From an uncultured bacterium (GTDB taxonomy: Bacteria; Patescibacteriota; Minisyncoccia; Phycocordibacterales; GWA1-40-21), in NCBI GenBank assembly GCA_963798465.1, contig CAWCTC010000001.1:592465-656464 (forward strand): DNA of 64,000 nucleotides. The letters are read 5' to 3'. The notes below the pieces were generated by a model that worked only from the letters and a program-made list of their open reading frames with translations, was not told the origin of the DNA and searched no databases. This document shows positions 1 to 64,000 of the stretch, one piece after another; position 1 is the first letter of the stretch; each line of letters begins with the position of its first letter. The position numbers and the translations under genes were made by a program.

Positions 1-192
1 ATCAAAAGCAAAAGACGACTTTCCGGATCCGGAAATTCCCGTGATGGCAATCATTTTATTTCTGGGCATCTCAACATTTATATTTTTCAAGTTGTGAGTT
101 CTAGCTCCTTTTACTATGATTTTGCCGGCTTTTTCGTCAAAAATTGTTTTGCCTGCCCCGTGTGAATTTTCACTTTGTTTTGATTTATTCAT
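1..192 (-). CDS. uvrA: Excinuclease ABC subunit A, N-terminal fragment (continues beyond window start)
   Basis: Minus-strand ATG at 192..190. Translation is [64 protein letters not shown], which has the UvrA N-terminal signature VKGARxHNLKNI and Walker A GxSGSGKS. The first ~19 aa are an extension encoded by the H2 element. Confidence 0.85.
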
Positions 193-258
193 GATATTGA
201 TTTTTATTATTTATATAAGGCTAAAAATAAGGTTATTCTTTAAAAATTCTTTACGGGG
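156..258 (-). promoter_or_regulatory. H2 element copy A: inverted arms bracketing an AT-rich loop that holds the uvrA start codon
   Basis: Sense arms are CCCCGTAAAGAATTTTT (258->242) and GAAAATTCACACGGGG (171->156). They form 6 bp + internal loop + 6 bp. The loop contains TATA-rich hexamers and the ATG. Confidence 0.55.
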
Positions 259-283
259 TTTGATTCCTTATCCATATTTATAT

Positions 284-371
284 ACCCGAAAAAATTTTGG
301 CTGACGCATTAAGCTAAATGCTTAATGCCCGTAAAATCTTTGATTTTACATCAGCCAAAACTTTAACGGGT
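284..371 (-). repeat. H1 structured inverted-repeat element copy A
   Basis: Sense arms are ACCCGTTAAAGTTTTGGCTGA ... TCAGCCAAAATTTTTTCGGGT. The interior folds into two hairpins: GTAAAATC/GATTTTAC and GCATTAAGC/GCTTAATGC. Confidence 0.6.
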
Positions 372-501
372 AAAACTTAAATTGCCCCCTGGTTTGTCCA
401 TAGGGGTTAACACGGAGCATTCTACTCTTAGTTATTTGTTTTGGCAAATTTTTACCACATTTAAAGAGAAAAATCATATAAAAATCCAGCTAAAAAAATA
501 A

Positions 502-530
502 GCTCGCAAAAAATTAATTTTTTTGCGAGC
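502..530 (-). terminator. Hairpin terminator downstream of the 60-aa zinc-ribbon gene
   Basis: GCTCGCAAAAAA-TTAA-TTTTTTTGCGAGC perfect stem directly after the stop at 540. Confidence 0.6.
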
Positions 531-539
531 TTATATAAT

Positions 540-722
540 TTATAATCTTCTTCTTCCAACATGCCATCCTCCGCAAAACTTGCACGGATAAAAATGACAT
601 TGCTTGTTCTGGTCTTTTCCGTTTAATCTCAAACCCCGGACATGAAGAAAAGCTGCTTCCTTGCTTTTATGCCGTATCTTTCCTTCACAGCTTCTCCGGC
701 GAATTCTCCGTTTGCTCGCCAT
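540..722 (-). CDS. Small basic Cys-rich (zinc-ribbon-like) protein, 60 aa
   Basis: GGAGG lies 8 nt upstream of ATG 722; the track start at 731 is a GTG abutting the SD. C-terminus is CHFYPCKFCGGWHVG. Its own TTGTAA-N17-TATAGT promoter-like site lies upstream. Confidence 0.6.
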   Translation of the reverse strand: MASKRRIRRRSCEGKIRHKSKEAAFLHVRGLRLNGKDQNKQCHFYPCKFCGGWHVGRRRL

Positions 723-793
723 TTTTTTCACCTCCTCTTCTCAAATTTAATCCAAAAAAAACTATACTCCAAATTTTATATTTTTACAAATAA

Positions 794-827
794 TAAAAAA
801 ACCGCCAGTCACTAATGACTTTGCGGT
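794..827 (-). terminator. Intrinsic terminator after the 51-aa basic ORF
   Basis: Imperfect stem ACCGCAAAGTCA/TGACTGGCGGT followed by T7 on the minus strand. Confidence 0.55.
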
Positions 828-837
828 TGTATTTCTT

Positions 838-993
838 TTATGATTTCTTTTTTCTCGCGGCAAGTAAAGCTCTTGCCACGACTATCATTTCCCTCCTTTG
901 TTTTTTCCCGCTTATCCTGAATAGCTCGCGCCATTCGCGATAAGCAGGAGTTTTTTCAATCTCAGGTTTTTTCTTCCTTTTTTTCTCAGGCAT
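838..993 (-). CDS. Small lysine/arginine-rich protein, 51 aa (below the ORF-track cutoff)
   Basis: ATG at 993 with GGAGG (1003..999) 5 nt upstream. Sequence is MPEKKRKKKPEIEKTPAYREWRELFRISGKKQRREMIVVARALLAARKKKS. It has its own promoter and terminator. Confidence 0.55.
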   Translation of the reverse strand: MPEKKRKKKPEIEKTPAYREWRELFRISGKKQRREMIVVARALLAARKKKS

Positions 994-1026
994 AAAAACC
1001 TCCTTTTTTTTGTTCGTTCGAAAGCT

Positions 1027-1055
1027 ATTATATAGTATAAAACAAATCTTGTCAA
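1027..1055 (-). promoter_or_regulatory. Sigma70-type promoter TTGACA-N17-TATAAT
   Basis: TTGACA at 1055..1050, TATAAT at 1032..1027, exact 17-nt spacer. It drives the 51-aa ORF. Confidence 0.7.
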
Positions 1056-1061
1056 GTAAAA

Positions 1062-1087
1062 ATCACCGCTTTAAACGGTGATCTTTA
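1062..1087 (-). terminator. Intrinsic terminator of the two-component operon
   Basis: ATCACCG-TTTAAAG-CGGTGAT followed by T5 on the minus strand, just after the response-regulator stop. Confidence 0.65.
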
Positions 1088-1108
1088 CTTGATATTTTTA
1101 TAAAGAAA

Positions 1109-1492
1109 TTATTTTATTATTTCAGCAACAGCATCAACGATTTCATCAAGCGAAAGAATTGCTTTTACCAAGAATTTTTTTGCTCCGAGTGAAACGCCTT
1201 TTTCAACATCATTTTTCTGGCCGAGGTTTGAAAGAATTATTATCGGAGTTCCTGCTATTTTTGGATCGGCATTTATAGCTTCCATGACTTCAAAACCACC
1301 AACTTTCGGCAACATAAGATCAAGAAGTATCAAATCAAACTTTGGATTTGCTTTTACCATTTTTATTGCTTCCTCTCCATCAGCAGCGCGCATCATCGTG
1401 GCATTGCTTTCCATGAGTTTTTTGGACAAGAGTTCGCTTAGGAAATTATCATCTTCCACGAGCAATATTTTTTTACCTGCAAAGTTTGCCAT
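1109..1492 (-). CDS. Single-domain response regulator (CheY-like receiver)
   Basis: KILLVEDD, DLILLDLMLP (phospho-accepting Asp), and ILSNLG...KFLVK (conserved Lys). Confidence 0.85.
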   Translation of the reverse strand: MANFAGKKILLVEDDNFLSELLSKKLMESNATMMRAADGEEAIKMVKANPKFDLILLDLMLPKVGGFEVMEAINADPKIAGTPIIILSNLGQKNDVEKGVSLGAKKFLVKAILSLDEIVDAVAEIIK

Positions 1493-1541
1493 TGTTTTTG
1501 ATTTATTTTTAACTGCCTATAATAATACCAAATCCTGCCTA

Positions 1542-2282
1542 TTAGTCCACAGGCAATTTCACCTCCACCATAGTTCCTTTATTCAATTCAGATTCTATTT
1601 TTATGCTTCCCTTGTGCATTTCAATGATTTTTCTTGTAGCAAATAAGCCAAGTCCGTTTTGTGTCTGGTCTAGCTCCTTTGCATTTTTGCCTCTATAAAA
1701 TTGCTCAAACATATGTTTCAAGTCGTCTCTTTCTATTCCGATACCATTGTCCTGCAAAACCAGCTTAGCCATATTTCCTTCTTCAGACAGAGTGACAGTC
1801 ACTGTGCCGTTTGGAGAATATCTGAAAGCATTATCAAAAATGTTTGTAAGCGCCAAATCTAAAAGTTTTTTATCTCCAAAAATAGTAACTGGGTCGCATT
1901 CTCTATCATATTGAAGATTTATATTTTTCTCTTTTATCAAATAGTCCAAATCTTTCAAGATTCCCTCTATAATGACGCAAACATTTATTTTTTCTTTTCT
2001 TAAATTAGCAAAACGCTCATTGGAATCCATTTCAGCGGCTTTCAATATTTCACCAATAGTATTTAGTGCTTCAATTATTTTATTATAGCTTTCATTCAAA
2101 ACATCTCTATCTTTGCATTCCTTATTTTTCAAAGCCATGTCCAAACCCCATCTTGCCCCGCTAAGCGGTGTGCGAAGTTTATGAACAAGAGCCAAAATAT
2201 AAGTCTCTTTAAATGGACTTGAGTCTGTTTTCCTTGCCCGGCTTGAATTTCCATTCTGTCCAAATATTGAAAAAAAGTTCAT
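1542..2282 (-). CDS. Cytoplasmic sensor histidine kinase (HisKA + HATPase_c, no TM segment)
   Basis: H-box LVHKLRTPLSG, N-box DNAFRYSP, G1 DNGIGI, G2 GLGLFATRKIIEMHKG. The N-terminus overlaps the H2 3' arm. Confidence 0.85.
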   Translation of the reverse strand: MNFFSIFGQNGNSSRARKTDSSPFKETYILALVHKLRTPLSGARWGLDMALKNKECKDRDVLNESYNKIIEALNTIGEILKAAEMDSNERFANLRKEKINVCVIIEGILKDLDYLIKEKNINLQYDRECDPVTIFGDKKLLDLALTNIFDNAFRYSPNGTVTVTLSEEGNMAKLVLQDNGIGIERDDLKHMFEQFYRGKNAKELDQTQNGLGLFATRKIIEMHKGSIKIESELNKGTMVEVKLPVD

Positions 2283-2340
2283 AGATAAATTATATATAAG
2301 TTTTAAAATGATAGCTACTCTTGGAAATTCTTTGCGGGGT
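2237..2340 (-). promoter_or_regulatory. H2 element copy B, around the histidine-kinase start
   Basis: Arms CCCCGCAAAGAATTTCC (2340->2324) and GGAAATTCAAGCCGGG (2252->2237). The loop contains TATATAAT and the ATG at 2282. Confidence 0.5.
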
Positions 2341-2371
2341 TTTTGAAGATGTCTAAAAATGACATGGTTTA

Positions 2372-2508
2372 TCCGAGAAAATTTTTGCCAATAAAAATTG
2401 TTTGTGTCGACTTCATAAGTACTTAAATTATAACATAACTAGATAAAATTGTGAGTTTGCTCAAATATGCAAATTTTTAACAAACATTGGCAAAAACTTT
2501 AACGGATT
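2372..2508 (-). repeat. H1 element copy B
   Basis: Arms ATCCGTTAAAGTTTTTGCCAAT ... ATTGGCAAAAATTTTCTCGGAT. The closing pair changes in a compensated way (ACCCG/CGGGT becomes ATCCG/CGGAT). The interior carries TGTTATAAT. Confidence 0.6.
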
Positions 2509-2535
2509 AATTATAACATAGAGAAAATAAGTATA

Positions 2536-3780
2536 TTATGAAAATGGTATTTCCTTTTTATCCATTGTTATAAATGACTCTTTGAAGATTTTTTTATAAG
2601 TTTTCCTAAATAAAACTGTTTTTCTGAACTCTTTGAAAAGTGGCCAATCTTTTTTGTATGCATCTTTCATATCCTTTGTTGGACCAATTTTAAGCATCAT
2701 TTTAACTGCCTCTTTTAAATCATCTTTTATAATGGCTACTGCAAGTTTTAATTCATCATCCTCTGCTGACCAATCGCGACTATTTATAAGGTCAATAGCC
2801 ATTTTTTCGGATTTTCCAAATTTCATTGATAATGCCCTGTTAATAATAAACATGAGTTTAAATTTTTCTGAGGAAACTTTTTCAAGTTTATCTGAAAAAT
2901 CTAAAAGCCTTCCAGCAGATAAATTATTATCGTTGTTTAATAAATCTGCTGTCATATTTAATAAGTAAGTATCTGCATCCTCAATTTTATTTTCTTCCAG
3001 TTTTCTCCACAATGCTTGACTCAATTCAATTCCAATACAGAGACACAAATAACAAGAATCCAAAAAATAACCGGGTGTTAGTTCAAGTTTATAACCAACT
3101 TTGATTTTTTTACTCAGTGGAATATTATTCTTTCTACATATATTTATGTATTGTTTAGTCACAATACCATCGGAATGAACAAAAAGATTTCTTCTTTCAG
3201 TTAGCTCTGTAAACTTTTTAATACCGATTTCATTAAAGTTACATTTAATTTTCAATTTTTCTTCTAACCAATCAAAACATTTTTTTCTTCCATCATACAA
3301 TAACTGTTCAATTTCTTTATTTACTAGATATTGTCTGACCTCGGTTATACTTGTAAGCTCTAAGACCTCTGAGGTGCTTATTTTTTTCTCTGTATTATTT
3401 AATAAAAAATTATTTTTTTCAAAAACAATATTTAGTAATCCTCTTAGATGATTATCAAAATAACTGACCAAAGAAATGAAAAGACCTCTTGGTACTGCGC
3501 GTATTGCTAATGAACTATTTCTGACTTTCTTTTCTAAATTCTCCAGAGTTTCCCAATCTTTAATTTTGACTAAATATTCATTCGCAAATTTCTTTTTGGT
3601 CTTTGCAGACAAAAAATTGTCCAAATTATTTTTACCATGTTTAAATTCTTTAATAAGAGGCGCCATTATTAAAGGCAATGAAAATATTAAACAATCTATA
3701 TTATATTTGAAATTCTCAGTAGCCAACTCAAAAGTTGATATCTTTATTTCTTTTTTTTTATTTTTCTTATTATCAGTCAT
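2536..3780 (-). CDS. Hypothetical protein with HEPN-like Rx4H motif (possible RNase / abortive-infection type)
   Basis: TELTERRNLFVHSDGIV fits the HEPN R-x4-6-H signature (RiboL-PSP/Abi-like context). The C-terminal half is helical and repeat-like. No TM segment or signal peptide. Confidence 0.4.
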   Translation of the reverse strand: MTDNKKNKKKEIKISTFELATENFKYNIDCLIFSLPLIMAPLIKEFKHGKNNLDNFLSAKTKKKFANEYLVKIKDWETLENLEKKVRNSSLAIRAVPRGLFISLVSYFDNHLRGLLNIVFEKNNFLLNNTEKKISTSEVLELTSITEVRQYLVNKEIEQLLYDGRKKCFDWLEEKLKIKCNFNEIGIKKFTELTERRNLFVHSDGIVTKQYINICRKNNIPLSKKIKVGYKLELTPGYFLDSCYLCLCIGIELSQALWRKLEENKIEDADTYLLNMTADLLNNDNNLSAGRLLDFSDKLEKVSSEKFKLMFIINRALSMKFGKSEKMAIDLINSRDWSAEDDELKLAVAIIKDDLKEAVKMMLKIGPTKDMKDAYKKDWPLFKEFRKTVLFRKTYKKIFKESFITMDKKEIPFS

Positions 3781-3796
3781 GTTGAATATTATATAA

Positions 3797-5831
3797 TTAT
3801 TTTTTCTTTTCCACCCTCTCCTTCAAAACCTTAATCTCATCTCTCAATATCGCCGCGGTTTCAAAATCCAAAATCTTCACCGCTGCGTTCATTTGAATTT
3901 CTTTTTGTTTTATCAGCTTCATTGGGCTCTTTTTCATCATTTCCTCATCAATTCGAACAAGCTCTTTCACGGCTTTGTCATGATCGCTTCTCATATGGTC
4001 TGTGATATCGTGAATCTTTTTGATAATCGTTTTTGGAGTAATGCCGTGCTTTGTATTGTAAGCAATTTGTTTTTCTCTTCTTCTATTTGTCTCACCTATC
4101 GCTCGTTCCATTGAGCCGGTAATACTGTCAGCATAAAGCACCACGCGTCCGAGCAACATTTCTCGCCGCACGTCCGATGGTCTGAATAAGCGAAGTATCG
4201 CTGAACGCAAAAATCCTTCCTTGTCCGCATCAAGAATTCCGATAAATTCAACTTCCGGCAAATCCAAACCTTCTCGCAAAAGGTTTACTCCGACAAGACA
4301 ATCAAACTTCCCTTTTCTGAAAGTTCGTAAGAATATCTATTCTGTCTATTGTTTTTATTTCGCTGTGCAAATATTCTGCTTTCACACCTTTTTCTTTCAA
4401 ATATTCGCTCAAATCTTCCGCCATCTTTTTTGTGAGAGTTGTGGCAATGACTCTTCCGCCGTTTTTCACAACTTTTTCTGTTTCTTCTATAAAATCAAAA
4501 ACTTGAGATTTATTTTTTCCTTTTACTTCGGTAATCGGCTTTACTTCCACAATCGGATCAATCAAGACCAGTCGGACGGATAATTTGCTCCACAATTTTC
4601 TCTGAATTTTCTTTTTCATAATCTCCCGGCGTGGCTGTAGTATAAATAATTTGATTTACTCTTTCTTCAAATTCATCAAACTTCAAAGGTCTGTTGTCTT
4701 TTGCTGATGGAAGACGAAAACCATAGTCAATCAAAGTCTTTTTTCTTGAAGCATCGCCGGCATACATTCCTCTTATCTGAGAAATAGTGACGTGTGATTC
4801 ATCTATAATAGTCAGAAAGTCTGGAGTTCCATCTTCTTTCTTTGGAAAATATTCCAGAAAGTATCTGGTGCTTCGCCCGGTGCTTTGCCGGAAAAATGTC
4901 TTGAATAATTTTCAATTCCATTGCAATAGCCGACTTCTCTTATGAGCGACAAATCGTAAGTTGTTCTTCTTCGAAGTCTTTCTGCTTCAAGATTCTTTCC
5001 CAGCTTTTTTTAATTCTTCAAGTCTGTTCTTCAAGCTCAGCTTTTATACTTTTGAAAGCTCTTTCTTGCTGTTCTTTGTCTGTAATAAAATGTTTTGCAG
5101 GAAAAATAAAAGTTGATTGTATTTCATCTTCAACAAGTTTTCGAGAAACTGAATCAATTCTTGAAATTTTCTTTATTCTATCTTCAGCAAAATCTAAGCG
5201 AATCAAAATCTTTTCATTTACCGGCATGACTTCAATAGAATTTCCAATAGCACGAAAAGTTCCCGGCTTTATATCGGAATTTGTTCTTTCAAAATGAACA
5301 TTGATAAGTTTTTTTATAAGGTCTTGCCTCGTAGTTTTTTCTCCAACTTTCAATTTTAATATTTACTTTTTCATATTCTTCTGGTGAACCCAAACCGTAA
5401 ATACAAGAAACCGATGCGACAATAATCACATCTTTTCTCGTAAGAAGTGCTTGCGTGGAAGCATGGCGAAGTCTGTCTATCTCTTCATTTATCATCGCTT
5501 CCTTTTCAATATAAGTATCGGTGACGGCATATAAGCTTCCGGCTGATAGTAGTCGTAATAAGAAACAAAATAATGCACGGCATTGTCTGGGAAAAATTCT
5601 TTGTACTCTTGTGCGAGCTGAGCTGCGAGAGTTTTGTTGTGAGCGATGACAAGCGTCGGCTTTTGAATTTTTTCAATAACATTTGCAACCGTAAAAGTCT
5701 TTCCGGAGCCAGTAACGCCAAAAAGAGTCTGCTTTTTCAAGACCTTTTTCTAACCCCGCAACCAACTCTTTAATTGCATTCGGTTGATCCCCCGCTGGCT
5801 TATATTCTGCTTTGATTTTGAATTTTGACAT
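3797..5831 (-). pseudogene. uvrB: Excinuclease ABC subunit B, disrupted by about 10 frameshifts
   Basis: Pieces occur in shifting frames: [66 protein letters not shown], and the C-terminal UVR domain. At 4290-4300 an extra A in an A-run breaks QKGKFDCLVGVNLLREG. Confidence 0.85.
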
Positions 5832-5899
5832 ATTAGAACACTAAAATAGCACAAAAAACACTTTTTGACATATCTCTGCTCTCGCAAGGATAGTCTTTT

Positions 5900-6463
5900 C
5901 TAGTTACATAGCCAATTTTTGTATTCCTCAAACTCTTTAGTTTGATCTTTATTTAAAAAATCACCATCAAGGTCGCGAAATTTTTTGTCTATGACAACAA
6001 CGCCTTTAGTACGAATAGAACATAATATGTGATCAATAAACAGATTAGTTTTATCAATAAAACTATCTATATCAATTTTTTGTGCTTCTTTGTTAAGTTT
6101 TTTTGAATCTTTGTCTAGATGTACAATAAGTTTATTTACCTGATCCTCAAATTTATCTTTCCATTCGGTAAATAAAATTTTGTGCTCTTTTTCCAATTCA
6201 TGATTTTTAACATAATTTAATAAATATGTTATTTTGTATGACCTCTCATCTGATTCAAAAAATTTTCTAAAATCAATCAACTGACCGCGAGTATAGTCCG
6301 TTATATAATAAGAGATAAATGCATTATTATATACTGCATCTTTGGTATCTTTGCCTACCAAATTCTTTTCAAACAATCTAAAAAGTGCCCTTCTTCTTAA
6401 AATAATAATCATCAACTCATGGAATACGCTAATATATTCTTGTATCTTTTTTGATTCTTCCAT
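5900..6463 (-). CDS. Hypothetical protein, weak AbiU2/HEPN-like pattern with the catalytic Arg replaced
   Basis: QVNKLIVHLDKD resembles the AbiU2 R-N-K-x-x-A-H-x-D motif, but Val replaces Arg. It lies immediately upstream of uvrB on the same strand. Confidence 0.3.
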   Translation of the reverse strand: MEESKKIQEYISVFHELMIIILRRRALFRLFEKNLVGKDTKDAVYNNAFISYYITDYTRGQLIDFRKFFESDERSYKITYLLNYVKNHELEKEHKILFTEWKDKFEDQVNKLIVHLDKDSKKLNKEAQKIDIDSFIDKTNLFIDHILCSIRTKGVVVIDKKFRDLDGDFLNKDQTKEFEEYKNWLCN

Positions 6464-6469
6464 TATATT

Positions 6470-7384
6470 TTAAGCACATCCAGGACCACAATATCCAGAT
6501 GATATGCGAATACCTCCTGTTGCAGAACCCGTAACCGGAACTAAATTATCTGAACTGTCATAAACTTGTATGTCAGACGAATTGATACTTGAGGAAATAG
6601 AAAACGGTGAATCATCTTTTGAATATATTAAATGTGTTCCTACCGTGTCAACTTTAACAGTAAACTGGCTAGGAATATTTGCCCCAAAGTTAGCGCCAGT
6701 TGTGTTGTCGGGAATAAGAAAAGTTGCAGTATTGCCTGATACTAAAGCGCTAGAGATTGGAGTTGTGTTTCCTTGATACAAATATGCATTAGTAATTTGG
6801 GCTGTACCACTTACATTTTGGGCTGTACCGCTTACATTAAAGTGAACAGTTAAACTATGAAGGTGTAAGGTGTCGTTCTGGCCTCTAACATCAAATATAA
6901 TTACTGGAATCATTGTTACAATACCTGAAGCAGAAGAGGGATTTTTTAAATCAGTATATATTGATGCTGTCGCTGAACTTGTTGTCTCTAACGGTTTACT
7001 GATTGTATTTTGATTAGCTTGTCCCTGTGCTATTTGTGCTGCTTGTTTATCTAACGCAGATTTAACTGCTGCGTCAATTTTTGATTGGGCATCCTCATTT
7101 TGTTGCTGAACAATTTTAGCATCTTCATCCGACTTAGCTTTAATAATGGCTTTTACCTGAGCATCAACTTTGGCTTTTATAATTGTGTCCATATCAACCG
7201 TGCTTGTTGCTTTAGCGATTGTTGATGTGGCAACAGTTGAAGTTGCAACTTTAATTACTTCTGTTTTTATTGGTTTATGAAATACGGACCAAGAAAAAGG
7301 ATTCCACCAAGAAGCAAATGCTAGGTTTGGCAAAATTAAAGAAATAAGCAAAAGAGATAAAACTAATTTATGTATTTTTTTCAC
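6470..7384 (-). CDS. Secreted or surface protein, hypothetical
   Basis: Likely GTG start at 7384 giving MKKIHKLVLSLLLISLILPNLAFA followed by SWWNPFSW. TGGTATAAT lies 7 nt upstream. Contains ST-rich and coiled-coil-like segments and a NVSGTAQ duplication. Confidence 0.6.
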   Translation of the reverse strand: MKKIHKLVLSLLLISLILPNLAFASWWNPFSWSVFHKPIKTEVIKVATSTVATSTIAKATSTVDMDTIIKAKVDAQVKAIIKAKSDEDAKIVQQQNEDAQSKIDAAVKSALDKQAAQIAQGQANQNTISKPLETTSSATASIYTDLKNPSSASGIVTMIPVIIFDVRGQNDTLHLHSLTVHFNVSGTAQNVSGTAQITNAYLYQGNTTPISSALVSGNTATFLIPDNTTGANFGANIPSQFTVKVDTVGTHLIYSKDDSPFSISSSINSSDIQVYDSSDNLVPVTGSATGGIRISSGYCGPGCA

Positions 7385-7407
7385 AAAAGTGATTATACCA
7401 CAAATCA

Positions 7408-8626
<1,219 letters not shown>

Positions 8627-8672
8627 AAGGTTAATATAACACAAAATTACTAGTTAGTAATAATAGTTTGTG

Positions 8673-8801
8673 TGTCTTTGCGAGCGAAGCGAAGCAATCT
8701 AGGTTTGATACATTAATTCTGGATTGCTTTACCACAAGAGTACTTCAATTTTCTAATCGCTTCGCTCAAGAAAATTTGGTCGCGCTTCGCTCGCAAAGAC
8801 A
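8673..8801. mobile_element. MITE-like palindromic element (GTCTTTGCGAGCGAAGCG arms, nested inner IR)
   Basis: TIRs TGTCTTTGCGAGCGAAGCG ... CGCTTCGCTCGCAAAGACA. Inner IR AAGCAATCTAGG ... CTGGATTGCTT. A related copy is at 61427..61523. Confidence 0.7.
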
Positions 8802-8823
8802 TAAATGATATAATCTAATCAAT

Positions 8824-9630
8824 ATGGAGCAAAAAAGAAAAACTGTCGGCTTAGTGCTTGGAAGCGGAAGCGACCGCGGAATGGCACATATTGGAGTTAT
8901 AAAAACTCTGATTAAAAATAATATTCCGATTGATTATATTTCCGGCACAAGTATCGGCGCCGTTATCGGAGCATATTACGCGCTTCACGGTGAAGTCGAT
9001 ATTCTTGAGGACACTTTCAAGCGTATCATGTCTCGCCCGTGGTATCTGCTCGATTTCGATTTCAAAAAACCGAATTTTCTTTCAAACAGAAATATTTATA
9101 ATCTGTTAAAATTTAATTTCTACAACGACAAAACTTTTTCTGACACAAAAATACCTCTTCGAATAAATGCCACGGATGTAGACTCCGGCAGCCAATATGT
9201 TTTCAAAGACGGAAAAATCATAGACGCCGTCATGTCTTCAATGTCGCTTCCGGGAATATTGCCACCGTATGAAATAGGAGAAAAACATTTGGTTGATGGC
9301 GGACTATCAGATGCAATTCCTGCAGATTTACTTTCTGAATTTAAACCGGATATAATAATAGCTGTAGACCTATATAATACAAAAATAGAACCTCTTTCAA
9401 AATATAATATGAGCACAGTATTGAACAGAGTTTATCAGATATATATTTCAAAACTTTCAGAATTCAGCAAGCAGAATTTCTGCAGAAACTGCGAGAATTA
9501 CATCATCATAAATCCAGATACAAAAGAAAATCTGACAAGCCTGACTTTCAAAAATATAGATAAAAATGTCAAAATCGGGACTGAAGAAACAGAAAAGCAT
9601 ATTGAGGAAATTAAAAAACTGTGCGCCTAA
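8824..9630 (+). CDS. Patatin-like phospholipase
   Basis: GSGSDRG oxyanion motif, GTSIG (GxSxG) nucleophile, DGGLSD catalytic Asp. TGATATAAT lies 9 nt upstream of the ATG. Confidence 0.85.
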   Translation: MEQKRKTVGLVLGSGSDRGMAHIGVIKTLIKNNIPIDYISGTSIGAVIGAYYALHGEVDILEDTFKRIMSRPWYLLDFDFKKPNFLSNRNIYNLLKFNFYNDKTFSDTKIPLRINATDVDSGSQYVFKDGKIIDAVMSSMSLPGILPPYEIGEKHLVDGGLSDAIPADLLSEFKPDIIIAVDLYNTKIEPLSKYNMSTVLNRVYQIYISKLSEFSKQNFCRNCENYIIINPDTKENLTSLTFKNIDKNVKIGTEETEKHIEEIKKLCA

Positions 9631-9640
9631 AATTAAATAC

Positions 9641-9676
9641 AAAAAAGGGCGGCACCTTCGGTGCCGCCCTTTTTTG
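9641..9676. terminator. Bidirectional GC-rich terminator (GGGCGGCACCTTCGGTGCCGCCC)
   Basis: A6 + 10-bp GC stem + T6, between convergent genes. Identical core at 26955..26977; near-identical at 60922..60944. Confidence 0.85.
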
Positions 9677-9684
9677 TATTAATT

Positions 9685-10161
9685 TTAATTACTATTTTTT
9701 ACACTAAGCAAATCAATCTTAAAAATCAAAGTTGAACTTGCTGGAATAGGACCATAATCCGTAAATCCATATCCAAGTGCTGGAGGAATTATAAGAATTC
9801 TTTCTCCTCCGACTTTCATACCTTCGACTCCGATATCCCAGCCTTTGATAACATTTCCTGCTCCGAGTGTAAATGTAAATGGAGCTTTACCGACAGTGCT
9901 GTCAAATTCCTGATCGTTTGATGCAAGAACTCCGGTATAATTTACGGTAACTTCACTTCCTGCTACAGCTGTTGTTCCTGTTCCGACGACAGTATCTTGC
10001 GATTGAAGCTGATCTCCTGATGTTTGTTCTGGTTGCATTGTTGTTTGTGTACTTTGACTATTATTAGAATTTGTAAAAAGTCCGCTTACTAAGCTCGCAC
10101 CGACCAGTACGCCAACGACGACGACTGCTATAGTAACGGCAATTGCTGTTTTTTTATTCAT
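9685..10161 (-). CDS. FKBP-type peptidyl-prolyl isomerase, N-terminally membrane-anchored
   Basis: VTVNYTGVL, FTLGAGNVIKGWDIGVEGMKVGGER, IPPALGYG, and an N-terminal hydrophobic helix. Confidence 0.85.
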   Translation of the reverse strand: MNKKTAIAVTIAVVVVGVLVGASLVSGLFTNSNNSQSTQTTMQPEQTSGDQLQSQDTVVGTGTTAVAGSEVTVNYTGVLASNDQEFDSTVGKAPFTFTLGAGNVIKGWDIGVEGMKVGGERILIIPPALGYGFTDYGPIPASSTLIFKIDLLSVKNSN

Positions 10162-10282
10162 TTTTTTTATATTTTTATAAATGATTAATACTCGTACGAT
10201 TATATCAATTTACAAAAATAAAGCCAATCATTTTTTTAGACTTTCCAAAATAATAAAACAAATGCTATAATCTGCACCACAT

Positions 10283-10972
10283 ATGAATTCAAAAAAAACT
10301 AGCCAAAATTCAGACGACGTGCTTTCTAGAAAAAATATCGAGGAAATTGTCAGCAGGAGGGAAAAAATATCAAATGAAGAATTTGATAAAGGTTATAAGC
10401 TGATTGAAAAATATCCGAGATCTGTAAGTATTCTTGGCTCTGCAAGATTTTCAGAGGACAATCAATATTACAAAAAAGCCAGAATCCTTGGATATAAAAT
10501 AGCAAAAGAGCTCGGATATGCTGTAGTCACCGGCGGAGGTCCTGGAATAATGGAAGCTGCAAATAGAGGCGCATTCGAAGCAGGCGGAGCATCAATAGGA
10601 TTCGGCATCAAGCTTCCAAAAGAACAAAGAGAAAACCAATATCTGACGGATCATGTCGATTTCGAATATTTCTTTTCCCGAAAAACCATTCTCTATTTTT
10701 CAGCCGAAGCATATGTTTACTTTCCAGGCGGTTTCGGAACTCTTGATGAGCTTTTTGAAATACTTACTTTGATACAGACAAAAAAAATAAGCAAAGCTCC
10801 AGTGATACTGGTAGGAAAAAGTTTCTGGACTCCGTTCCTGGAATTATTGAAACAAAAGCTTGCGATAGAAAACGATACAATAGATATGTCTGACACAGAA
10901 ATATACAAGATAGTCGACTCTGAAGATGAAATGATAGAAATAATCAGAAAAGCTCCGTACAGAGAAGAATAG
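10283..10972 (+). CDS. LOG family (TIGR00730) nucleotide phosphoribohydrolase
   Basis: VVTGGGPGIMEAANRGA and PGGFGTLDELFE motifs. Confidence 0.85.
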   Translation: MNSKKTSQNSDDVLSRKNIEEIVSRREKISNEEFDKGYKLIEKYPRSVSILGSARFSEDNQYYKKARILGYKIAKELGYAVVTGGGPGIMEAANRGAFEAGGASIGFGIKLPKEQRENQYLTDHVDFEYFFSRKTILYFSAEAYVYFPGGFGTLDELFEILTLIQTKKISKAPVILVGKSFWTPFLELLKQKLAIENDTIDMSDTEIYKIVDSEDEMIEIIRKAPYREE

Positions 10973-10974
10973 TT

Positions 10975-11085
10975 TTGCGTCGCATCTATATTACTTACGC
11001 GACTTTGTTTACTTATGAGCTGTACTCAGCGATTTAGTAAACAAGAAGTGCTCTTGTGGTGCGACGTGATTTCGCAAAATCAAAA
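10975..11085. repeat. Palindromic intergenic repeat related to the MITE interior family
   Basis: TTTTGCG...CGCAAAA outer IR and TTTGTTTACT...AGTAAACAA inner IR. It shares the GTCGCA...TGCGAC module with other copies. Confidence 0.5.
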
Positions 11086-11114
11086 CAGCTGGATTTGAAA
11101 GCTCGGCTGTTTTT

Positions 11115-11747
11115 TTATTTTTGTATATTTTCCTTTTCTTTATTTATTCTTGCTTTGCGCATCTTATAAAAATGTTCTCCTATTCTTGTAACGATAAAAC
11201 CTATAAAAATCCAAAAAATAATGGAAGTGGAATATCTGAAACCATTCAATTGTATCGCTATTTGAGCCGTATATCTCCTGGCAAAATAACCTATGAGTAT
11301 TATTATCGGCGCGCATAGCATGTTTGCCAAAGAATTGAAAAATAAAAATGTCCTGTCTTTGACTTTCAAATATCCAGAAAATACTGGGCCGACAAATCTC
11401 ATCAAAGGAATGCATCTGAAGACAAAAATAGTCACACCGATATTCTTTTCAAACCAAGCTCTATGCTTGCTTATAAATTTAATTTCAAGAACATCCTGTA
11501 TGAATTTATCCACATACTTATCATTTTTTATCGTCAGTTTAAATACGATAAAATCACTTATTATGAAAGCTACAATTACAAGAATTATTGTAAAAATAAG
11601 ATTTATATAGCCGGTGCTTGCAGCATAGCCGACTGTCAACAGCAAAACTTCTTCAGGAACAGGAATTATATATCCGGAAAAAATTGCCGCTATAAAAATT
11701 CCAAGATATGAAAAATGATGTATAAATACAAAAATCTGCTGTATCAT
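11115..11747 (-). CDS. DedA/VTT-domain membrane protein
   Basis: YLGIFIAAIFSGYIIPVPEEVLLLTVGY and multiple TM helices. GTGCTAGAAT lies 8 nt upstream of the ATG. Confidence 0.75.
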   Translation of the reverse strand: MIQQIFVFIHHFSYLGIFIAAIFSGYIIPVPEEVLLLTVGYAASTGYINLIFTIILVIVAFIISDFIVFKLTIKNDKYVDKFIQDVLEIKFISKHRAWFEKNIGVTIFVFRCIPLMRFVGPVFSGYLKVKDRTFLFFNSLANMLCAPIIILIGYFARRYTAQIAIQLNGFRYSTSIIFWIFIGFIVTRIGEHFYKMRKARINKEKENIQK

Positions 11748-11929
11748 GCTCTGCTATTCTAGCACATCTTTAGAAATTATCTTAAAAACATTTAACATGC
11801 TATAGTCATTAATATTATGGAGGAAGAAAACAGCAAAAAAACCCGCACAGCTTTTTTTAAAATATGATAGCAACGATGAATATAAGACTTTTATAAGATA
11901 ACACGCATAAATTTTAAATTTAAAACATT

Positions 11930-12631
11930 ATGGAAAATCTGGACGGACGAGTAAGAATAAACAAATATCTGGCAATGCAAGGCATCTCCACAAGAAGAGA
12001 AGCCGATAAGATTATTCTTGCCGGAAAAGTTACAATTAACGGCAGAAAAGCAGTCCTCGGCGACAAAGTTGGAAATGGAGACAAAGTTGAAATTACAAAA
12101 AAAATTAAAAATAATTTTTCCTACTACGCCTATTACAAGCCGAGAGGAATCATCACTCATTCTCCGCAGAAAGGAGAAAAAGATATTGCTTCATCAATAA
12201 GTTTGAAAGGCGTTTTTCCTATTGGAAGACTCGATAAAGATTCCGAGGGATTGATTATTCTCACAGATGACGGAAGGATTACTGACAGGCTTCTAAATCC
12301 AAAATACGAGCATGAAAAAGAATATCTTGTAAAAACCAGAGTTCCGATAAAACTTTCCCATTTATCAATAATGGAAAGAGGAATGGATTTGGAAGGAATA
12401 AAAACTAAGCCATGCAAAACAAAATTCATAAATGAAAATACATTTTCGATTACAATTTCTGAAGGCCAAAAACATCAGATCAGAAGAATGTGCGACGCAC
12501 TCACTTTGCCTATCGAATCCTTGAAAAGAGTCAGAATTATGAATATAAAATTGGGCAATCTAAAACCGAATGCGCACAGAAAAATCGATGATGATGAATT
12601 GAAAGAATTTTTGAAATCGCTTTCTCTTTAA
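11930..12631 (+). CDS. Pseudouridine synthase, RsuA/RluB family (S4 domain + catalytic domain)
   Basis: N-terminal S4 segment (RINKYLAMQGISTRREADKII) and catalytic GRLDKDSEGLIILTDDG. Confidence 0.8.
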   Translation: MENLDGRVRINKYLAMQGISTRREADKIILAGKVTINGRKAVLGDKVGNGDKVEITKKIKNNFSYYAYYKPRGIITHSPQKGEKDIASSISLKGVFPIGRLDKDSEGLIILTDDGRITDRLLNPKYEHEKEYLVKTRVPIKLSHLSIMERGMDLEGIKTKPCKTKFINENTFSITISEGQKHQIRRMCDALTLPIESLKRVRIMNIKLGNLKPNAHRKIDDDELKEFLKSLSL

Positions 12632-12641
12632 AACGAAAAAA

Positions 12642-12661
12642 GGTTCCGCTTTCGCGAAACC
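12642..12661. terminator. Hairpin between convergent genes
   Basis: GGTTCCGC-TTTC-GCGAAACC with one mismatch, flanked by A- and T-rich runs. Confidence 0.45.
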
Positions 12662-12667
12662 CTTTGA

Positions 12668-12952
12668 CTATTTCTTATGATGATGTCTTTGCGACTTCTC
12701 ATAACCTTTGGCGACAAACTCCGACATCTTGTTGTAAGACTTGACGTATTCGGCTTGTTCGCTTTTTTTATTTTCTTCCTCGAGAAATTTAATCGCGTCC
12801 AATATTTCCTTGAGGTGTTCTTTAGTGCCGTTTTGCTTTGCTGAATCCATAGCTTCTTTGACAGCCAGCTTGGCATACTCCACCTGTTTGCTCATAAGCG
12901 GAGTGTAAATTATCTCTATCTTCGGAAGAAAACTGCGTATTTTAGTCATCAT
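12668..12952 (-). CDS. Hypothetical protein, 94 aa
   Basis: ORF only; helical, charged composition, His-rich C-terminus. Confidence 0.4.
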   Translation of the reverse strand: MMTKIRSFLPKIEIIYTPLMSKQVEYAKLAVKEAMDSAKQNGTKEHLKEILDAIKFLEEENKKSEQAEYVKSYNKMSEFVAKGYEKSQRHHHKK

Positions 12953-13049
12953 AAAAATTCACACTTTCCGCAGATTCTATCTGCATAATTTTGTAATCAA
13001 TATGATTACTTTTCGTCCGAAATACATACTAACATTGCATTAAAAAAAA

Positions 13050-13547
13050 TCAATGTTTTACCAAAAAATAAATTACTAAAACAAAAATCGGCACGACAAA
13101 CTGGAATAATATTCCCCAGAATTTTTCATTTTTAACTTTTATAAGTGCGTGCAATCTATCATGAATTTTTTGAAAAAATGTCCACGGCTGGCATTTGAAT
13201 TTATAATATAAAAATTGGAAAAAATCCGGCATCAGTCCTCCGGCTATGCCGACGAGAGTCAATATCAAGCTTTGCTTGTTTCTGACAAAAATCAAAAAGC
13301 ATAAAAAAATCGCAAAAATAAAATCAGCGGCGATTAAAAGCAGATGCAAAGCCGATTTTGTTTCTTTAAAAATTGATTTTACGGTTTTATTCTTGGTATC
13401 TAAAAAACCGCTTATATCATAATCCGTGTGAGGCAACATATCCAAAACATAATGACTTGCAAATGCCAATCCGAAACCTAAAGCCGGATCATTGGGAAAA
13501 AGATTTGCCAGGGCGGCGCCAACAATTGCATGAGGTGTCAAAATCAT
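13050..13547 (-). CDS. Membrane protein, possibly YdjM/DUF457-like metal-dependent hydrolase
   Basis: MILTPHAIVGAAL start, HYVLDMLPHTDYD, several TM helices. The ATG overlaps the upstream stop as ATGA (13547/13544), which suggests translational coupling. Confidence 0.45.
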   Translation of the reverse strand: MILTPHAIVGAALANLFPNDPALGFGLAFASHYVLDMLPHTDYDISGFLDTKNKTVKSIFKETKSALHLLLIAADFIFAIFLCFLIFVRNKQSLILTLVGIAGGLMPDFFQFLYYKFKCQPWTFFQKIHDRLHALIKVKNEKFWGILFQFVVPIFVLVIYFLVKH

Positions 13548-14653
13548 TGCGTTTGTATGCAAGAATTAAAAGCTGTGACTTCTGCATTATATTGCGCAAC
13601 TAATATTTTTATTTCAGTGGCCAGATTATTATAAAGTGTCGCAGTAGCATTTTTTTCTGCAACATCGGCATTGTAATCCTGAGTGTCTGTTGAAGGAAGT
13701 GCTGAAATTTTTGCATCCAAATTATTTATCGTCGTCATAAGGCTGTTTGCGGAAATTTTATATTGGCTAACTTTTGCCGCTATCGTAGCGTCGGGCTCCG
13801 TGCAATCAGACAACGGCTTTCCAAAAATTTGCGCCGCTATCCAAACACTTTGGCCTTGATAAGTTCCCTGTTCCGCATCGACTCCGATTTCCGTATAATT
13901 CTTGTCGAGAATATTCGCTCTGTGTCCCGGACTGTTCATCCATGCAGTCAGAAGTCCCTGCGAGCTTCCAAAATTTCCAAGAGCAATATTTTCTCCGATG
14001 GTTATATAACCGTAGCCATTTGTCGCAGCTTCTTTTGAAACATCGTCTCCTGTAGGAGAAATGTGCGCAAAATATTGTTTTGAAAACATATCTTTAACTC
14101 TTATGACAGCAATATTGCTTAAAGTATTATTTTTTTGAAGATTAACAAGCGTCGAATCATTTTCTTCTCTTTCCTGATTCGTCAGATAAATTATTTCATC
14201 GCTATTCAAATCAGTTCCGGTAATATTCGGGTTCGGAACATTAGTATTTGATGGAGAAGTATTTACGGAAGAAGTCGTACTTGGCGTTTCAACATTAGAT
14301 ACAACGGAATTGCTATTCAAAGTCTGAACTGGCTCTTGAACTATTTTTACTGTTGATGAAGCGCTTGGAATCGTATAAGAGGTACAAACTTGCTTTCCCA
14401 AATTTGTTCTGAATTCTCCAGCTTTCCATTCACCGGTGGAAATTGACAAAATATACTGTTTGCAGAAATCGCTTTTTACTTGAGCAATTATATTGTTATT
14501 TATGAAATTGAAAATGTTCGAAATACTGTCGGTCAAAGTCTGAGCTTTTGCTACATTGCAAAATAAGGTCGCTGACAGAAAAACAAGCGATGCTATCAAT
14601 AGTTTTCTGGTGCTTGCCCTGTGCGAATTTTTACATTGTTTTAAATTTAACAT
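13544..14653 (-). CDS. Secreted CAP/SCP/PR-1 (YkwD-like) domain protein
   Basis: Signal-like N-terminus. C-terminal GENIALG...LLTAWMNSPGHRANILDKNYTEIGV. The N-terminus MLNLKQCKNSHRA is encoded by the H2 3' arm. Confidence 0.75.
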   Translation of the reverse strand: MLNLKQCKNSHRASTRKLLIASLVFLSATLFCNVAKAQTLTDSISNIFNFINNNIIAQVKSDFCKQYILSISTGEWKAGEFRTNLGKQVCTSYTIPSASSTVKIVQEPVQTLNSNSVVSNVETPSTTSSVNTSPSNTNVPNPNITGTDLNSDEIIYLTNQEREENDSTLVNLQKNNTLSNIAVIRVKDMFSKQYFAHISPTGDDVSKEAATNGYGYITIGENIALGNFGSSQGLLTAWMNSPGHRANILDKNYTEIGVDAEQGTYQGQSVWIAAQIFGKPLSDCTEPDATIAAKVSQYKISANSLMTTINNLDAKISALPSTDTQDYNADVAEKNATATLYNNLATEIKILVAQYNAEVTAFNSCIQTQ

Positions 14654-14719
14654 GATATTTATTCATTAAATACATGACAAACCTATTTTACATCATTTTT
14701 TAACAAATTCATTACGGGG
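14617..14719 (-). promoter_or_regulatory. H2 element copy C, around the SCP-protein start
   Basis: Arms CCCCGTAATGAATTTGT (14719->14703) and AAAAATTCGCACAGGG (14632->14617). The ATG at 14653 is inside the loop. Confidence 0.5.
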
Positions 14720-14829
14720 TTTTTATTCAAAAACATCATAATGCATATTATACAACATAAACGAAAAACGCACTACAGAAACGCATTTTTGCTCACATTT
14801 TTTTTATTTCCAAAAATATGCACAGATTT

Positions 14830-14921
14830 ACCCGAGAAAATTTTTGTTGATGAAAAAATTATGTATAATTTTTCAGCATTATACTAAGATATATACTGCG
14901 TTAACAAAAACTTTAACGGGT
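14830..14921 (-). repeat. H1 element copy C
   Basis: Arms ACCCGTTAAAGTTTTTGTTAA ... TCAACAAAAATTTTCTCGGGT. Two inner hairpins. The interior carries TAGTATAAT. Confidence 0.6.
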
Positions 14922-14935
14922 GATATAATTGGACC

Positions 14936-15328
14936 ATGAAATTTTTATCGTCTTTTCTCGGCTTCTTGAAATGGCATTATGGCAAAGCCTTAATTTCAAT
15001 TTTTTCATTTTGGAAAAATATTCTTATTTTCCTGTTTAATTTTTTCTCAATAAAAAGTTTAATCGGCAATTTTTTCACTCCATGGAAAAGACTCGCCGAC
15101 AGCTATCCGAAGCATTTTGATCTTGGAGTTTATTTCTCGACTTTCATCGTTAATATCCTGATGAGAATTGTTGGAATAATTTTGAGAACAATACTACTTG
15201 CTATCGGAATTACAACTTGCGCCATTTATATTATTCTTTTACCTTTTACACTTTTGATATGGCTCATATTACCTCCATTTATTGCCGGACTTATCATATA
15301 CGGACTTATACTTTTAATTTTTTCATAA
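14936..15328 (+). CDS. Small polytopic membrane protein, hypothetical
   Basis: Three to four hydrophobic helices. TGATATAAT lies 6 nt upstream of the ATG (leaderless-type arrangement). Confidence 0.6.
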   Translation: MKFLSSFLGFLKWHYGKALISIFSFWKNILIFLFNFFSIKSLIGNFFTPWKRLADSYPKHFDLGVYFSTFIVNILMRIVGIILRTILLAIGITTCAIYIILLPFTLLIWLILPPFIAGLIIYGLILLIFS

Positions 15329-15330
15329 AA

Positions 15331-15444
15331 TACTTGTCCCGTTATAAATAACGAGATGAATCAAACAGTAAATTAAATCAAAATAAAAAATATGACAAAA
15401 ATTATTTCACTAAATATTATAAGCCTTAAAATTTTATAACTGGG
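15331..15444 (+). promoter_or_regulatory. H3 intercistronic element copy 1
   Basis: TACTTGTCCCGTTATAAATAACGAGAT ... ATTTTATAACTGGG directly abuts ATG 15445. It has the same ends as 38002..38112 and a different interior. Confidence 0.5.
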
Positions 15445-17892
15445 ATGACAATCACACAATTTTTAAAACAAAGTTCCATATATAATGTCCTTGCGGTTGA
15501 ATCTTTATATTCTGAAAAATTCAGGAAAAATTTATCATTTATTTCAAAAATAATTATTTTTATTGTTGGTATTGCAATATTGCTCATATATTTTACAAAA
15601 CATTCCGATTCATATAGCAGCATAATATCAAAAGGTATCGGCCTAATTCTTGTTTGTGCAGGAATATATTTATGGTCTCATCTCACAAGCTATTATTTGG
15701 CCTCAACATATTATTTTGAAAAAGTTACAAAAAATAAATACAGCAAGGATGAACTTTACACTTTTTCCGCAGGAAGAATTCTTTATGCTGGAAGAAAAAC
15801 AGATATTCTACACGGATTTTTTGATTCTGATATTGGCAGGCTAATCCTTATCAGGCTTGGAATAAGTCCGAAAGACTCAAAATCTTTTTATAAAAATGAA
15901 AAGATAAATCCAGAAAAGGATATGCCTAAACCGGAAGATGAGATTTTGAAAGTAAAAGATATCGTAAAATATCTTTATACTAAGCCGGAATTCGCCAAAT
16001 TCTTAAATGATAAAGGAATTACTGACAAAGAACTTTTCGGCGCTGTCGAATGGGTAATTTATGAAATTGAAACTGCAGAATATAATTCGCAGTGGTGGAG
16101 ACCGGAATTTTTGGCAAAAACAAAAGGCATCGCTGATGATTGGTCTTTCGGAAAAACTTTTGTTCTAGATAGATACAGCAGAAATTTAATAAACGACAAT
16201 GAAGTTGATTCAGAAGCATTATCATTTTCAAATCGTGATGCCGAAGTGAGCCAAATTGAAAATGCCCTTTCACAGTCCAATAGTGCAAATGCAATGCTTG
16301 TCGGCGAACCAGGGCAAGGAAAAATGCAGGTCATCTGGAGTATGTGCAGAAATATTAAAAGCAAAAATATTGCTGATGCTTTGGGGAAGAAAAAACCAAC
16401 TTTGCTTATTGCAAATAATTTGGTTTCCATGTGTAAAGATAAAGATACTTTGGAAGATCAGCTTTCAAGAATATTTGTTGATGCAATAAAAGCCGGAAAT
16501 ATTATTTTAGTAATCGATAATTTTACAGAACTATTCAAGCATGCGGAAAGTTTGGGTGTTGATTTAATAAATCTTATAACTCCTTTCCTTTCCGGTTCAG
16601 CGATACAAATCGTCGCACTTGTGAACACTTCAGATTTCCACCAATATTTTGAAACGAATAAATCTTTGATGAATAATTTTGAAACTGTTTTAGTCAGGCC
16701 GCTCAATACCGATGAAATTATAAAAATAATTTATTCATCAGCCATTTCATCAGAAAACAATTACAAAATTTTCTTCACATATCAGGCAATCCAAGCTCTT
16801 GCAGAAAGTGCCGGCTATTATTTTTCAGGCGGAGTGACTTCAGATAAAGCGATGGATTTGCTTGATGAAATCGCGCCATGGGCAAAAAGAAAAGGATATA
16901 AAATTATCGGAAAAGATGAAGTTTTGGAATACATTCAGCAAAAAACAAATATTCCGACTGGTGGAAAATTGTCAGCGCAAGATAAAAATAAATTATTAAA
17001 TCTTGAAAGCTCGCTCAAAAAAAGAGTTATCGGACAAGAAGACGCGCTTATCGCTGTATCCAATTCTTTGAAAAGATCCCAAACTGGCGTGAGAAATCCC
17101 AACAAGCCAATCGGCTCTTTCCTATTCCTCGGACCAACTGGTGTCGGAAAAACTGAAACGGCAAAAGCTCTAGCTTTCACATTTTTCGGAAGCGAAACAA
17201 ATATGATGCGACTCGACATGTCCGAATATCAGACAGACGACGCGATGGAAAAACTCATCGGCTCGTTTGCTTCCGGCAAACCTGGAGTTTTTTCAAGCAT
17301 GATTCGAGAAAAACAATACGGCGTAGTTTTGCTTGATGAATTTGAAAAAACAAACAAAGATGTTTTGAATCTTTTCTTGCAGATTCTCGATGAAGGAGTT
17401 TTCTCGGATATGTCCGGCGAAAAAGTTAATACAAGAAATATTATTTTCATCGCAACTTCAAATGCCGGTGCTGATAAAATCTTCGCGATGGTTGAAGCTG
17501 GCAAAAATCCAAAAGACGCACAGGAAGAAATTATTGCCGATATTGTAAGCAAAGGATTGTTCAAACCGGAGCTTATAAATCGTTTTGATGCGACCATTAT
17601 TTACAAACCGCTTGAAAATGCCGACTTGCAGCAGATTGCAAAAATAATGCTCGGCAAGCTTGCAGACAGAATGAAAGAAAAAGGTTTGACTCTTCAAATT
17701 TCAGACGCACTTGTTGATTATGTCGTCAAAAATGGTTCAAACAAAGCCTTCGGCGCACGACCGATGAACAGATTCATCCAAGACAATGTCGAAGGAAATA
17801 TCGCAAACTTAATTTTGAAAGATGAAGCGGTTTCTGGAAAAACAATTAGTTTCTCAGTTGATGGAAATAATTTGTCAGCTAAAGTTTCGTAA
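15445..17892 (+). CDS. Clp/Hsp100-type AAA+ ATPase with N-terminal TM helices and a degenerate first ATPase domain
   Basis: D2 is intact: GPTGVGKTE, VVLLDEFEK, GARPMNR. D1 is degenerate: Walker A GEPGQGKM and Walker B ILVIDNFTE. Two N-terminal hydrophobic helices. Confidence 0.8.
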   Translation: MTITQFLKQSSIYNVLAVESLYSEKFRKNLSFISKIIIFIVGIAILLIYFTKHSDSYSSIISKGIGLILVCAGIYLWSHLTSYYLASTYYFEKVTKNKYSKDELYTFSAGRILYAGRKTDILHGFFDSDIGRLILIRLGISPKDSKSFYKNEKINPEKDMPKPEDEILKVKDIVKYLYTKPEFAKFLNDKGITDKELFGAVEWVIYEIETAEYNSQWWRPEFLAKTKGIADDWSFGKTFVLDRYSRNLINDNEVDSEALSFSNRDAEVSQIENALSQSNSANAMLVGEPGQGKMQVIWSMCRNIKSKNIADALGKKKPTLLIANNLVSMCKDKDTLEDQLSRIFVDAIKAGNIILVIDNFTELFKHAESLGVDLINLITPFLSGSAIQIVALVNTSDFHQYFETNKSLMNNFETVLVRPLNTDEIIKIIYSSAISSENNYKIFFTYQAIQALAESAGYYFSGGVTSDKAMDLLDEIAPWAKRKGYKIIGKDEVLEYIQQKTNIPTGGKLSAQDKNKLLNLESSLKKRVIGQEDALIAVSNSLKRSQTGVRNPNKPIGSFLFLGPTGVGKTETAKALAFTFFGSETNMMRLDMSEYQTDDAMEKLIGSFASGKPGVFSSMIREKQYGVVLLDEFEKTNKDVLNLFLQILDEGVFSDMSGEKVNTRNIIFIATSNAGADKIFAMVEAGKNPKDAQEEIIADIVSKGLFKPELINRFDATIIYKPLENADLQQIAKIMLGKLADRMKEKGLTLQISDALVDYVVKNGSNKAFGARPMNRFIQDNVEGNIANLILKDEAVSGKTISFSVDGNNLSAKVS

Positions 17893-17894
17893 AA

Positions 17895-18902
17895 ATGAAG
17901 AAAATAAAATTTTACGATACAACCCTAAGAGATGGTGAACAAGCTCCTGGGAACACAATGAATCCTGAAAATAAACTCTCTATAGCTAAGGAATTAGAAA
18001 AAATTGGTATAGATACTATTGAGGCTGGCTTCCCTGCTTCATCAAAAAAAGATTTCCAAGCTGTAAAATTAATCTCATCCACGATTAAAAAAACTACTAT
18101 CTGTGCATTTTCAAGATGTAATAAAAATGATATTGATTTAGCAAATGAAAGTACAATCAATGCAAAAGATAGAATGATAATGCTATTTTTTGCGGTTTCA
18201 GATATACATCTTGATAAAAAATACAAAATATCTAGAACTGATGCACTAGATAAAATGAAAGATTCTATTAGATACGCACAAAAATATTTTAAAAAAGTGA
18301 GATTTGGCTTGGAAGATGCAACGCGGGCTGATCAAAAGTATTTAAGGAAAGTTATTAATCTTTTATTAAAAGAAAAAGTAAAATACATAGGAATTGGCGA
18401 TACTGTTGGACATATAACCCCATTTGAAACTTACAATCTGGTAAAGAAAATTGTTAAACAGATAAATGGAAACTCAGAAATAGCTATTCATTGTCATAAT
18501 GATTTAGGGATGGCAACAGCAAACACGCTTGCTGCCGTTTTTGCTGGTGCAGACGAAGTTGAAACAACAATCAATGGTATAGGTGAAAGAGCTGGAAATG
18601 CATCATTTGAGGAAGTTGTTATTTCTCTTTTTGTAAGAAAAGATTTTTTTAAACGAAGTTTGGGTGTTAAAATAAATAAAATCATGCACTTGTCAGAACA
18701 TGTGTATGAAATAATCGGTAGAAAGGCTTATTTTGAAAAACCTATTGTTGGTATTAATGCTTTCAGACATGAATCAGGTATTCATATTGATGGTATCAAA
18801 AAATACACTTCAACTTATGAGATAATAAATCCACAAATTATCGGTAGAAAAAGAGAATTTGTTTCAGGTAGACATTCAGGTAAAGTGAATAAAACTAAAT
18901 AG
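17895..18902 (+). CDS. HMGL-like aldolase (2-isopropylmalate/citramalate/homocitrate synthase catalytic domain only)
   Basis: FYDTTLRDGEQAPG, HCHNDLGMATANTLAAV, GIGERAGNA. At 335 aa it lacks the LeuA C-terminal regulatory domain. Confidence 0.7.
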   Translation: MKKIKFYDTTLRDGEQAPGNTMNPENKLSIAKELEKIGIDTIEAGFPASSKKDFQAVKLISSTIKKTTICAFSRCNKNDIDLANESTINAKDRMIMLFFAVSDIHLDKKYKISRTDALDKMKDSIRYAQKYFKKVRFGLEDATRADQKYLRKVINLLLKEKVKYIGIGDTVGHITPFETYNLVKKIVKQINGNSEIAIHCHNDLGMATANTLAAVFAGADEVETTINGIGERAGNASFEEVVISLFVRKDFFKRSLGVKINKIMHLSEHVYEIIGRKAYFEKPIVGINAFRHESGIHIDGIKKYTSTYEIINPQIIGRKREFVSGRHSGKVNKTK

Positions 18903-19596
18903 TACTTTTTAAATATTTCTGTCTTTTCTCCTCTGGAAACTTCTCTATCGCATATCGAAGCGTTGTTCGTGGCATTTTTTTATAATATTTTTGCAGGAAT
19001 TTTTCTTCATCTTTTTGCGACATCTTTCCAACTTCACGAAGCATCCAACCGACAGCTTTGTGTATCAAATCATGTTTATCATTCATCAAAATCTCGGCAA
19101 TTTTAAAAGTATCTTTATATTCGCCAGCTTTAATAAAAGTATAAGTTGAAACAATTGAAATCCTTTTCTCCCAAAGATTTTTTGATTTGGCAAATTTATA
19201 TAAAATCGTTTTCGGCTTATTGAGCAGATATTTCCCAACTATTTTAGGAGCAGAAAGATCAACTAAATCCCAGTTATTTGCTTGTTGTGCATTTTTAATA
19301 TAAAAATCAAAAATTTTCTTCTGTTCTAAATCATTTGCTTTGTTAAACTTTTCAACCAGTAAAAGAAGTGCACAAAGCCTTTCTTCATGAACTTTTGAAT
19401 ACAAAATTTCTTTAATTTCAGACAAAGGTAAATCCGAAAATTTTTTTGCAACTTTCCTAGTATTCGGAACAATTATTCCGAGAAAAATATCTCCTTCGCC
19501 GTATTGGCCCTTTCCAGTTTTAAAAAATCTCTGCAAAATATTTGCTTTTTCAAAATCAGAATAAAGGCTTAATTCCCTTTTTAAATCTTCAATCAT
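18895..19596 (-). CDS. DNA alkylation repair protein (AlkD/AlkC-like HEAT-repeat glycosylase family)
   Basis: RFFKTGKGQYGEGDIFLGI, NNWDLVD, IHKAVGWMLREVGK. Confidence 0.8.
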   Translation of the reverse strand: MIEDLKRELSLYSDFEKANILQRFFKTGKGQYGEGDIFLGIIVPNTRKVAKKFSDLPLSEIKEILYSKVHEERLCALLLLVEKFNKANDLEQKKIFDFYIKNAQQANNWDLVDLSAPKIVGKYLLNKPKTILYKFAKSKNLWEKRISIVSTYTFIKAGEYKDTFKIAEILMNDKHDLIHKAVGWMLREVGKMSQKDEEKFLQKYYKKMPRTTLRYAIEKFPEEKRQKYLKSTI

Positions 19597-21479
19597 AATC
19601 TTTTAGTTTTGCTGACAAACAAGCCAAAAACTCGTGTTGAATTCAAAAGTGGAATAAAATCCGTGAGAAAATTGTAAGCTGCAGCGCCTGTTGGCTGCAA
19701 TATTCTTACAAAAACAAGCACAAGTCCAACGACGTTCGTAATTCCCCAAGTTATAAAATCCTCATTGGCAATTTCCATGACATATTTTGAAAGACTGATA
19801 AGATTTGGAATTTTTGAAAAATCATCTTTCATCAAAACAATATCCGCCGATTCTATCGCAGCATCGTAGCCGATTGCACCCATTGCAATGCCGATATCCG
19901 CAAGTGAAAGAGATGCAGCATCATTTATTCCATCGCCTACCATTATCGTCTTGTATTTATTGCTCAAAGTTTTTCTGATAAAATCCAATTTTTCCTCCGG
20001 CAGAAGATTTGCATGAAATTCCGTGAGTCCGACTTCGTCAGAAATTCTTTTTGCGACTTTTTCATTATCGCCCGTAAGCATGATTATTCTTTCCACGCCA
20101 AGTTTTTTCAATTCGTCCATGCCTTTTTTTATATTCGGTTTAAGCTCATCAGCAATGCTGAAAAAACCTTTAAGCTCTCCATCCAAAGATATCAATGTTG
20201 TATTAAAACCCTTGTCTTCTTCAAGAGAAATTTGCTTCATTATATCATCGGTCATTTTTATTCCATTGACTTGAAGATATGGCAAACTGCCAAGAATAAT
20301 TTTTTCTCCGTTAAACACGGCAGAAATCCCCTGCCCGCTATGCTCTTCAAAAGAATCGGGAGTAACTGCACCTGTATCGGGTTCTTTGTCATTTTCGATA
20401 TAAGTTACAATTGATTTTGAAATCGGATGGTCGGAAAGAATCGCCAATATTCCGGAATATTTCAAAATTTTTTGTTTGTCAGATTCATTGCAGACGATAG
20501 TATCGCAGACAAATTCTTCAACTTTCAATTTTCCTTTTGTAATAGTTCCGGTCTTATCTACAAACACAACTTTTACATCGCGCAATGCTTCGAGATAGCT
20601 CGCACCTTTTACAATTATTCCTCGCTTCGCGCAATAACTTATTGCTGTCAAAAAAGCCAAAGGCAAAGCGACAGCAATATCATCTGCACAAACGACAAGC
20701 AATATCGCAAGGACAAATAGAAGATTTCTTGTCACTAAATAAGCGATGATTGAGCCAATAAAAATTATTATCAAATACCATGTGGCAAATTTTTCAGCAG
20801 AAGTGTGAATATCCGGTTTGTCTAGCTGTGCTTCCTCGACGAGTTTGATAATTTTTTCCAACGTCGTGTCCGCTCCGGCTTTTATTGTTTCCAAAACCAA
20901 ATTTCCCGAGACAACAAGAGTTGAGCTGAAAGCATCACTGTCTTTTACCTTCGTGACTGGCATTGATTCACCTGTAAGCGAAGATTCGTCGACAGTCGCT
21001 TCGCCAGAAATAACTTTTCCATCAACAGGAATCCTTTCTCCCAAATCCACAACAACAATGTCGCCGACTTTGACTTTTTTCGGATCAACTTCGATTATTT
21101 TTCCGTCAGCTTGTTTTATTTTTACTTTTTTCGGTTTTAATTTCATCAAGCTTTCGATATTTTTTCTGGCTCTAGCTTGATTATATGTAAGAAAAATTCT
21201 TGAAGAAGTAAGCATCAGATTTATGAAAACTGCCGACATCCACTGATGAGCTAAAAGAGAAAAAATTAAAGCAACCGCAGCCAAAAGATCCACTGTGACT
21301 TGTTTATTTAAAATCGCTTTGTAAGCGCTATAAACGACGGGAACTGTGCCTATGATTGCGAGTGCGATTAAAAAATATTTTTGGAACGGAAAAAGATTCC
21401 AATAGCTTATCGGAAGAATCAACAACAAACCTACGAGCAATATGTTATCAAAATTTATTATATTATAAAATTTTTTCAT
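19593..21479 (-). CDS. P-type cation-transporting ATPase (P1B-like size and topology, atypical TM motif)
   Basis: TGES, DKTGTIT, MLTGDN, GDGINDA. CADD sits where P1B pumps carry CPC. No N-terminal metal-binding domain. Confidence 0.85.
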   Translation of the reverse strand: MKKFYNIINFDNILLVGLLLILPISYWNLFPFQKYFLIALAIIGTVPVVYSAYKAILNKQVTVDLLAAVALIFSLLAHQWMSAVFINLMLTSSRIFLTYNQARARKNIESLMKLKPKKVKIKQADGKIIEVDPKKVKVGDIVVVDLGERIPVDGKVISGEATVDESSLTGESMPVTKVKDSDAFSSTLVVSGNLVLETIKAGADTTLEKIIKLVEEAQLDKPDIHTSAEKFATWYLIIIFIGSIIAYLVTRNLLFVLAILLVVCADDIAVALPLAFLTAISYCAKRGIIVKGASYLEALRDVKVVFVDKTGTITKGKLKVEEFVCDTIVCNESDKQKILKYSGILAILSDHPISKSIVTYIENDKEPDTGAVTPDSFEEHSGQGISAVFNGEKIILGSLPYLQVNGIKMTDDIMKQISLEEDKGFNTTLISLDGELKGFFSIADELKPNIKKGMDELKKLGVERIIMLTGDNEKVAKRISDEVGLTEFHANLLPEEKLDFIRKTLSNKYKTIMVGDGINDAASLSLADIGIAMGAIGYDAAIESADIVLMKDDFSKIPNLISLSKYVMEIANEDFITWGITNVVGLVLVFVRILQPTGAAAYNFLTDFIPLLNSTRVFGLFVSKTKRL

Positions 21480-21525
21480 TTGTTTTGATAATTTTAATAG
21501 GATTATTATAGCATTTTTTAAGCAT

Positions 21526-21560
21526 AAAAAAGGGCGGCCGCTTCGCGGCCGCCCTTTTTG
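21526..21560. terminator. Bidirectional GC-rich terminator (GGGCGGCCGCTTCGCGGCCGCCC)
   Basis: A-run + 10-bp GC stem + T-run. Identical core at 46461..46483. Confidence 0.85.
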
Positions 21561-21567
21561 ATTTGTG

Positions 21568-23064
21568 TTAACCTATAAATGTAAGTGCTTTCCCTTTCTT
21601 ATTTGCTCTTCCTGTTCTGCCGATTCTATGAACATAATCTTCATAAGTCGCAGGAACATCATAATTAATTACGTGAGTAACATCAGGAATATCAAGTCCT
21701 CTTGCGGCAACATCAGTCGCGACAAGAATTTGAATCTGATCATCCTTGAATTTTCCGAGAGCTCTTTGTCTAGCACTTTGATTTTTATCTCCGTGAATTG
21801 AATCAGCCTTAAAACCTCTTTCATTCAAAGTTCTGGACAATCTTTCAACTCCATGTTTTGTTCTTCCAAAAATAAGCACCTTGCTCAATTCCGGATTATT
21901 CAAAAGTTCGTGCAAAACATCAATTTTTTCTTTTCCGTTCAATCTTACAATATCCTGATCAACACTTTTTGCGGTATCGCCAGTTTTAACTGAAACAGTA
22001 ACTGGATTATTCAAAAATGTTTTTACAAGTCCTTCAACTTCTCTCGACATCGTGGCCGAGAAAAATAGTGTGTGTCTTTTTGCAGACATCTGCGACATTA
22101 TAAGTTTCATATCGGCAATGAATCCCATATCAAGCATTCTATCAGCTTCATCAAGAACAATCGTAGAAAATGGTTTAAGATTTAAAACTCTTCTATTTAC
22201 CAAATCTTTCAATCTTCCCGGAGTTCCTATTACGAAGTTATTCCAATATTTAAGCATTGAAATCTGTCTTCCGATAGGTGCACCTCCGACACAGCAAACA
22301 GAATATATTTTCATACCTGATGTGAAGCTTTTAAGCTCATCATCAATTTGCTGAGCAAGTTCTCTCGTTGGAACAACGATAAGAATTTCTTCTTTAGGAT
22401 TTAGCAAAACTTTATTTATAAGCGGAATTAAAAATGCCGCAGTTTTTCCAGTTCCCGTATTTGCAATTCCGACAACATCTTCTCCACGCAAAACGTGAGG
22501 AATTATTTTATCCTGAATCGGAGTGGGTTCGCTATAACCTTTCGCAAAAATATTCGCTTTTATTCTGTCATCAATATTGAAATCTTTAAAAAGATGTTCT
22601 GGAACAAATTTTTCCACAACTTCTGTGATTACAGCTTTGTTTATAAATTTTGAAAAGTGAATATCAGAAACTGCGCCTCTTCCGCGAGAATTTGAAAATC
22701 TGCCTCCTCCTCTATTTCCACCGAAACGAGAATTACCTCCAAATGAAGGTCTTCCATTTCCGCTTCCATGTGAAAATCTGCTGCCGCCGAAAGACGGTCT
22801 TGAACTTCCTTGTGAACTGAAAGCTGGCCTTCTAAATTCACTTTGTCCAACTGAAGCTGGTCTCGCAGAATAAGCAGGTCTTGAGCTCGGACTTGGGTTG
22901 CTAAAATCAGCACGAGGTTTTATCTCTGCATGACTATTTGAAACTGTTGGAGAATGAGTCGTTGGACTTACTCTGCTTTCGCTTCTTGTAGATGAAAACT
23001 TTCTAGACTTTTTATTATCAAATCTGTCGAAAGACGGCATCTTTCTTTTTACTATACGCATCAT
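21568..23064 (-). CDS. DEAD-box RNA helicase with ~130-aa N-terminal Ser/Arg/Gly-rich disordered region
   Basis: PTPIQ, ANTGTGKTAAF, PTRELA, VLDEADRMLDMGF, SAT, HRIGRTGR. RGG-like repeats at the N-terminus. Confidence 0.9.
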   Translation of the reverse strand: MMRIVKRKMPSFDRFDNKKSRKFSSTRSESRVSPTTHSPTVSNSHAEIKPRADFSNPSPSSRPAYSARPASVGQSEFRRPAFSSQGSSRPSFGGSRFSHGSGNGRPSFGGNSRFGGNRGGGRFSNSRGRGAVSDIHFSKFINKAVITEVVEKFVPEHLFKDFNIDDRIKANIFAKGYSEPTPIQDKIIPHVLRGEDVVGIANTGTGKTAAFLIPLINKVLLNPKEEILIVVPTRELAQQIDDELKSFTSGMKIYSVCCVGGAPIGRQISMLKYWNNFVIGTPGRLKDLVNRRVLNLKPFSTIVLDEADRMLDMGFIADMKLIMSQMSAKRHTLFFSATMSREVEGLVKTFLNNPVTVSVKTGDTAKSVDQDIVRLNGKEKIDVLHELLNNPELSKVLIFGRTKHGVERLSRTLNERGFKADSIHGDKNQSARQRALGKFKDDQIQILVATDVAARGLDIPDVTHVINYDVPATYEDYVHRIGRTGRANKKGKALTFIG

Positions 23065-23097
23065 ATTATTAATTTACTTTTAGCCAAAACTCTCTTT

Positions 23098-23170
23098 TGT
23101 CATTCCCGCGCAGGCGGGAATCCAGGTTTAATTAAATTGATTCTGGATTCCCGTTTTCACGGGAATGACA
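23098..23170. mobile_element. MITE-like palindromic element (GTCATTCCCGCG.AGGCGGGAATCCAG family)
   Basis: TGTCATTCCCGCGCAGGCGGGAATCCAGG ... CTGGATTCCCGTTTTCACGGGAATGACA, 73 bp, within the helicase 5' leader. Confidence 0.75.
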
Positions 23171-23233
23171 ATCCAAAAAAGTTTTGTAACTAATAGATTG
23201 TTTTATCCTATTTCTATATAGGTTATTAAATGT

Positions 23234-23311
23234 AAAAATGTCGCACGGATTCTGCGACAAATGTTCTTACGCTTAATCAGTGAGATGAATCTCGGATGAG
23301 ATTTATTTACT
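23234..23311 (-). ncRNA. Candidate short transcript or leader: promoter-proximal alternative hairpins plus a terminator-like hairpin
   Basis: Lies downstream of the 23346..23318 promoter. ATCTC/GAGAT/ATCTC form three mutually exclusive pairing segments. Then GTCGCA-GAATCCG-TGCGAC + ATTTTT. Confidence 0.3.
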
Positions 23312-23317
23312 CGGTAA

Positions 23318-23346
23318 TAGTAGCAATTAAAATGTTTTTTGTCAAG
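23318..23346 (-). promoter_or_regulatory. Sigma70-type promoter TTGACA-N17-TACTAT
   Basis: TTGACA at 23346..23341, TACTAT at 23323..23318, 17-nt spacer. It points toward the DEAD-box helicase gene about 250 nt downstream. Confidence 0.6.
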
Positions 23347-23349
23347 CTT

Positions 23350-24804
23350 TTATTTCTCCAAATCAAAAACTTCAGTAATCTTCACCTGCTTTACAAATTC
23401 AGGAACGTGACTTACAAGTATCATCGCGCCTTCAAAGTCGCTCAGTGCTTTTGCTATCACAGGTAAGTGGCGGAAGTTCATATGGTTTGTCGGCTCATCA
23501 AGAATTAGAAGTCCGGGCTTTTGAAGCACAAGTCTTGCAAGTGCGACGAGACCTTTTTGTCCTTCTGAAAGACTTCCGATTTTTGTATAAATCATATCAC
23601 CTGTTATAAGAAATCCAGCAGCAATAGTTCTCATTTCCTGCTCAATATGTTTATCCATAACAGACATTAAAGAATCAAAAATAGTGTCTTCAAAATTGAG
23701 TGTTGAAAAATCCTGTCTATAATATCCGACTTTTATTCCTGGCGCAATTTTACTTCCGCTCGAGGTTTGAGATGCAATAGCTTCAAGCAAAGTTGTTTTT
23801 CCGATTCCATTCGGACCAACTAAAAGCAAATGCTGTCTTTTTTTCAGAGAAATTTTTGCCTTTCTTGGTATTTTTTTATGATTTTTGAAAATGAAAAATT
23901 CAGAAATATTTATTATTTCTCCGACTAAATCTTTTTGAGCAGGAATTTGAAATTGTCTGATTGTCCTGTCTTCCCTTCTAACATCAACTATTTCTTCTTC
24001 TAATTCATCAGCTTTTTCTCTCATCCTTCTTGCAACAAGTCTCATACGGCCTCCTTTCATCGCAAAAAAGTTTGCTTTGTCTTTATTCTCTTGAATTTCT
24101 TTTCCAAGCTGGGCATTTTTCATATTTTCTTTTTCAATTCTTGCTGTAATTTGATCTCTGACATCAAAATAGTCTCCGACATATTGTTCAACCTTTTTTG
24201 TATAAACATCCAAATATAAAACGCCGTGAGTGAACGCATTCAAAAAATCCGCATCGTGAGAAATGACGATACAAGTTTTATTATATGCAACAAGAAATTT
24301 TGTCAGGTGAGCAATTCCTTCTTTATCCAAATTGTTTGTCGGCTCATCAAGCAAAAGCAAATCTGGATCCTGAATAAGCGCGGAAGCCAAAAGAAGCCTT
24401 GCTTGCTGACCGCCAGAAAAAGTCATAACTTTCCTATCAAGCGGAGCACTCAAATTTACTACTTCAAGAACTTCTGCAATTCTCGGTTCAATATTATAAA
24501 TTTTCTCTTTAAAGCATTTTTCAAAAAATTCTCGCACGGTCAATTCCGCATCAACTCTTGGAATAACCTGTTTTGCCGTGGCAATTGTAAGCTTGTTTTG
24601 TAAAATTATTCTTCCAGATTCTGGCTTGTAATGTCCGGTAATAAGATTGAAAATTGTGCTCTTTCCTGAGCCATTTTGGCCCATAAGAGTTACTTTTGCA
24701 CCTCTTCGCAAGGTAAAATCAACCTCGCTTAAGATAGGCTTATTATGTCCGAATTCAAAAGACACTTCTTCAAATTTTAAAATTATTTCTCCGTGTTCTG
24801 CCAT
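23350..24804 (-). CDS. ABC-F family ATPase (two ABC domains, no TM domain)
   Basis: Two Walker A sites (GQNGSGKST, GPNGIGKTT), two signature motifs (FSGGQQ, LSEGQK), and a charged inter-domain linker. Confidence 0.85.
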   Translation of the reverse strand: MAEHGEIILKFEEVSFEFGHNKPILSEVDFTLRRGAKVTLMGQNGSGKSTIFNLITGHYKPESGRIILQNKLTIATAKQVIPRVDAELTVREFFEKCFKEKIYNIEPRIAEVLEVVNLSAPLDRKVMTFSGGQQARLLLASALIQDPDLLLLDEPTNNLDKEGIAHLTKFLVAYNKTCIVISHDADFLNAFTHGVLYLDVYTKKVEQYVGDYFDVRDQITARIEKENMKNAQLGKEIQENKDKANFFAMKGGRMRLVARRMREKADELEEEIVDVRREDRTIRQFQIPAQKDLVGEIINISEFFIFKNHKKIPRKAKISLKKRQHLLLVGPNGIGKTTLLEAIASQTSSGSKIAPGIKVGYYRQDFSTLNFEDTIFDSLMSVMDKHIEQEMRTIAAGFLITGDMIYTKIGSLSEGQKGLVALARLVLQKPGLLILDEPTNHMNFRHLPVIAKALSDFEGAMILVSHVPEFVKQVKITEVFDLEK

Positions 24805-24854
24805 AGATTATTCAGATTACATTATTTTTTGATAAAATGAAAGAAAATAAACTA

Positions 24855-24875
24855 CTACCGGCTAAAAGCCGGTAG
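24855..24875 (-). promoter_or_regulatory. Terminator/attenuator-like hairpin in the ABC-F 5' leader
   Basis: CTACCGGC-TTTTA-GCCGGTAG followed by a U-rich tract, about 50 nt upstream of ATG 24804. Confidence 0.35.
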
Positions 24876-24929
24876 TTTTGGATAAGACTAAAGTCCGATA
24901 TTAAATACAAATGCAGACCCATACTCGTG

Positions 24930-25043
24930 TGTCATTCCCGCGAAGGCGGGAATCCAGAATTAATAGTGTCGCACTTATATAGGACGATTGTGCGAGTGAC
25001 TTCGCTAAGTCAAACCTAGATTCCCGTATTCACGGGAATGACA
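24930..25043. mobile_element. Composite MITE (GTCATTCCCGCGAAGGCGGGAATCCAG arms with an inserted GTCGCAC...GTGCGAG module)
   Basis: Arms as in 23098..23170 and 62055..62127. The extra internal unit is also found at 35889..35933, 52566..52599 and inside 61427..61523. Confidence 0.7.
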
Positions 25044-25112
25044 AATGTCATCCAAAACTAATCTTAAAAGGACTGCCTGAAGGCGGGAGTTTTGCTCCCA
25101 AAGGTGGATAAT

Positions 25113-25152
25113 AAAAAAACCCGGATTTTTGCTGGCCAGCAAAAATCTGGGT
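25113..25152 (-). terminator. Strong intrinsic terminator
   Basis: ACCCAGATTTTTGCTGG/CCAGCAAAAATCCGGGT 17-bp stem + T7 on the minus strand, right after the stop at 25153. Confidence 0.85.
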
Positions 25153-25314
25153 TCAATCTTTTTTCTTCATTTCTCTTACTTTAAGATTTTCCTCATATAT
25201 CTTTCTTTTTTCTTCGTCCAAGAAATGCGATATGATCGCGTATTTTCTTCTCGGACGAAAAAACCTTTCCATTGCGTGACAAAACCATTTCCAAAAAATC
25301 TTCAAAGTAGTCAT
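25153..25314 (-). CDS. Small protein, 53 aa
   Basis: AGGAGGAGG lies 5 nt upstream of ATG 25314. Sequence is MTTLKIFWKWFCHAMERFFRPRRKYAIISHFLDEEKRKIYEENLKVREMKKKD. The track start at 25350 is upstream of the SD. Confidence 0.55.
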   Translation of the reverse strand: MTTLKIFWKWFCHAMERFFRPRRKYAIISHFLDEEKRKIYEENLKVREMKKKD

Positions 25315-25377
25315 TTTTCCTCCTCCTATTTTTTTATTTGCATCCGGCAATAGACTAGCACAAAACTATTTTTCTTG

Positions 25378-25482
25378 CCCAGTGTGAATTTTCATCTAAT
25401 TTAAAATTAATATAGAATTATTTTTTATTAGATATATCAATATTAAACAAAAAGAATAATTCTTGTAAAATTCTTTACTGGG
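25378..25482 (-). promoter_or_regulatory. H2 element copy (stand-alone; contains a 9-aa mini-ORF)
   Basis: Arms CCCAGTAAAGAATTTT (25482->25467) and GAAAATTCACACTGGG (25393->25378), a compensated CCCCG/CGGGG to CCCAG/CTGGG change. The ATG at 25395 gives MKIHTGQEK in a different frame from the other copies. Confidence 0.55.
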
Positions 25483-25489
25483 TGTCAAA

Positions 25490-25522
25490 TAAAAAGAGCT
25501 GGGAAAAATTTCTCCCAGCTCT
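25490..25522 (-). terminator. Intrinsic terminator
   Basis: AGAGCTGGGAGAAATTTTTCCCAGCTCT + T5 on the minus strand, after the stop at 25528. Confidence 0.75.
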
Positions 25523-25527
25523 AATCA

Positions 25528-26010
25528 TCAATTCCAGTTTGGATTTACCCCTTTGTTAAAAGATTGTGCAAAAATTTTATCAAGCCATTCCATAGAACTT
25601 GATACTTCGCAGTTAATGCTTTTGACCTTAACTACTTCCCAGTCTTTTGCCACCCTTATGATGAAAATTGAGTCCTGCGGACCAATTTCTTGCTCTAATG
25701 CATTTTTGAATAGTATGTGAGCAAGAATTTGCTTGTCTATCATTATGTCAATTTCTTTTGCCAACTTCTCGACCTTGTCTATTCTGATCATTTGATCATC
25801 AGAATTTATCAGATCAAAAAGCTTTTCATTCATAAGGTTTATTTTCTTTTCGAGAACCGAACTGTAATACACAAAAAGTTTCTTCGTCTCCTCTTTTTGT
25901 ATCACGCCGATCTTTTCTTCAAAGTCTTGCCGCGCCTTTACTGCCGGTTCTCTCACAATATCAAGAGATCTAACTGTTTTAAGCAGATCCTCAATAAATT
26001 TTAGATCCAT
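25528..26010 (-). CDS. Hypothetical protein, 160 aa
   Basis: AAGGTGGTGA SD upstream of ATG 26010. No recognisable motif. Confidence 0.55.
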   Translation of the reverse strand: MDLKFIEDLLKTVRSLDIVREPAVKARQDFEEKIGVIQKEETKKLFVYYSSVLEKKINLMNEKLFDLINSDDQMIRIDKVEKLAKEIDIMIDKQILAHILFKNALEQEIGPQDSIFIIRVAKDWEVVKVKSINCEVSSSMEWLDKIFAQSFNKGVNPNWN

Positions 26011-26084
26011 GGCAAATCACCACCTTTTTTTTATTTAAACAACTTACCGATATATAAATACCACAAAATTACTATCTAGTCAAA

Positions 26085-26837
26085 TTAAAAAAGTTTTCCG
26101 AGATAATGCTTCAAAGTATAAATCCAGTCTTCATCACCAGCTTCATTTTTCAGCTTTTCAGAAAGAAGCCATTCGAGATATCTTTTATCAGTCTTTGCAA
26201 CTTCCTCTAAAGTTTTATCTTTATATTTTCCAAAATTAAATTTACCGAACAAGCTCGGAGTCGAGGAAATTTCCACCATTTTTTCAATCGCTTTTTCATC
26301 ACTTCCCTCTTCAGCTTTTACTTTTTCAAAAAGTCGCATAAAAAGCGCATAAAGAACTTTCACATCATCTTCGGCTTCGTGTGCGTGAGCATCGACATCA
26401 AGATCCAAATAATATCTCAGATATTGCAGATTGTATTCTGGAATTTTATTTTCTTTGTCCAAAAATCTTGCCACGCGCAAAGTGTCGATATATTTCGGTG
26501 TTTTTATTCCCTCGGCTTCAAGCATTGCGATATCAAACTTCGCATTGTGAGCTACGAGAATTCCATCTTTCAAAATTTTCTTCAATTCTTTCTGCATCTC
26601 ACTTCCCTCAAAACATCCTTTATCAGCGAGCATTTTGTTTGTAATATGGGTAATACTCATAGACTTCACAGACATTGGTAATGGCGGTTTGAAATAACAA
26701 GTTTTGATTTCTTTTGATGTTTTATAGCAAACCTGGCAAAGTCTGTCTTTGCCAATTTCATTTCCAGTCGTTTCAGTATCCAAAAAAATTAATTTTCCTG
26801 TCCCGTGTGAATTTTCGCTTAGTTTTGAATTTATCAT
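26085..26837 (-). CDS. DEDD-type 3'-5' exonuclease (ExoX/DnaQ-like) with DUF3820-like C-terminal domain
   Basis: IFLDTETTG (Exo I), VAHNAKFDIAMLE (Exo II), HEAEDD (Exo III), C-terminal FGKYKDKTLEEVAKTDKRYLEWLL. The N-terminal MINSKLSENSHGTGK is encoded by H2. Confidence 0.75.
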   Translation of the reverse strand: MINSKLSENSHGTGKLIFLDTETTGNEIGKDRLCQVCYKTSKEIKTCYFKPPLPMSVKSMSITHITNKMLADKGCFEGSEMQKELKKILKDGILVAHNAKFDIAMLEAEGIKTPKYIDTLRVARFLDKENKIPEYNLQYLRYYLDLDVDAHAHEAEDDVKVLYALFMRLFEKVKAEEGSDEKAIEKMVEISSTPSLFGKFNFGKYKDKTLEEVAKTDKRYLEWLLSEKLKNEAGDEDWIYTLKHYLGKLF

Positions 26838-26905
26838 AAGATTATGTTTATTAAATATCTTTTATATTTACGATATAGATTATTCTTGTAAAATTCTTTA
26901 CGGGG
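26802..26905 (-). promoter_or_regulatory. H2 element copy, around the exonuclease start
   Basis: Arms CCCCGTAAAGAATTTT (26905->26890) and GAAAATTCACACGGG (26816->26802). TTTACA follows the 5' arm. The ATG at 26837 is in the loop. Confidence 0.55.
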
Positions 26906-26948
26906 TCCATGAACCATATTATACTAAAAATAGTTTAAAAAACTAATC

Positions 26949-26984
26949 AAAAAAGGGCGGCACCTTCGGTGCCGCCCTTTTTTG
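26949..26984. terminator. Bidirectional GC-rich terminator (same core as 9647..9669)
   Basis: AAAAAAGGGCGGCACCTTCGGTGCCGCCCTTTTTTG. Confidence 0.85.
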
Positions 26985-26999
26985 ATTTTGCATTACAAA

Positions 27000-27599
27000 T
27001 TACATTCCGAGCATCGCCTCAAACTTTGAGTAAACTTCTTTCATAAGGTCGCCTGCTTTTGGATTTCCCCAATCATGCATCCATTCTGAAACGACCGAAA
27101 GAAGAGTCGTCGGAACAACTCCAACTTGAGTCATTCTCTTTATTCCATTTTTATGTGCGCATTTTGAAGCATCACCAGCTGCATCCATGAGCCCATAAAC
27201 TTCATAACCTTCTTTAATTGCATGTAGTGCGGTGTAACAAAAACACATGCTCGTCCACAAACCTGAAATTATAATTTTCTTTTTTCCAATTTTTTTCAAC
27301 TCAGCCAAAACAGCTTCGTCTTCAAGAGCATCAAAACTTGGCATCTTTCTGTCAAAAACTTTTTGTCCGGGAAGAATTTCTGAAATTTCTTTTATTACAT
27401 CTCCATTATATTTTGGAGTGATTACTGAAAGCACTACAGGAACGTCCAAAATCTTTGCCGCTTTCACAGCTCCGACTGCTGCATTTTTAATTGTAGTTCT
27501 GTTTCCTGAACCGACTCCTCGAAACATAGCTGGCTGATAATCCACCAAAAGCAAAACGCTATTCTTCGCACTCAATAGTTCCAATTTATTTTTGTCCAT
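27000..27599 (-). CDS. Isochorismatase-family cysteine hydrolase (YcaC-like)
   Basis: VLLLVDYQPAMF and SGLWTSMCFCYTALHA (nucleophilic Cys context). Confidence 0.75.
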   Translation of the reverse strand: MDKNKLELLSAKNSVLLLVDYQPAMFRGVGSGNRTTIKNAAVGAVKAAKILDVPVVLSVITPKYNGDVIKEISEILPGQKVFDRKMPSFDALEDEAVLAELKKIGKKKIIISGLWTSMCFCYTALHAIKEGYEVYGLMDAAGDASKCAHKNGIKRMTQVGVVPTTLLSVVSEWMHDWGNPKAGDLMKEVYSKFEAMLGM

Positions 27600-27660
27600 A
27601 ATAATTAATTAAACTAATAAATAAACTTTGGACATCACGCGTCTCTAAATTCTTGCCAAA

Positions 27661-28875
27661 TTATACCACAAATGATTTTTTGCTTTTCCACATTGTAGAA
27701 ATTGCAAAGAAAATAAGTCCCAAAATAACTATTCCGCCGGAAACTAAGAATGCCGTTGTTGAGCCATATGCTTGCCACAAAAATCCGCCACCGATTCCAG
27801 CTATCAAAGCTCCAAAACCAACTGCAGCATTTAAAAGTCCCATCGCACTGCCGCGAACTTCATTGTCAGAAATTTTCGCTGTAAGCGAGCGCTGGACGCC
27901 ATCGGTAAGAGCCGGGAATAAACCGAGCAATAAGAAACTAAAAGCTAGAATCCACGGCGAATGCGCGAGATTCAGGAAAAAATAACTGATCAGAAGAATA
28001 AAGTATCCGATGAATATTATTATCCTTGTGCCGAATTTGTCGCTCATTTTTCCGGCGAACATTGAGAAGCCTGCGTATGAAAGATTATAAATCATGTAAA
28101 AAAGCGGAATGTCGGCAATCATAAGTCCGATTGATTCAGTTTTCAAAAGTATGACGGCTATCGGCAAGCTTCCGATAGATAAAATAAAAATCGCAATGAT
28201 AAATAATTTGAATTTTCCGGAAAGATTTTTGAAGCCCGAAATAAAACTTGTTTTTGCTTTTGCATTTTTAATCGCGACATCCGAAATAAAAAATAAAGTT
28301 AAAATTGTAAAAATTCCAACGACAAACGCCGTCAAAAATACCGTATTGAAATGCAAAGGGTAAAATCTCAAAATCAGATAAGCGACAAGCGGTCCGAGAA
28401 TCGAACCCATTGTGTCCATCGCCCTGTGATATCCGAAAGACCTGCCGAGCTCTTCTTTCGGCGAAGAAAGAGAAATTATCGCATCGCGCGGAGGATCACG
28501 AAATCCCTTTCCTATCCTGTCAGCGACGCGAAGTCCGAGTGCCGCGCCGACTGTTGAAGTAAAAATATAAAAAGGCCTCGTCAGAACAGAAAAAACGTAA
28601 CCGAAAACAATAAGTGGCTTTCTACTTTGGAATTTATCTGAAATAACTCCGGAAAATATTTTGAAAAAATTCGAAAGTCCTTCCGCAACTCCGTCAACGA
28701 GCCCGAGCGAAGCTGCGCCGGCTTTCAAAACAGAAGTGAAAAACGCCGGAAAAACCGCAAAGACCATCTCCGATGAAAAATCATTGAAAAGACTCGTGAG
28801 TCCAAGAAAGAAAATATTTTTCGGGAGTCCCAAAATTCTTTTTTCAGTTTTTATTTCTTGAATCGGCTGTTCCAT
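27661..28875 (-). CDS. MFS transporter
   Basis: About 12 predicted TM helices, and GKMSDKFGTR, a typical MFS loop 2-3-like motif. Confidence 0.75.
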   Translation of the reverse strand: MEQPIQEIKTEKRILGLPKNIFFLGLTSLFNDFSSEMVFAVFPAFFTSVLKAGAASLGLVDGVAEGLSNFFKIFSGVISDKFQSRKPLIVFGYVFSVLTRPFYIFTSTVGAALGLRVADRIGKGFRDPPRDAIISLSSPKEELGRSFGYHRAMDTMGSILGPLVAYLILRFYPLHFNTVFLTAFVVGIFTILTLFFISDVAIKNAKAKTSFISGFKNLSGKFKLFIIAIFILSIGSLPIAVILLKTESIGLMIADIPLFYMIYNLSYAGFSMFAGKMSDKFGTRIIIFIGYFILLISYFFLNLAHSPWILAFSFLLLGLFPALTDGVQRSLTAKISDNEVRGSAMGLLNAAVGFGALIAGIGGGFLWQAYGSTTAFLVSGGIVILGLIFFAISTMWKSKKSFVV

Positions 28876-28884
28876 ATTCTTGAA

Positions 28885-29292
28885 TTATATCATTTTTCTA
28901 TTCATCCAAGTCACGGTCAATTGCAAAACTGTGGCGAAAGAAACCCATAAAAGGTAAGGAATATTCACATAGACAATCCAGCTCACGTAAGGAAAAATCG
29001 CAAGAAAAATCCAAACTATCGTTCCCAGGACCAAAAGAATATCGAGACTGGCGAGATAATTATTCTTCAGGCCGAATTGAATCGGAACAAAAATAAAGTT
29101 GAAAATAAGATTGAGGATGAATGGAAGAAGAACAATGAATGGTATTTCATTTTTGAAAAACAAATAGCCGGCATATCCAAAAGAAATGAATATCAAAACA
29201 TAAAGAAAAGTCCACACCGGACCAAAAAGCCACGCTGGCGGTGCAAATTTCGGTTTTTTGAGTTGTGAGTACCAGGAATATGTAGTGAACAT
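28885..29292 (-). CDS. tspO: TspO/MBR family tryptophan-rich sensory protein
   Basis: WYSQLKKPKFAPPAWLFGPVWTFLY and five hydrophobic helices. Confidence 0.8.
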   Translation of the reverse strand: MFTTYSWYSQLKKPKFAPPAWLFGPVWTFLYVLIFISFGYAGYLFFKNEIPFIVLLPFILNLIFNFIFVPIQFGLKNNYLASLDILLVLGTIVWIFLAIFPYVSWIVYVNIPYLLWVSFATVLQLTVTWMNRKMI

Positions 29293-29305
29293 AATATTTA
29301 TATAA

Positions 29306-30709
29306 TTATTTGTTTAAACCATCTTGCAATTCCATATCGCTAATTACTGCACCAATTTGTTTTTGTTTTAACGACAAAAGCGGCTGAATTAAACTTATTT
29401 GAAAATCTTCTTTTCCATCTCCGTCAATATCGTATGAAATGGGACCGATATCGCCAGTCGTTGACATTGGAATTGTTGCAATTGAATATGGAGTGGTTGG
29501 AATATAAGTGTCGAGAATCGCGCAAGAATTGTCATCAGATGCGATGCGAAGACTCGCCATTCCATATTTTTTTCCAGTGATCACGATCTTTCCGTCAAAA
29601 ACATTTTCTATATCGAAAAGATTAACCGATCCGAAAGTTGATAACTGCACATCGGGTATTTCTTGCTGAGATTGTCCTTGAACAGAAAAACCAGGTATCG
29701 GCGGTAAAAATCCTGTATGATCTCCTTTTGTATCATACATATCAATAGTGGCATCATCGCTATCAACACTCAAATACAATTCACCGGTAAAAACATCCGT
29801 CGTGGTTGCATTGGTGACTACGGACGTGCTTGATGCATCACATCCATAATCCTGTGACGCCGGATAAGTTGCACTCATATCAAAAAATGGTCCAGTTCTC
29901 AAAGCTGTGAGAAGATTTTCTCTGCGTGTTGCTGCTACGCCAGAAAGCGACGACTGCACTGGGTTCGGAACAGTAATTGCTGTCGTTGTCGATTTATCAA
30001 ATGTAAATGTATTTAAAACCGCGACTGATGTAGAAGCAACTTGTTTCAAATAAGTTCCAAGAAGTGCCGGTGTATTGCTTGCCGGAGACAAATAACTTGC
30101 GTAATAAATATATCCGCTTTTGCGAGCAAAAATATTATTCTGAATGTAATTTATTTTTTTATTCAAATCTTCAATCACGTCCGTGAGCTGATATCCACTT
30201 ACTCCGCCAAGAGTCGCGGAGGTTACTTTTTCAGACAGCGTTTTTGTTTTATCATCACTATCAGAAGTAGAACTAGAATTATTGAGAAAATTTTTCGCCC
30301 AAATTTTTAAATCCCCGCCTTTTGAATTATCCTGAATTGCAGCAATATCAAAACTACCCATCAGCATCTCATTCGTAATCAATTCCGAAACTTGTTCTGT
30401 AGAACTTGCATCAGGAAAAACAATTGCTGGATTTAAAATAAATGCAACCGAAAACATGCCGGCATCGCCGATCATCGCGCCAATTTGTTTGTATGGATAT
30501 TGGAAAGAAAAACCGAGATTGCTTGAGACAGTTCCCCAATCTTTAATAATCGGAACAGTTTTTATTTTTTGAGTACTGGTCTGCAAACCAACAACTGAAG
30601 ATAAAACCGTAGCAAAATTAATATCGGCAGAAAAATATTTATCAGCTAAAAAAGAAGAGGCTACGGCAAATAAAATTATAATCCCCGCAATCAATAATAT
30701 TTTTTTCAT
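29306..30709 (-). CDS. Membrane-anchored or secreted hypothetical protein with C-terminal DxDGDG (calcium-binding-like) motif
   Basis: N-terminal TM helix. YDIDGDGKEDFQISL near the C-terminus; a similar motif (VDENGDGKIEFTL) occurs in the 32552..35447 protein. Confidence 0.55.
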   Translation of the reverse strand: MKKILLIAGIIILFAVASSFLADKYFSADINFATVLSSVVGLQTSTQKIKTVPIIKDWGTVSSNLGFSFQYPYKQIGAMIGDAGMFSVAFILNPAIVFPDASSTEQVSELITNEMLMGSFDIAAIQDNSKGGDLKIWAKNFLNNSSSTSDSDDKTKTLSEKVTSATLGGVSGYQLTDVIEDLNKKINYIQNNIFARKSGYIYYASYLSPASNTPALLGTYLKQVASTSVAVLNTFTFDKSTTTAITVPNPVQSSLSGVAATRRENLLTALRTGPFFDMSATYPASQDYGCDASSTSVVTNATTTDVFTGELYLSVDSDDATIDMYDTKGDHTGFLPPIPGFSVQGQSQQEIPDVQLSTFGSVNLFDIENVFDGKIVITGKKYGMASLRIASDDNSCAILDTYIPTTPYSIATIPMSTTGDIGPISYDIDGDGKEDFQISLIQPLLSLKQKQIGAVISDMELQDGLNK

Positions 30710-30720
30710 TGTTTGATTAA

Positions 30721-30879
30721 TTATTTTCTGTCAGTTATTATAACAGCTTTTTTATTCAAAAACTTTTTAAGATAAACGGGGTTCTTGACTGAAATTCCAT
30801 CGGCCATTTTGACTTCAATTAATTCGCCGTATTTTTCGGCTACTTTATCCAATTTTTTAATAAATTCTTTTAATTTCAT
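30721..30879 (-). CDS. Small protein, 52 aa, directly downstream of the DpnI-like gene
   Basis: ATG at 30879, 7 nt after the DpnI-like stop. Sequence is MKLKEFIKKLDKVAEKYGELIEVKMADGISVKNPVYLKKFLNKKAVIITDRK. Confidence 0.4.
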   Translation of the reverse strand: MKLKEFIKKLDKVAEKYGELIEVKMADGISVKNPVYLKKFLNKKAVIITDRK

Positions 30880-30886
30880 ACTAAGA

Positions 30887-31654
30887 TTATATTAATTTGT
30901 ATAAACCGTTACCAATAAATTCTAAATATTTTTTATTTCTCAAAAATTGCAATTGTTGCCTAATTTTCGGTTTAATATTTTTATTTTCAGGATGAATAAT
31001 TTGCAAATCTTTTTCAAAATTATAAATATCTTGTAAAGAAAACTCTTTCTTTTCTAAAGAATCAATGCAATTCATAATATCCAAAATCCAGCCTTTTGCA
31101 TCTGTCTTTTTAATTTTCTTCAAAAAGACCGTTTTCTGCCATTTTTCTAAAATATCCTTTTTTGAAATTTCTTTTCCATTTTCCACATAAAAAATCTGTC
31201 CCGCTTTTGGTATTTTTAAAAATAAGATATTTGAACCAATCCAACCGGCTCTTCTCGCTGTATTTTTCAGCGGTTTTCTTTTTTCAATAATTTCGGGAAT
31301 GAAAAAATATTTTGGGACAACAAAGAAATCATTTACACTTAGCGATTGCAAATAGGCCATGAAAAATAAATTTGGCTTTTTCGCAGAGTTTATTCTTTCA
31401 ATCATTTTTGAATAAGCTCCTGCAGGAACTTTTTTCCCAATATTCCCTTTCTTTGATTTTAGTTCGAAATCTTCCAGACATTTGTCACAATAAAAATCCG
31501 CAACAGGTTTATTATTATCATATTTTGTAATTTTTAAATTTCCACAATTTGGACAAAATATTTCATTAGAAACCCAACCCTCAGACAAAACACGAGCTTT
31601 TTGAGAAAAAGAATTGTATTTACTTGCCAATTTTACATCAAAAGATAAATTCAT
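30887..31654 (-). CDS. DpnI-family methyl-directed (G-m6A-TC) type IIM restriction endonuclease homolog
   Basis: Similar along its full length to my recollection of S. pneumoniae R.DpnI: SQKARVLSEGWV, FCPNCGN, KPVADFYC..C.EDFELKSKKGN, TARRAGWIGSNI, KGWILDIMNCID, IRQQLQFLR. Confidence 0.8.
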   Translation of the reverse strand: MNLSFDVKLASKYNSFSQKARVLSEGWVSNEIFCPNCGNLKITKYDNNKPVADFYCDKCLEDFELKSKKGNIGKKVPAGAYSKMIERINSAKKPNLFFMAYLQSLSVNDFFVVPKYFFIPEIIEKRKPLKNTARRAGWIGSNILFLKIPKAGQIFYVENGKEISKKDILEKWQKTVFLKKIKKTDAKGWILDIMNCIDSLEKKEFSLQDIYNFEKDLQIIHPENKNIKPKIRQQLQFLRNKKYLEFIGNGLYKLI

Positions 31655-31669
31655 ATAAATCTTAATTAA

Positions 31670-32107
31670 TCAATTTTTCTTTTTAAGAAAATAAACCTTT
31701 ATCACTTGAACAATAATGATAATTAGAGAAATTAAAACAAATAAGATATCAGCAAGTATGAGTACACCTCCCCTAATAGTTATACTCAAGAGAGTACCAT
31801 TGGCGCCAGTATTCGGTGTCAACATGATAAATAAAATAGAAACTGGCAACCAAATACAAGTATATATTATCCACGAACGAAAAACTCTATCATTAAGAAA
31901 ATATGTAATTAAAGAAAATGGAAATATAAATACTGAAATATATGATAAAAAAGTCAAAATAAATGAATTCAATATATCTATTAAAAATCCACAATGCCCA
32001 TTTAAATAGCAATAATTACTTATTTCATCATATCTAAATAGCAAGAAAAAAAATATTAATGTAAAAATAAAAGAAACGATTAAAATAATATTTTTTGTTT
32101 TTTTCAT
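31670..32107 (-). CDS. Four-TM membrane protein, paralog 2 of a tandem pair
   Basis: MKKTKNIILIVS start and IIIVQVIKVYFLKKKN end. Paralogous to 32112..32546. Confidence 0.6.
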   Translation of the reverse strand: MKKTKNIILIVSFIFTLIFFFLLFRYDEISNYCYLNGHCGFLIDILNSFILTFLSYISVFIFPFSLITYFLNDRVFRSWIIYTCIWLPVSILFIMLTPNTGANGTLLSITIRGGVLILADILFVLISLIIIIVQVIKVYFLKKKN

Positions 32108-32111
32108 TTTA

Positions 32112-32546
32112 TTAATTGCTTTTCTTTTTCAAAAAATAAACCTGTATAACTTGAATGATAATTATAATTAAAGAAATAATGAAGAAAAGACAATACATAA
32201 GAAAAGATACAGCGCTATTGCTCAATAAATTTGGGAAATATGATGGACCGCTGGCAAACGAAACGAGAAAAACAAGAAGCATTGTGAGCGGAATCCACCA
32301 ATATGCAAATTTCAGCCAAGCAGAAATAATTTGATCTTTCATAAAATAAGTAATGATAGAGAGAATAAAAGTTGGAAGAGAAATTAAGAGAATAGTTGCA
32401 ATGTTAAATACAATATTTCCACAATCAAAACTATCGGCATAACCTAAAATAACACAAAATTGAGAAGTTGTAATAATATTTATATATATAATTAAGCCGG
32501 CAATAATACCTGAAACTACGAGTATTATATTTTTTGTTTTTTTCAT
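32112..32546 (-). CDS. Four-TM membrane protein, paralog 1 of a tandem pair
   Basis: MKKTKNIILVVS start and IIIIQVIQVYFLKKKSN end. Confidence 0.6.
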   Translation of the reverse strand: MKKTKNIILVVSGIIAGLIIYINIITTSQFCVILGYADSFDCGNIVFNIATILLISLPTFILSIITYFMKDQIISAWLKFAYWWIPLTMLLVFLVSFASGPSYFPNLLSNSAVSFLMYCLFFIISLIIIIIQVIQVYFLKKKSN

Positions 32547-32551
32547 TTTGA

Positions 32552-35447
32552 TTAGATAAATCTTATTCCAAAAAGCACTACGGCTAAAAACATGCTCAAC
32601 ACCAGCACTAGTTTAACATTAATCGGTGAATTTCCAACAACAGCAGTTTGTTTGTCATTCTGAGAAGCTGATATTGCGCTGGCTGGAATAATGTCATCGC
32701 TTTTTACTTTAACAATTTTCGTTGAAGATGAAATGATTTCTTTTGCCGGACTTGGAGAAATTATTGGAGACGAAGTTGATAGAAATATTTTTACTGCAAC
32801 TGCTGTCGAAGACGAAATTTCTTCCGCTGTAGGCAAAACTTGCGTCGAAGTCGAAGTAGTTTGACCCGTTGAAAACGGAAGAACATAAGGATATGAAAAA
32901 CCTCCACCTCCGCCGGCGGTTATCATCGCCGGATTACTATTTGACGCCGATGCAGTGGTAGCGGTAGTTGTCGCTGGAAAATCCGGAAAAACTATATTAT
33001 TAATTTCCGGAGAAAGCGTGAATTCAATTTTACCGTCGCCATTTTCATCGACAGTCAAAGGAGAAGAACTTCCTATATCGCCTCCGGCTGGAATATCAAT
33101 CGTGGCGATTGTGCTTGTCGATGAAGGTATTCCGGTAAAAGTTGTTGAAGCGGAAATATTATTTTCCGAAACTTCCTGAACATTAAGCGTAAACGATCCG
33201 CTTGAATATCCGCTCATCACTACATTTGCTCCGGAAGAAGCCGGGACGCTTATGTAAGTCACCTCGCCGAATGTTTGATAATCGCTTCCGGGAATATTTT
33301 GTTCGACTTGATTTGTTGTTGTGGAAAAGCCGGTGAAGTTTCCTTCGTCGTCATAAACGCCAAGATAGAGCGGTGAATGAAGGATAAAGTGAAGTTGTTT
33401 TCCGATATTTATTTCCGGCGGAGATGAAGTGGAAATATATGTCGGTAACGGGTTTGAATTTTTAGAAATAATATTTTTAATAAAATCAAGGAGATTTGTT
33501 ACTTCAAGAATATTCGCGTGAGAAAAAGGAAAAAGACCTAAAGCAATTTTGAAGGGATTATCAATATTATATTTATGTAAATCCACCCAATATTTTCCAG
33601 TGGTTGTTGCTGTGTCAGTCCATAATGCACTTGGCACAACAACCGTTCCATCGCCATCGCTTGTCATCACGGGATCATATTGCAAAACAGGCTCGATGAT
33701 AGGATGAAAGAGACATGGCATAAAACCAATTTGCAAAAGACAACTTGTATAACCCTGATAATAAGAAATTGTTTTCAAAGTATCCTCTCCCCATCCGGCG
33801 ATTTCTGTCAGATCAACTCCGGCAGGCGGAGTCCAATTATCAAGCTCGCCTTCGTGAAGATTTTCCGCACTATCCAAAAGATTTTCATTTGCCGAAGTTG
33901 GAAAAACAAGCGGATTCGTCACAGGCAAATCCGCGCGCGATGAGTCGTCAAGAAAATTATCCAGGCCTTGTTCCGAATTAATTTCACTTCCATATTTTTC
34001 CCGCCAAGAAGCAAGAAAATCTGAATTATCAAACGTGACAACCGGGTCGCTGACATCATTGAAAATATTGCGAGGACGGAAGAAGATTATATGCGGATGG
34101 CATATTTTGTCCAAGTTCGCGAGCATCTTCCGGCGAGAAAGTCATTGAGAGCCAAGTCAGCGGAAGCCCTGTATCAAATCCATGAAGAATTGCTCCGATT
34201 GCATTCGGCGTTCCTGTCTGCGGAACCGCGACAAAAATTATTTGATCGATAAGTTTTGAAGCATCCGGACCAAGCGCATCAGTCAGAGCTTTTGTTACAA
34301 GTCCGCCGTTTGAATGTGCGATGATTGTAACTTTTCCAGTTTGAGAACTTGCGGCAAGTTCTCGCAATTCATTTATGATATACGGACTTGAAGTCGAGCC
34401 TTTGTCGCCAGAATAATAAATTTTCCCGTCAGAAGTTTCATTTCCATTATTTAAAATATCTGCAAGCGACAGACGCCAGTCGTATGGCGCAGCCGCCCAG
34501 TCATTTATTGTGCCGGCAGATTTCATTTTATTCATCGTAGAAATAAACGAAGAATAAACATTCCCAACATAATACGCTGTATCAATTACATCTTTTGTAT
34601 AAAAATCTGGATTATTTGGCTCGCCGTCAGAATTTAAATCGAGAACAGAATTGTCGTGCAAAATTCCTGGTTCCCAAATTTTTTCTTCATTTCCATTGCC
34701 GTCTGTTTCATAAAGTCGGCTTCCTTCAAGACCTGGAATAAATAAAACATTTGAACAGCAAGTCGGCTTCGGCGGTTCAATGACTTCCACAGTTCTTGTT
34801 GACGAAGCGATATTTCCGGCGCCATCCGATACTGTATAAACAACAGAATACGTTCCGACTGTGGTCAGATCGACATCGCTTGAAGTCGAAATATTTTCAG
34901 TGATATCTCCGTCAATAGTATCCGAAGCTGTCGCTCCCGGATCCGTATAAATTTCTGTACTGCTCGCTGAAATTTTTAATGGATTGTCTCCCAAAATATT
35001 AATTATGGGAGCAGTTGGATCAAAAATATTATTGAAAGTGCAATTCACTGTATCATATGGAAAAACTCCAATTGATAACCCATTATCACAAGTTTCTGTA
35101 GTAACCCGAGAATCCGTGCTGGTGCAACTCACATCGGACATTTTCCAACTAGAAGTAGCAACTTGAGTAAGATATAAAGTGGAGGAGCCATTAAAATTAT
35201 AAATAGTTGTACCTGTAGAATAATTGCCTTGTCCATTTTGAGTTTCTATGCCGAATTGTTGAAAACTATACAACGGTGTGAGTAACTCCAAATTGTAATT
35301 AAATTCAGCATCTCCGCCGGAGCTATTTGTGATTACGTTAACAATCGAGTAAGGCAATCGAAAAGCATAAACTTTATTTAAAATAGAAAATAAAATTGCA
35401 AACAAAAAAATAACCAAACCGAATTTATAAAAAATATTTTTTATCAT
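32552..35447 (-). pseudogene. Large surface protein with Ig-like segment and alpha/beta-hydrolase (lipase-like) domain, split by one frameshift near 34056..34126
   Basis: N-terminal TM helix. DPGATASDTIDGDIT...YTVSDGAGN (DUF5011/HYR-type Ig-like). LFIPGLEGSRLY and IIAHSNGGLV (nucleophile elbow). Two ORFs overlap by 70 nt in different frames. Confidence 0.55.
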
Positions 35448-35596
35448 TATAATTTTATTATTGCAATTTTAAAAATCAATCTGCATGCATGGTATCATAG
35501 ATTGAATAATAACTATAAAAAAATGTGGATAATTTTTAAATTAATTCAATTGATAACCGAATAAAAAATCAAAAAATAGCATGACAAATTTCTTAC

Positions 35597-35625
35597 TTGA
35601 CCTTTGGTTTAATGTATGCTAATGT
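35597..35625 (+). promoter_or_regulatory. Sigma70-type promoter TTGACC-N17-TAATGT
   Basis: Exact 17-nt spacer. The TTG of the -35 box is the spurious start of track ORF 35597..35836. Confidence 0.6.
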
Positions 35626-35668
35626 ATTAGCGAAGTTATTTAAAATTTATATCAATTGGGAGGTTTCT

Positions 35669-35836
35669 ATGGTCATTTCAAAGGAAGATTTAGAAACAAA
35701 AGCAAGGAAAGATAAGAAAAGTTTCATCGGTAAAATCACCGACCTTCAGAAAAAAATCAAAGAAGAAACGGTAAAAGAAAACTTCCCGACAAAATTCCAC
35801 GGGAGCACGGTTGGCGACGCTATGCCGGCTGACTAA
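35669..35836 (+). CDS. Small protein, 55 aa
   Basis: GGGAGG lies 5 nt upstream of ATG 35669. Sequence is MVISKEDLETKARKDKKSFIGKITDLQKKIKEETVKENFPTKFHGSTVGDAMPAD. Confidence 0.55.
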   Translation: MVISKEDLETKARKDKKSFIGKITDLQKKIKEETVKENFPTKFHGSTVGDAMPAD

Positions 35837-35854
35837 TCTCCCAAAAACTAATTA

Positions 35855-35888
35855 AACCTCAAGGTATAAACCTTGAGGTTTTCTTTTT
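35855..35888 (+). terminator. Intrinsic terminator
   Basis: AACCTCAAGG ... CCTTGAGGTT + a T-rich run. Confidence 0.8.
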
Positions 35889-35933
35889 GACTTAGCGAAG
35901 TCACATCGCACAACCGACATTATAGTGCGATGC
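35889..35933. repeat. Solo copy of the GACTTAGCGAAGTCAC...GTGCGAT repeat module
   Basis: Same unit as the interior of the composite MITEs at 24930..25043 and 61427..61523. Confidence 0.55.
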
Positions 35934-36016
35934 TATAAATTCGACAAAATAACCTTATTTATAGCCAATTTTAGTGTTTAATAAGACATATTTGTTGGTA
36001 AAGGTCAATATAATGC

Positions 36017-36044
36017 TTGACAAGATTTATTAATATGTTATCAT
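36017..36044 (+). promoter_or_regulatory. Sigma70-type promoter TTGACA-N16-TATCAT
   Basis: Read directly; upstream of the 45-aa ORF. Confidence 0.55.
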
Positions 36045-36089
36045 GTTGGCAGGAAATAAGAACAAATAAAATAAAAACGGGAGGCTATC

Positions 36090-36227
36090 ATGGCAAAGTT
36101 ATTAAAGTTTTTTTTCGGAAAGAAAAAAGTAATAGACACGGGAGCATTCATGGTGATTGAGGACTACTCACCCGAGGCCGTGACAAATAGGCTGGTAGAA
36201 ACATGGAGAAAGGAGAAAGCTGCCTAG
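36090..36227 (+). CDS. Small protein, 45 aa
   Basis: GGGAGG lies 5 nt upstream of ATG 36090. Sequence is MAKLLKFFFGKKKVIDTGAFMVIEDYSPEAVTNRLVETWRKEKAA. Confidence 0.5.
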   Translation: MAKLLKFFFGKKKVIDTGAFMVIEDYSPEAVTNRLVETWRKEKAA

Positions 36228-36236
36228 CCGACGGCC

Positions 36237-36285
36237 AAAACCGGTGAGCGAAAATTTCTTTAAGAAATTTTCGCTCACCGGTTTT
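36237..36285 (+). terminator. Very strong intrinsic terminator
   Basis: AAAACCGGTGAGCGAAAATTTCTT / AAGAAATTTTCGCTCACCGGTTTT, a stem of more than 20 bp. Confidence 0.85.
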
Positions 36286-36290
36286 AATTT

Positions 36291-36317
36291 TGTAAGAATT
36301 CCCCGCTTCATACGTCT
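36291..36317 (+). promoter_or_regulatory. ECF-type promoter TGTAAG-N16-CGTCT (copy 1, before the 18-aa micro-ORF)
   Basis: TGTAAGAATT + N12 + CGTCT, identical in both boxes and spacing to 37439..37465. It resembles Bacillus SigX/SigM-type consensus (TGTAAC/TGCAAC-N16-17-CGTC). Confidence 0.6.
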
Positions 36318-36359
36318 TCATGAGTGAAAGAACAAATTTTTTTCAAAGGAGGAAAAATC

Positions 36360-36416
36360 ATGCCAAATGATGAAGATTTTTTTAAGAGGTGGCTCAAATT
36401 ACTTTTCAGAAGGTAA
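36360..36416 (+). CDS. Micro-ORF, 18 aa, amphipathic
   Basis: AAGGAGG lies 7 nt upstream of ATG 36360. Sequence is MPNDEDFFKRWLKLLFRR. Flanked by the ECF-type promoter and its own terminator. Confidence 0.45.
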   Translation: MPNDEDFFKRWLKLLFRR

Positions 36417-36433
36417 ATGAGCTTCGTCTTAAA

Positions 36434-36466
36434 AGCCCGCACGAAACAAAACGTGCGGGCTTTTTC
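36434..36466 (+). terminator. Intrinsic terminator
   Basis: AGCCCGCACG-AAACAAAA-CGTGCGGGCT + T5. Confidence 0.8.
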
Positions 36467-36517
36467 TTTGTTTCACTTCCCTATCAAAAAAAATACATCG
36501 GCGATTTTTTTTGCAAA

Positions 36518-36544
36518 CAAAAAACACCCGCTCAATAGGTGTTT
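36518..36544 (-). terminator. Intrinsic terminator of the 36577..37311 gene
   Basis: AAACACC-TATTGAGC-GGGTGTTT + T-run on the minus strand. Confidence 0.6.
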
Positions 36545-36576
36545 CCTGTTTCTAATAAATCTTGCTGAGTATTCTA

Positions 36577-37311
36577 CTACTTATTAAATTTTTTTACAAA
36601 CCATCCGAACAGGCTAAACTTGCTGTTGTTGTTTTTCACATATTGATTCAGACTGGACATCTGATCTTTCAAGTTTTGTATATCGGTCAATGCCGTCGTC
36701 TTATCGGTTGAAGAGGCAACTCCAGAAATCTGACCGGTCAATTGTGTTATCTCCGCTTGCAACATATTTATCTGATTCATTATTGAATTAAGATTGCTGT
36801 AGTCCGGACCAATCAAAAAATTTTCGAAAGGATTTCTGCTGTCCACTTTGGTTACAGCTGCTGCAATCGTATTGGTCGAACTTGCCTCATCTGCGACAAG
36901 CGTTTTTATCTGATCGGATAAAGTTCCGAGTTTGTCTGCAACATCAAGCAAATTTTGCGTGCTTGAAGCGATATTCATTTTAAAATTTATTCCAAACTGA
37001 TCAAAAATCGGATGCCTCATCATCGTTGAAGAAGCGGTTGAAGAACCATATCTAAAACCCGGTCTTGTCGTTGAAGCATTTTTCCAATTTGCCGGTCTGT
37101 TCAAAGATGACGAAGAAAATGCTGGGGGCATTCCTCTGAAATTTCTCTCCCCTGCTCTTATCATTCTTGTAGAACTTGCGGTTGTGGAAGTTGCGACCGA
37201 AGTCGAATCCGTTGATGTCGAATCATCGGCAAAAACCAAAGACACTGGAATCAATGCAAAGGACAACGCGAGCAAAGAGCACAATATCGAACTTATTTTT
37301 TTATTTTTCAT
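36577..37311 (-). CDS. Secreted Ser/Thr-rich hypothetical protein
   Basis: Signal-like N-terminus (SSILCSLLALSFALIPVSLVFA), low-complexity ST tracts, helical C-terminal half. Confidence 0.55.
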   Translation of the reverse strand: MKNKKISSILCSLLALSFALIPVSLVFADDSTSTDSTSVATSTTASSTRMIRAGERNFRGMPPAFSSSSLNRPANWKNASTTRPGFRYGSSTASSTMMRHPIFDQFGINFKMNIASSTQNLLDVADKLGTLSDQIKTLVADEASSTNTIAAAVTKVDSRNPFENFLIGPDYSNLNSIMNQINMLQAEITQLTGQISGVASSTDKTTALTDIQNLKDQMSSLNQYVKNNNSKFSLFGWFVKKFNK

Positions 37312-37438
37312 AATTTTATTTTATTAAATTGATAATTTATTTAACGCGACCTTATAGCTGTTAAGACGCCAATAAACATTAAAGCTTACGTAGACAAAAT
37401 CATGTTTGCATTGTATCATAAAATCAAGAGATAATATA

Positions 37439-37465
37439 TGTAAGAATTAGCCTTTTTACACGTCT
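37439..37465 (+). promoter_or_regulatory. ECF-type promoter TGTAAG-N16-CGTCT (copy 2, autoregulatory position before the sigma gene)
   Basis: Ends 17 nt upstream of the GTG start at 37483. Confidence 0.6.
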
Positions 37466-37482
37466 CCATAAATAGAACAGCT

Positions 37483-37992
37483 GTGAAAGAAAAATTTATA
37501 TCACTTTACAACAAGCTTTCGGATTCCGTATTCAGATACTGCCTTTTCAGAGTATCCGACAGAGATTCTGCACTTGATATCACCCAAGAAACTTTTACAA
37601 AATATTGGGATGCGCTTGCCGGAGGCCAGAAAATAAATAATGACAGAGCGCTCATATTCACCATCGCGAGAAATTTGATAATTGACCATTACAGAAAAAA
37701 GAAATCAGTTTCGCTTGAAGCGATGACGGAAACGGAGGATGGAGAAAATTTCGAGGATTTTATCCTGGTGGAAGACAACAAAAAATACGAAATCGAATTG
37801 GAAACGGAAGCAAGATTTTTGATCAACAAGATAATTGAATTGCCAAAATCATACCAGCAAGTCGTCTATCTCAGATTCGTCGAAGATTTGAAACCGGATG
37901 AAATAGCAAAAATTCTCGGAATATCAGTGAGCGCAGCTTCGGTAAGAATCCACAGAGGAATTGAAGAATTGAAAAAATTGACGGGATACTAA
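37483..37992 (+). CDS. ECF (group 4) sigma-70 family RNA polymerase sigma factor
   Basis: Region 2 (SALDITQETFTKYW, IFTIARNLIIDHYRKK) and region 4 (YQQVVYLRFVEDLKPDEIAKILGISVSAASVRIHRG). Confidence 0.8.
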   Translation: MKEKFISLYNKLSDSVFRYCLFRVSDRDSALDITQETFTKYWDALAGGQKINNDRALIFTIARNLIIDHYRKKKSVSLEAMTETEDGENFEDFILVEDNKKYEIELETEARFLINKIIELPKSYQQVVYLRFVEDLKPDEIAKILGISVSAASVRIHRGIEELKKLTGY

Positions 37993-38001
37993 AAATAAAA
38001 A

Positions 38002-38112
38002 TACTTGTCCCGTTATAAATAACGAGATAAATCAAAATAAAGTTTAAATAAAATTTAAAGATAAGCATAATCAGGTCGACAAATATTAGAAGCATAAAAA
38101 TTTATAACTGGG
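38002..38112 (+). promoter_or_regulatory. H3 intercistronic element copy 2
   Basis: TACTTGTCCCGTTATAAATAACGAGAT ... ATTTATAACTGGG abuts ATG 38113. ACGGGAT (37981), ACGAGAT (38022) and ACTGGGAT (38107) are all complementary to the single TCCCGT. Confidence 0.5.
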
Positions 38113-38862
38113 ATGGAAGATAAAAAATTAAAAAATGTAATAGGCCAGATAAAAAAAGTTTCTCTTTCGCAAGATGAGAAAAGCAAGATTTTGCATAATC
38201 TTTCTGTCTACGCCGATTTTCACAGAGCGATATTGAGCCCGTCTTCGCTGTTTTCATATTTTAAAAATTCAAATAAAAAATTCGCATATGTTTTGGCTTC
38301 CGTAATCATACTCATACTCGCCGGAGGAACAGCAGTTTACGCATCGGAAGATTCCCTTCCCGGAGATTTGCTCTACCCTATCAAAACAAAAGTTGTCGAA
38401 CCGATTAAAGTCGCTTTGGCAACAACTCCGGCAGCAAAAGCTGATGTCGAAGCAAGTTTGGCTGTCGAAAGATTGAAAGAAGCAGAAACTTTAGATCAAA
38501 AAGGCAAATTAACTCCCAATATTAAAAAAGAAATAGATGGAAACCTATCAAATGACATGTCTAATTTTTTCAAAATAAAAAATCAGATGGAAGGAACAAC
38601 GACTGACAGCACAAGTTCTGAAATTGAAAATACAAAAATAAAAGCTGAATTTGAAAATAGGCTAGGATCTCATAAAGAGATGTTCAATAAATTGAATCAT
38701 GAAAATTCATATAATCCAGCACAAAAAATGTTCCAAGCGACATCAACCGGAACTTCGACAAATTCATATATCAGAGGAAACGCAAAAAATATGAAAATGC
38801 CTGATAGCAGAAGCACGAGCTCAGGATATACGAAAGAAAATCCATTTCAAAACAATTATTAA
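38113..38862 (+). CDS. Putative anti-sigma factor (single TM helix, DUF5667-like extracytoplasmic domain)
   Basis: Position immediately after the ECF sigma gene. TM helix FAYVLASVIILILAGGTAVYA, then LPGDLLYPIKTKVVEPIKV. Confidence 0.45.
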   Translation: MEDKKLKNVIGQIKKVSLSQDEKSKILHNLSVYADFHRAILSPSSLFSYFKNSNKKFAYVLASVIILILAGGTAVYASEDSLPGDLLYPIKTKVVEPIKVALATTPAAKADVEASLAVERLKEAETLDQKGKLTPNIKKEIDGNLSNDMSNFFKIKNQMEGTTTDSTSSEIENTKIKAEFENRLGSHKEMFNKLNHENSYNPAQKMFQATSTGTSTNSYIRGNAKNMKMPDSRSTSSGYTKENPFQNNY

Positions 38863-38908
38863 TAATGTTATAATTGGCGTGTTATATTATTCATAATAAA
38901 AAATACTC

Positions 38909-39325
38909 ATGATTTATCTTTTTGAATGGACGCCGGCCATTTCTGTCGGTGATGCGATAATCGACGCTCAGCATCAAAGACTGCTCGGCGAAGTCAATAC
39001 CCTCCTTTCATATATTGTCTCAGAAAAAAATGATGAATTGGTTATGGAAGCGGTTTCTTTTCTTGATAAATATATCAGCGAACATTTATATTATGAGGAG
39101 CAATACATGGCGGAGCATAAATTTCCAGAAATCGAGGAACATAAAAAACTGCACAAAGATTTCATCGACCATTACAAAATTTTTCATGAGCAGCTCAAAG
39201 CCGGAGTGTCGAGAGAAACCTTGGCTTTGGACATTGAACAATATATAGGAAACTGGTGGCTCAATCATATCGGCAAAGAAGATCACAAATATGCCATGTA
39301 TATCGCAAACCACGAAATAAAATAA
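38909..39325 (+). CDS. Hemerythrin-like (bacteriohemerythrin) protein
   Basis: WTPAISVGDAIIDAQHQRL, EHLYYEEQYM, HKKLHKDFI, WWLNHIGKEDHKY (His/Glu iron ligand pattern). Confidence 0.8.
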   Translation: MIYLFEWTPAISVGDAIIDAQHQRLLGEVNTLLSYIVSEKNDELVMEAVSFLDKYISEHLYYEEQYMAEHKFPEIEEHKKLHKDFIDHYKIFHEQLKAGVSRETLALDIEQYIGNWWLNHIGKEDHKYAMYIANHEIK

Positions 39326-39327
39326 TT

Positions 39328-39357
39328 AAAAATCACTCCATTAGCGGAGTGATTTTT
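39328..39357. terminator. Bidirectional terminator
   Basis: AAAAATCACTCC-ATTAGC-GGAGTGATTTTT between convergent genes. Confidence 0.75.
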
Positions 39358-39368
39358 AAACTATTTGA

Positions 39369-39485
39369 TTATAAGTTTTTTCTCTTTCTATTTGCGATTC
39401 TTGCATTTTTTGTTGCAAGTCTCTTCGTTGTCTTTTTAGAACGAGAAGCCTTATTTTTAGTATTTACTGCCATTCTTTTTGCCAT
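39369..39485 (-). CDS. Unlisted small basic protein, 38 aa, with bL34-like C-terminal motif
   Basis: MAKRMAVNTKNKASRSKKTTKRLATKNARIANRKRKNL. RLATKNAR resembles the RMATKNGR core of ribosomal protein L34. TATAAT lies 9 nt upstream of the ATG, and a terminator follows directly. Confidence 0.4.
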   Translation of the reverse strand: MAKRMAVNTKNKASRSKKTTKRLATKNARIANRKRKNL

Positions 39486-39574
39486 AATGAAAGTATTATA
39501 TACGAAAAAATAAATAATAGCAATATGGTTTTTATATAATGCAAAAAAATTAATTTGGTGATAATCTTATATTC

Positions 39575-40879
39575 ATGCGGAACAATATTGTATTTGAAGG
39601 CGCAGACCAGCTTACCTATGAAATCAGGGAAATTGTTGATATCGCAGAAAAAATTGAAAAAACCGGAGTAAAAATTGTCTGGAATAATATCGGCGATCCA
39701 GTCGCAAAAGGCGAAAAAATTCCAGAATGGATAAAAGAAATTGTCGCAGAAACAGTAAAAAATGACGACAAAAGTTATGCATATTCGCCCACTCGCGGAC
39801 TTCTGGCGACAAGAGAATATATTGCAAAAGAAAGAAATCTTGAAGGCGGAATACAAATCACTCCAGAAGATATTTTATTTTTCAATGGACTTGGAGATGC
39901 AATTTCAAAAGTTTATACATATTTAAATTCAAAAACTCGAGTCATCGGACCAAATCCTGCTTACTCAACTCACTCAAGTGCTGAAGCTGGACATGCCGAT
40001 GCTCCACACATCACTTACAAACTTGATCCAAACAATCATTGGTATCCAGATCTCGATGACATGCGCACAAAAATCAAAGCTAATAAAAATATTTGCGGAA
40101 TTTTGATAATCAATCCCGACAATCCGACAGGAATGGTTTATCCGCAAGAAATTTTGAAAAAAATTGTCGACATCGCTCGCGAGTTCAAACTTTTTATAAT
40201 TTCCGACGAAATTTATTCAAATCTTTTTTATGGAGTCGAGCACAAAAAACTCGCATCAGTCATCGGCGAAGTTCCAGGACTTGCGCTTCGCGGAATTTCA
40301 AAAGAATTTCCTTGGCCAGGTTCTCGTTGTGGCTGGGCTGAATTTTATAATTGCGATAAAGACAAAGACTTCGCAAGATATGCAAAAACTTTACTCGATG
40401 CAAAAAGACTTGAAGTCTGCTCGACAACTTTGCCTCAAAAAGTTTTGCCAAAAGTCATGAGCGATACACGATATTATCCATACTTAGCCGAGAGAAATAA
40501 AATTTATCAGAAAAAATCAGAAATTGCTTACGAAAGTTTTTCAAAAATTCCTGAGCTCATAGTTCACAAACCAAACGGCGCATATTACATGACAATAGTT
40601 TTTAAAAATGGAGTTTTAAACAACAAACAGAAACTTCTGCCAGCAAATCCTGGAGCTTGGAAAATAATAGAAGGGATTTCTGAAACAGATAAGCTTGATA
40701 AGCGTTTTGTATATCAGCTTCTAGCTTCAAAAGGAATTTGTGTAGTTCCCCTTTCTTCTGGCTTCAATTCTGATCTATATGGATTCAGAATTGTTCTGCT
40801 TGAACCAGATGAAAAAAAATTTAAACAAAATATAGAAACAATTGCGGATGCAATTAAAGAATATTTAAAAAGTAAATAA
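39575..40879 (+). CDS. Class I/II pyridoxal-phosphate aminotransferase (AlaA-like)
   Basis: Y..S.G, INPDNPTG, ISDEIY, SKEFPWPGSRCGW (PLP lysine context). Confidence 0.75.
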   Translation: MRNNIVFEGADQLTYEIREIVDIAEKIEKTGVKIVWNNIGDPVAKGEKIPEWIKEIVAETVKNDDKSYAYSPTRGLLATREYIAKERNLEGGIQITPEDILFFNGLGDAISKVYTYLNSKTRVIGPNPAYSTHSSAEAGHADAPHITYKLDPNNHWYPDLDDMRTKIKANKNICGILIINPDNPTGMVYPQEILKKIVDIAREFKLFIISDEIYSNLFYGVEHKKLASVIGEVPGLALRGISKEFPWPGSRCGWAEFYNCDKDKDFARYAKTLLDAKRLEVCSTTLPQKVLPKVMSDTRYYPYLAERNKIYQKKSEIAYESFSKIPELIVHKPNGAYYMTIVFKNGVLNNKQKLLPANPGAWKIIEGISETDKLDKRFVYQLLASKGICVVPLSSGFNSDLYGFRIVLLEPDEKKFKQNIETIADAIKEYLKSK

Positions 40880-40883
40880 TTTC

Positions 40884-41174
40884 ATGCCAAAATTAACTTT
40901 AGGCGGAAAAATCACAAATAGCCATTCTACTCTCACAGAAGTCGCTGAGAAACTTGTATATGAAGCTATTAAATCACCTCTTATATCAAAAATTGGAATT
41001 GCCAACATCACCCACATCGGCGGTGGAGGAAGAAAAAGTTTGAAATTTTTACCTATTACCGGCGGAATAAAAGCGATTGTTCGTGGAAGCGGTTCGGTGC
41101 AAGAACTTTATATTTACACAGACAAGCCGGCTGAAACTGAAGCTGAACTTGCTGAAATTTTTTCTAAAATTTAA
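40884..41174 (+). CDS. Hypothetical protein, 96 aa
   Basis: ORF directly following the aminotransferase gene; no motif recognised. Confidence 0.45.
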   Translation: MPKLTLGGKITNSHSTLTEVAEKLVYEAIKSPLISKIGIANITHIGGGGRKSLKFLPITGGIKAIVRGSGSVQELYIYTDKPAETEAELAEIFSKI

Positions 41175-41211
41175 TTTTTGTAAGTAAATTTTAATATGCT
41201 AAACTAAAACC

Positions 41212-42159
41212 ATGAAAAACATAGTCGTAATCGGCGGAGGTTCGGGAATATTCAATGTGCTTAAAGGATTGAAAAACTATCCCGTTTCCATAACTTCGAT
41301 TGTTACGACTTTTGATAATGGCGGAAGTACGGGAATATTGCGCGACGAATTCGGCACTCTTCCTCCTGGAGATTTGCGTCGCTCTCTGGTCGCACTTTCT
41401 CCCGACACTGGTGACTCGACAATCCGCGATTTATTTAATTTTCGATTCCCGAAAGACAGTTCGCTTCACGGACATAGTTTTGGAAATCTTTTTCTTCAAG
41501 CTTTGACGTCGATTTCCGGAAGCGAAGTCAGCGCGATAAAAAAGGCTTCGGAAATTTTAAATATCAAAAATAAAATTCTCCCGATTTCGATAGATAATGC
41601 ACAGCTCTGCGCAAAGCTTGAAAATGGAAAAATAATAAAAGGAGAAACGAATATTGATATTCCGAAACACGATGGCTCGATAAAAATTAAAGAACTTTAT
41701 CTGGAACCGAGCGCAATTATTTATAATGAAGCATACGATGCAATAGTTAATGCTGATTTGATAATAATCGGCCCTGGAGATTTATACACTTCCATTCTTC
41801 CGAATGTTTTAGTCGAAGGATTTTCCGATGCAATTAAAAATACCAAAGCAAAAATCGCCTATGTTCTCAACATCATGACAAAATGGGGCGAAACAAATCA
41901 TTTTTCAGCTTCAGATTTTGCAAAGACTTTGCTTTCCTATATCAAAAAAGATAAATTGGACTACATAATCTGCAATAAATCGCAAATCAATAAAACACTC
42001 ATGAAAAAATATGAGGAAGAAAAATCAGAACCAGTCTTTATAGATAATGAAGAATTGAAAAAATATTCGGAAAATATTATCGAGGAGGACGTAGCATTGC
42101 AAACAGATATCGTGAGACATGATCCCGCAAAAATATCGCGATTGATAATGAAATTATAA
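41212..42159 (+). CDS. YvcK/CofD-family (UPF0052) gluconeogenesis-factor-like protein
   Basis: IVVIGGGSG and VTTFDNGGSTGILRDEFGTLPPGDLR. Confidence 0.8.
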   Translation: MKNIVVIGGGSGIFNVLKGLKNYPVSITSIVTTFDNGGSTGILRDEFGTLPPGDLRRSLVALSPDTGDSTIRDLFNFRFPKDSSLHGHSFGNLFLQALTSISGSEVSAIKKASEILNIKNKILPISIDNAQLCAKLENGKIIKGETNIDIPKHDGSIKIKELYLEPSAIIYNEAYDAIVNADLIIIGPGDLYTSILPNVLVEGFSDAIKNTKAKIAYVLNIMTKWGETNHFSASDFAKTLLSYIKKDKLDYIICNKSQINKTLMKKYEEEKSEPVFIDNEELKKYSENIIEEDVALQTDIVRHDPAKISRLIMKL

Positions 42160-42160
42160 A

Positions 42161-43270
42161 ATGCAGATAAAAAAAGTAAAAAAAGTTGTAAAAAGTAAAA
42201 AATTTTGGCTTATTTCCAGTATAGTCTATTTGGCGTTGGCCGTAGTTTTAATTTTTCTTTTCGGCAATGTTGTATCTTCAAAATTGGATGCTGACGGACA
42301 ACTTATCAAAAATATAATCGTTCCAAAATATCCAGCATTAAATAAAAAAGATTATGATGAGAGAATAAATTTGCTATCACACCTCTCAGCGACTTCGACA
42401 TATTTACAAGACATTTCTTCAACAACAACTTCGACCTCGACAAAAAAACTTATCTGGCCGATAAAAACTCCTTATCCGGATGACGGTGCACTTTTGCCTT
42501 TCAACCGCATCGTAGCATATTATGGAAATTTTCTTTCAACAGGAATGGGCGTGCTCGGAGAATATCCCGAAGATCAAGTTCTTTCGATGCTTCAAACGGA
42601 AGTTGCTAAATGGACAGCAGCCGATCCAAGCACACCGGTAATTCCTGCGATACAATATATTGCAGTGACAGCTCAAGGTTATGCTGGAGCTGACGGAAAA
42701 TATCGTGCACGAATGCCGGATGATCAAATACAAAAAGCGATAGATATGGCGGCAAAAATAAATGGAATAGTAATTCTTGATGTTCAAATCGGCCAGTCCA
42801 CGCTTGAAGACGAAGTTCCGCTTCTTGAAAAATATCTTGAAATGCCGCAAGTTCATCTTGCCATCGATCCGGAATTCGCAATGCAGCCCGGCCAAGTGCC
42901 TGGTGATGTTTATGTCGGCACTATGGATGCAAAAGATATAAATTGGACAATTAATTATCTTGCTGGACTTGTAAAACAATACGACTTGCCGCCAAAAATT
43001 TTAGTCATACACCGATACAGAGAAGGTATGGTGACAAATTATAAAGAAATTGAAACAATACCGGAAGTGCAAACTGTTATGAACATGGATGGTTGGGGCA
43101 ATGTTCCCGGAAAGACTTCAATTTATAAAGAGTATATTGAAGATGAGCCTGTAGAATTTACCGGAATAAAACTTTTCTATAAAAATGATACCACCGGAGG
43201 CAGTACGATGATGACCACGGACCAAATCTTGAAATTAACTCCAGAACCGATTTATATCCAATATCAATAA
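42161..43270 (+). CDS. Membrane-anchored hypothetical protein
   Basis: N-terminal TM helix, then a soluble domain with no motif I can name. Confidence 0.5.
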   Translation: MQIKKVKKVVKSKKFWLISSIVYLALAVVLIFLFGNVVSSKLDADGQLIKNIIVPKYPALNKKDYDERINLLSHLSATSTYLQDISSTTTSTSTKKLIWPIKTPYPDDGALLPFNRIVAYYGNFLSTGMGVLGEYPEDQVLSMLQTEVAKWTAADPSTPVIPAIQYIAVTAQGYAGADGKYRARMPDDQIQKAIDMAAKINGIVILDVQIGQSTLEDEVPLLEKYLEMPQVHLAIDPEFAMQPGQVPGDVYVGTMDAKDINWTINYLAGLVKQYDLPPKILVIHRYREGMVTNYKEIETIPEVQTVMNMDGWGNVPGKTSIYKEYIEDEPVEFTGIKLFYKNDTTGGSTMMTTDQILKLTPEPIYIQYQ

Positions 43271-43280
43271 GAAAAATTTT

Positions 43281-43304
43281 AAAAGCAGTTGAAGAACTGC
43301 TTTT
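43281..43304 (+). terminator. Intrinsic terminator
   Basis: AAAAGCAGTT-GAAG-AACTGCTTTT. Confidence 0.7.
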
Positions 43305-43597
43305 AAAATACCAGGTTTTCTTTACGGTATAGGCGTCGGCCACCGCCGACTTCTAAACACAACTCGCTTCACTCAAGTGATTACACTTTCGCGAATCGAT
43401 CTCCGTTAAAAAATAAAGGAACGCTTGCCCTTTGTTCATATCAATTCACATATTTTTTTGATAATAGTCAATACAAGAATCAGTTTATTTTTTTAAAAAA
43501 ATTTTATATAATACAAACATAACTTTTAGTTAAGTGCACTAAATTTTAAACATCCGTAATAGGTGTTTTTTAATTTAGTTTTTATTAATTTTAATTC

Positions 43598-43730
43598 ACC
43601 CGCTAAAGTTTTTGCTGACGTGTTGAAAATGAAAATTTATTAGATTTATCTTTAGTATAAGGTTGTCTATATAAAATAAACATATTCATATAATCTCAAC
43701 ACATTTTCATCAGCAAAAATTTTCTCGGGT
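43598..43730 (+). repeat. H1 element copy D, 10 nt upstream of the ppdK start
   Basis: Arms ACCCGCTAAAGTTTTTGCTGA ... TCAGCAAAAATTTTCTCGGGT. The interior contains TCATATAAT (43689..43694) and a bulged extension TGAAAATG/CATTTTCA. Confidence 0.6.
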
Positions 43731-43739
43731 AAAAAATCA

Positions 43740-46445
43740 ATGGCAACAAAAAATAAAAAGTATGTTTATGCGTTCGAAGAAGGAGATAAAGAGATGAGAG
43801 AAATCTTGGGAGGCAAAGGTGCAAATTTGGCAGAAATGAAAACACTGGGAATAAATGTTCCACCAGGATTTACAATATCAACCGAAGCTTGCGCACTTTA
43901 TTATACAGACGGGAAAAAAATAAATTCTGAAGTCAAAAAACAAACAGATATTAAACTCGCCCAGCTTGAAAAAAAGATGGGAAAGAAACTCGGAGACGCG
44001 AACGATCCCCTTCTTGTTTCTGTCCGTTCAGGAGCTGCGGCTTCCATGCCTGGAATGATGGATACAATTTTAAACCTCGGTTTGAATGACAAATCTGTTT
44101 TAGGTTTGGCAAAAATTACAAATAATCCTCGTTTTGCATGGGATTCTTACAGAAGATTAATACAAATGTTTGGAAATGTTGTTATGGAAATGGGACATGG
44201 CGACTTTGAAGAAATATTGGAAAATGTCAAAGACACAAAAGGTGCAAAATATGATACAGACCTTACAGCAGAAGATTTACAAGAAATAGTTGTAAAATAC
44301 AAAGCAAAAATAAAAGAAACCAAAGGAACAGAATTTCCTCAAGATCCTATAAAACAAATGTATATGGCAATAAATGCCGTCTTTAATTCTTGGAATAATT
44401 ACAGAGCGATAAGATACAGAGAAATTAATAGTATCAAAGGCCTTATCGGAACAGCTGTGAATATTCAGTCAATGGTATTCGGCAATCTTGGAGATGATTC
44501 TGGAACCGGAGTTTGCTTCACAAGAAATCCTTCAACCGGAGAAGCAAAATTCTACGGAGAATATTTGATGAACGCACAAGGAGAAGATGTCGTTGCCGGA
44601 ATAAGAACTCCTCTGACTGTTGCATCACTCGCAAAACAAAATCCAAAAATATACAAAGAGCTTGTAAATACCTGCAACAAAGTCGAGAAACATTACAAAG
44701 ATATGCAGGATATGGAATTCACGATTGAAAGAGGTGTACTTTATATTCTTCAAGCAAGAAATGGAAAAAGAACAGCCGCAGCTTCCGTAAAAATTGCAGT
44801 TGATTTGGTAAAAGAAAAATTGATTTCACTCGAGACGGCAATTTTAAGAATCGATCCGAATCAATTAAATCAATTATTGCACAGACAGCTTGATCCAGTC
44901 GCAGTTTCAAAAGCCAGAATAATTGCACAAGGTCTTCCAGCTTCACCAGGAGCATCTGTCGGAGAAGTTGTATTCACCGCATCTGAAGCATTTGAAAAAG
45001 CAAAGTCAGGTCTTGATGTAATACTTGTCAGAACTGAGACATCGCCAGAAGATATCGACGGAATGCATTCTTCAAAAGGAATCTTGACGGCAAGAGGAGG
45101 AATGACATCACACGCTGCTGTTGTCGCGAGAGGAATGGGAACTCCATGCGTTGCAGGCTGTGCAGATATTCAGATAGATGAAAAAGCAAAAACACTTACG
45201 ATAAAAAGCCAAGGAATTGTAATTAAAGAAGGAGAATTTATTTCTCTTGACGGTTCAACAGGAAAAGTTTACGAAGGAAAATTAAATACAGAGGATGCTT
45301 CCCTTCTTGGAAACTTTGGAACTTTGATGACATGGTCGGATAAATTCAGAAAAATCGGAGTCAGAACAAATGCAGACACTCCTCATGATGCGGAAGTCGC
45401 AAGAAAATTCGGCGCAGAAGGTATTGGTCTTTGCAGAACTGAACACATGTTTTTTGAAGGAGCCCGCATAAAAGCGATAAGAGAAATGATACTTTCAAAC
45501 GATTTGGAAGCGAGAAAAAAAGCTTTGGCAAAATTATATCCATATCAAAAAGGAGATTTCGCCGGACTTTTTGCAGCTATGAATGGACTTTCAGTTACAA
45601 TAAGATTGCTCGATGCTCCACTCCATGAATTCTTGCCACAAAAAGAAGTAGATATAGTTGAAATAGCAAAAGAAATGAATGTCAGCGTTGCCACGCTCAA
45701 AGCAAAAATTGAAGACTTGCACGAATTCAATCCGATGCTCGGACACAGAGGCTGCAGACTTGCCATCACTTTCCCTGAAATCTATGACATGCAAGCAGAA
45801 GCTATTATTGATGCCGCAATCGAAGTGAAGAAAAATGGAAAAGCAAAAGCTGTCAGACCGGAAATAATGATTCCTATTGTTGCTACGACAAAAGAATTTA
45901 CAATATTGAGAGATAGGATTGTAAAAATTGTTGAAGAAAAAATAAAAGCATCAAAAACAAAAATTGAATACAAGATAGGAACTATGATTGAGGTTCCAAG
46001 AGCCGCTTTGATTGCAGACAAACTAGTTACAGCTGGTGCAGAATTCTTCTCATTCGGAACAAACGACTTAACACAAATGGGAGCAGGATTATCACGCGAC
46101 GACGCAGGAAAATTCTTGAAGGAATATGTCGCTCAAGATATTTTTGCTTATGATCCATTTGAAGTTTTAGATCAAGAAGGTATTGGCGAACTTATCAGAA
46201 TTGCAGTTGCAAAAGGAAGAAGCGTGAAAAAAGATTTGAAGATTGGTATTTGCGGAGAACACGGAGGAGAACCAAAAACAGTTGAATTCTGCTGTAGAGA
46301 AGGATTGAATTATGTTTCTTGTTCACCATTTAGAGTTCCAATCGCAAGACTAGCCGGAGCTCAAGCTGTAGTAAGAGAACTTATGAATAAGAAAAGTTCA
46401 GTAAAAAAATCAGCAAAAAAAACAGTTAAAAAAGGTAAGAAATAG
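43740..46445 (+). CDS. ppdK: Pyruvate, phosphate dikinase
   Basis: GGKGANLAEM, TARGGMTSHAAVVARGMG (catalytic His), GLCRTEHMF, FSFGTNDLTQ, CGEHGG. 901 aa. Confidence 0.95.
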   Translation: MATKNKKYVYAFEEGDKEMREILGGKGANLAEMKTLGINVPPGFTISTEACALYYTDGKKINSEVKKQTDIKLAQLEKKMGKKLGDANDPLLVSVRSGAAASMPGMMDTILNLGLNDKSVLGLAKITNNPRFAWDSYRRLIQMFGNVVMEMGHGDFEEILENVKDTKGAKYDTDLTAEDLQEIVVKYKAKIKETKGTEFPQDPIKQMYMAINAVFNSWNNYRAIRYREINSIKGLIGTAVNIQSMVFGNLGDDSGTGVCFTRNPSTGEAKFYGEYLMNAQGEDVVAGIRTPLTVASLAKQNPKIYKELVNTCNKVEKHYKDMQDMEFTIERGVLYILQARNGKRTAAASVKIAVDLVKEKLISLETAILRIDPNQLNQLLHRQLDPVAVSKARIIAQGLPASPGASVGEVVFTASEAFEKAKSGLDVILVRTETSPEDIDGMHSSKGILTARGGMTSHAAVVARGMGTPCVAGCADIQIDEKAKTLTIKSQGIVIKEGEFISLDGSTGKVYEGKLNTEDASLLGNFGTLMTWSDKFRKIGVRTNADTPHDAEVARKFGAEGIGLCRTEHMFFEGARIKAIREMILSNDLEARKKALAKLYPYQKGDFAGLFAAMNGLSVTIRLLDAPLHEFLPQKEVDIVEIAKEMNVSVATLKAKIEDLHEFNPMLGHRGCRLAITFPEIYDMQAEAIIDAAIEVKKNGKAKAVRPEIMIPIVATTKEFTILRDRIVKIVEEKIKASKTKIEYKIGTMIEVPRAALIADKLVTAGAEFFSFGTNDLTQMGAGLSRDDAGKFLKEYVAQDIFAYDPFEVLDQEGIGELIRIAVAKGRSVKKDLKIGICGEHGGEPKTVEFCCREGLNYVSCSPFRVPIARLAGAQAVVRELMNKKSSVKKSAKKTVKKGKK

Positions 46446-46454
46446 ACAATCAAA

Positions 46455-46489
46455 TTAAAAGGGCGGCCGCTTCGCGGCCGCCCTTTTAA
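46455..46489. terminator. GC-rich terminator (same core as 21532..21554)
   Basis: AAAAGGGCGGCCGCTTCGCGGCCGCCCTTTT. Confidence 0.85.
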
Positions 46490-46584
46490 ATTATTTATAA
46501 AGTAGTACACTTATTCTAAATCAGTTCTTTATAATTCTCTCAAATGAGAGATTAAATATAAAAATCCTTAAGGAGGTTTTGCTT

Positions 46585-46833
46585 ATGGCAACAAGACTTG
46601 ATGAATTAGAAGAAGTTATTAAAAAACACAAGGAAGAGGAGGCGAAGAAAATAGTGAGAGATGACGCTGCATATATTAAAAGGATGTGCAGAGGAAAAAG
46701 AAATTATTATTTACTGGCTGACCCTGGCTATCCTTATGAAAAAATTCGGGTAACAAAAAAAGTTTATATTGAAAATCTGTTGAGAGACAAGCAAGACAAA
46801 AGAGATGATTATTTCTTATTCCATGGATGCTAA
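46585..46833 (+). CDS. Small protein, 82 aa
   Basis: AAGGAGG lies 8 nt upstream of ATG 46585. A 10-aa ORF with its own AGGAG follows at 46851..46883. Confidence 0.5.
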   Translation: MATRLDELEEVIKKHKEEEAKKIVRDDAAYIKRMCRGKRNYYLLADPGYPYEKIRVTKKVYIENLLRDKQDKRDDYFLFHGC

Positions 46834-46891
46834 TCAAAAAGGAGAACAAAATGAAAAAAATGGAAGATAAATGGAATGCATAAAGCATTTC

Positions 46892-46924
46892 AAAAAACCG
46901 CTAGAAAAATTAGCGGCTTTTTTT
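46892..46924. terminator. Bidirectional terminator
   Basis: AAAAAACCGCTA-GAAAAAT-TAGCGGCTTTTTTT. Confidence 0.7.
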
Positions 46925-46974
46925 ATATAATGTTTTTCTTAATTTTTGTCTGATAATATATTATCAGACCGAGA

Positions 46975-47265
46975 TTAATCGGTAACTTCCGGCTCAACAT
47001 CTTCATTCTCCATTGTCGCCAATCTGATTTTTTCAACAAGTTCGCTGTTTGGAGTATCTTCACTGAAATCAACATCTAAATCGCCGGCAATAGATCGCAA
47101 TCTTTCCAAAGCTTCCGGACTTCCATCATCAACGAGAGACTGCAGATACGTAAAATCAGGATTGCCATGTTCATCTTGCCAATCTCCCATCGCACTCGTT
47201 TGAGATTTGCTCACTGGGTTTTTCTTCTGCGTAAAATTTTTATTATATTTATCGTCTTGTGCCAT
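46975..47265 (-). CDS. Acidic hypothetical protein, 96 aa
   Basis: ORF only; D/E-rich C-terminal half. Confidence 0.45.
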   Translation of the reverse strand: MAQDDKYNKNFTQKKNPVSKSQTSAMGDWQDEHGNPDFTYLQSLVDDGSPEALERLRSIAGDLDVDFSEDTPNSELVEKIRLATMENEDVEPEVTD

Positions 47266-47308
47266 ATTATTATTTTTATTAATCTGATAAATTATTCTTC
47301 AACTTCCA

Positions 47309-49222
47309 TTATAGCAAGGAATCCATTATTTTTTTAAGAGGAACTGTGGCAACTCCGACCACGCTGTCCGCACCTCCGTAATATACAAATAATTTATCTT
47401 TTCTAACAACAGTTCCGCAAGGAAAAACTACATTCGGAATAATTCCGACAAGTTCATACGGCCTTTCCGGCTGCATTATAGGCGGGCTAACTCTCGAAAT
47501 TACAATGCGAGGATTTTTCAAATCCAAAAGAGCCAGACCGACTCTGTATGTATGATGATTTGAAGAAACTCCATGATACAAAAGCAGCCATCCTTTTTTT
47601 GTTTTTATCGGAGGTGCAGTGATGCCGACCTTTTCACTGTCCCACATTCCCTTTCTCGGCAAAATTATCGGTGTAGCGACTTGCAGCGGACCTTCAATTA
47701 TATCCAAGGAATCTATAAAATCGGCGCAGATATCGCTATCAACTCTGTGAAGCATAAGATATTTTCCATTTATTTTTTCAGGAAAAATACAGGCATCCTT
47801 GTCATCTTCTTTGTTTGGCGACAAAAGAAGAGGTTCAGTCCAATCCCAATTTTTATTTTTAAAATCTTCAAGCAATATCGCGGTAACTGCAACACGCGGA
47901 GGATTTGTCCCATCATATGCCGTATAACACATATAAACTGTATCACCGATAAGAGTAAGACGAGGATCTTCACAACCAGAATTTCCCGGATGAGTTTTCA
48001 TTTCAAAAAATTTTCTAGGAACATAAATCGGCTTGTCGCTTCTTTCATCTATACTGAATCCATCTTTAGAAGATGCATATCCTATATAAGATGTATCGTC
48101 ATCAGACATGGCACGATAAAGAATGTATGTAACATTTTCTATCTGAATAGCTGCTGGATTGAAAACTCCATGCGCCTCCCAAGCTACTCCTATTCTTGGT
48201 TTCAAAATTGGATTTTTATCACATCTTGTCAAATATGTGTTTATGGCATCTGGCTTTATACCTTCGAATAAGTCGTCGAGTTTTACAACAGCTATACAGC
48301 AGAATGTATCCGCAGCCCCATAATATATTTCCAAAATATTTTTCTTGAGCAATGCTCCTGAGGGAAAAACTATGCCTGGAATTTGCCCAAATTTTTCATA
48401 AGTTTCCGATGATGCAAACATCGGACCGTGCGTTTGCCCTATTATTTTTTTAGGATTTTTTAAATCAAGTAGCAGCGCTTCAATCCCAAACTCTTTTACG
48501 AAAGGATTATTCTGTTGAAAATAATTTTCTATGTGGCTGTATATAAGTAGCCAGCCTTTTTCAGTTTTAATCGGAACTGCTCCGACTTCGACATGATCCT
48601 TGTCCGATCTTCGCGGATCTATACTGTGCAAATTTAATTCACTGTACCATTTTTCCCAATATTTTTGATCCCACATATCCTCGAGCTTATCAAATTCGGC
48701 AAAACATATTTTTGCCGGAGGCAAATCTGTATCGACAGATAAAACAGCGACATATTTTCCATTTATTTTTTCAGGAAAAAGTGCCATGGCTTTGGCATTA
48801 AAAGGAGTTACCAAATGTTTTTCTTCAATTTTTTTGAAATCTTTCGTGATGGCGACCGCAATTTTTATACAGCTGGCATCAAAAGGATAATCTGAAAGAG
48901 CAGTATAAAAAATATAAAACTTATCCCCCATTTTTGTAACTCTTGGATCTTCGCATCCGTATTTTTCCCACTCATATTCTGGAGCAATAAGCTGCATTCT
49001 TTCGGAAAAAGTCGTCCCATTCTTGCTTGACGTATATCCTATGGAGGAAATGCTCAAATCACTCCCGAAATAATCTTCAGTTGAAGACATGGCCCTATAG
49101 ACATAATGAATTATGTTTTTATCTTTTATAGGACACCAATTGAAGACAGCTTTTGCTTCCCATGGATCATTGGTATTCGGAGATAAAAGAGGATTGTGCG
49201 GTGATTTTTTTACCGTGAACAT
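47309..49222 (-). CDS. Double-domain GH130-like glycoside phosphorylase/hydrolase (two DUF377-type beta-propellers)
   Basis: Two internal copies of NP(L/I)L.P...WE...VFN....YRAMS...IGY(T/A)SSK(N/D)G....GCEDPR.T..GD..Y..YTA. No signal peptide. Confidence 0.7.
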   Translation of the reverse strand: MFTVKKSPHNPLLSPNTNDPWEAKAVFNWCPIKDKNIIHYVYRAMSSTEDYFGSDLSISSIGYTSSKNGTTFSERMQLIAPEYEWEKYGCEDPRVTKMGDKFYIFYTALSDYPFDASCIKIAVAITKDFKKIEEKHLVTPFNAKAMALFPEKINGKYVAVLSVDTDLPPAKICFAEFDKLEDMWDQKYWEKWYSELNLHSIDPRRSDKDHVEVGAVPIKTEKGWLLIYSHIENYFQQNNPFVKEFGIEALLLDLKNPKKIIGQTHGPMFASSETYEKFGQIPGIVFPSGALLKKNILEIYYGAADTFCCIAVVKLDDLFEGIKPDAINTYLTRCDKNPILKPRIGVAWEAHGVFNPAAIQIENVTYILYRAMSDDDTSYIGYASSKDGFSIDERSDKPIYVPRKFFEMKTHPGNSGCEDPRLTLIGDTVYMCYTAYDGTNPPRVAVTAILLEDFKNKNWDWTEPLLLSPNKEDDKDACIFPEKINGKYLMLHRVDSDICADFIDSLDIIEGPLQVATPIILPRKGMWDSEKVGITAPPIKTKKGWLLLYHGVSSNHHTYRVGLALLDLKNPRIVISRVSPPIMQPERPYELVGIIPNVVFPCGTVVRKDKLFVYYGGADSVVGVATVPLKKIMDSLL

Positions 49223-49224
49223 TT

Positions 49225-51117
49225 TTAAGAAAAAGTTACCTTGTTTATGGTATGCGACTGTTCAGTAATATTTTTGAAACCATCCATAAATTCTTTGAAA
49301 GGCAATGTCGCAACGCAAACAAATTTATCGCCTCCGCCGTAATATATAAACAGCGTATCACCTTTTAAAACAGCCCCACATGCATAAACTATACCAGCTT
49401 TTCCTTCATTTTCATACCACATATCCGGAGTAATTATGGGAATGGAAAAGCGGGAAATTATTTTTGTCGGATCATCCAAATCAAGAAGCATCGCGCCTAT
49501 TTTATATTTCGACGGCTCCGCTTTATCCGTTGCGTGGTAGAAAATCAGCCATCCTTTTTCGGTTTTCATCGGAGGAGTTCCGACGCTTCTCATCCTGCTA
49601 TGCCATGAAATCTTTTTAGCTGGCATTTTTTGAGGATCGGGACTTTCAAAGTTTAATCCTTCCTCACTTATGGATTTCAAATCATCGACATAATCTATTT
49701 TCACTTTGTTTTTATCAAGGTCGTGCAGATTGTGGAGTATCGCAAATTTTCCATTTATTTTTTCAGGAAAAATTACCCAATTTTTGTGTCTTCCTTTTGG
49801 AGAAATCAATTTTGGCACGCTCCATTTTTTCCAATTTTTATTCAGGAAATCTTCCTCATCAATCATGATCATTCCGACACGGATATTATCCCAACTGTCA
49901 AAAGCATTGAAAGTCACATATATTTCACCGTCAATATTTACCATTCTTGGATCCTCGCAGCCGCCCCAGCTTCCGCCAGACGGATACATCACGGGATTAT
50001 ATTTCTTGAATTTTTTCTTATCGCCAATGCGCGGATATTTCAAAGAAAAAACTGGCTCGGGATGGACATCATCAAAATTAATTCCATCACAGCTTGAAGC
50101 ATAACCGATTCTTGACATTCCGTCGCTTCCGATTGCTCTGAACAATAAATGCACTTTATCTTTTAAAGCGATTGCTGCAGGATTGAAAGTTCCCTGTGAC
50201 ATCCATTCTTTGCCTTTCAGCGACTTCGGAGAAATAACCGGATTATTATTATGTTTGCTTAATATTTTTATTTTTTCTTTTGTAAGATCCGTAGAAAATG
50301 GCACAGAAAAAGATGCGCTCAGTATTCCCGTATTTTTTGAATACCAATATATTGCAAGCTTGTCATCCGAAAAAATCATGCCTTTGCATTCAAAATCTTT
50401 TTCATAAGATATCTGGTCGTCGAATATCGGCTCATCGGAACGCCAAATGATTTTGTGCGAATCGGACAATGAAAACATCGCCACACCTATCTGTATTTTT
50501 AAAATATTATTTTCTTTTATTGAAGAATCGTAAAAAACCAGCACGCCTTTTTCCGTAACTTTTGAAGCGATGAATTTTAATCCATCCCTATCAAAAAATG
50601 CCGGCCTTGGCTTCAATACCGGTTCTTTGCTTTTTTTCCATTTGATAAAATCAGGCGAGAATACGGTGAAAATTGAAGACTCTCCATAATAAATAAAATA
50701 ATCTTTTCCGTGCTTGTGATCGGACACCGCTCCTCCCCTTTCTTTTATCTGAGATATCGATCCCTGGATTATCCATTCATTTTCTTTTTGAGAAATAGCC
50801 CAATAAAGATTCTTCGTCTTGCCATTTTTGCAGGTGAACGTGATTATTTTTTTATGATTGACTACTGAAGAAATTATATCGTCGATATCTTCCAAATTTA
50901 TTTTTTCATCTAAAAATCTATTTTTGAAGACAACGAGTTCCTTGTATTCAGAAAATCGGTTCAATTCATTTCTCTTGCCCGGGATAAGATATATTTTACC
51001 CGGCAATTCTTTTATCCTGCAGAAAATAGAATGTGCGCTGTTATGCTCGTAGAAACCCAATGGAATAATTGTTTCATTTTTTATGCTTTCCAATGTTTTT
51101 TTATTTCTCGGAGACAT
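49225..51117 (-). CDS. Double-domain GH130-like protein, paralog
   Basis: NNPVISP..W..QGTFNPAAI, RIGYASSCDG, GGCEDPRMVNIDGEIYVTFNA. The N-terminal domain is more divergent. Confidence 0.65.
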   Translation of the reverse strand: MSPRNKKTLESIKNETIIPLGFYEHNSAHSIFCRIKELPGKIYLIPGKRNELNRFSEYKELVVFKNRFLDEKINLEDIDDIISSVVNHKKIITFTCKNGKTKNLYWAISQKENEWIIQGSISQIKERGGAVSDHKHGKDYFIYYGESSIFTVFSPDFIKWKKSKEPVLKPRPAFFDRDGLKFIASKVTEKGVLVFYDSSIKENNILKIQIGVAMFSLSDSHKIIWRSDEPIFDDQISYEKDFECKGMIFSDDKLAIYWYSKNTGILSASFSVPFSTDLTKEKIKILSKHNNNPVISPKSLKGKEWMSQGTFNPAAIALKDKVHLLFRAIGSDGMSRIGYASSCDGINFDDVHPEPVFSLKYPRIGDKKKFKKYNPVMYPSGGSWGGCEDPRMVNIDGEIYVTFNAFDSWDNIRVGMIMIDEEDFLNKNWKKWSVPKLISPKGRHKNWVIFPEKINGKFAILHNLHDLDKNKVKIDYVDDLKSISEEGLNFESPDPQKMPAKKISWHSRMRSVGTPPMKTEKGWLIFYHATDKAEPSKYKIGAMLLDLDDPTKIISRFSIPIITPDMWYENEGKAGIVYACGAVLKGDTLFIYYGGGDKFVCVATLPFKEFMDGFKNITEQSHTINKVTFS

Positions 51118-51344
51118 ATTTTAAATATTTTTATTATTTTCTTATCAATTAATCTACAAAAAACTCAAACATAATGCGTTTGAGCTTTCAGAGCTTCACT
51201 GATTTTTTATGGGAAATTTACAGGAAATCTCAAACAAATTAAAACCTCTACTTTTCAAAAAAATCAGCGGAAAAATATTAGCAACCGCACATGTGACATA
51301 GACAATTATATTATTTATAAAAAATATAAGCAATAAAAAAAATG

Positions 51345-51373
51345 TTGATAACTACTAAGAAAACAGATATAAT
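51345..51373 (+). promoter_or_regulatory. Sigma70-type promoter TTGATA-N17-TATAAT, 8 nt from the ATG (leaderless-type)
   Basis: Exact spacing read from the sequence. ATG at 51382. Confidence 0.65.
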
Positions 51374-51381
51374 TCATTCAA

Positions 51382-52155
51382 ATGGATTTTCGAAAGAAAA
51401 AAATCATAGTTTTTGATCTTGATGGGACCTTGGCTGAAAGCAAACAAAGCCTAGATACAGAAACTTCAAAACTTCTAAGCGAACTGCTCAGCGTAAAAAA
51501 AGTCGCGATTATCACTGGAGGTGGTTTTCCTCAACTTCAAAAACAAGTAATAAGCGTTGTTCCCTTCGATTCGAATAAATTCAAAAATTTTTATATCTTT
51601 CCGACCAAAGGTGCGATGATGTACAAATTCGACGGAAAAAATTGGCAAAAAGTCTATAAAAAAATCCTGAGCAAGGATGACAAGAAAAAAATACTGGATG
51701 CATTCGATAAAGTTTATAAAGAAGTAGATTTTTTACCAAAAAAACATTTCGGCAATCTTCTGGAAGACAGAGAATCACAATTTACTTTTTCAGCATTGGG
51801 ACAGGATGCTCCAGTTGAATTGAAAAGAGTCTGGGATCCTGATGCGTCAAAAAGAAAAATACTCAAAGAACATCTGGATAAATATCTTCCTGATTTTGCC
51901 GTCGAAATCGGTGGAACTACATCACTAGACATTACGCAGAAAAACATCGACAAGGCATATGCGATAGAGCAGATCTGCATTTACTTGAATATGAAAATAG
52001 ATGATATTTTATTCATCGGAGATGCAATTTTTGAAGGTGGAAACGATTATTCCGTAATAAGAACAAAAGTAGATAATATTGACGTTGATAACTATAACGA
52101 GACAAAAAAAATAATAAGAGATATTATTGATGGAAAGGAATCTTATAAAAAATAA
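51382..52155 (+). CDS. HAD-IIB phosphomannomutase (eukaryotic PMM type)
   Basis: FDLDGTLAESKQSL, VAIITGGGF, EIGGTTSLDITQKNIDKAYA, FIGDAIFEGGNDYSV. These parallel PMM2 motifs FDVDGTL, GVVGGSDF, SIGGQISFDVFP and FFGDKTMPGGNDHEIF as I recall them. Confidence 0.7.
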   Translation: MDFRKKKIIVFDLDGTLAESKQSLDTETSKLLSELLSVKKVAIITGGGFPQLQKQVISVVPFDSNKFKNFYIFPTKGAMMYKFDGKNWQKVYKKILSKDDKKKILDAFDKVYKEVDFLPKKHFGNLLEDRESQFTFSALGQDAPVELKRVWDPDASKRKILKEHLDKYLPDFAVEIGGTTSLDITQKNIDKAYAIEQICIYLNMKIDDILFIGDAIFEGGNDYSVIRTKVDNIDVDNYNETKKIIRDIIDGKESYKK

Positions 52156-52164
52156 ATAATAAAT

Positions 52165-52512
52165 ATGAAAACAACTTACGACAAAAGACCATGGGGCTTG
52201 GAAGAAATTTTTACCATAAATGAGCCATCAACCGTAAAAATATTGACAATCAATCCAAAACAAAGAACTAGCCTGCAATACCACAATTTCAGAAAAGAAT
52301 TTTGGAGACTAATTGAAGGTGAAGCTATTTTTGAAATTGACGGTAAAAAGATTGAAGCAAAAATTGGAGATGAAGTAAATATTGATACAAAAATGACGCA
52401 CAGGCTGATTGGAAAAGATGCTCCGGCAAAAGTTTTAGAAATATCATTCGGAAAATTCGATGAAAACGATATTGTCAGATTGGAAGATGATTATGGACGT
52501 GCAGAAAAATAA
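52165..52512 (+). CDS. Cupin-type mannose-6-phosphate isomerase (type II PMI C-terminal domain-like)
   Basis: KRPWG, SLQYHNFRKEFW, MTHRL, DENDIVRLEDDYGR. Confidence 0.7.
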   Translation: MKTTYDKRPWGLEEIFTINEPSTVKILTINPKQRTSLQYHNFRKEFWRLIEGEAIFEIDGKKIEAKIGDEVNIDTKMTHRLIGKDAPAKVLEISFGKFDENDIVRLEDDYGRAEK

Positions 52513-52520
52513 ATTAGAAT

Positions 52521-52551
52521 AAAGAGCGGCACGCGAAGCGTGCCGCTCTTT
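52521..52551. terminator. Bidirectional GC-rich terminator
   Basis: AGAGCGGCACGC-GAAG-CGTGCCGCTCT. Confidence 0.8.
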
Positions 52552-52565
52552 ATTTATTCTATAAA

Positions 52566-52599
52566 ATCACTTCGCACAACCATTTTATAGGCGCGATGC
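52566..52599. repeat. Partial copy of the CACTTCGCACAACC...GCGCGATGC repeat module
   Basis: Similar to 35889..35933 and to the MITE interiors. Confidence 0.4.
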
Positions 52600-52602
52600 A
52601 AA

Positions 52603-53781
52603 TTAACTTAATACTTTTTGAGTTTCTACTGCAATCTGATTCATTTCATCCGTATTGATAACTTCTACTTTAACTTTGGAATCTTGCGTACTCAAATTAC
52701 AATCCACGCCATCGGTACAATCATTTATTTTCTGATCAATTAAAATCCCGAGAGATTCCAACCCGCTACAGATTCTTCTTCTCATCAAATATGATCTCTC
52801 ACCCACTGTTCCAGTAAATACGAGCATATCAAGACCGCCGAGAGCAACAAAACTCGCACCGATTTGTTTTTGTATTTTATAAACATAAGTATCGAGAGCC
52901 ATTTTTGCCGCAGCATTTTCATTTTCAACTTTCAAAAGATCCCTAATGTCATTACTAAGACCTCCGGAAAGTCCGAATAGTCCGCATTTTTTGTTGAAAT
53001 ATTGCGTAAGTTTCAATCCCTGCAATTTTAAAACTTCAGACAGATATACCACGGCACCGGCATCTATGTCTCCAACTCTGTTCGCCATTATCATTCCTTC
53101 AAGCGGAGTAAATCCCATGGATGTTTCTACACTTTTTCCATCTTTCACCGCCATGACGCTTACTCCTCCGCCGATATGGCAAACTATAAGTTTACTTGGA
53201 ATGTTTCCCTTCTTCTGCAATTTATTTACAATCGACTGAGCTGAAATCCCATGATAGCCGTATCTGTAAATATCATATTTTTCTGCATCCTTTGAATAGA
53301 TGCCATAATTCTTGGCCTTTTGAGGCATAGTGTGGTGGAATTCCGAATCGGATATGCCTACTATTTTCATATTGTTTCCAAAAAATAATTTCAATTTGAT
53401 TATCTCTTTAAAAATACCTTCAAGGTGAAGCGGGGCTTTTTTCATGGCTAATTTAAGATTGCGGATATACTCATCATCTATAATCCTATTTGTTTGAAAA
53501 TATATTCCAGGTGCGACAACTCTTATTCCGACTCCGGAAATATCATTCTTGTCGGAAATGATATTTTTTGCTTTAAATGTCTTAATCAGATAATCCAAAG
53601 AATTATTAAATTCTGATTCTAAAATTTTATTTTCTTCCGATTTATCGGAAATTCTTATCGTGGAAAGATAACCGCCGTCGCCGGTTTCAAAATGCACAAA
53701 AGCAGCTTCCTTTCCCTCATCGTATACAGCATACTTTTTTGAAGCGCTGCCGGTATTTACAATCAAATATTTTTCGCTCAT
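52603..53781 (-). CDS. ackA: Acetate kinase
   Basis: ILVVNTGSAS-type start (YLIVNTGSASKKY), GYHGIS, CHIGGGVS, and position downstream of xfp. Confidence 0.9.
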   Translation of the reverse strand: MSEKYLIVNTGSASKKYAVYDEGKEAAFVHFETGDGGYLSTIRISDKSEENKILESEFNNSLDYLIKTFKAKNIISDKNDISGVGIRVVAPGIYFQTNRIIDDEYIRNLKLAMKKAPLHLEGIFKEIIKLKLFFGNNMKIVGISDSEFHHTMPQKAKNYGIYSKDAEKYDIYRYGYHGISAQSIVNKLQKKGNIPSKLIVCHIGGGVSVMAVKDGKSVETSMGFTPLEGMIMANRVGDIDAGAVVYLSEVLKLQGLKLTQYFNKKCGLFGLSGGLSNDIRDLLKVENENAAAKMALDTYVYKIQKQIGASFVALGGLDMLVFTGTVGERSYLMRRRICSGLESLGILIDQKINDCTDGVDCNLSTQDSKVKVEVINTDEMNQIAVETQKVLS

Positions 53782-53790
53782 TTTTTTAAA

Positions 53791-56190
53791 TTATTTTTTA
53801 TAAGTCCATTTCCAATTTAATATTTCTTCTGGATCATCTCCAAAAGTCGTGATGTATGTTTTGTGGTCAGTGATTTTTTTCTGATATTTTTCTATAAGTT
53901 TTTTCGCTTTTTCCGATTCGATGATTCCATTTGCGGACAATTTTTCAACAGCTTCAATAAGTAAATTGTATCTATCCGTCTTGTTTCTTATGTGCAAATC
54001 GAGCGGAGTAGTCGTCGAACCGCTTTCTATATATCCGTGAACAGTGATTCTATGCAAAGCATTTTCATAATCAAAGAGCACTTGCTTCAAAGTTTCAGGA
54101 TATCCATGAAAGTTTAAAATTACCGGTTTATCTTTCGTAAAATATTTTTCAAATTCCGACTGGGTGATTTTCTTTGAATGGCCGACTGTGTCCGGAGAAA
54201 GTTCTATAATATTTACAAATCTTATTTTTACTTCCGGCGCTTCTTCTTTCAAAAGTTGTATCGATGCGAGCGCTTCCTTTGTGAGATATTGTCCGCAACC
54301 TCCAAAAATTACATCGGGATTTTCATCGCTTGCAAAATCCCAAATAGACAAGCCTTGTTCTATCTCTTTTTTCGCTTGTTCTTGCGTAAGCCAGACCGGC
54401 TCGACTGTTTTTTCAGAAACGATGACATTCATTTCATTTTTTGATTTCAAACATTTTTCGGCAATCATAACTGCCTCATTTTCATCAGCTGGAAAATAAA
54501 CATTTATAAAATCATGATGCAATTGCAAAACGTTATCTATAAATCCTGGATTCTGGTGCGAAAAACCGTTGTGCTCCTGCCTCCATCCGCTTGAACTTGT
54601 CATATAATTTAATGACGGGACATCTCCGCGCCACTCAGTCTTCCTGGCAATTTTCAAAAACTTGCTGTATTGGTCCGCCATGCTCGCGACAATCATTATA
54701 AAAGCCTCGTATGAAGGAAAAACTGCAAATCTTCCCGTCAAAGTGTATCCCTGCGCAAGACCGTGCAATGCATTTTCCGAAAGCATTTCTATCACTCTTC
54801 CGTCTCGTGCCAAATCAATATCCCATGGTTCTATTTTTCCAACAAAAGCTCTCGGTGTCTCAGCAAAAATATATTGTAATCTGTTTGAATAAGTTTCGTC
54901 AGGAGAAAACATCCTGAAATTTCTTTTATCTTTGTTTAATTTTACGACTTCGCCGAAGTATTGTCCGATTTTTGTCATCGCACCCATTGAAACATCGCCT
55001 GGTGCGCTAACTTTCGTCTCAAAATTTTTTATCGAGGGCAAAATTAAATCTTTTGACGTATCGCCTTTCCTGATTCCAAAAGTAACCGGATTATTTCCCA
55101 TTCTCAAACTTTCTGGGGGAAGAGCATTCTCGATTTCTTTTATAAAACCAGTTTTAGGATCGAAGAGTTCGTCAAACTTATATGATTTCATCCATTTTTC
55201 TAGATCATCAAGTTCAGTCTTATCGGTTTTCATTTCTCTTCCAACAACTTGATGAGACAAACAATTACCTTCGACTTTTCCATCGAACATTTTTCCTCTG
55301 CCTTCAATATCCCAACTGTATAAATGTTTTATTCCGGTCCAGCCTTTCGGAGTTTTCAAAATAATCATCGGAAATCTGTAATAATCTTTTATCGGCTTAT
55401 CAGAATTTGCCACAGCTTCCCTTTGAATCGATCTGATTGATGCATAAGCTTTATCCAAAGCTTTTACCATTTTGTCATAAACGGCATCCGTGTGTCCTTC
55501 AACAATAATCGGATCATAACCATAACCTCTAAATAAAGATATCAAATCTGAATTTTTCATTCTGCCAAAAATCGTCGGACCTGAAATTTTGTATCCGTTC
55601 AAATGAAGTATCGGCAAGACCGCGCCATTTTTTGCGGGATCAATAAATTTGCTCAAATGCCATGAAGTTGCAAGAGTTGCAGTTTCCGATTCGCCATCGC
55701 CGACAAGACATGCAGCGATAAGATTTGGATTGTCCAAGACAGCTCCATAAGATGTTGCGAGAGAATATCCAAGCTCTCCGCCTTCAAGAATAACTCCGGG
55801 AGTCATCGGACTTGAATGGCTTGGAAACTGATATGGCCAGCTGAAATTTTTCATTATATATCCGATTCCTTCTTCATTTTTCTGCGCTTCTTTATAATAT
55901 TTTCCTAAAGTTCCTTCAAGAAAAACATTAGACTGGAGAGCGGGAAAACCGTGTCCGGGACCAAGGACGAACATCATATTTGCATTCGTCTTTTTTATCA
56001 AATTATTCAAACATGCGTATGTAAAATTTATTCCAGGAGTAGTTCCCCAATGTCCGAGAAGCCTGTTTTTTATATTGTCAAAAGTCAGTTTGTCTTTCAA
56101 TAAAAAATTACTTTGCAAGTATATCTGACCGACTGAAAGATAATCCGCCGCGCGGACAAACTTTTTTATATTTTCTATTTCTTGCGACAT
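53791..56190 (-). CDS. xfp: Xylulose-5-phosphate/fructose-6-phosphate phosphoketolase
   Basis: GHWGTTPG, EGGELGY, GDGESETG-like GDGESET, HQNPGF-type SHQNPGF. 799 aa. Confidence 0.95.
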   Translation of the reverse strand: MSQEIENIKKFVRAADYLSVGQIYLQSNFLLKDKLTFDNIKNRLLGHWGTTPGINFTYACLNNLIKKTNANMMFVLGPGHGFPALQSNVFLEGTLGKYYKEAQKNEEGIGYIMKNFSWPYQFPSHSSPMTPGVILEGGELGYSLATSYGAVLDNPNLIAACLVGDGESETATLATSWHLSKFIDPAKNGAVLPILHLNGYKISGPTIFGRMKNSDLISLFRGYGYDPIIVEGHTDAVYDKMVKALDKAYASIRSIQREAVANSDKPIKDYYRFPMIILKTPKGWTGIKHLYSWDIEGRGKMFDGKVEGNCLSHQVVGREMKTDKTELDDLEKWMKSYKFDELFDPKTGFIKEIENALPPESLRMGNNPVTFGIRKGDTSKDLILPSIKNFETKVSAPGDVSMGAMTKIGQYFGEVVKLNKDKRNFRMFSPDETYSNRLQYIFAETPRAFVGKIEPWDIDLARDGRVIEMLSENALHGLAQGYTLTGRFAVFPSYEAFIMIVASMADQYSKFLKIARKTEWRGDVPSLNYMTSSSGWRQEHNGFSHQNPGFIDNVLQLHHDFINVYFPADENEAVMIAEKCLKSKNEMNVIVSEKTVEPVWLTQEQAKKEIEQGLSIWDFASDENPDVIFGGCGQYLTKEALASIQLLKEEAPEVKIRFVNIIELSPDTVGHSKKITQSEFEKYFTKDKPVILNFHGYPETLKQVLFDYENALHRITVHGYIESGSTTTPLDLHIRNKTDRYNLLIEAVEKLSANGIIESEKAKKLIEKYQKKITDHKTYITTFGDDPEEILNWKWTYKK

Positions 56191-56268
56191 ATGATTTTAT
56201 TTATTAAAAAATGCTGATAAATTGGCCGAACATGTCCTAGTATAGCAACTATCGGCGAAGTAATGAAA

Positions 56269-56841
56269 TTATTTTATCAACTCCTCGACATTTCCCGAAA
56301 GGTCTGTGGTGTCTCCCTCGACCTTCGAAACATCTCCGTAAATATTGGTAACATCGCCTTTTATATTTGTCACATGGCCTTTTATATTGCTGACGTAACC
56401 TTTAATGTTTGTGACATTGCCGGTTATATTTGTCACATCTCCTTGCAGATCGGAAACATCGCCAATTATTTTCGTCGTATCGCCTTCAATATGGCTTACA
56501 TCGCCGTGAATATTTGTAACATCACCGCTGATATTGGAAACATCGCCGACAATTCCGCTCAAGTCTCCGCGGATTTTTGAAACATTTCCGCGAATTTTTG
56601 ACACATCGCTTTTGATATTAGTCACATCGCCTTTTATGTTCGAAACATCGCCATGCAAGCCGGAAATATCTCCGCTGATGTTTGAAACGTCGCCGGAAAT
56701 TTTATGTATGCTCAAATCGCCGGATATTTTTGAAACATCGCCTTTTATGGATTTAAAATCGCCCATTATATTGTCATGCAAGCCTGTGACATTTTCCGTA
56801 TTCAGCTGTTTGAAAGCTATATTTATTTTTTTGAGTGTCAT
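56269..56841 (-). CDS. Heptad-repeat protein: about 22 tandem GDV(S/T)NIx units, no signal peptide
   Basis: GDVSNIS GDISGLH GDVSNIK GDVTNIK SDVSKIR GNVSKIR ... GDVTNIY GDVSKVE GDTTDLS. TGATATCAT lies 6 nt upstream of the ATG. The plus-strand ORFs 56263..56580 and 56534..56851 are shadows of the repeat. Confidence 0.7.
   Translation of the reverse strand: MTLKKINIAFKQLNTENVTGLHDNIMGDFKSIKGDVSKISGDLSIHKISGDVSNISGDISGLHGDVSNIKGDVTNIKSDVSKIRGNVSKIRGDLSGIVGDVSNISGDVTNIHGDVSHIEGDTTKIIGDVSDLQGDVTNITGNVTNIKGYVSNIKGHVTNIKGDVTNIYGDVSKVEGDTTDLSGNVEELIK
56290..56760 (-). repeat. 21-bp tandem coding repeat underlying the heptad protein
   Basis: Periodicity of GGNGAYGTNWCNAAYATHNNN read over about 470 bp. 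Confidence 0.75.
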
Positions 56842-56957
56842 GACAATATGATATCACAAAATTTTACAGATTTCTTTTTACAAAAAGCCTCACGATTCTC
56901 AATTCTTCATAAGAATAAGCGTTACCGAGCTTATTTTTAATTGGATTTAATAGAAAA

Positions 56958-58538
56958 TCACGATTTCGTGCCATAAAGTTCACGAAACGTCATCCAAATT
57001 TTCTTGTACTTACCTGTCGGAACTTCTTCTTTCAAATGATTGATATCAAAACTCGAATCTTCTTCAACAATTTTTTCAATATGATCGAGAAGCGTGCCGA
57101 TTTTAATTCCTTTTATTTCCAAAATTTCTTTCAAACCCATTCCTTGTGAAAGCATATTTTTGGTTTCTTCTATCGGCGAGATTCTTCTTTTTTTCTTTTT
57201 GTCTATTTTCGTTCCTTCCGGCGGAGCAACTTTTTTCAAAAATTCTTCCTGCTTATTTTTTATTTCTTTGTCGGAAAGAGTATAAAGCCATTGTTTATCG
57301 CCATCTGACATTTCTTTCAAATCTTCATCAAAAATAGAAACATCCTCACGAACTTCAAGCGCATTTTTATTCATTCCAAGCAAACGCAGACCCTCAAGAG
57401 TTCGCACACGAGAAAGCGCAACATAGCCCATTCCTTTTTCAAAAGATTTTGAAAGATCGACTTCAACTGCATCCAAACTCATACCTTGGCTTTTGTGCAC
57501 AGTTATAGCCCAAGCCAAGCGAAGCGGATATTGTGTGATTGTCGCTTTCACTTTTCCTTCATCTTCAATCACCCAATTTACTTTTTCCGGAATAATTATT
57601 TTTCCTGAAGTAAGCATGACTTTCGGTCCATAGTTTGAACACTCAATAACTTTTCCCAAAGTTCCATTTGCATATCCTTCTTCAAAATTATTTTTTACAA
57701 ACATCACTCTCGCTCCTTTTTTCAAACGCAAAACTTCTGGCGCAAGACAGCTTTTTTTCAATGCTTCGACAAGCGGTTTTCTTCCTTTGTCTTCCATTTG
57801 ATATGTAAAAATTTGCCCTGGAAGTTTGTTGAGCTCGGCATCATTAATAGTATCTACATTTATATTGTGAGTGTGAAGTTTTGTCGGCTCAATTCCCTCT
57901 TTCAAACAAGCATTATTTCTTGAATTCAAACAAAGTAAAGATTCTTCGCTCAAATTTCCTCCGCGAATTCCATTTAAAATTTTTATAAACTTGTCATCTT
58001 TATGTCTGAATTGTTCTTCAAGATAGCAAATTTTCAAATTAAGTTTTTTCCAAGCTTCAGACTTATATGCAAATTGAGATTCTTTTTCGCCCACTCTTGA
58101 AACCGGAGGAAGCTGGAAAAAATCTCCGCAAAGTATCACTTGCATTCCACCAAATGGAAGCTGATTTCTTTTCAAATGTCTTGCGATTCTTTCTATCAAA
58201 TCCAAGCGAAAATCGATGAATCATTGAAACCTCATCAATTATCAAAACTTCTGTTTCTCTAAATCTATCATGCAAATATTTCTTACTTTCCAAATCTTCC
58301 AAGATCATATTCTGTAAGTTCATCACGAATACCAAGTCCGCTCCAAGAATGAATCGTCGTTCCACCCATATGAGTCGCCGCAATTCCAGTCGAAGCGGTC
58401 ACGCCAACTTCAACTCCTTTATTTTTAAGGAATTTTATATATTCATTTAAAAGATGCGTTTTACCAGCTACCCGCCGCTCCTGTGATATAGCAGTTGTAT
58501 CCCATCTTCAATATTTCTAGTGCATCCTTTTGGGTCAT
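56958..58538 (-). pseudogene. Pif1/RecD-like superfamily-1 helicase, at least 3 frameshifts (one inside Walker A)
   Basis: [24 protein letters not shown] then GGTAGCTGGTAAAACG, where GSGKT is expected. IIDEVSMI, GGMQVILCGDFFQLPPV, ITVHKSQGMSLD, ALSRVR. Confidence 0.8.
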
Positions 58539-58576
58539 AGAAAACTATTTTATCATAGAAAAGAAAAAGATAACGA

Positions 58577-58604
58577 TTGACAAATTGTTTTTGTATATTA
58601 GTAT
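58577..58604 (+). promoter_or_regulatory. Sigma70-type promoter TTGACA-N16-TAGTAT
   Basis: The -35 TTG is the false start of track ORF 58577..59143. Confidence 0.55.
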
Positions 58605-58621
58605 CAAATTTAGAAGTACAC

Positions 58622-58669
58622 GAGCAGAAATGCTCAAACTCAACCCGAAAGGGAATCCTGGAAACAGGA
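58622..58669 (+). promoter_or_regulatory. 5' leader with three consecutive GAAA-tetraloop hairpins
   Basis: GAGCA-GAAA-TGCTC (58622..58635), CCC-GAAA-GGG (58644..58653), TCCTG-GAAA-CAGGA (58656..58669), then AAGGAGG (58671..58677). Confidence 0.45.
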
Positions 58670-58681
58670 CAAGGAGGAAGT

Positions 58682-59143
58682 ATGAACTACCAAAAGATGG
58701 TGCAACAGATTTTTAAAGGTTCAAGAAACATCAATAAAATGAAAGAAGATGTGATTTATCTTGTCAGTATGGTTTTTGGTTTGTTAGGCGAAATCCCAGA
58801 AATCGGAGAAGGACTTCCAAAATTAAATGGGGAATCAGAAAAAATTAGATACGTTGTTCCAATCGGAAATACTAAATACTGCAGTTGGTCAATGGAAACC
58901 ATTGAAAAAAAACCAACGGTAACATGTGTAGTTAGACTTACGTACGATGATAGGAAAATTAAAGGATGTAATAATTGGATTACTGCATACGTAAGTGGAT
59001 ACACTGTAAACCAGATTCCCTCAAATTATATACAGGATGTTTTTGATGGATTACCATCTTTTATTGAAGGTATGATTTCAAGATATCCTTATCTTGAAAG
59101 AAGATTAAAACCTTTTATAAGAGCTAGTGGAATACGGTTTTGA
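58682..59143 (+). CDS. Hypothetical protein, 153 aa
   Basis: AAGGAGG lies 4 nt upstream of ATG 58682. No motif recognised. Confidence 0.55.
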   Translation: MNYQKMVQQIFKGSRNINKMKEDVIYLVSMVFGLLGEIPEIGEGLPKLNGESEKIRYVVPIGNTKYCSWSMETIEKKPTVTCVVRLTYDDRKIKGCNNWITAYVSGYTVNQIPSNYIQDVFDGLPSFIEGMISRYPYLERRLKPFIRASGIRF

Positions 59144-59148
59144 AAAAA

Positions 59149-59178
59149 CAATGGCGGGCCCTTAAAGGCCCGCCATTT
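59149..59178. terminator. Bidirectional GC-rich terminator
   Basis: ATGGCGGGCC-CTTAAA-GGCCCGCCAT + T-run. Confidence 0.8.
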
Positions 59179-59182
59179 TAAA

Positions 59183-59869
59183 TTATTTAATTCCCTTTCT
59201 CCACTCATCAATCAATTTATGATTTCCTGAAAGTAAAACTTTTGGAACCACATATTTCTTCTTTTTATATATCAAAACTTCCGGTCTTGTATAAACTTCA
59301 CTGCTTGAAATTCTTTCTTCTTCAAGAGAGGCTTTGTTTCCAAGAACACCATCTATTTGTCTTGAGACTGAATCCATAATGAGCATAGCTGGAAGTTCCC
59401 CACCGGTAAGCACAAATGGACCAACAGTAATTTTTTCTGTTTTGAATATTTTATTCACTCTTTCATCTATCCCTTCATATCTTCCAGAAATAAAAATAAT
59501 ATCTGTAAATTTTTTTGCAGTTTCTTTTGCATAAGCAGTATCAAATTGTTTTCCACCTGGACTTAAAAATATAATTTTTACTTTATGACTTTTGCCTTTT
59601 GACTTTTTACTTGCTGAAAGCGCTTTCTCAATTGCTTTTGCAACTGGCTCGGCTTGCATCACCATTCCTGGACCACCGCCATAAGGAATATCGTCAACTC
59701 TTTTATATGGCTTGTCTTTCTTTTTTTGCGAAGGTGAAACCTTCGCAAAATCGCGTGGATTATAAAAACTTACCTTCACCTTTTTCTCTCTGATTGCCCG
59801 TGCCAAAATCGACTCATTCAAATATGAGGTAAAGGATTCTGGAAATAATGTGATTATGTGAAAATTCAC
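59183..59869 (-). CDS. trmD: tRNA (guanine37-N1)-methyltransferase
   Basis: The GTG start at 59869 gives (M)NFHIITLFPESF, the canonical TrmD N-terminus. GGGPGMVM, SPGGK, GRYEGIDERV. The track TTG start at 59908 would add 13 aa encoded by the H2 arm. Confidence 0.9.
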   Translation of the reverse strand: MNFHIITLFPESFTSYLNESILARAIREKKVKVSFYNPRDFAKVSPSQKKKDKPYKRVDDIPYGGGPGMVMQAEPVAKAIEKALSASKKSKGKSHKVKIIFLSPGGKQFDTAYAKETAKKFTDIIFISGRYEGIDERVNKIFKTEKITVGPFVLTGGELPAMLIMDSVSRQIDGVLGNKASLEEERISSSEVYTRPEVLIYKKKKYVVPKVLLSGNHKLIDEWRKGIK

Positions 59870-60007
59870 AGGGTAGTGAAATTTCAAATTGTTTTTATTG
59901 CCAAACAACTTGAAATTTTAATTAATGTTTATTTGATAAATTATAAATCTATTGATATATATAACTTTTCTAAAAACAAGGCAATGATTTGAAATTCTAC
60001 TACCCTG
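59869..60007 (-). promoter_or_regulatory. H2 element copy E (21-nt arms) ending at the trmD GTG
   Basis: CAGGGTAGTAGAATTTCAAAT (60007->59987) pairs with ATTTGAAATTTCACTACCCTG (59889->59869): 19 Watson-Crick pairs, 1 GU, 1 mismatch. CCCCG/CGGGG is replaced by CAGGG/CCCTG. Confidence 0.6.
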
Positions 60008-60014
60008 TTCATTT

Positions 60015-60142
60015 ACCCGAGAAAATTTTTGCCAATAAAAATTGCGCGACTTTAAGGTTTAACTAGATAACATTTATAACTCTAACCCAATATCACAAAA
60101 ATCGCAATTTTTGCTAGCGCGTTGGCAAAAACTTTAACGGGT
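60015..60142 (-). repeat. H1 element copy E
   Basis: Arms ACCCGTTAAAGTTTTTGCCAA ... TTGGCAAAAATTTTCTCGGGT. Flanks extend the stem (AAAT/ATTT). Confidence 0.6.
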
Positions 60143-60203
60143 AAATCAAAATACAATAAAAAACGCCAAAATACAATGATTAAAATTCAGTCGATTCTTG
60201 ATA

Positions 60204-60231
60204 TTGACTTTAGTTTAAAAAATTGTAATAT
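60204..60231 (+). promoter_or_regulatory. Sigma70-type promoter TTGACT-N16-TAATAT
   Basis: Read directly; upstream of the 83-aa ORF. Confidence 0.55.
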
Positions 60232-60267
60232 CTCTCCAGAAAGCACAAAAACAAAAGGGGTGAGAAA

Positions 60268-60519
60268 ATGGACAATCAGGAACTGGACCAGCTTGAAAAA
60301 CTCTTAGTAGAGGCGGGTATAGACACAGAGAAAGCTATGGATCTTGTTATAAAAGCCATGAAGATATCTTTAGACAAAGATATCTCGGTGATAAAAGCAC
60401 TTAGATCACTCGCTGACATAGGAGCGCCCTCGGACTCAATGAAATACCAGCTGGCCATAGCTCTACAAAATATTAACAATGTAGAGCTCGAGAGACTAAA
60501 ATCTCTCACCGCTGTCTGA
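60268..60519 (+). CDS. Small helical protein, 83 aa
   Basis: AAGGGGTGA SD-like site upstream of ATG 60268. Has its own promoter and terminator. Confidence 0.5.
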   Translation: MDNQELDQLEKLLVEAGIDTEKAMDLVIKAMKISLDKDISVIKALRSLADIGAPSDSMKYQLAIALQNINNVELERLKSLTAV

Positions 60520-60533
60520 AAAGATGTGTGAAC

Positions 60534-60560
60534 GCCGCGCCCGAAAAAGGTGCGGCTTTT
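60534..60560 (+). terminator. Intrinsic terminator
   Basis: GCCGCGCC-CGAAAAA-GGTGCGGC + T4. Confidence 0.7.
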
Positions 60561-60570
60561 CATTTGCCCA

Positions 60571-60599
60571 TTGACCTTTTTCACTAAAGACTATAGTAT
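60571..60599 (+). promoter_or_regulatory. Sigma70-type promoter TTGACC-N17-TAGTAT
   Basis: Read directly; upstream of the 76-aa ORF. Confidence 0.55.
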
Positions 60600-60642
60600 T
60601 ACGTTTGGAAGGTATTCTATTAAAAAAAGGGAGGTGATACAA

Positions 60643-60873
60643 ATGTATTTGAAGCAGGAGGAAGAATTGTGGGTAAGAAAAATCCTCGCTGATGCCAATT
60701 GCCCGGAACCAAAAATTGAGGATTATATAACGTTAATAAGAAAAATAATGGAAGAAGACAATCTTCCATTAAGCCGAGTTCTCCTCATGGTTTCGGGTGG
60801 AGATGAGGATTTCCGAAGCCTGTTGGAAAAAAATGGGCTGCTGAAAAAAATCACTCGTACGATCTTCAAATAA
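60643..60873 (+). CDS. Small protein, 76 aa
   Basis: GGGAGGTGA lies 5 nt upstream of ATG 60643. The track start at 60550 lies upstream of the promoter -10. Confidence 0.5.
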   Translation: MYLKQEEELWVRKILADANCPEPKIEDYITLIRKIMEEDNLPLSRVLLMVSGGDEDFRSLLEKNGLLKKITRTIFK

Positions 60874-60876
60874 AAA

Positions 60877-60908
60877 ACCGCACGTATTTTCTTACGGGCG
60901 GTTTTTTT
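60877..60908 (+). terminator. Intrinsic terminator
   Basis: ACCGCACGTA-TTTTCT-TACGGGCGGT + T7. Confidence 0.7.
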
Positions 60909-60915
60909 AATTAAT

Positions 60916-60950
60916 TATAAAGGGCGGCACCTCCGGTGCCGCCCTTTATA
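60916..60950. terminator. GC-rich terminator (GGGCGGCACCTCCGGTGCCGCCC variant)
   Basis: Differs in the loop by one nucleotide from the 9647 and 26955 copies. Confidence 0.8.
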
Positions 60951-60970
60951 ATTAATTTTTTGAACTTTAA

Positions 60971-61294
60971 TTAGAGCTTCAAATCTGCCATCGCTTCATC
61001 AACCGTCTTTGTGACTGGTTCTTTTGAAACGGTTGCTCTTGGTTCTGCTCCTTCTGGTTCGTTGATCTTCAGGTTCACTCTTGAATTGTTTTTCATTCCG
61101 ACAACTCTCAAAAGTGTTCTTATTGCCTTTGCGGTATTGCCTGATCTTCCGATGACTTTGCCCATATCAGCATTGTCCACAACAAGAGTTAGTAATACGC
61201 CCATTTCATCGACTGTCCTGACAATTTTTACTTTATCTGGAGCGTCGACTAAAGCCTTAACAACGAAATCTAAAAATTTTGCATCTTGTTCCAT
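60971..61294 (-). CDS. KH-domain RNA-binding protein (YlqC/UPF0109 family)
   Basis: DMGKVIGRSGNTAKAIRTLL, and the usual position after rpsP. Confidence 0.8.
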   Translation of the reverse strand: MEQDAKFLDFVVKALVDAPDKVKIVRTVDEMGVLLTLVVDNADMGKVIGRSGNTAKAIRTLLRVVGMKNNSRVNLKINEPEGAEPRATVSKEPVTKTVDEAMADLKL

Positions 61295-61426
61295 GATTGT
61301 TTTATTTTAATTCTGATTCTGAATATATTGCAGTAGTTCGACCGGTAACTTATAAAAAATACTGCTTAGAGAATATAATACCACAAGAAAAAAAGTGTGC
61401 AATAATTAAATAGACTTTATCCTTCT

Positions 61427-61523
61427 TGTCTTTGCGAGCATAGCGAAGTCACGTCGCATAACCGTCCTTATAATGTGGCGTTGTTAATTAATTCTGGATT
61501 GCTTCGCTATGCTCGCAAAGACA
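61427..61523. mobile_element. Composite MITE between rpsP and the KH gene
   Basis: TGTCTTTGCGAGCATAGCGAAG ... CTTCGCTATGCTCGCAAAGACA, with the GTCACGTCGCATAACC module inside. Confidence 0.7.
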
Positions 61524-61530
61524 CAATACA

Positions 61531-61560
61531 AAATGGCGACCACTTCGTGGTCGCCATTTT
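61531..61560. terminator. Hairpin after rpsP
   Basis: ATGGCGACCAC-TTCG-TGGTCGCCAT flanked by A and T runs. Confidence 0.7.
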
Positions 61561-61575
61561 TATTTTAGTTTTAAA

Positions 61576-61992
61576 TTATGCCTGAACTTGTGGAGCTTCT
61601 GCGGGTGCTGGTGTTTCTGCAACTGGTGTTGGTGCCGCTTCTGGAGCTGGCTTTGGCTCTTTAGCTTTTGCTTCCGCTTTCTCTGCTTCTTCCTTTGCTT
61701 TCTTTGCGTTTATAATTTTATTTTTTGGAAGCACATTTATTTTCTTTCCTGTGAGAATCTTTTGATCTACAAGAAAATTATGGACTGTATCTGAAACTTG
61801 AGCGCCTTTTGAAATCCAATATTTAACTTTCTCTCCATCAACATGATTTGTGCCCTTTCCTTTTCTTGCATCATAAGAACCCAATACTTCAACGGCTTTT
61901 CCGCTTTTTGGTCCAAATTTTGAATCTGTCAGCACGATGCGAAATGACGGTTCGTGCGTTCTTCCTACTCTTTGTAATCTAATTATTAACAT
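61576..61992 (-). CDS. rpsP: 30S ribosomal protein S16 with Ala/Pro/Glu/Lys-rich C-terminal tail
   Basis: MLIIRLQRVGRTHEPSFRIV from ATG 61992; the track start at 62019 is upstream. Confidence 0.9.
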   Translation of the reverse strand: MLIIRLQRVGRTHEPSFRIVLTDSKFGPKSGKAVEVLGSYDARKGKGTNHVDGEKVKYWISKGAQVSDTVHNFLVDQKILTGKKINVLPKNKIINAKKAKEEAEKAEAKAKEPKPAPEAAPTPVAETPAPAEAPQVQA

Positions 61993-62054
61993 AGACGATA
62001 TACTAACAAAATACGACATAAAGTCAACTGATTTTTAAAAGCAATTTATCTTTA

Positions 62055-62127
62055 TGTCATTCCCGCGAAGGCGGGAATCCAGGTTGAATTGAATTAATTC
62101 TGGATTCCCGCCTTCGCGGGAATGACA
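62055..62127. mobile_element. MITE-like palindromic element (GTCATTCCCGCGAAGGCGGGAATCCAG family)
   Basis: TGTCATTCCCGCGAAGGCGGGAATCCAGG ... CTGGATTCCCGCCTTCGCGGGAATGACA, 73 bp. Confidence 0.75.
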
Positions 62128-62174
62128 TACAAAAATATACAAATCAAGGTTTTTTTGCTATGCTTATTTCATAA

Positions 62175-64000
62175 ATGAAAAAAGATAAACAATTCTGGAG
62201 GAAGGACAGTAATGACAGCAGGAAAACTGAACATCAGGGAAAACTGAAGACTCTGACAGGAAAAATCAAAGCAATTCGCGGCCACACCGCCTATTTTATA
62301 GCCGACACAAACAATCTTGAAGTTGAAATCCCGACAAGACAGATAAACACTGCAATGTCCGGCGACAAGGTTGAAATAAAACTATTCAAGAAAAATAAAA
62401 CCGGAGTTCATGAAGGCGAAGTAATAAAAGTCATAAGTCGTGCAAAAAATTATTTTGTCGGCGTGATTGAAATTTCCGAAAAAGGAATTCTCGTCGTGCC
62501 CGATGATAGAAGAGTAAAAATTTCCGTAAAAATCGCAAAAGAAAAAGCCGGCACGCTGAAAAATGACGACAAAGTCAGAGTTAAAATTACAAAATGGGTT
62601 CAAACACCTGGTTTTTCTGAAGGAGAAATTGTAAATATTCTTGGAAAAAAAGGCGACAATTCTACAGAAATGAATTCCATCGCGGTAGATAAAGGTTTCG
62701 ACATGGATTTTTCGGAAAGAGTTTTAAATGAATCGCACAATATTTTCGAGCATAACAAAACAATTTCGCCCGAGGAAATTTCAAAAAGAAAAGATTTGAG
62801 AAATACTTTCACTTGCACGATTGATCCAAAAACCGCAAAAGATTTTGACGATGCCATTTCATTCAAGAAACTTCCAAATGGAAATCTTGAAATCGGTATT
62901 CATATCGCCGACGTTTCTTATTATGTCACTGAAAAAAGTGAGCTCGACAAAGAAGCTTACGAACGCGGTTGTTCGGTTTATTTGCCCGATAGAACGATTC
63001 CAATGCTTCCCTTTGAGCTTTCGGACAATCTTTGCTCTTTGAGTGAAGGCGACGAAAAACTTGCCTTTTCTGCAATTTTTGAAATCACCCCCCATGCAAA
63101 AGTCCATACAAGATGGTTTGGGAAATCCGTCATCAAATCCGCAAAAAGATTCACTTATGAAAGCGCGCAGGAAATATTAGATAGTGGCAACTCCTCTTTG
63201 TCATTGCAAGTGGAACGAAGTAATCCAGAAAAATTAGAAATAGATTCCCGTCTTCACGGGAATGACAACATGAAATATTTTGAAGCACTTGATACTTTGA
63301 ACAAGATTTCCAAAATATTCAGAAAGGAAAAAACGCAGAAAGGCGCGATAGATTTTGAATCAGGAAGAAATCGCTTTTGAGCTCGACACGGAAGGCAGAC
63401 CAATCAGGATTTACAAAAAACAAAGACTCGACACGCACAAGCTCGTCGAGGAATTCATGCTTCTCGCAAATAAAGAAGTCGCGGAGTTCGTTTATAAATA
63501 TGAAAAAAATTCCGGAAAACTTTTTCCTCTGCCATATCGTATTCACGATTTGCCAGACAAAGAAAGAATCGCTGAGCTTGCAGTTTTCGTAAAAGCTTTA
63601 GGCCATGAGCTTTTCATCGGACCAATCTGGAAATGTCACCGGCAAGGATATGCAGGCGCTTTTTGAGCAGATTGAAGGCAAGGCTGAGGAAGCACTGGTA
63701 AAAACCGCAGCGATCCGCTCGATGTCAAAAGCTATTTATTCAACAAAAAATATCGGTCACTTCGGACTTGGCTTTTGAATATTACGCGCACTTCACCTCG
63801 CCTATCCGAAGATATCCGGATCTTTTAGTCCACAGAATTTTAAATAAAATTTTAACAAAAGAGAGCATCGCCCACGAAAAGTCTGCTGACCTCGTGGCAA
63901 GAGAAAAAAATCTCGCATTTTATGAAAAAGCTTGTCTTCACTCGACCGACCAAGAAATAAAAGCTTCAGAAGCTGAGCGCGATGGCAGAAAATACAAACA
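62175..64000 (+). pseudogene. rnr: Ribonuclease R, at least 3 frameshifts and an in-frame MITE insertion; runs off the window end
   Basis: N-terminal OB/CSD region. RNB motifs CTIDPKTAKDFDDAIS, IGIHIADVSYYV and [23 protein letters not shown] occur in different frames. Breaks are near 63365, 63610 and 63775. Confidence 0.8.
63199..63267 (+). mobile_element. 69-bp MITE inserted in frame in the RNase R coding sequence
   Basis: TGTCATTGCAAGTGGAACGAAGTAATCCAG ... AGATTCCCGTCTTCACGGGAATGACA. 69 nt is 23 codons, read through as SLQVERSNPEKLEIDSRLHGNDN without a stop. Confidence 0.7.

Follow-up and report, generated by a model that had tools for sequence, protein, structure and literature searches.

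The trmD gene in the stretch of DNA analysed here (64,000 nucleotides, referred to as the window) is immediately preceded by a long hairpin that ends at its start codon, raising the question of whether the hairpin belongs to a leader of the gene or reached this position by insertion. The first-pass annotation had favored a leader, in which two repeats termed H1 and H2 supply or organise transcription of a trmD gene cut off from the rpsP-KH operon. Comparison with relatives points instead to insertion, the hairpin very probably being a MITE-type mobile element, miniature, palindromic and non-coding, that was recently inserted in this lineage only.

Structure of the element at the trmD start

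The trmD gene (59183..59869, minus strand), encoding the tRNA m1G37 methyltransferase, was identified by Pfam (PF01746, E = 7e-35) and specifies 228 aa when read from GTG; the TrmD proteins of relatives are 60-89% identical. The sequence that abuts it is an AT-rich, palindromic and non-coding insertion of 139 bp (59869..60007, minus strand) related to H2, referred to as the trmD-type element. Its inverted repeats are 21 nt each on the minus strand, the 5' arm at 60007-59987 (CAGGGTAGTAGAATTTCAAAT) and the 3' arm at 59889-59869 (ATTTGAAATTTCACTACCCTG). When reverse-complemented, the 3' arm matches the 5' arm at all but 2 of its 21 positions, and the duplex contains the 19 Watson-Crick pairs, one G.U and one mismatch (A.C) that had been described previously, and the number of such 21-mer arm pairs expected by chance is 0.00. 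Pairing of the long-range arms was calculated at -25.1 kcal/mol versus -7.3 kcal/mol for a weak local hairpin formed by GAAATTTCAC and GTGAATTTTC. Pfam gave no match inside the element, where the open reading frames are those reading in and reading out only, and Rfam at the gathering threshold gave no match in the whole window, in which no tRNAs were found. A consensus scan revealed nothing convincing as a promoter inside the element directed toward trmD (10 sites versus 8.9 expected in shuffles).

The arrangement at the trmD start reads ...ATGAA[CAGGG...CCCTG]TGAATTTTCAC..., placing the element inside codon 2 between the two copies of a 4-bp duplication. The left copy of the duplicated target TGAA (60008..60011, minus strand) lies within the stranded original ATGAA, and the right copy (59865..59868, minus strand) joins G59869 to give GTG AA., the rebuilt trmD start. 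Alignment against L001 and L002 revealed a single clean gap of 143 columns, equal to 139 bp plus the 4-bp duplication, with TGAA at both edges, and the BLAST segments to L224-L229 and L001 share a 4-nt overlap that is again TGAA. The target is present once in L001, L002 and L224-L229 and twice in the window. TGAA could be a shared recombination core instead of a target duplication; moreover, H1 and canonical H2 are without target duplication, so the mechanism may not be classical DDE cut-and-paste.

The GTG at 59869 opens (M)NFHIITLFPE, G59869 being the last base of the 3' arm, and thus consists of the final G of the element and the TG of the duplicated target. The original ATG (60012-60010) is stranded upstream where, as read from the sequence, it opens a 23-codon frame extending into the element as far as a TAA stop (59941..60012, minus strand). 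It directly follows CGGGTAA, the same position occupied by the trmD ATG in L001, L002, L011 and L053. Alternative in-frame starts inside the element are TTG at 59908 and 59887. The first-pass annotation was correct in that the 3' arm ends at the GTG opening TrmD; however, the GTG was taken for the canonical start, and the relatives show that the ancestral start is ATG, the GTG being chimeric, part element and part duplicated target.

Comparison with the relatives shows that, in this lineage only, the element entered the trmD frame after nucleotide 5 with duplication of TGAA, and that the insertion severed the original ATG, located directly after an older H1, from the rest of trmD. The last base of the element, G, adjoins the TG of the duplication, so that a GTG now occupies the exact position of the old start and the predicted TrmD protein is unchanged. 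The long hairpin is nothing beyond the paired inverted repeats, and the local alternative hairpin owes its existence to the similarity of the repeat TTGAAATTTCAC to the target ATGAATTTTCAC; thus, both the exact placement of the arm at the GTG and the fold over it result automatically from the geometry of insertion, that is, the duplicated TGAA and the target-like inverted repeat. Mobilisation was presumably in trans by a transposase. Translation of trmD may now begin at the GTG or at a TTG in the element that is in frame with it; re-initiation downstream of the 23-codon frame and a weak outward promoter are possible routes.

Empty sites in relatives

The trmD start in 25 of 25 relatives inspected reads ATGAATT[TC]CA. 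with no element, the empty site being ATGAATTTTCAC without interruption. A KH protein identical to that of the window is encoded at 7 places (22 contigs), and the six of these that were checked at the sequence level all read CTCGGGTAAATGAATTTTCAC without the element, yet carry the same two small genes as the window between KH and trmD. The element is therefore not conserved at the orthologous position as would be expected of a leader, being absent from the 25 relatives and the six checked loci. Neither a conserved core nor a curated family was found for it, the center differing between the two copies known with only the inverted repeats retained. The first-pass annotation had named relatives with the same interruption lacking H1 and H2 as evidence against its own reading, and for the H2-type element such relatives were found.

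The same comparisons bear on whether the element was ancestral at trmD and precisely deleted in all relatives, or is an artefact of assembly. Palindromes are prone to deletion and can mislead assemblers, and across the junction identity to the nearest relatives falls sharply from 98.7% to 87%; however, an ancestral element would demand repeated and perfectly precise loss of the element together with one TGAA in more than 30 genomes spanning 60-89% TrmD identity. A genuine insertion is favored by the duplicated target, by inverted repeats that are still intact and by an independent copy in a different assembly (L022, described below). Ancestral presence or artefact is thus considered extremely improbable.

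A second copy and the relation to canonical H2

A second copy of the trmD-type element was found in L022 (approximately 2726-2860) at the ATG of an RNase III-like (rnc-like) gene, bringing the exact trmD subtype to two copies. The copy is flanked on both sides by TGAAA and rebuilds an ATG, and its subterminal regions of 23 and 29 nt are 100% identical to those of the trmD copy. The tips are perfectly paired TCCCG/CGGGA, intermediate to canonical H2, the tips being CAGGG/CCCTG in the trmD-type element at trmD versus CCCCG/CGGGG in canonical H2. The ends of the trmD-type element resemble those of canonical H2 to a degree reached by at most 0.0006 of shuffles for the 5' end and 0 of 5000 for the 3' end. 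Alignment of the whole element to canonical H2 in either orientation produced AT-rich noise only, and an nhmmer profile of H2 misses the trmD-type element, results indicating that homology to H2 is confined to the ends. The relationship to H2 assumed previously is thus supported by sequence similarity at both ends and by the intermediate tips of the L022 copy. The previous proposal of compensatory change is valid in that the tips differ on both arms with pairing maintained; however, since the interior cannot be aligned with canonical H2, what is being compared is two subfamilies, and not orthologous sites in a single RNA.

The trmD and L022 copies differ on both arms in the five terminal base pairs, which is unusual for tips recognised by a transposase.

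Several of the properties by which MITEs are recognised are present in the trmD-type element: small size, a high A+T content and no capacity to encode a transposase; terminal inverted repeats and a target duplication with an empty site; and dispersed copies with insertion polymorphism, there being two copies of the trmD subtype and none at trmD of the relatives inspected. No longer element or transposase with matching ends was detected in the window or in approximately 1.3 Mb of relatives' loci, and an exact-pattern search for further copies of the repeat found none elsewhere in the window and none in 80 trmD loci. When a metagenome was scanned with CAGGGTAGTNNAATTTCA, the 120 matches were all single, none with an inverted partner, and were judged to be chance; the conserved subterminal 23-mer would be a better pattern. 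Scans of viral contigs with the element, the H1 arm and the H2 arm returned GC-rich, unrelated or single matches with no nhmmer signal.

The KH-trmD gap and the H1 repeat

The genes upstream of trmD on the minus strand are rpsP (61576..61992), encoding ribosomal protein S16 (MLIIRLQRVG...; PF00886 on the L224 orthologue), and a gene for a KH-domain protein of the KhpA/B type (60971..61294; PF13083, E = 1e-18). A terminator scan identified a terminator-like hairpin after rpsP (61530-61560) and a bidirectional one after the KH gene (60912-60954). The distance from KH to trmD is 1101 nt, confirming the approximately 1.1 kb reported previously, and contains terminator-like hairpins and two small open reading frames on the plus strand, each with an SD-like site: sm2 (60643..60873; 76 aa), with no family match, and sm1 (60268..60519; 83 aa), gap cargo that is identical in L001 and present in L224-L229 and has homologues in the same gap of L003, L006 and L014. 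Pfam and NCBIfam revealed no family for sm1, sm2 or the open reading frame downstream of trmD. A -10-like box of trmD, TG-TATTTT (the TGTATTTT box; 60148..60155, minus strand), is predicted from resemblance to the consensus.

Between this box and the original ATG lies H1 (60013..60142, minus strand), identified by arm matches, which is an older palindromic insertion. H1 ends at 60013, and the spacer to the trmD-type element is ATGAA only (60012-60008), so the proximity of H1 noted previously was correct with a spacing of 5 nt instead of 7 nt. The repeat occupies the same position at trmD in L001, L002, L011 and L053 and is absent in L004, L010, L012 and others.

These features were the basis for proposing that H1 and H2 constitute a cis-regulatory leader of a trmD separated from the rpsP-KH operon, with two exclusive folds gating the start codon. 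H1 and the trmD-type element folded together far better than shuffles (z = -7.5), and the GTG is covered by both the 3' arm and the local hairpin; the latter exists as described, although at -7.3 kcal/mol it is weak and the gating of the start codon attributed to it was not borne out. The basal stem of H1 consists of 19 pairs that are 99.6% paired, with two-sided changes at 6 pairs and one gene-strand G.U that is invariant. Since H1 lies between a -10-like box and the start of many genes and has two-sided stem changes, it or the trmD-type element may well influence expression secondarily. Against a leader, the H2-type element is missing in every relative inspected, including the six checked genomes with the same gap and small genes, and the center of each element is not conserved. 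Furthermore, the gap exceeds 400 nt in 20 of 60 relatives and is distributed differently from H1: in L002, L011 and L053 H1 abuts the trmD ATG without the sm1/sm2 cassette, whereas L003, L006, L009 and L014 have other cargo in the gap and neither H1 nor H2 before trmD. Judged from these arrangements, H1 is not linked to the KH-trmD gap. Lastly, in the adjacent KH-trmD pairs inspected, KH is followed by a GC-rich hairpin with a T-run and trmD is preceded by a -10-like box at a distance of 7-10 nt from its ATG, the box having this spacing in relatives without H1 (L004, L010, L012, L021 and L022 were compared). A single rpsP-KH-trmD operon unit is thus not supported in this clade, where trmD appears to have its own terminator-plus-promoter context even beside KH. 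The view that trmD has been cut off from an operon, and that H1 and H2 supply transcription to genes so separated, is not supported on these grounds, and a leader function as the explanation of the locus is considered very unlikely.

H1 and canonical H2 as insertions

The interpretation of the trmD-type element as an insertion is consistent with the behavior of its relatives elsewhere in the window, which contains five canonical H2 copies, all on the minus strand. Copy A (152..258) lies 17 nt into uvrA and its excision restores the ancestral N-terminus; copy B (2233..2339) lies 26 nt into a histidine-kinase gene (Pfam HATPase_c), restored to MSFLDIFKKKTDSS...; and copy C (14613..14719) lies 20 nt into the gene for a CAP-domain protein, restored to MMFLNKNTRKLL..., the protein being 369 aa in the window versus 361 aa for the L216 orthologue. 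Copy D (25374..25482) is intergenic and directly follows a TTGACA box. Copy E (26797..26905) lies 5 nt into an exonuclease gene and brings a new in-frame ATG; the exact empty site (ATGGA joined to AAAATTA) is present in L216 and L217, and excision yields MEKLIFLDTETTG, the real N-terminus of the relatives' proteins. Excision thus restores an in-frame ancestral open reading frame in four of four genic copies, and canonical H2 contains an in-frame ATG that takes the place of the host gene's start. At the positions of four copies in the window, relatives syntenic over 20 kb lack both H1 and H2. These comparisons show, at the level of sequence, that canonical H2 is insertional. CARG and CAAA were considered as target duplications of H2 and rejected, the empty sites leaving at most 1 nt of ambiguity; in-frame restoration needs the boundary that includes CARG.

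The precision with which excision restores the ancestral frame, at trmD as well as in the four genic H2 copies, would also be expected if the elements were hairpin introns cut from the transcript, for example by double-strand-specific cleavage at the base of the stem and subsequent ligation, restoring AUGAAUUUUCAC and rendering the insertion silent. The stems are long, near-perfect duplexes and the stranded ancestral ATGs of the window copies are still intact. However, six of six genic insertions share one codon phase, falling after nt 5, 5, 5, 17, 20 and 26, and the elements maintain an open frame with their own start into the gene, neither of which would be needed if the elements were spliced out. 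L222 contains a decayed, domesticated H2 copy that has lost the stranded ATG to decay but retains the N-terminus derived from the element. In addition, there was no match to an Rfam intron, and self-splicing introns are much longer than 139 nt. We know of no bacterial precedent for such an intron, and removal from the transcript is regarded as scarcely credible in comparison with insertions that supply or rebuild the start codon.

The census of H1 found 13 copies over 7 genomes; copies within one genome resemble each other and the center is not conserved. H1 copy C (14828..14921, minus strand) has an exact empty site in L216 (AATTATATC joined to ATCTGTGC), and another copy (43598..43732, plus strand), identified by arm matches, precedes the ATG of a ppdK-like gene with a gap of 7-9 nt depending on placement of the end. 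Comparison with the empty site shows H1 to be insertional as well. TA and TAA were rejected as target duplications of H1, the L216 empty site being ambiguous by no more than 1 nt. Only a weak consensus was seen in the sequence to the left of H1 and H2.

Overall, H1, canonical H2 and the trmD-type element constitute a group of related palindromic repeats in Paceibacterota, and the alignments and empty sites show all of them to be insertions.

Target choice and implications

All 20 copies of H1, canonical H2 and the trmD-type element are start-proximal and in the same orientation as the downstream gene, and the elements reside mostly between the -10 box and codon 9 of that gene. The co-orientation and clustering near starts are a testable lead on target choice. 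A rather doubtful extension is that the elements constitute a strand-oriented superfamily in Paceibacterota homing to the region from the -10 box to approximately codon 9 of leaderless genes. The homing would likely be the result of integration, mostly without target duplication, into DNA that is single-stranded because the promoter complex is open or initially transcribing, and the elements would persist as a 'portable start' because the start codon is carried or rebuilt. If true, they represent a class of mobile element that targets the state of transcription and not sequence, and new N-termini and 5' leaders would arise from them repeatedly in ultra-small genomes.

The results have consequences for annotation, the trmD start being a chimeric GTG and the N-termini of the uvrA, exonuclease, histidine-kinase and CAP-domain products being element-derived; gene callers will misplace or extend such starts. 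The locus further suggests that an essential tRNA-modification gene in a CPR genome of approximately 1 Mb can accommodate a transposon in codon 2, since the start codon is regenerated by the geometry of insertion, a natural example of reduced genomes absorbing selfish DNA. A search of full-text literature found nothing relevant on MITEs, palindromic elements or leaderless translation in CPR/Patescibacteria, and small palindromic repeats in Patescibacteria seem to be undescribed.

Comparison with known systems

Elements of the IS200/IS605 type and REP/PATE have hairpin-forming ends, no target duplication, strict strand orientation and dependence on a short target. The repeats described here likewise have hairpin ends and strand orientation, H1 and H2 are without target duplication, and the possible target of the trmD-type element is equal to its own end (TGAA). 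In contrast, the IS200/IS605 type has separate subterminal hairpins at each end in place of one end-to-end palindrome, together with a specific target of 4-5 nt located 5' of the left end and an associated Y1 transposase, and no TnpA or RAYT gene was seen here, so the likeness is a mechanistic lead only.

The Rickettsia palindromic elements are 105-150 bp and reside inside conserved protein genes of a reduced genome with the frame maintained (PMC2229807, PMC10969869). As with these, element sequence becomes part of a protein, at the N-terminus for canonical H2 and inside an RNase R-like gene for a GGGAATGAC hairpin repeat. The Rickettsia elements are read through in frame, whereas H2 and the trmD-type element interrupt the frame opened by the old start and either bring or regenerate a start codon; at trmD the frame of the stranded ATG stops within the element (60012-59941) and the protein restarts at or near the 3' end of the element. 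The host phylum also differs, being Paceibacterota, and there is no sequence similarity.

MITEs are defined as under approximately 200-300 bp, A+T-rich and without transposase coding (PMC2229807). The closest likeness is to bacterial MITEs, especially the Correia/NEMIS elements of Neisseria, which are also approximately 100-155 bp, A+T-rich and non-coding, have long terminal inverted repeats and a target duplication, produce transcripts that fold to long stem-loops, are polymorphic for presence between close strains, and are located beside gene starts where they can alter expression (PMC2229807, PMC2649163). Correia elements differ in duplicating TA and having TA termini, whereas the trmD-type element duplicates TGAA(A) and its H1 and H2 relatives duplicate nothing, and in having IHF-site and promoter function as a feature. 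The copies described here are distinguished from Correia elements by being all co-oriented with the downstream gene and clustered from the -10 box to codon 9.

Results

The window has a G+C content of 35%, with neither a tRNA nor an Rfam match found across it, and the 80 trmD loci closest to its own place its source among the Paceibacterota (Parcubacteria, CPR). On the minus strand, rpsP (61992-61576) and the KhpA/B-type KH gene (61294-60971) are each followed by a terminator hairpin. Two small ORFs, sm2 (60643-60873) and sm1 (60268-60519), lie on the plus strand of the KH-trmD gap, after which the minus strand carries a -10-like box, TGTATTTT (60155-60148), a copy of the palindromic repeat H1 (60142-60013), the pentamer ATGAA (60012-60008), a 139-bp hairpin here termed the trmD-type element (60007-59869), and trmD, which ends at 59183 before a terminator. 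The hairpin arms quoted in the first-pass annotation are exact, with 21 nt forming 19 Watson-Crick pairs, one G.U and one A.C (chance expectation 0.00), and the region folds far better than shuffled sequences (z = -7.5). The alternative local hairpin proposed over the GTG start is present but weak, at -7.3 versus -25.1 kcal/mol for the long-range arms.

The trmD start reads ATGAATT[TC]CA... in all 25 relatives in which it was read, while that of the window reads ...CTCGGGTAA ATGAA [CAGGGTAGTAGAATTTCAAAT ... ATTTGAAATTTCACTACCCTG] TGAA TTTTCACATAATC. Alignment of the window with two relatives' loci, L001 and L002, gave one clean gap of 143 columns, equal to the 139 bp of the element and one TGAA. 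The identical KH protein was found by look-up at 7 places representing 22 contigs from many samples, all with the sm1/sm2 cassette, among which the called trmD begins 143 nt nearer sm1 than in the window. In the six loci checked CTCGGGTAAATGAATTTTCAC was uninterrupted (6/6), and BLAST segments of the window against them overlapped by exactly 4 nt, TGAA. At the level of sequence comparison, the empty sites, gap and overlap show that the hairpin, polymorphic and private to the window lineage, interrupts codon 2 of trmD as an insertion flanked by a duplicated 4-bp target. By the same alignments the GTG start is a chimera of the element's terminal G and the duplicated TG. The reported coincidence of the 3' arm with the GTG holds in its coordinates; since duplicating the TG of an ATG regenerates a start codon with any terminal element base other than C, the fit is geometric and not designed. 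Nucleotide identity to the nearest relatives (L224 and L001) is 98.7% over KH-sm2-sm1-H1 (61405-60008) versus 87% over trmD (59868-59182), and the switch sits exactly at the insertion point, suggesting a recombination breakpoint at or beside the element.

A sister copy, which places the element in a family, was found in L022, whose TrmD shares 69% identity. It reads ...GATGAAA[TCCCGTAGTAGAATTTCAAATCATTGC ... GCAATAAAAACAATTTGAAATTTCACTACGGGA]TGAAAGATTTT... and directly precedes an RNase III-like N-terminus (MKDFTKFEEIIG...LLKQAFTHRSY). TGAAA flanks this copy, whose final A completes a rebuilt ATG. The subterminal 23 and 29 nt are 100% identical to those of the window copy, while the five adjoining terminal pairs differ on both arms and the centre has diverged. 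The ends are significantly similar to those of H2, a second palindromic repeat family with canonical tips CCCCG...CGGGG, and the interiors do not align; the designation "H2 variant" is thus right at the family level and not beyond it.

Canonical H2 and H1 are also insertions. After excision of [CCCCG...GGGG+CARG], with one boundary fitting all cases, the four genes with an H2 copy (uvrA, histidine kinase, CAP-domain protein and exonuclease) each read as one unbroken ORF starting from a stranded ATG upstream. The reconstructed exonuclease, MEKLIFLDTETTG, is the actual N-terminus in most relatives; a few carry an H2-derived extension, ...SENSHGA.K. The exact empty site, ATGGA/AAAATTA, occurs in L216 and L217, which are syntenic with the window over 20 kb and 83-96% identical at the DNA level. 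The same position is filled in L223, and in L222 it holds a decayed copy, with the old ATG lost and the gene starting at the ATG of the element. The exact empty site of H1 copy C, AATTATATC/ATCTGTGC, was found in L216. Target duplication is at most 1 nt for both families. The syntenic 20 kb of L216-L221 contains no H1 or H2 versus four copies in the window, and therefore the expansion in the window lineage is recent. Also missing from L216 and L217 is a segment of ~960 nt between the exonuclease and ABC-ATPase genes (24851-26027) containing an ORF (25528-26010), H2 copy D and GGGAATGAC repeats.

In 11 of 13 copies, an ATG follows the 3' end of H1 after 0-13 nt, these being the ATGs of trmD, rnc, RNase R-like, ppdK-like, HAD-like and phosphoketolase-like genes and the stranded ATGs of uvrA and the kinase; on its 5' side H1 is bordered by a -10-like box (13 copies compared). 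Pairing in the basal stem reaches 99.6%; six of its pairs carry changes on both sides, and a G.U on the gene strand is invariant. The centres are subfamily-specific and same-genome copies are alike, as expected for a repeat family and not for an orthologous leader. H1 abuts the trmD ATG (CGGGTAA/ATG) in L001, L002, L011, L053 and L224-L229, as was originally the case in the window; trmD lacks H1 in L004, L007, L008, L010, L012 and others.

The first-pass annotation read H1 plus H2 as a regulatory leader for a trmD cut off from an rpsP-KH-trmD operon. Among 60 relatives whose locus includes both genes, 29 have a KH-trmD gap of <=130 nt, 11 one of 131-400 nt and 20 one of >400 nt. The cargo of long gaps varies: sm1-like small proteins occur in L001, L003, L006 and L014, L003 and L006 also have a PaaX/Cas2-like protein, and other relatives carry unrelated genes. 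H1 is present at trmD without the small-gene cassette in L002, L011 and L053. In the adjacent KH-trmD pairs inspected, KH is followed by a GC-rich hairpin and T-run, and a box of TGTATTTT or TATAAT type precedes the trmD ATG by 7-10 nt; by consensus resemblance, therefore, trmD looks like its own, probably leaderless, unit in this clade whatever the gap. The observation itself was confirmed, and the regulatory and broken-operon interpretation is not supported given the frequent long gaps, H1 without the cassette and relatives missing the element.

In many genes a -10 box precedes the ATG by 6-10 nt and there is no Shine-Dalgarno sequence (rpsP, 62027-61990, TTGACT-16-TAGTAT-7-ATG; exonuclease, 26840-26860; relatives' trmD starts), suggesting that leaderless mRNAs are widespread. 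Both small gap ORFs, unlike these genes, have strong Shine-Dalgarno sites (GGGGTGA, GGGAGGTGA). The sm1-type proteins are small, helical-looking and recurrent on the opposite strand of the gap (window 60268-60873; L003, L006, L014), without a Pfam or NCBIfam match; in L003 and L006 they adjoin the PaaX_M/Cas2-like protein of 128-130 aa (PF20803, E = 2e-14).

Other repeats were observed in the window. GC-rich hairpins of a further family (GTCATTCCCGCGAAGGCGGGAATCC) occur at 62044-62138, 23095-23178, 24924-25054 and 63232-63278. The pair upstream of rpsP is missing at that site in L224. The hairpin at 63232-63278 lies in frame within the RNase R-like gene in the window and L224 (689 aa) and not in L229 (663 aa, 78 nt shorter), an in-frame insertion like the Rickettsia palindromic elements (RPE). 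This gene (62175-63666) is apparently split into overlapping ORFs (62175-63380 and 63355-...), in relatives a single ORF of 663-689 aa, which may reflect a frameshift or sequencing error. Between rpsP and KH (61427-61523) is a palindrome whose 22-nt arms (TGTCTTTGCGAGCATAGCGAAG / CTTCGCTATGCTCGCAAAGACA) pair perfectly; the site spans 27 nt in L224 and L001 versus 149 nt in the window and therefore looks like a further private insertion. At 56311-56773 and 47.5-50.9 kb, a long run of tandem 21-nt repeats (at least 14 units) occurs within an ORF, and three blocks ~993 nt apart fall in two adjacent ~630-aa genes.

Discussion

The trmD-type element would have been mobilised in trans by an enzyme. 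Translation of trmD would now begin at GTG 59869 or at an in-frame TTG (59908 or 59887), perhaps through re-initiation downstream of the stranded 23-codon ORF (60012-59941). The six genic H2/trmD-type insertions share one codon phase (after nt 5, 5, 5, 17, 20 and 26) with an open frame at the exit, which favours translation out of the element over excision at the RNA level. All 20 copies are oriented as the downstream gene, and the stretch from the -10 box to codon 9 holds 17 of the 20, a family-level pattern of moderate interest that may stem either from target choice (single-stranded promoter DNA, for example) or from survivorship.

MITEs are defined as small, A+T-rich, multicopy and polymorphic elements with terminal inverted repeats and a target duplication (PMC2229807, PMC10969869). 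Operationally the trmD-type element falls within this definition; an autonomous partner, also expected of a MITE, was not found for it in the window or in about 1.3 Mb of relatives' loci. H1 and H2, with no duplication and strict orientation, resemble products of IS200/IS605-type single-strand transposition, a likeness that offers a lead only. Location at gene starts and long RNA stem-loops recall the Correia elements (PMC2649163), and tolerance inside conserved genes recalls the Rickettsia palindromic elements, although those are read through whereas the trmD-type element replaces the start. A MITE-like element thus inserted recently at the trmD start, which the insertion both split and rebuilt.

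Follow-up and report, generated by a model that had tools for sequence, protein, structure and literature searches.

The window, that is, the whole 64-kb stretch of DNA analysed here, ends within a gene for RNase R (rnr). This gene carries a 69-bp repeat element inserted in frame, and three further repeat dimers lie between genes upstream of it. The features are listed below, one per line.

23098–23170, unstranded: NTS/SRM dimer in the intergenic region that separates the genes for the ABC-F ATPase and the DEAD-box helicase.
24930–25043, unstranded: NTS/SRM dimer whose spacer measures 58 bp, in an intergenic region upstream of the gene for the ABC-F ATPase.
62055–62127, unstranded: NTS/SRM homodimer in the intergenic region that separates rpsP (S16) from rnr, a perfect hairpin with a 28-bp stem; close relatives lack it.
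62175–64000, plus strand: rnr (RNase R), with its 3′ part beyond the window end; OB, CSD2 and RNB domains; three 1-bp insertions compared with intact relatives.
63183–63198, plus strand: extra upstream codons AGTGGCAACTCCTCTT, encoding SGNSS-L, within the 78-bp length difference and outside the recognisable repeat.
63199–63267, plus strand: core of the 69-bp REP heterodimer, with TGTC tags outward and CCA/CTA tails inward; the same element occurs in L001–L004 and L086.
63199–63227, plus strand: left arm, a CGTC-tagged repeat of the B type, TGTC-ATTGCAAG-TGGAA-CGAAGTAAT-CCA.
63228–63239, plus strand: spacer between the arms, which varies among filled alleles.
63240–63267, minus strand: right arm, an NTS/SRM-type (CGTC-1) REP, TGTC-ATTCCCGT-GAAG-ACGGGAAT-CTA, with an 8-bp stem and a 4-nt loop.
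63363, plus strand: frameshift 1, an extra G compared with L001–L005 in the DNA alignment, 96 bp downstream of the element.
63624, plus strand: frameshift 2, an extra A compared with L001–L005 in the DNA alignment.
63769, plus strand: frameshift 3, an extra T compared with L001–L005 in the DNA alignment, which restores the original frame.
63871–63900, plus strand: second insertion that keeps the rnr frame, 30 bp or 10 codons, with a 6-bp inverted repeat inside; the closest relatives lack it.

The window rnr matches the Pfam RNB family with an E-value of 2.4e-109, together with CSD2 and OB_RNB, and the RNase R structure 8cdu in the PDB with an E-value of 1e-93. The part of the gene inside the window contains OB_RNB, CSD2 and RNB, and the S1 domain is found in full-length orthologs; combined, they display the RNase R architecture of OB/CSD followed by the RNB catalytic domain and S1. 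Ortholog identity to the window rnr is 91–94%. A profile scan of genome contigs with the rnr alignment returned, among the matches listed, mostly distant Bacteroidota carrying generic RNB motifs, with L006 and L010 as close matches. L006 contains an ortholog that is 76% identical, in which a 27-mer identical to part of the second insertion (63871–63900) is present. Rfam and tRNA scans of the whole 64-kb window gave no matches.

The 69-bp element corresponds to 23 codons encoding SLQVERSNPEKLEIDSRLHGNDN, and exactly one of its frames is stop-free, namely that in which rnr itself is read. The in-frame, stop-free segment reported by the original prediction was confirmed; the continuous open reading frame 62175–63380 contains the whole element. 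Alignment with empty-site orthologs revealed a length difference of 78 bp (26 codons), with SGNSSLSLQVERSNPEKLEIDSRLHGNDNMK in place of NKSGE. The insertion is as clean as had been proposed, with empty alleles in the nearest relatives, but it comprises 26 rather than 23 codons. As 9 bp of this 78-bp difference lie beyond the 69-bp repeat, and the SG(N)S(S) prefix also precedes different elements in other orthologs, the insertion boundaries are best read as approximate, and so is any count of independent events.

The same element is present in an intact gene, P0001 (L001–L004), which is 93% identical to the window rnr and was recovered from four independent assemblies; P0004 also has the insertion. 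P0002 (L005) reads NKSGE at the site and has no insert, even though it is 94% identical to the window gene and 97% identical to P0001 over core columns, which makes it the ortholog most similar to this intact filled allele. In each case, the allele closest to a filled one is empty. The intergenic dimer at 62055–62127 is absent from L001 and L005, in which the flanking genes are 97.7% identical.

The original prediction had described the element as palindromic, with arms like those of the intergenic copies at 23098, 24930 and 62055. Pairing within the 69 bp turned out to be limited to the 7–8-nt termini (TGTCATT/AATGACA) and the 8-bp hairpin of the right arm itself, so the palindromic description does not hold for the whole element. 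As single-stranded DNA it folds with −9 kcal/mol (z −2.9), whereas the intergenic copies reach −23 to −39 kcal/mol (z −7 to −13). The right arm alone forms a hairpin of −7.6 kcal/mol (z −4.6), while the left arm has no stable hairpin here (−1.5 kcal/mol, z −0.5). The likeness to the intergenic copies stands for the right arm only, the left arm belonging to another repeat family. The element is accordingly no palindromic MITE whose arms are alike; it joins two different REP families in a heterodimer.

The right arm, which reads ATTCCCGTCTTCACGGGAATGACA in rnr, matches the arm pattern derived from the intergenic copies at 24 of 24 positions. Seven matches to this pattern, the rnr right arm included, occur in the 64-kb window against 0.00 expected by chance, and the window has four inverted dimers in its 64 kb. 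All seven of these A-type arms contain the stem pattern ATTCCCGN-NNNN-NCGGGAAT. The terminal tag TGTC is found in all seven and in the rnr left arm as well; the 3-nt tail is CCA in five of the seven and CTA in the other two, one of which is the rnr right arm. The published SRM pattern, HGTCWYN(0-2)YYVSBRHN(0-5)WNVSBRGN(0-2)RNCYNB, is also matched by all seven arms (0.06 in shuffles), and the rnr left arm gave no match to it. Four of the seven, all intergenic, equal the strict Neisseria NTS (CGTCATTCCCGCGMAVGCGGGAATCYRG) save for a C1 to T change; the rnr right arm differs from it by four mismatches.

Judged from its sequence, the left arm is a member of a widespread repeat family distinct from that of the intergenic copies. 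The family pattern, GTCATTGCGAG-N5-CGAAGCAATCC, is present in at least 120 IMG/VR contigs, and the exact 27-mer of the window is absent from IMG/VR. The corresponding 26-mer of the relatives (GTCATTGCGAGTGGAACGAAGCAATC) occurs in 114 metagenome contigs, a count that refers to this variant. The window left arm, which has an A/T combination of its own, departs from it by two substitutions, a G to A and a C to T. Of 131 metagenomic copies of the 26-mer, 43 fall within long open reading frames, and the family was seen inside many unrelated long frames.

These observations bear on whether the extra residues could instead be an ancestral loop of an RNase R clade, lost elsewhere, with a coincidental or secondary resemblance to repeats. 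Eukaryotic Dis3L2 and DIS3L1 do have a longer sequence at the insert position, and an SG(N)S(S) prefix, common to several filled alleles, precedes different elements in them. However, a complete match of the right arm to a pattern with no matches expected by chance, and a left arm two bases away from a 26-mer shared by 114 unrelated contigs, argue against a coincidence. Moreover, 91 of 115 full-length orthologs lack an insertion at this turn, every unfilled ortholog scored has the same short turn, and the aligned stretch of B. subtilis RNase R is about 19 residues shorter than that of the window. The filled alleles also differ in the repeat family that they carry and in the reading frame used. 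We consider an ancestral loop extremely unlikely.

The right arm fits the CGTC-1 class of REPs, which is defined by an unpaired CGTC tag (TGTC and CCTC being accepted), an 8-bp stem beginning with AT, a 4-nt loop and a tail near CCA (PMC3733652). Such units are multi-copy and occur mostly as inverted dimers with 20–100-bp spacers, chiefly in intergenic regions, and occasional intragenic CGTC REP dimers are in frame and encode 20–30 residues (PMC3733652). Neisseria dRS3 and R. conorii RPE-6 are equated with this class in the same paper (Di Nocera, De Gregorio and Rocco 2013, PMC3733652). The rnr right arm shares with it the TGTC form of the tag, the AT-initial 8-bp stem and the 4-nt loop, and inverted dimers are found here too. 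In contrast, two families are combined in the rnr copy, which has CTA as the right-arm tail, its left arm does not form a CGTC-1 stem, and the host is of the Patescibacteria/Paceibacteria type, outside the five phyla of the 2013 paper (PMC3733652).

A second relationship is with the NTS/Ssn-related motifs, single-stranded DNA hairpin targets of the SsnA family of GIY-YIG nucleases, whose cognate ssn gene (GIY-YIG cd10448) is often flanked by NTS/SRM (Nat Commun 2025, PMC11893778). All seven window arms fit the degenerate SRM pattern, but the likeness is one of sequence, with four mismatches between the rnr right arm and the strict NTS, and no ssn gene was detected in the 64-kb window. Rickettsia palindromic elements had been named as the precedent, and this comparison is borne out insofar as the right arm fits the CGTC-1 class that the literature equates with RPE-6 (PMC3733652). 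Both cases involve a selfish repeat in frame in a housekeeping gene, at a fold-compatible site and with a neutral peptide. The classic RPE-1 is a single long palindrome of about 150 bp that encodes a conserved peptide (Ogata et al. 2000, reviewed in PMC10969869), whereas the present element is a 69-bp dimer of two short REPs in another lineage.

Taken together, we regard the rnr insert, with good confidence, as a tolerated selfish insertion of a non-autonomous REP dimer from the CGTC-tagged superfamily. One arm is an NTS/SRM-type (dRS3-like) hairpin and the other a B-type repeat, with the tags pointing outward. The type of event is known, and the lineage is one where it was previously unrecorded. 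The original prediction was right that the phenomenon extends to an unrecorded lineage, but the extension is incremental, since in-frame REPs of the CGTC superfamily are already documented in several phyla.

Because the added length is a multiple of three and the sole stop-free frame is in register, rnr would be read through, and the protein would gain some 26 residues as a hydrophilic, disordered loop at its surface, with the fold intact. AlphaFold models place the insert at a 5-residue turn between two helices of the RNB domain, where it forms a low-confidence loop while the RNase R fold is retained. In the model of P0001, the only residues of the RNB region with a pLDDT below 50 are 343–362, between helices 328–347 and 362–388; in that of the empty allele P0002, helices 328–337 and 343–362 have a pLDDT above 90. 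The agreement with solved RNase R structures corresponds to TM scores of 0.80–0.88, with 8cdu, 5xgu and 7dcy as the best matches. Of the two placements that had been raised, surface loop or core, these predicted models point to a surface turn, and the insert is modelled as a surface-exposed loop. A position in the tri-helix wedge, which serves RNA unwinding (E. coli residues 487–545), was rejected, as the insert aligns about 80 residues upstream.

The original prediction had also allowed that the insertion might be part of the decay of the gene. On this reading rnr would be a dead gene, a pseudogene, and the element one lesion among several. Three frameshifts indeed fall within 410 bp downstream of the element. 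In the same window uvrB, tgt and a PIF1-like helicase are fragmented as well, while ten large genes are intact, which suggests gene-specific decay. However, the same insertion occurs in intact genes from four datasets and in P0004, and the dN/dS of the window rnr against its relatives (0.06–0.13) is not raised, being equal to the value between two intact genes. The frameshifts are younger than the insertion, because they are absent from both relatives. Decay as an explanation of the insertion itself is already largely refuted and very unlikely. The comparison shows that the insertion precedes the split of the window lineage from the lineage carrying P0001. The three 1-bp insertions are later, independent events, due to either recent pseudogenisation or sequence errors; their confinement to a few genes favours real decay, and the normal dN/dS favours very recent frameshifts or errors. 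No frameshift was found in rnr upstream of the element, and the first one (63363) lies downstream, so the insert does not fall out of frame upon correction of the upstream sequence. The intact P0001, the dN/dS and the models thus present what characterises an RPE-like case, namely an in-frame insertion, a functional gene and a fold-compatible site.

The insert would then be a tolerated selfish passenger rather than an adaptation. A different view is that it has been retained as useful, either as a peptide loop that alters substrate choice or partner binding, or as a DNA or RNA hairpin (an Ssn-type target modulating recombination, or a structure in the rnr mRNA). The arms of distant filled alleles are conserved above the gene average: between L001 and L086 they show 5 differences in 57 nt against a gene-wide rate of 21% (P about 0.01), and the window, L001 and L086 have the same right-arm stem, with only the loop base varying. 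This conservation is unlike that of a purely neutral, old passenger and points to a younger age, to gene conversion or to selection at the DNA level; sliding identity between L001 and L086 gave no clear peak around the element that would mark a recombination tract. The filled allele also persists in a gene under strong purifying selection, and the modulation of transformation by Neisseria NTS repeats (PMC11893778) can be set beside the mosaic structure of rnr seen among close strains in the DNA alignment. Against usefulness, the filled or empty state alternates between nearest relatives, and the peptide changes freely: the window and L001 elements differ at 7 positions, and 4 of these changes are non-synonymous. 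In addition, the loop is modelled as disordered and its turn hosts many unrelated sequences, the whole element folds weakly, and the searches of the window revealed no ssn gene. Retention for a function is therefore improbable, and we keep to the reading as a tolerated passenger.

With regard to mobility, terminal inverted repeats (TGTCATT/AATGACA) bound all four copies as in a classical MITE, but a flanking target-site duplication is missing at all four: no consistent direct repeat was detected, with at most TA/TA at 62055–62127. REPIN/BIME elements, which depend on RAYT, IS200/IS605-like transposases, are similar in having two inverted short hairpins, no target-site duplication and a filled/empty polymorphism; they differ in their GTAG tag, compared with TGTC here, and no RAYT gene was noticed in the window. 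No parent insertion sequence with the same termini was recognised among the part of the window open reading frames that was scanned, and CGTC REPs have been reported without a dedicated transposase. We infer that the element may have moved by cutting and rejoining of a single-stranded hairpin, that the allele may have spread by homologous recombination, or both. Three observations lead to this view: the lack of a target-site duplication, the alternation of filled and empty alleles among very close relatives, and the fit of the arm to the recognition motif of Ssn GIY-YIG single-strand nucleases.

About 24 of the 115 orthologs carry unrelated inserts at the same turn, which is occupied by at least ten different inserts. 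A motif scan and a tblastn search with a GIY-YIG query found no GIY-YIG/ssn gene in the 64-kb window; in the IMG/VR contig L093 an arm directly adjoins a GIY-YIG open reading frame, and in one ortholog a whole GIY-YIG gene is embedded in frame at another place in rnr. It is conceivable, if doubtful, that the RNB helix-turn-helix tip of Paceibacteria RNase R is a recurrent and possibly targeted landing site for several families of hairpin elements, which are inserted and excised precisely and are mobilised or maintained by Ssn-like GIY-YIG nucleases. Precise insertion and excision would account for the alternation of filled and empty alleles in near-identical strains. If this were true, in-frame turnover of hairpin elements would be a general way in which protein loops evolve in CPR bacteria.

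The finding means that CPR genomes, too, contain the hairpin-repeat superfamily described from Neisseria (dRS3/NTS), Rickettsia (RPE-6) and many Proteobacteria, and that it can lie in frame in a conserved enzyme there as well. For annotation, REP inserts lengthen proteins by low-complexity loops (…RLHGND…, …VIASG…), which should not be read as lineage-specific functional motifs. Close filled and empty alleles, together with at least ten inserts at one turn, constitute a natural experiment on how much a protein loop can accommodate, and the same turn of rnr is a place to ask whether Ssn-type nucleases move repeats.

The rnr product matches Pfam RNB (E=2.4e-109), together with CSD2 and OB_RNB, as well as RNase R of B. 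subtilis (8cdu, E=1e-93), and its orthologs, with up to 94% identity, are annotated as ribonuclease R in Candidatus Paceibacterota and Patescibacteria MAGs. The open reading frame 62175–63380 starts at the rnr start codon and spans, free of stops, the 69-bp element at 63199–63267, which encodes SLQVERSNPEKLEIDSRLHGNDN. The element lies in register with rnr; as read from the sequence, only one of the three forward frames is open in the window copy. The original prediction of a 69-bp repeat at this location without a stop in the rnr frame was thereby confirmed.

The same insert, SGNSFLSLRVERSNPEKSETDSRLHGNDNM, is carried by the intact 689-residue RNase R P0001, which is encoded in four independent datasets (ENA, two Logan runs and JGI) by contigs identical across rnr. 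In P0002 (663 residues, 94% identical to the window), NKSGE alone occupies the insert site, so that comparison with orthologs supports a clean insertion. At the DNA level, filled alleles are 78 bp (26 codons) longer than empty ones; most of this difference is the 69-bp repeat, and the other 9 bp are a flanking change. The proposed 23-codon insert is thus correct for the length and frame of the element, but not for the length gained over the empty alleles. The more distant ortholog P0004, at 83% identity to the window, is likewise filled by this 69-bp element at this site, and the relative nearest to it, P0006, is empty.

The window rnr is frameshifted by three one-base insertions, a G at 63363, an A at 63624 and a T at 63769; each falls downstream of the element, and none is present in L001–L005, the contigs encoding P0001 and P0002. 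They are either very recent or errors. Compared with either relative, the window gene has a dN/dS of 0.06–0.13, frameshifted part included, equal to the value between the two intact relatives (0.05–0.09). Therefore, rnr was under purifying selection while carrying the insert, which is tolerated under this selection. The alignments indicate that the insertion predates the frameshifts, and the suggestion that it formed part of gene decay was not upheld, as the intact P0001 is filled and the frameshifts are younger. Three other genes in the window are each broken over several reading frames:
3797–5900, minus strand, uvrB
7400–8650, minus strand, tgt
56958–58383, minus strand, PIF1-like helicase
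Their fragmentation reflects either gene-specific decay or local sequence errors; 10 large window genes are intact.

The arm pattern ATTCCCGNNNNCNCGGGAATGACA has seven matches in the window versus 0.00 expected, of which six pair into three intergenic dimers, leaving one as the right arm of the rnr element:
23098–23170, intergenic dimer
24930–25043, intergenic dimer
62055–62127, intergenic dimer
63240–63267, right arm of the rnr element
These A-type arms share the layout TGTC-ATTCCCGN-NNNN-NCGGGAAT-CCA. As single-stranded DNA, the intergenic copies form long hairpins (-23 to -39 kcal/mol, z -7 to -13), whereas the rnr element reaches only -9 kcal/mol (z -2.9), all of it supplied by the right arm's own 8-bp hairpin (-7.6 kcal/mol, z -4.6). 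The left arm, TGTCATTGCAAGTGGAACGAAGTAATCCA, is without a fold (-1.5 kcal/mol, z -0.5). A decayed copy of the right-arm type was considered for it and rejected, since it matches the pattern of a separate family, GTCATTGCGAG-N5-CGAAGCAATCC, seen in at least 120 IMG/VR contigs with N5 mostly CGAAG. The left-arm variant in the relatives' rnr elements, GTCATTGCGAGTGGAACGAAGCAATC, differs from the window's by two bases and is found in 114 metagenome contigs. Hence, the predicted likeness to the intergenic copies applies to the right arm, but not to the left, and the element, whose weak fold is due to the right-arm hairpin alone, is not a palindrome. It is instead a heterodimer of two known-type hairpin repeats. 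Separately, metagenome contig L317 (Ga0247727_10001029) holds a clustered array of 14 copies of the left-arm 26-mer at ~121-bp spacing.

CGTC-tagged REPs carry a CGTC or TGTC tag, a stem of 8–9 bp starting with AT, a loop of 4–5 nt and a CCA tail, and occur mainly as inverted dimers (Di Nocera et al. 2013, PMC3733652). CGTC-1 corresponds to dRS3 in Neisseria and RPE-6 in R. conorii, and intragenic dimers, commonest in R. conorii, encode 20–30 residues (PMC3733652). The A-type arm shares with them the TGTC tag, 4-nt loop and CCA tail. Furthermore, small GIY-YIG nucleases cleave hairpins of the Neisseria Transformation Sequence (NTS), CGTCATTCCCGCGMAVGCGGGAATCYRG, and of a degenerate Ssn-related motif in single-stranded DNA (2025, PMC11893778). 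Four window arms match NTS with one mismatch, and all seven match the degenerate motif versus 0.06 expected. In IMG/VR contig L093 (935–1185), the exact 28-nt arm lies directly 5′ of an ORF for a small GIY-YIG protein, as described for NTS-ssnA. The terminal inverted repeats of a classical MITE, as originally proposed, are likewise present in the window element; however, because no target-site duplication was seen at the window copies, this label fits less well.

In AlphaFold models, the insert lies at a turn between two helices. The empty P0002 shows helix 328–337, a five-residue turn and helix 343–362 (pLDDT >90 throughout), whereas the filled P0001 shows helices 328–347 and 362–388, with pLDDT <50 at residues 343–362. 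The filled model still aligns with solved structures of RNase R at TM 0.80–0.88. The tri-helix wedge that unwinds RNA comprises residues 487–545 of E. coli RNase R (PMC5714204); a location in this wedge was rejected, as the site aligns ~80 residues upstream. At the insert position, the eukaryotic Dis3L2 and DIS3L1 have naturally longer sequence. About 24 of 115 full-length orthologs have insertions at consensus positions 336–343, comprising at least 10 unrelated sequences. At the DNA level, three related orthologs differ: the NTS-like arm of P0044 is read in another frame and accompanied by a nested third hairpin, P0047 carries two B-type (left-arm family) arms in a third frame, and P0040 has only the right arm in common. 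The closest relative of each filled allele is an empty allele. Either the turn was hit repeatedly, or inserts were lost and replaced; selection, with this turn as the only permissive spot in the region, could explain the coincidence without target specificity.

Other inserts were noticed in rnr. A second in-frame insertion at 63871–63900 (30 bp, 10 residues, 6-bp inverted repeat) is absent from the closest relatives and present in the orthologs P0007 and P0013. The identical 27-mer in L006, despite just 76% identity of that gene, suggests a further small mobile hairpin. Other short in-frame inserts, QGGSASGG and PSQIKSQFDGAR, recur in orthologs, namely P0023, P0030, P0032, P0033 and P0077 (consensus position 192) and P0013, P0028 and P0044 (SQIKSQFDGA); PSQIKSQFDGAR is encoded by a 7-bp-stem hairpin in L006. 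In the ortholog P0060 (residues 234–327; contig L249, ~1700–1981), the RNB domain hosts, in frame, an entire GIY-YIG nuclease domain of 94 residues, flanked by the 9-bp inverted repeats CCTGCCTGC / GCAGGCAGG; further orthologs have short LPAQAG-type inserts.

Regarding the mechanism, three observations would argue for mobility of the single-strand-hairpin type, with the insert as a putative selfish passenger: no duplication is seen, filled and empty alleles alternate at 97% protein identity, and the arm matches the recognition motif of a nuclease. No nuclease gene was found within the 64-kb window. Between rpsP and rnr, the 73-bp copy at 62055–62127 is a perfect hairpin dimer of the NTS type. 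L001 and L005 lack it although their neighbouring genes share 97.7% identity with those of the window, and such elements were therefore recently gained or lost in this lineage. Between L001 and L086 (the P0004 contig), 5 of 57 arm positions differ versus 21% gene-wide (P about 0.01). Such conservation does not fit a purely neutral old insert; it points to a more recent origin, to gene conversion by other copies or to selection acting on the DNA.

Further repeats in the window are as follows:
9640–9676, 21525–21561, 26948–26984, 46454–46490, 59145–59181, 60915–60951 and 61527–61563, seven copies at gene ends of the A-run / GC-rich hairpin / T-run palindrome AAAAAAGGGCGGCACCTTCGGTGCCGCCCTTTTTT, which look like bidirectional intrinsic terminators
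2355–2397, 14814–14856 and 59999–60041, and 335–374, 2471–2510, 14898–14921 and 60106–60145, conserved intergenic motifs TTTACCCGAGAAAATTTTTGCCAATAAAAA and GCAAAAACTTTAACGGGT, recurring four to five times, which may be promoter or operator elements
56311–56773, minus strand, at least 14 tandem 21-nt (7-residue) periods in a 190-residue ORF with coiled-coil-like Pfam matches only

The left-arm 26-mer was examined in 131 metagenomic copies, and 43 of these fall within long ORFs, which span at least 150 codons and extend at least 40 codons to either side of the repeat. Their hosts, recognised from flanking peptides, include what we take to be secretion-tail domains, a PurL-like protein and a UvrB-like protein. 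Residence in frame is thus general among these repeats, as already reported in 2013 (PMC3733652). The literature search returned no paper linking Patescibacteria to such elements. Combined, a protein turn of RNase R contains a repeat dimer; the finding is real and the original prediction was largely right in spirit, the lineage being new and the phenomenon already known.
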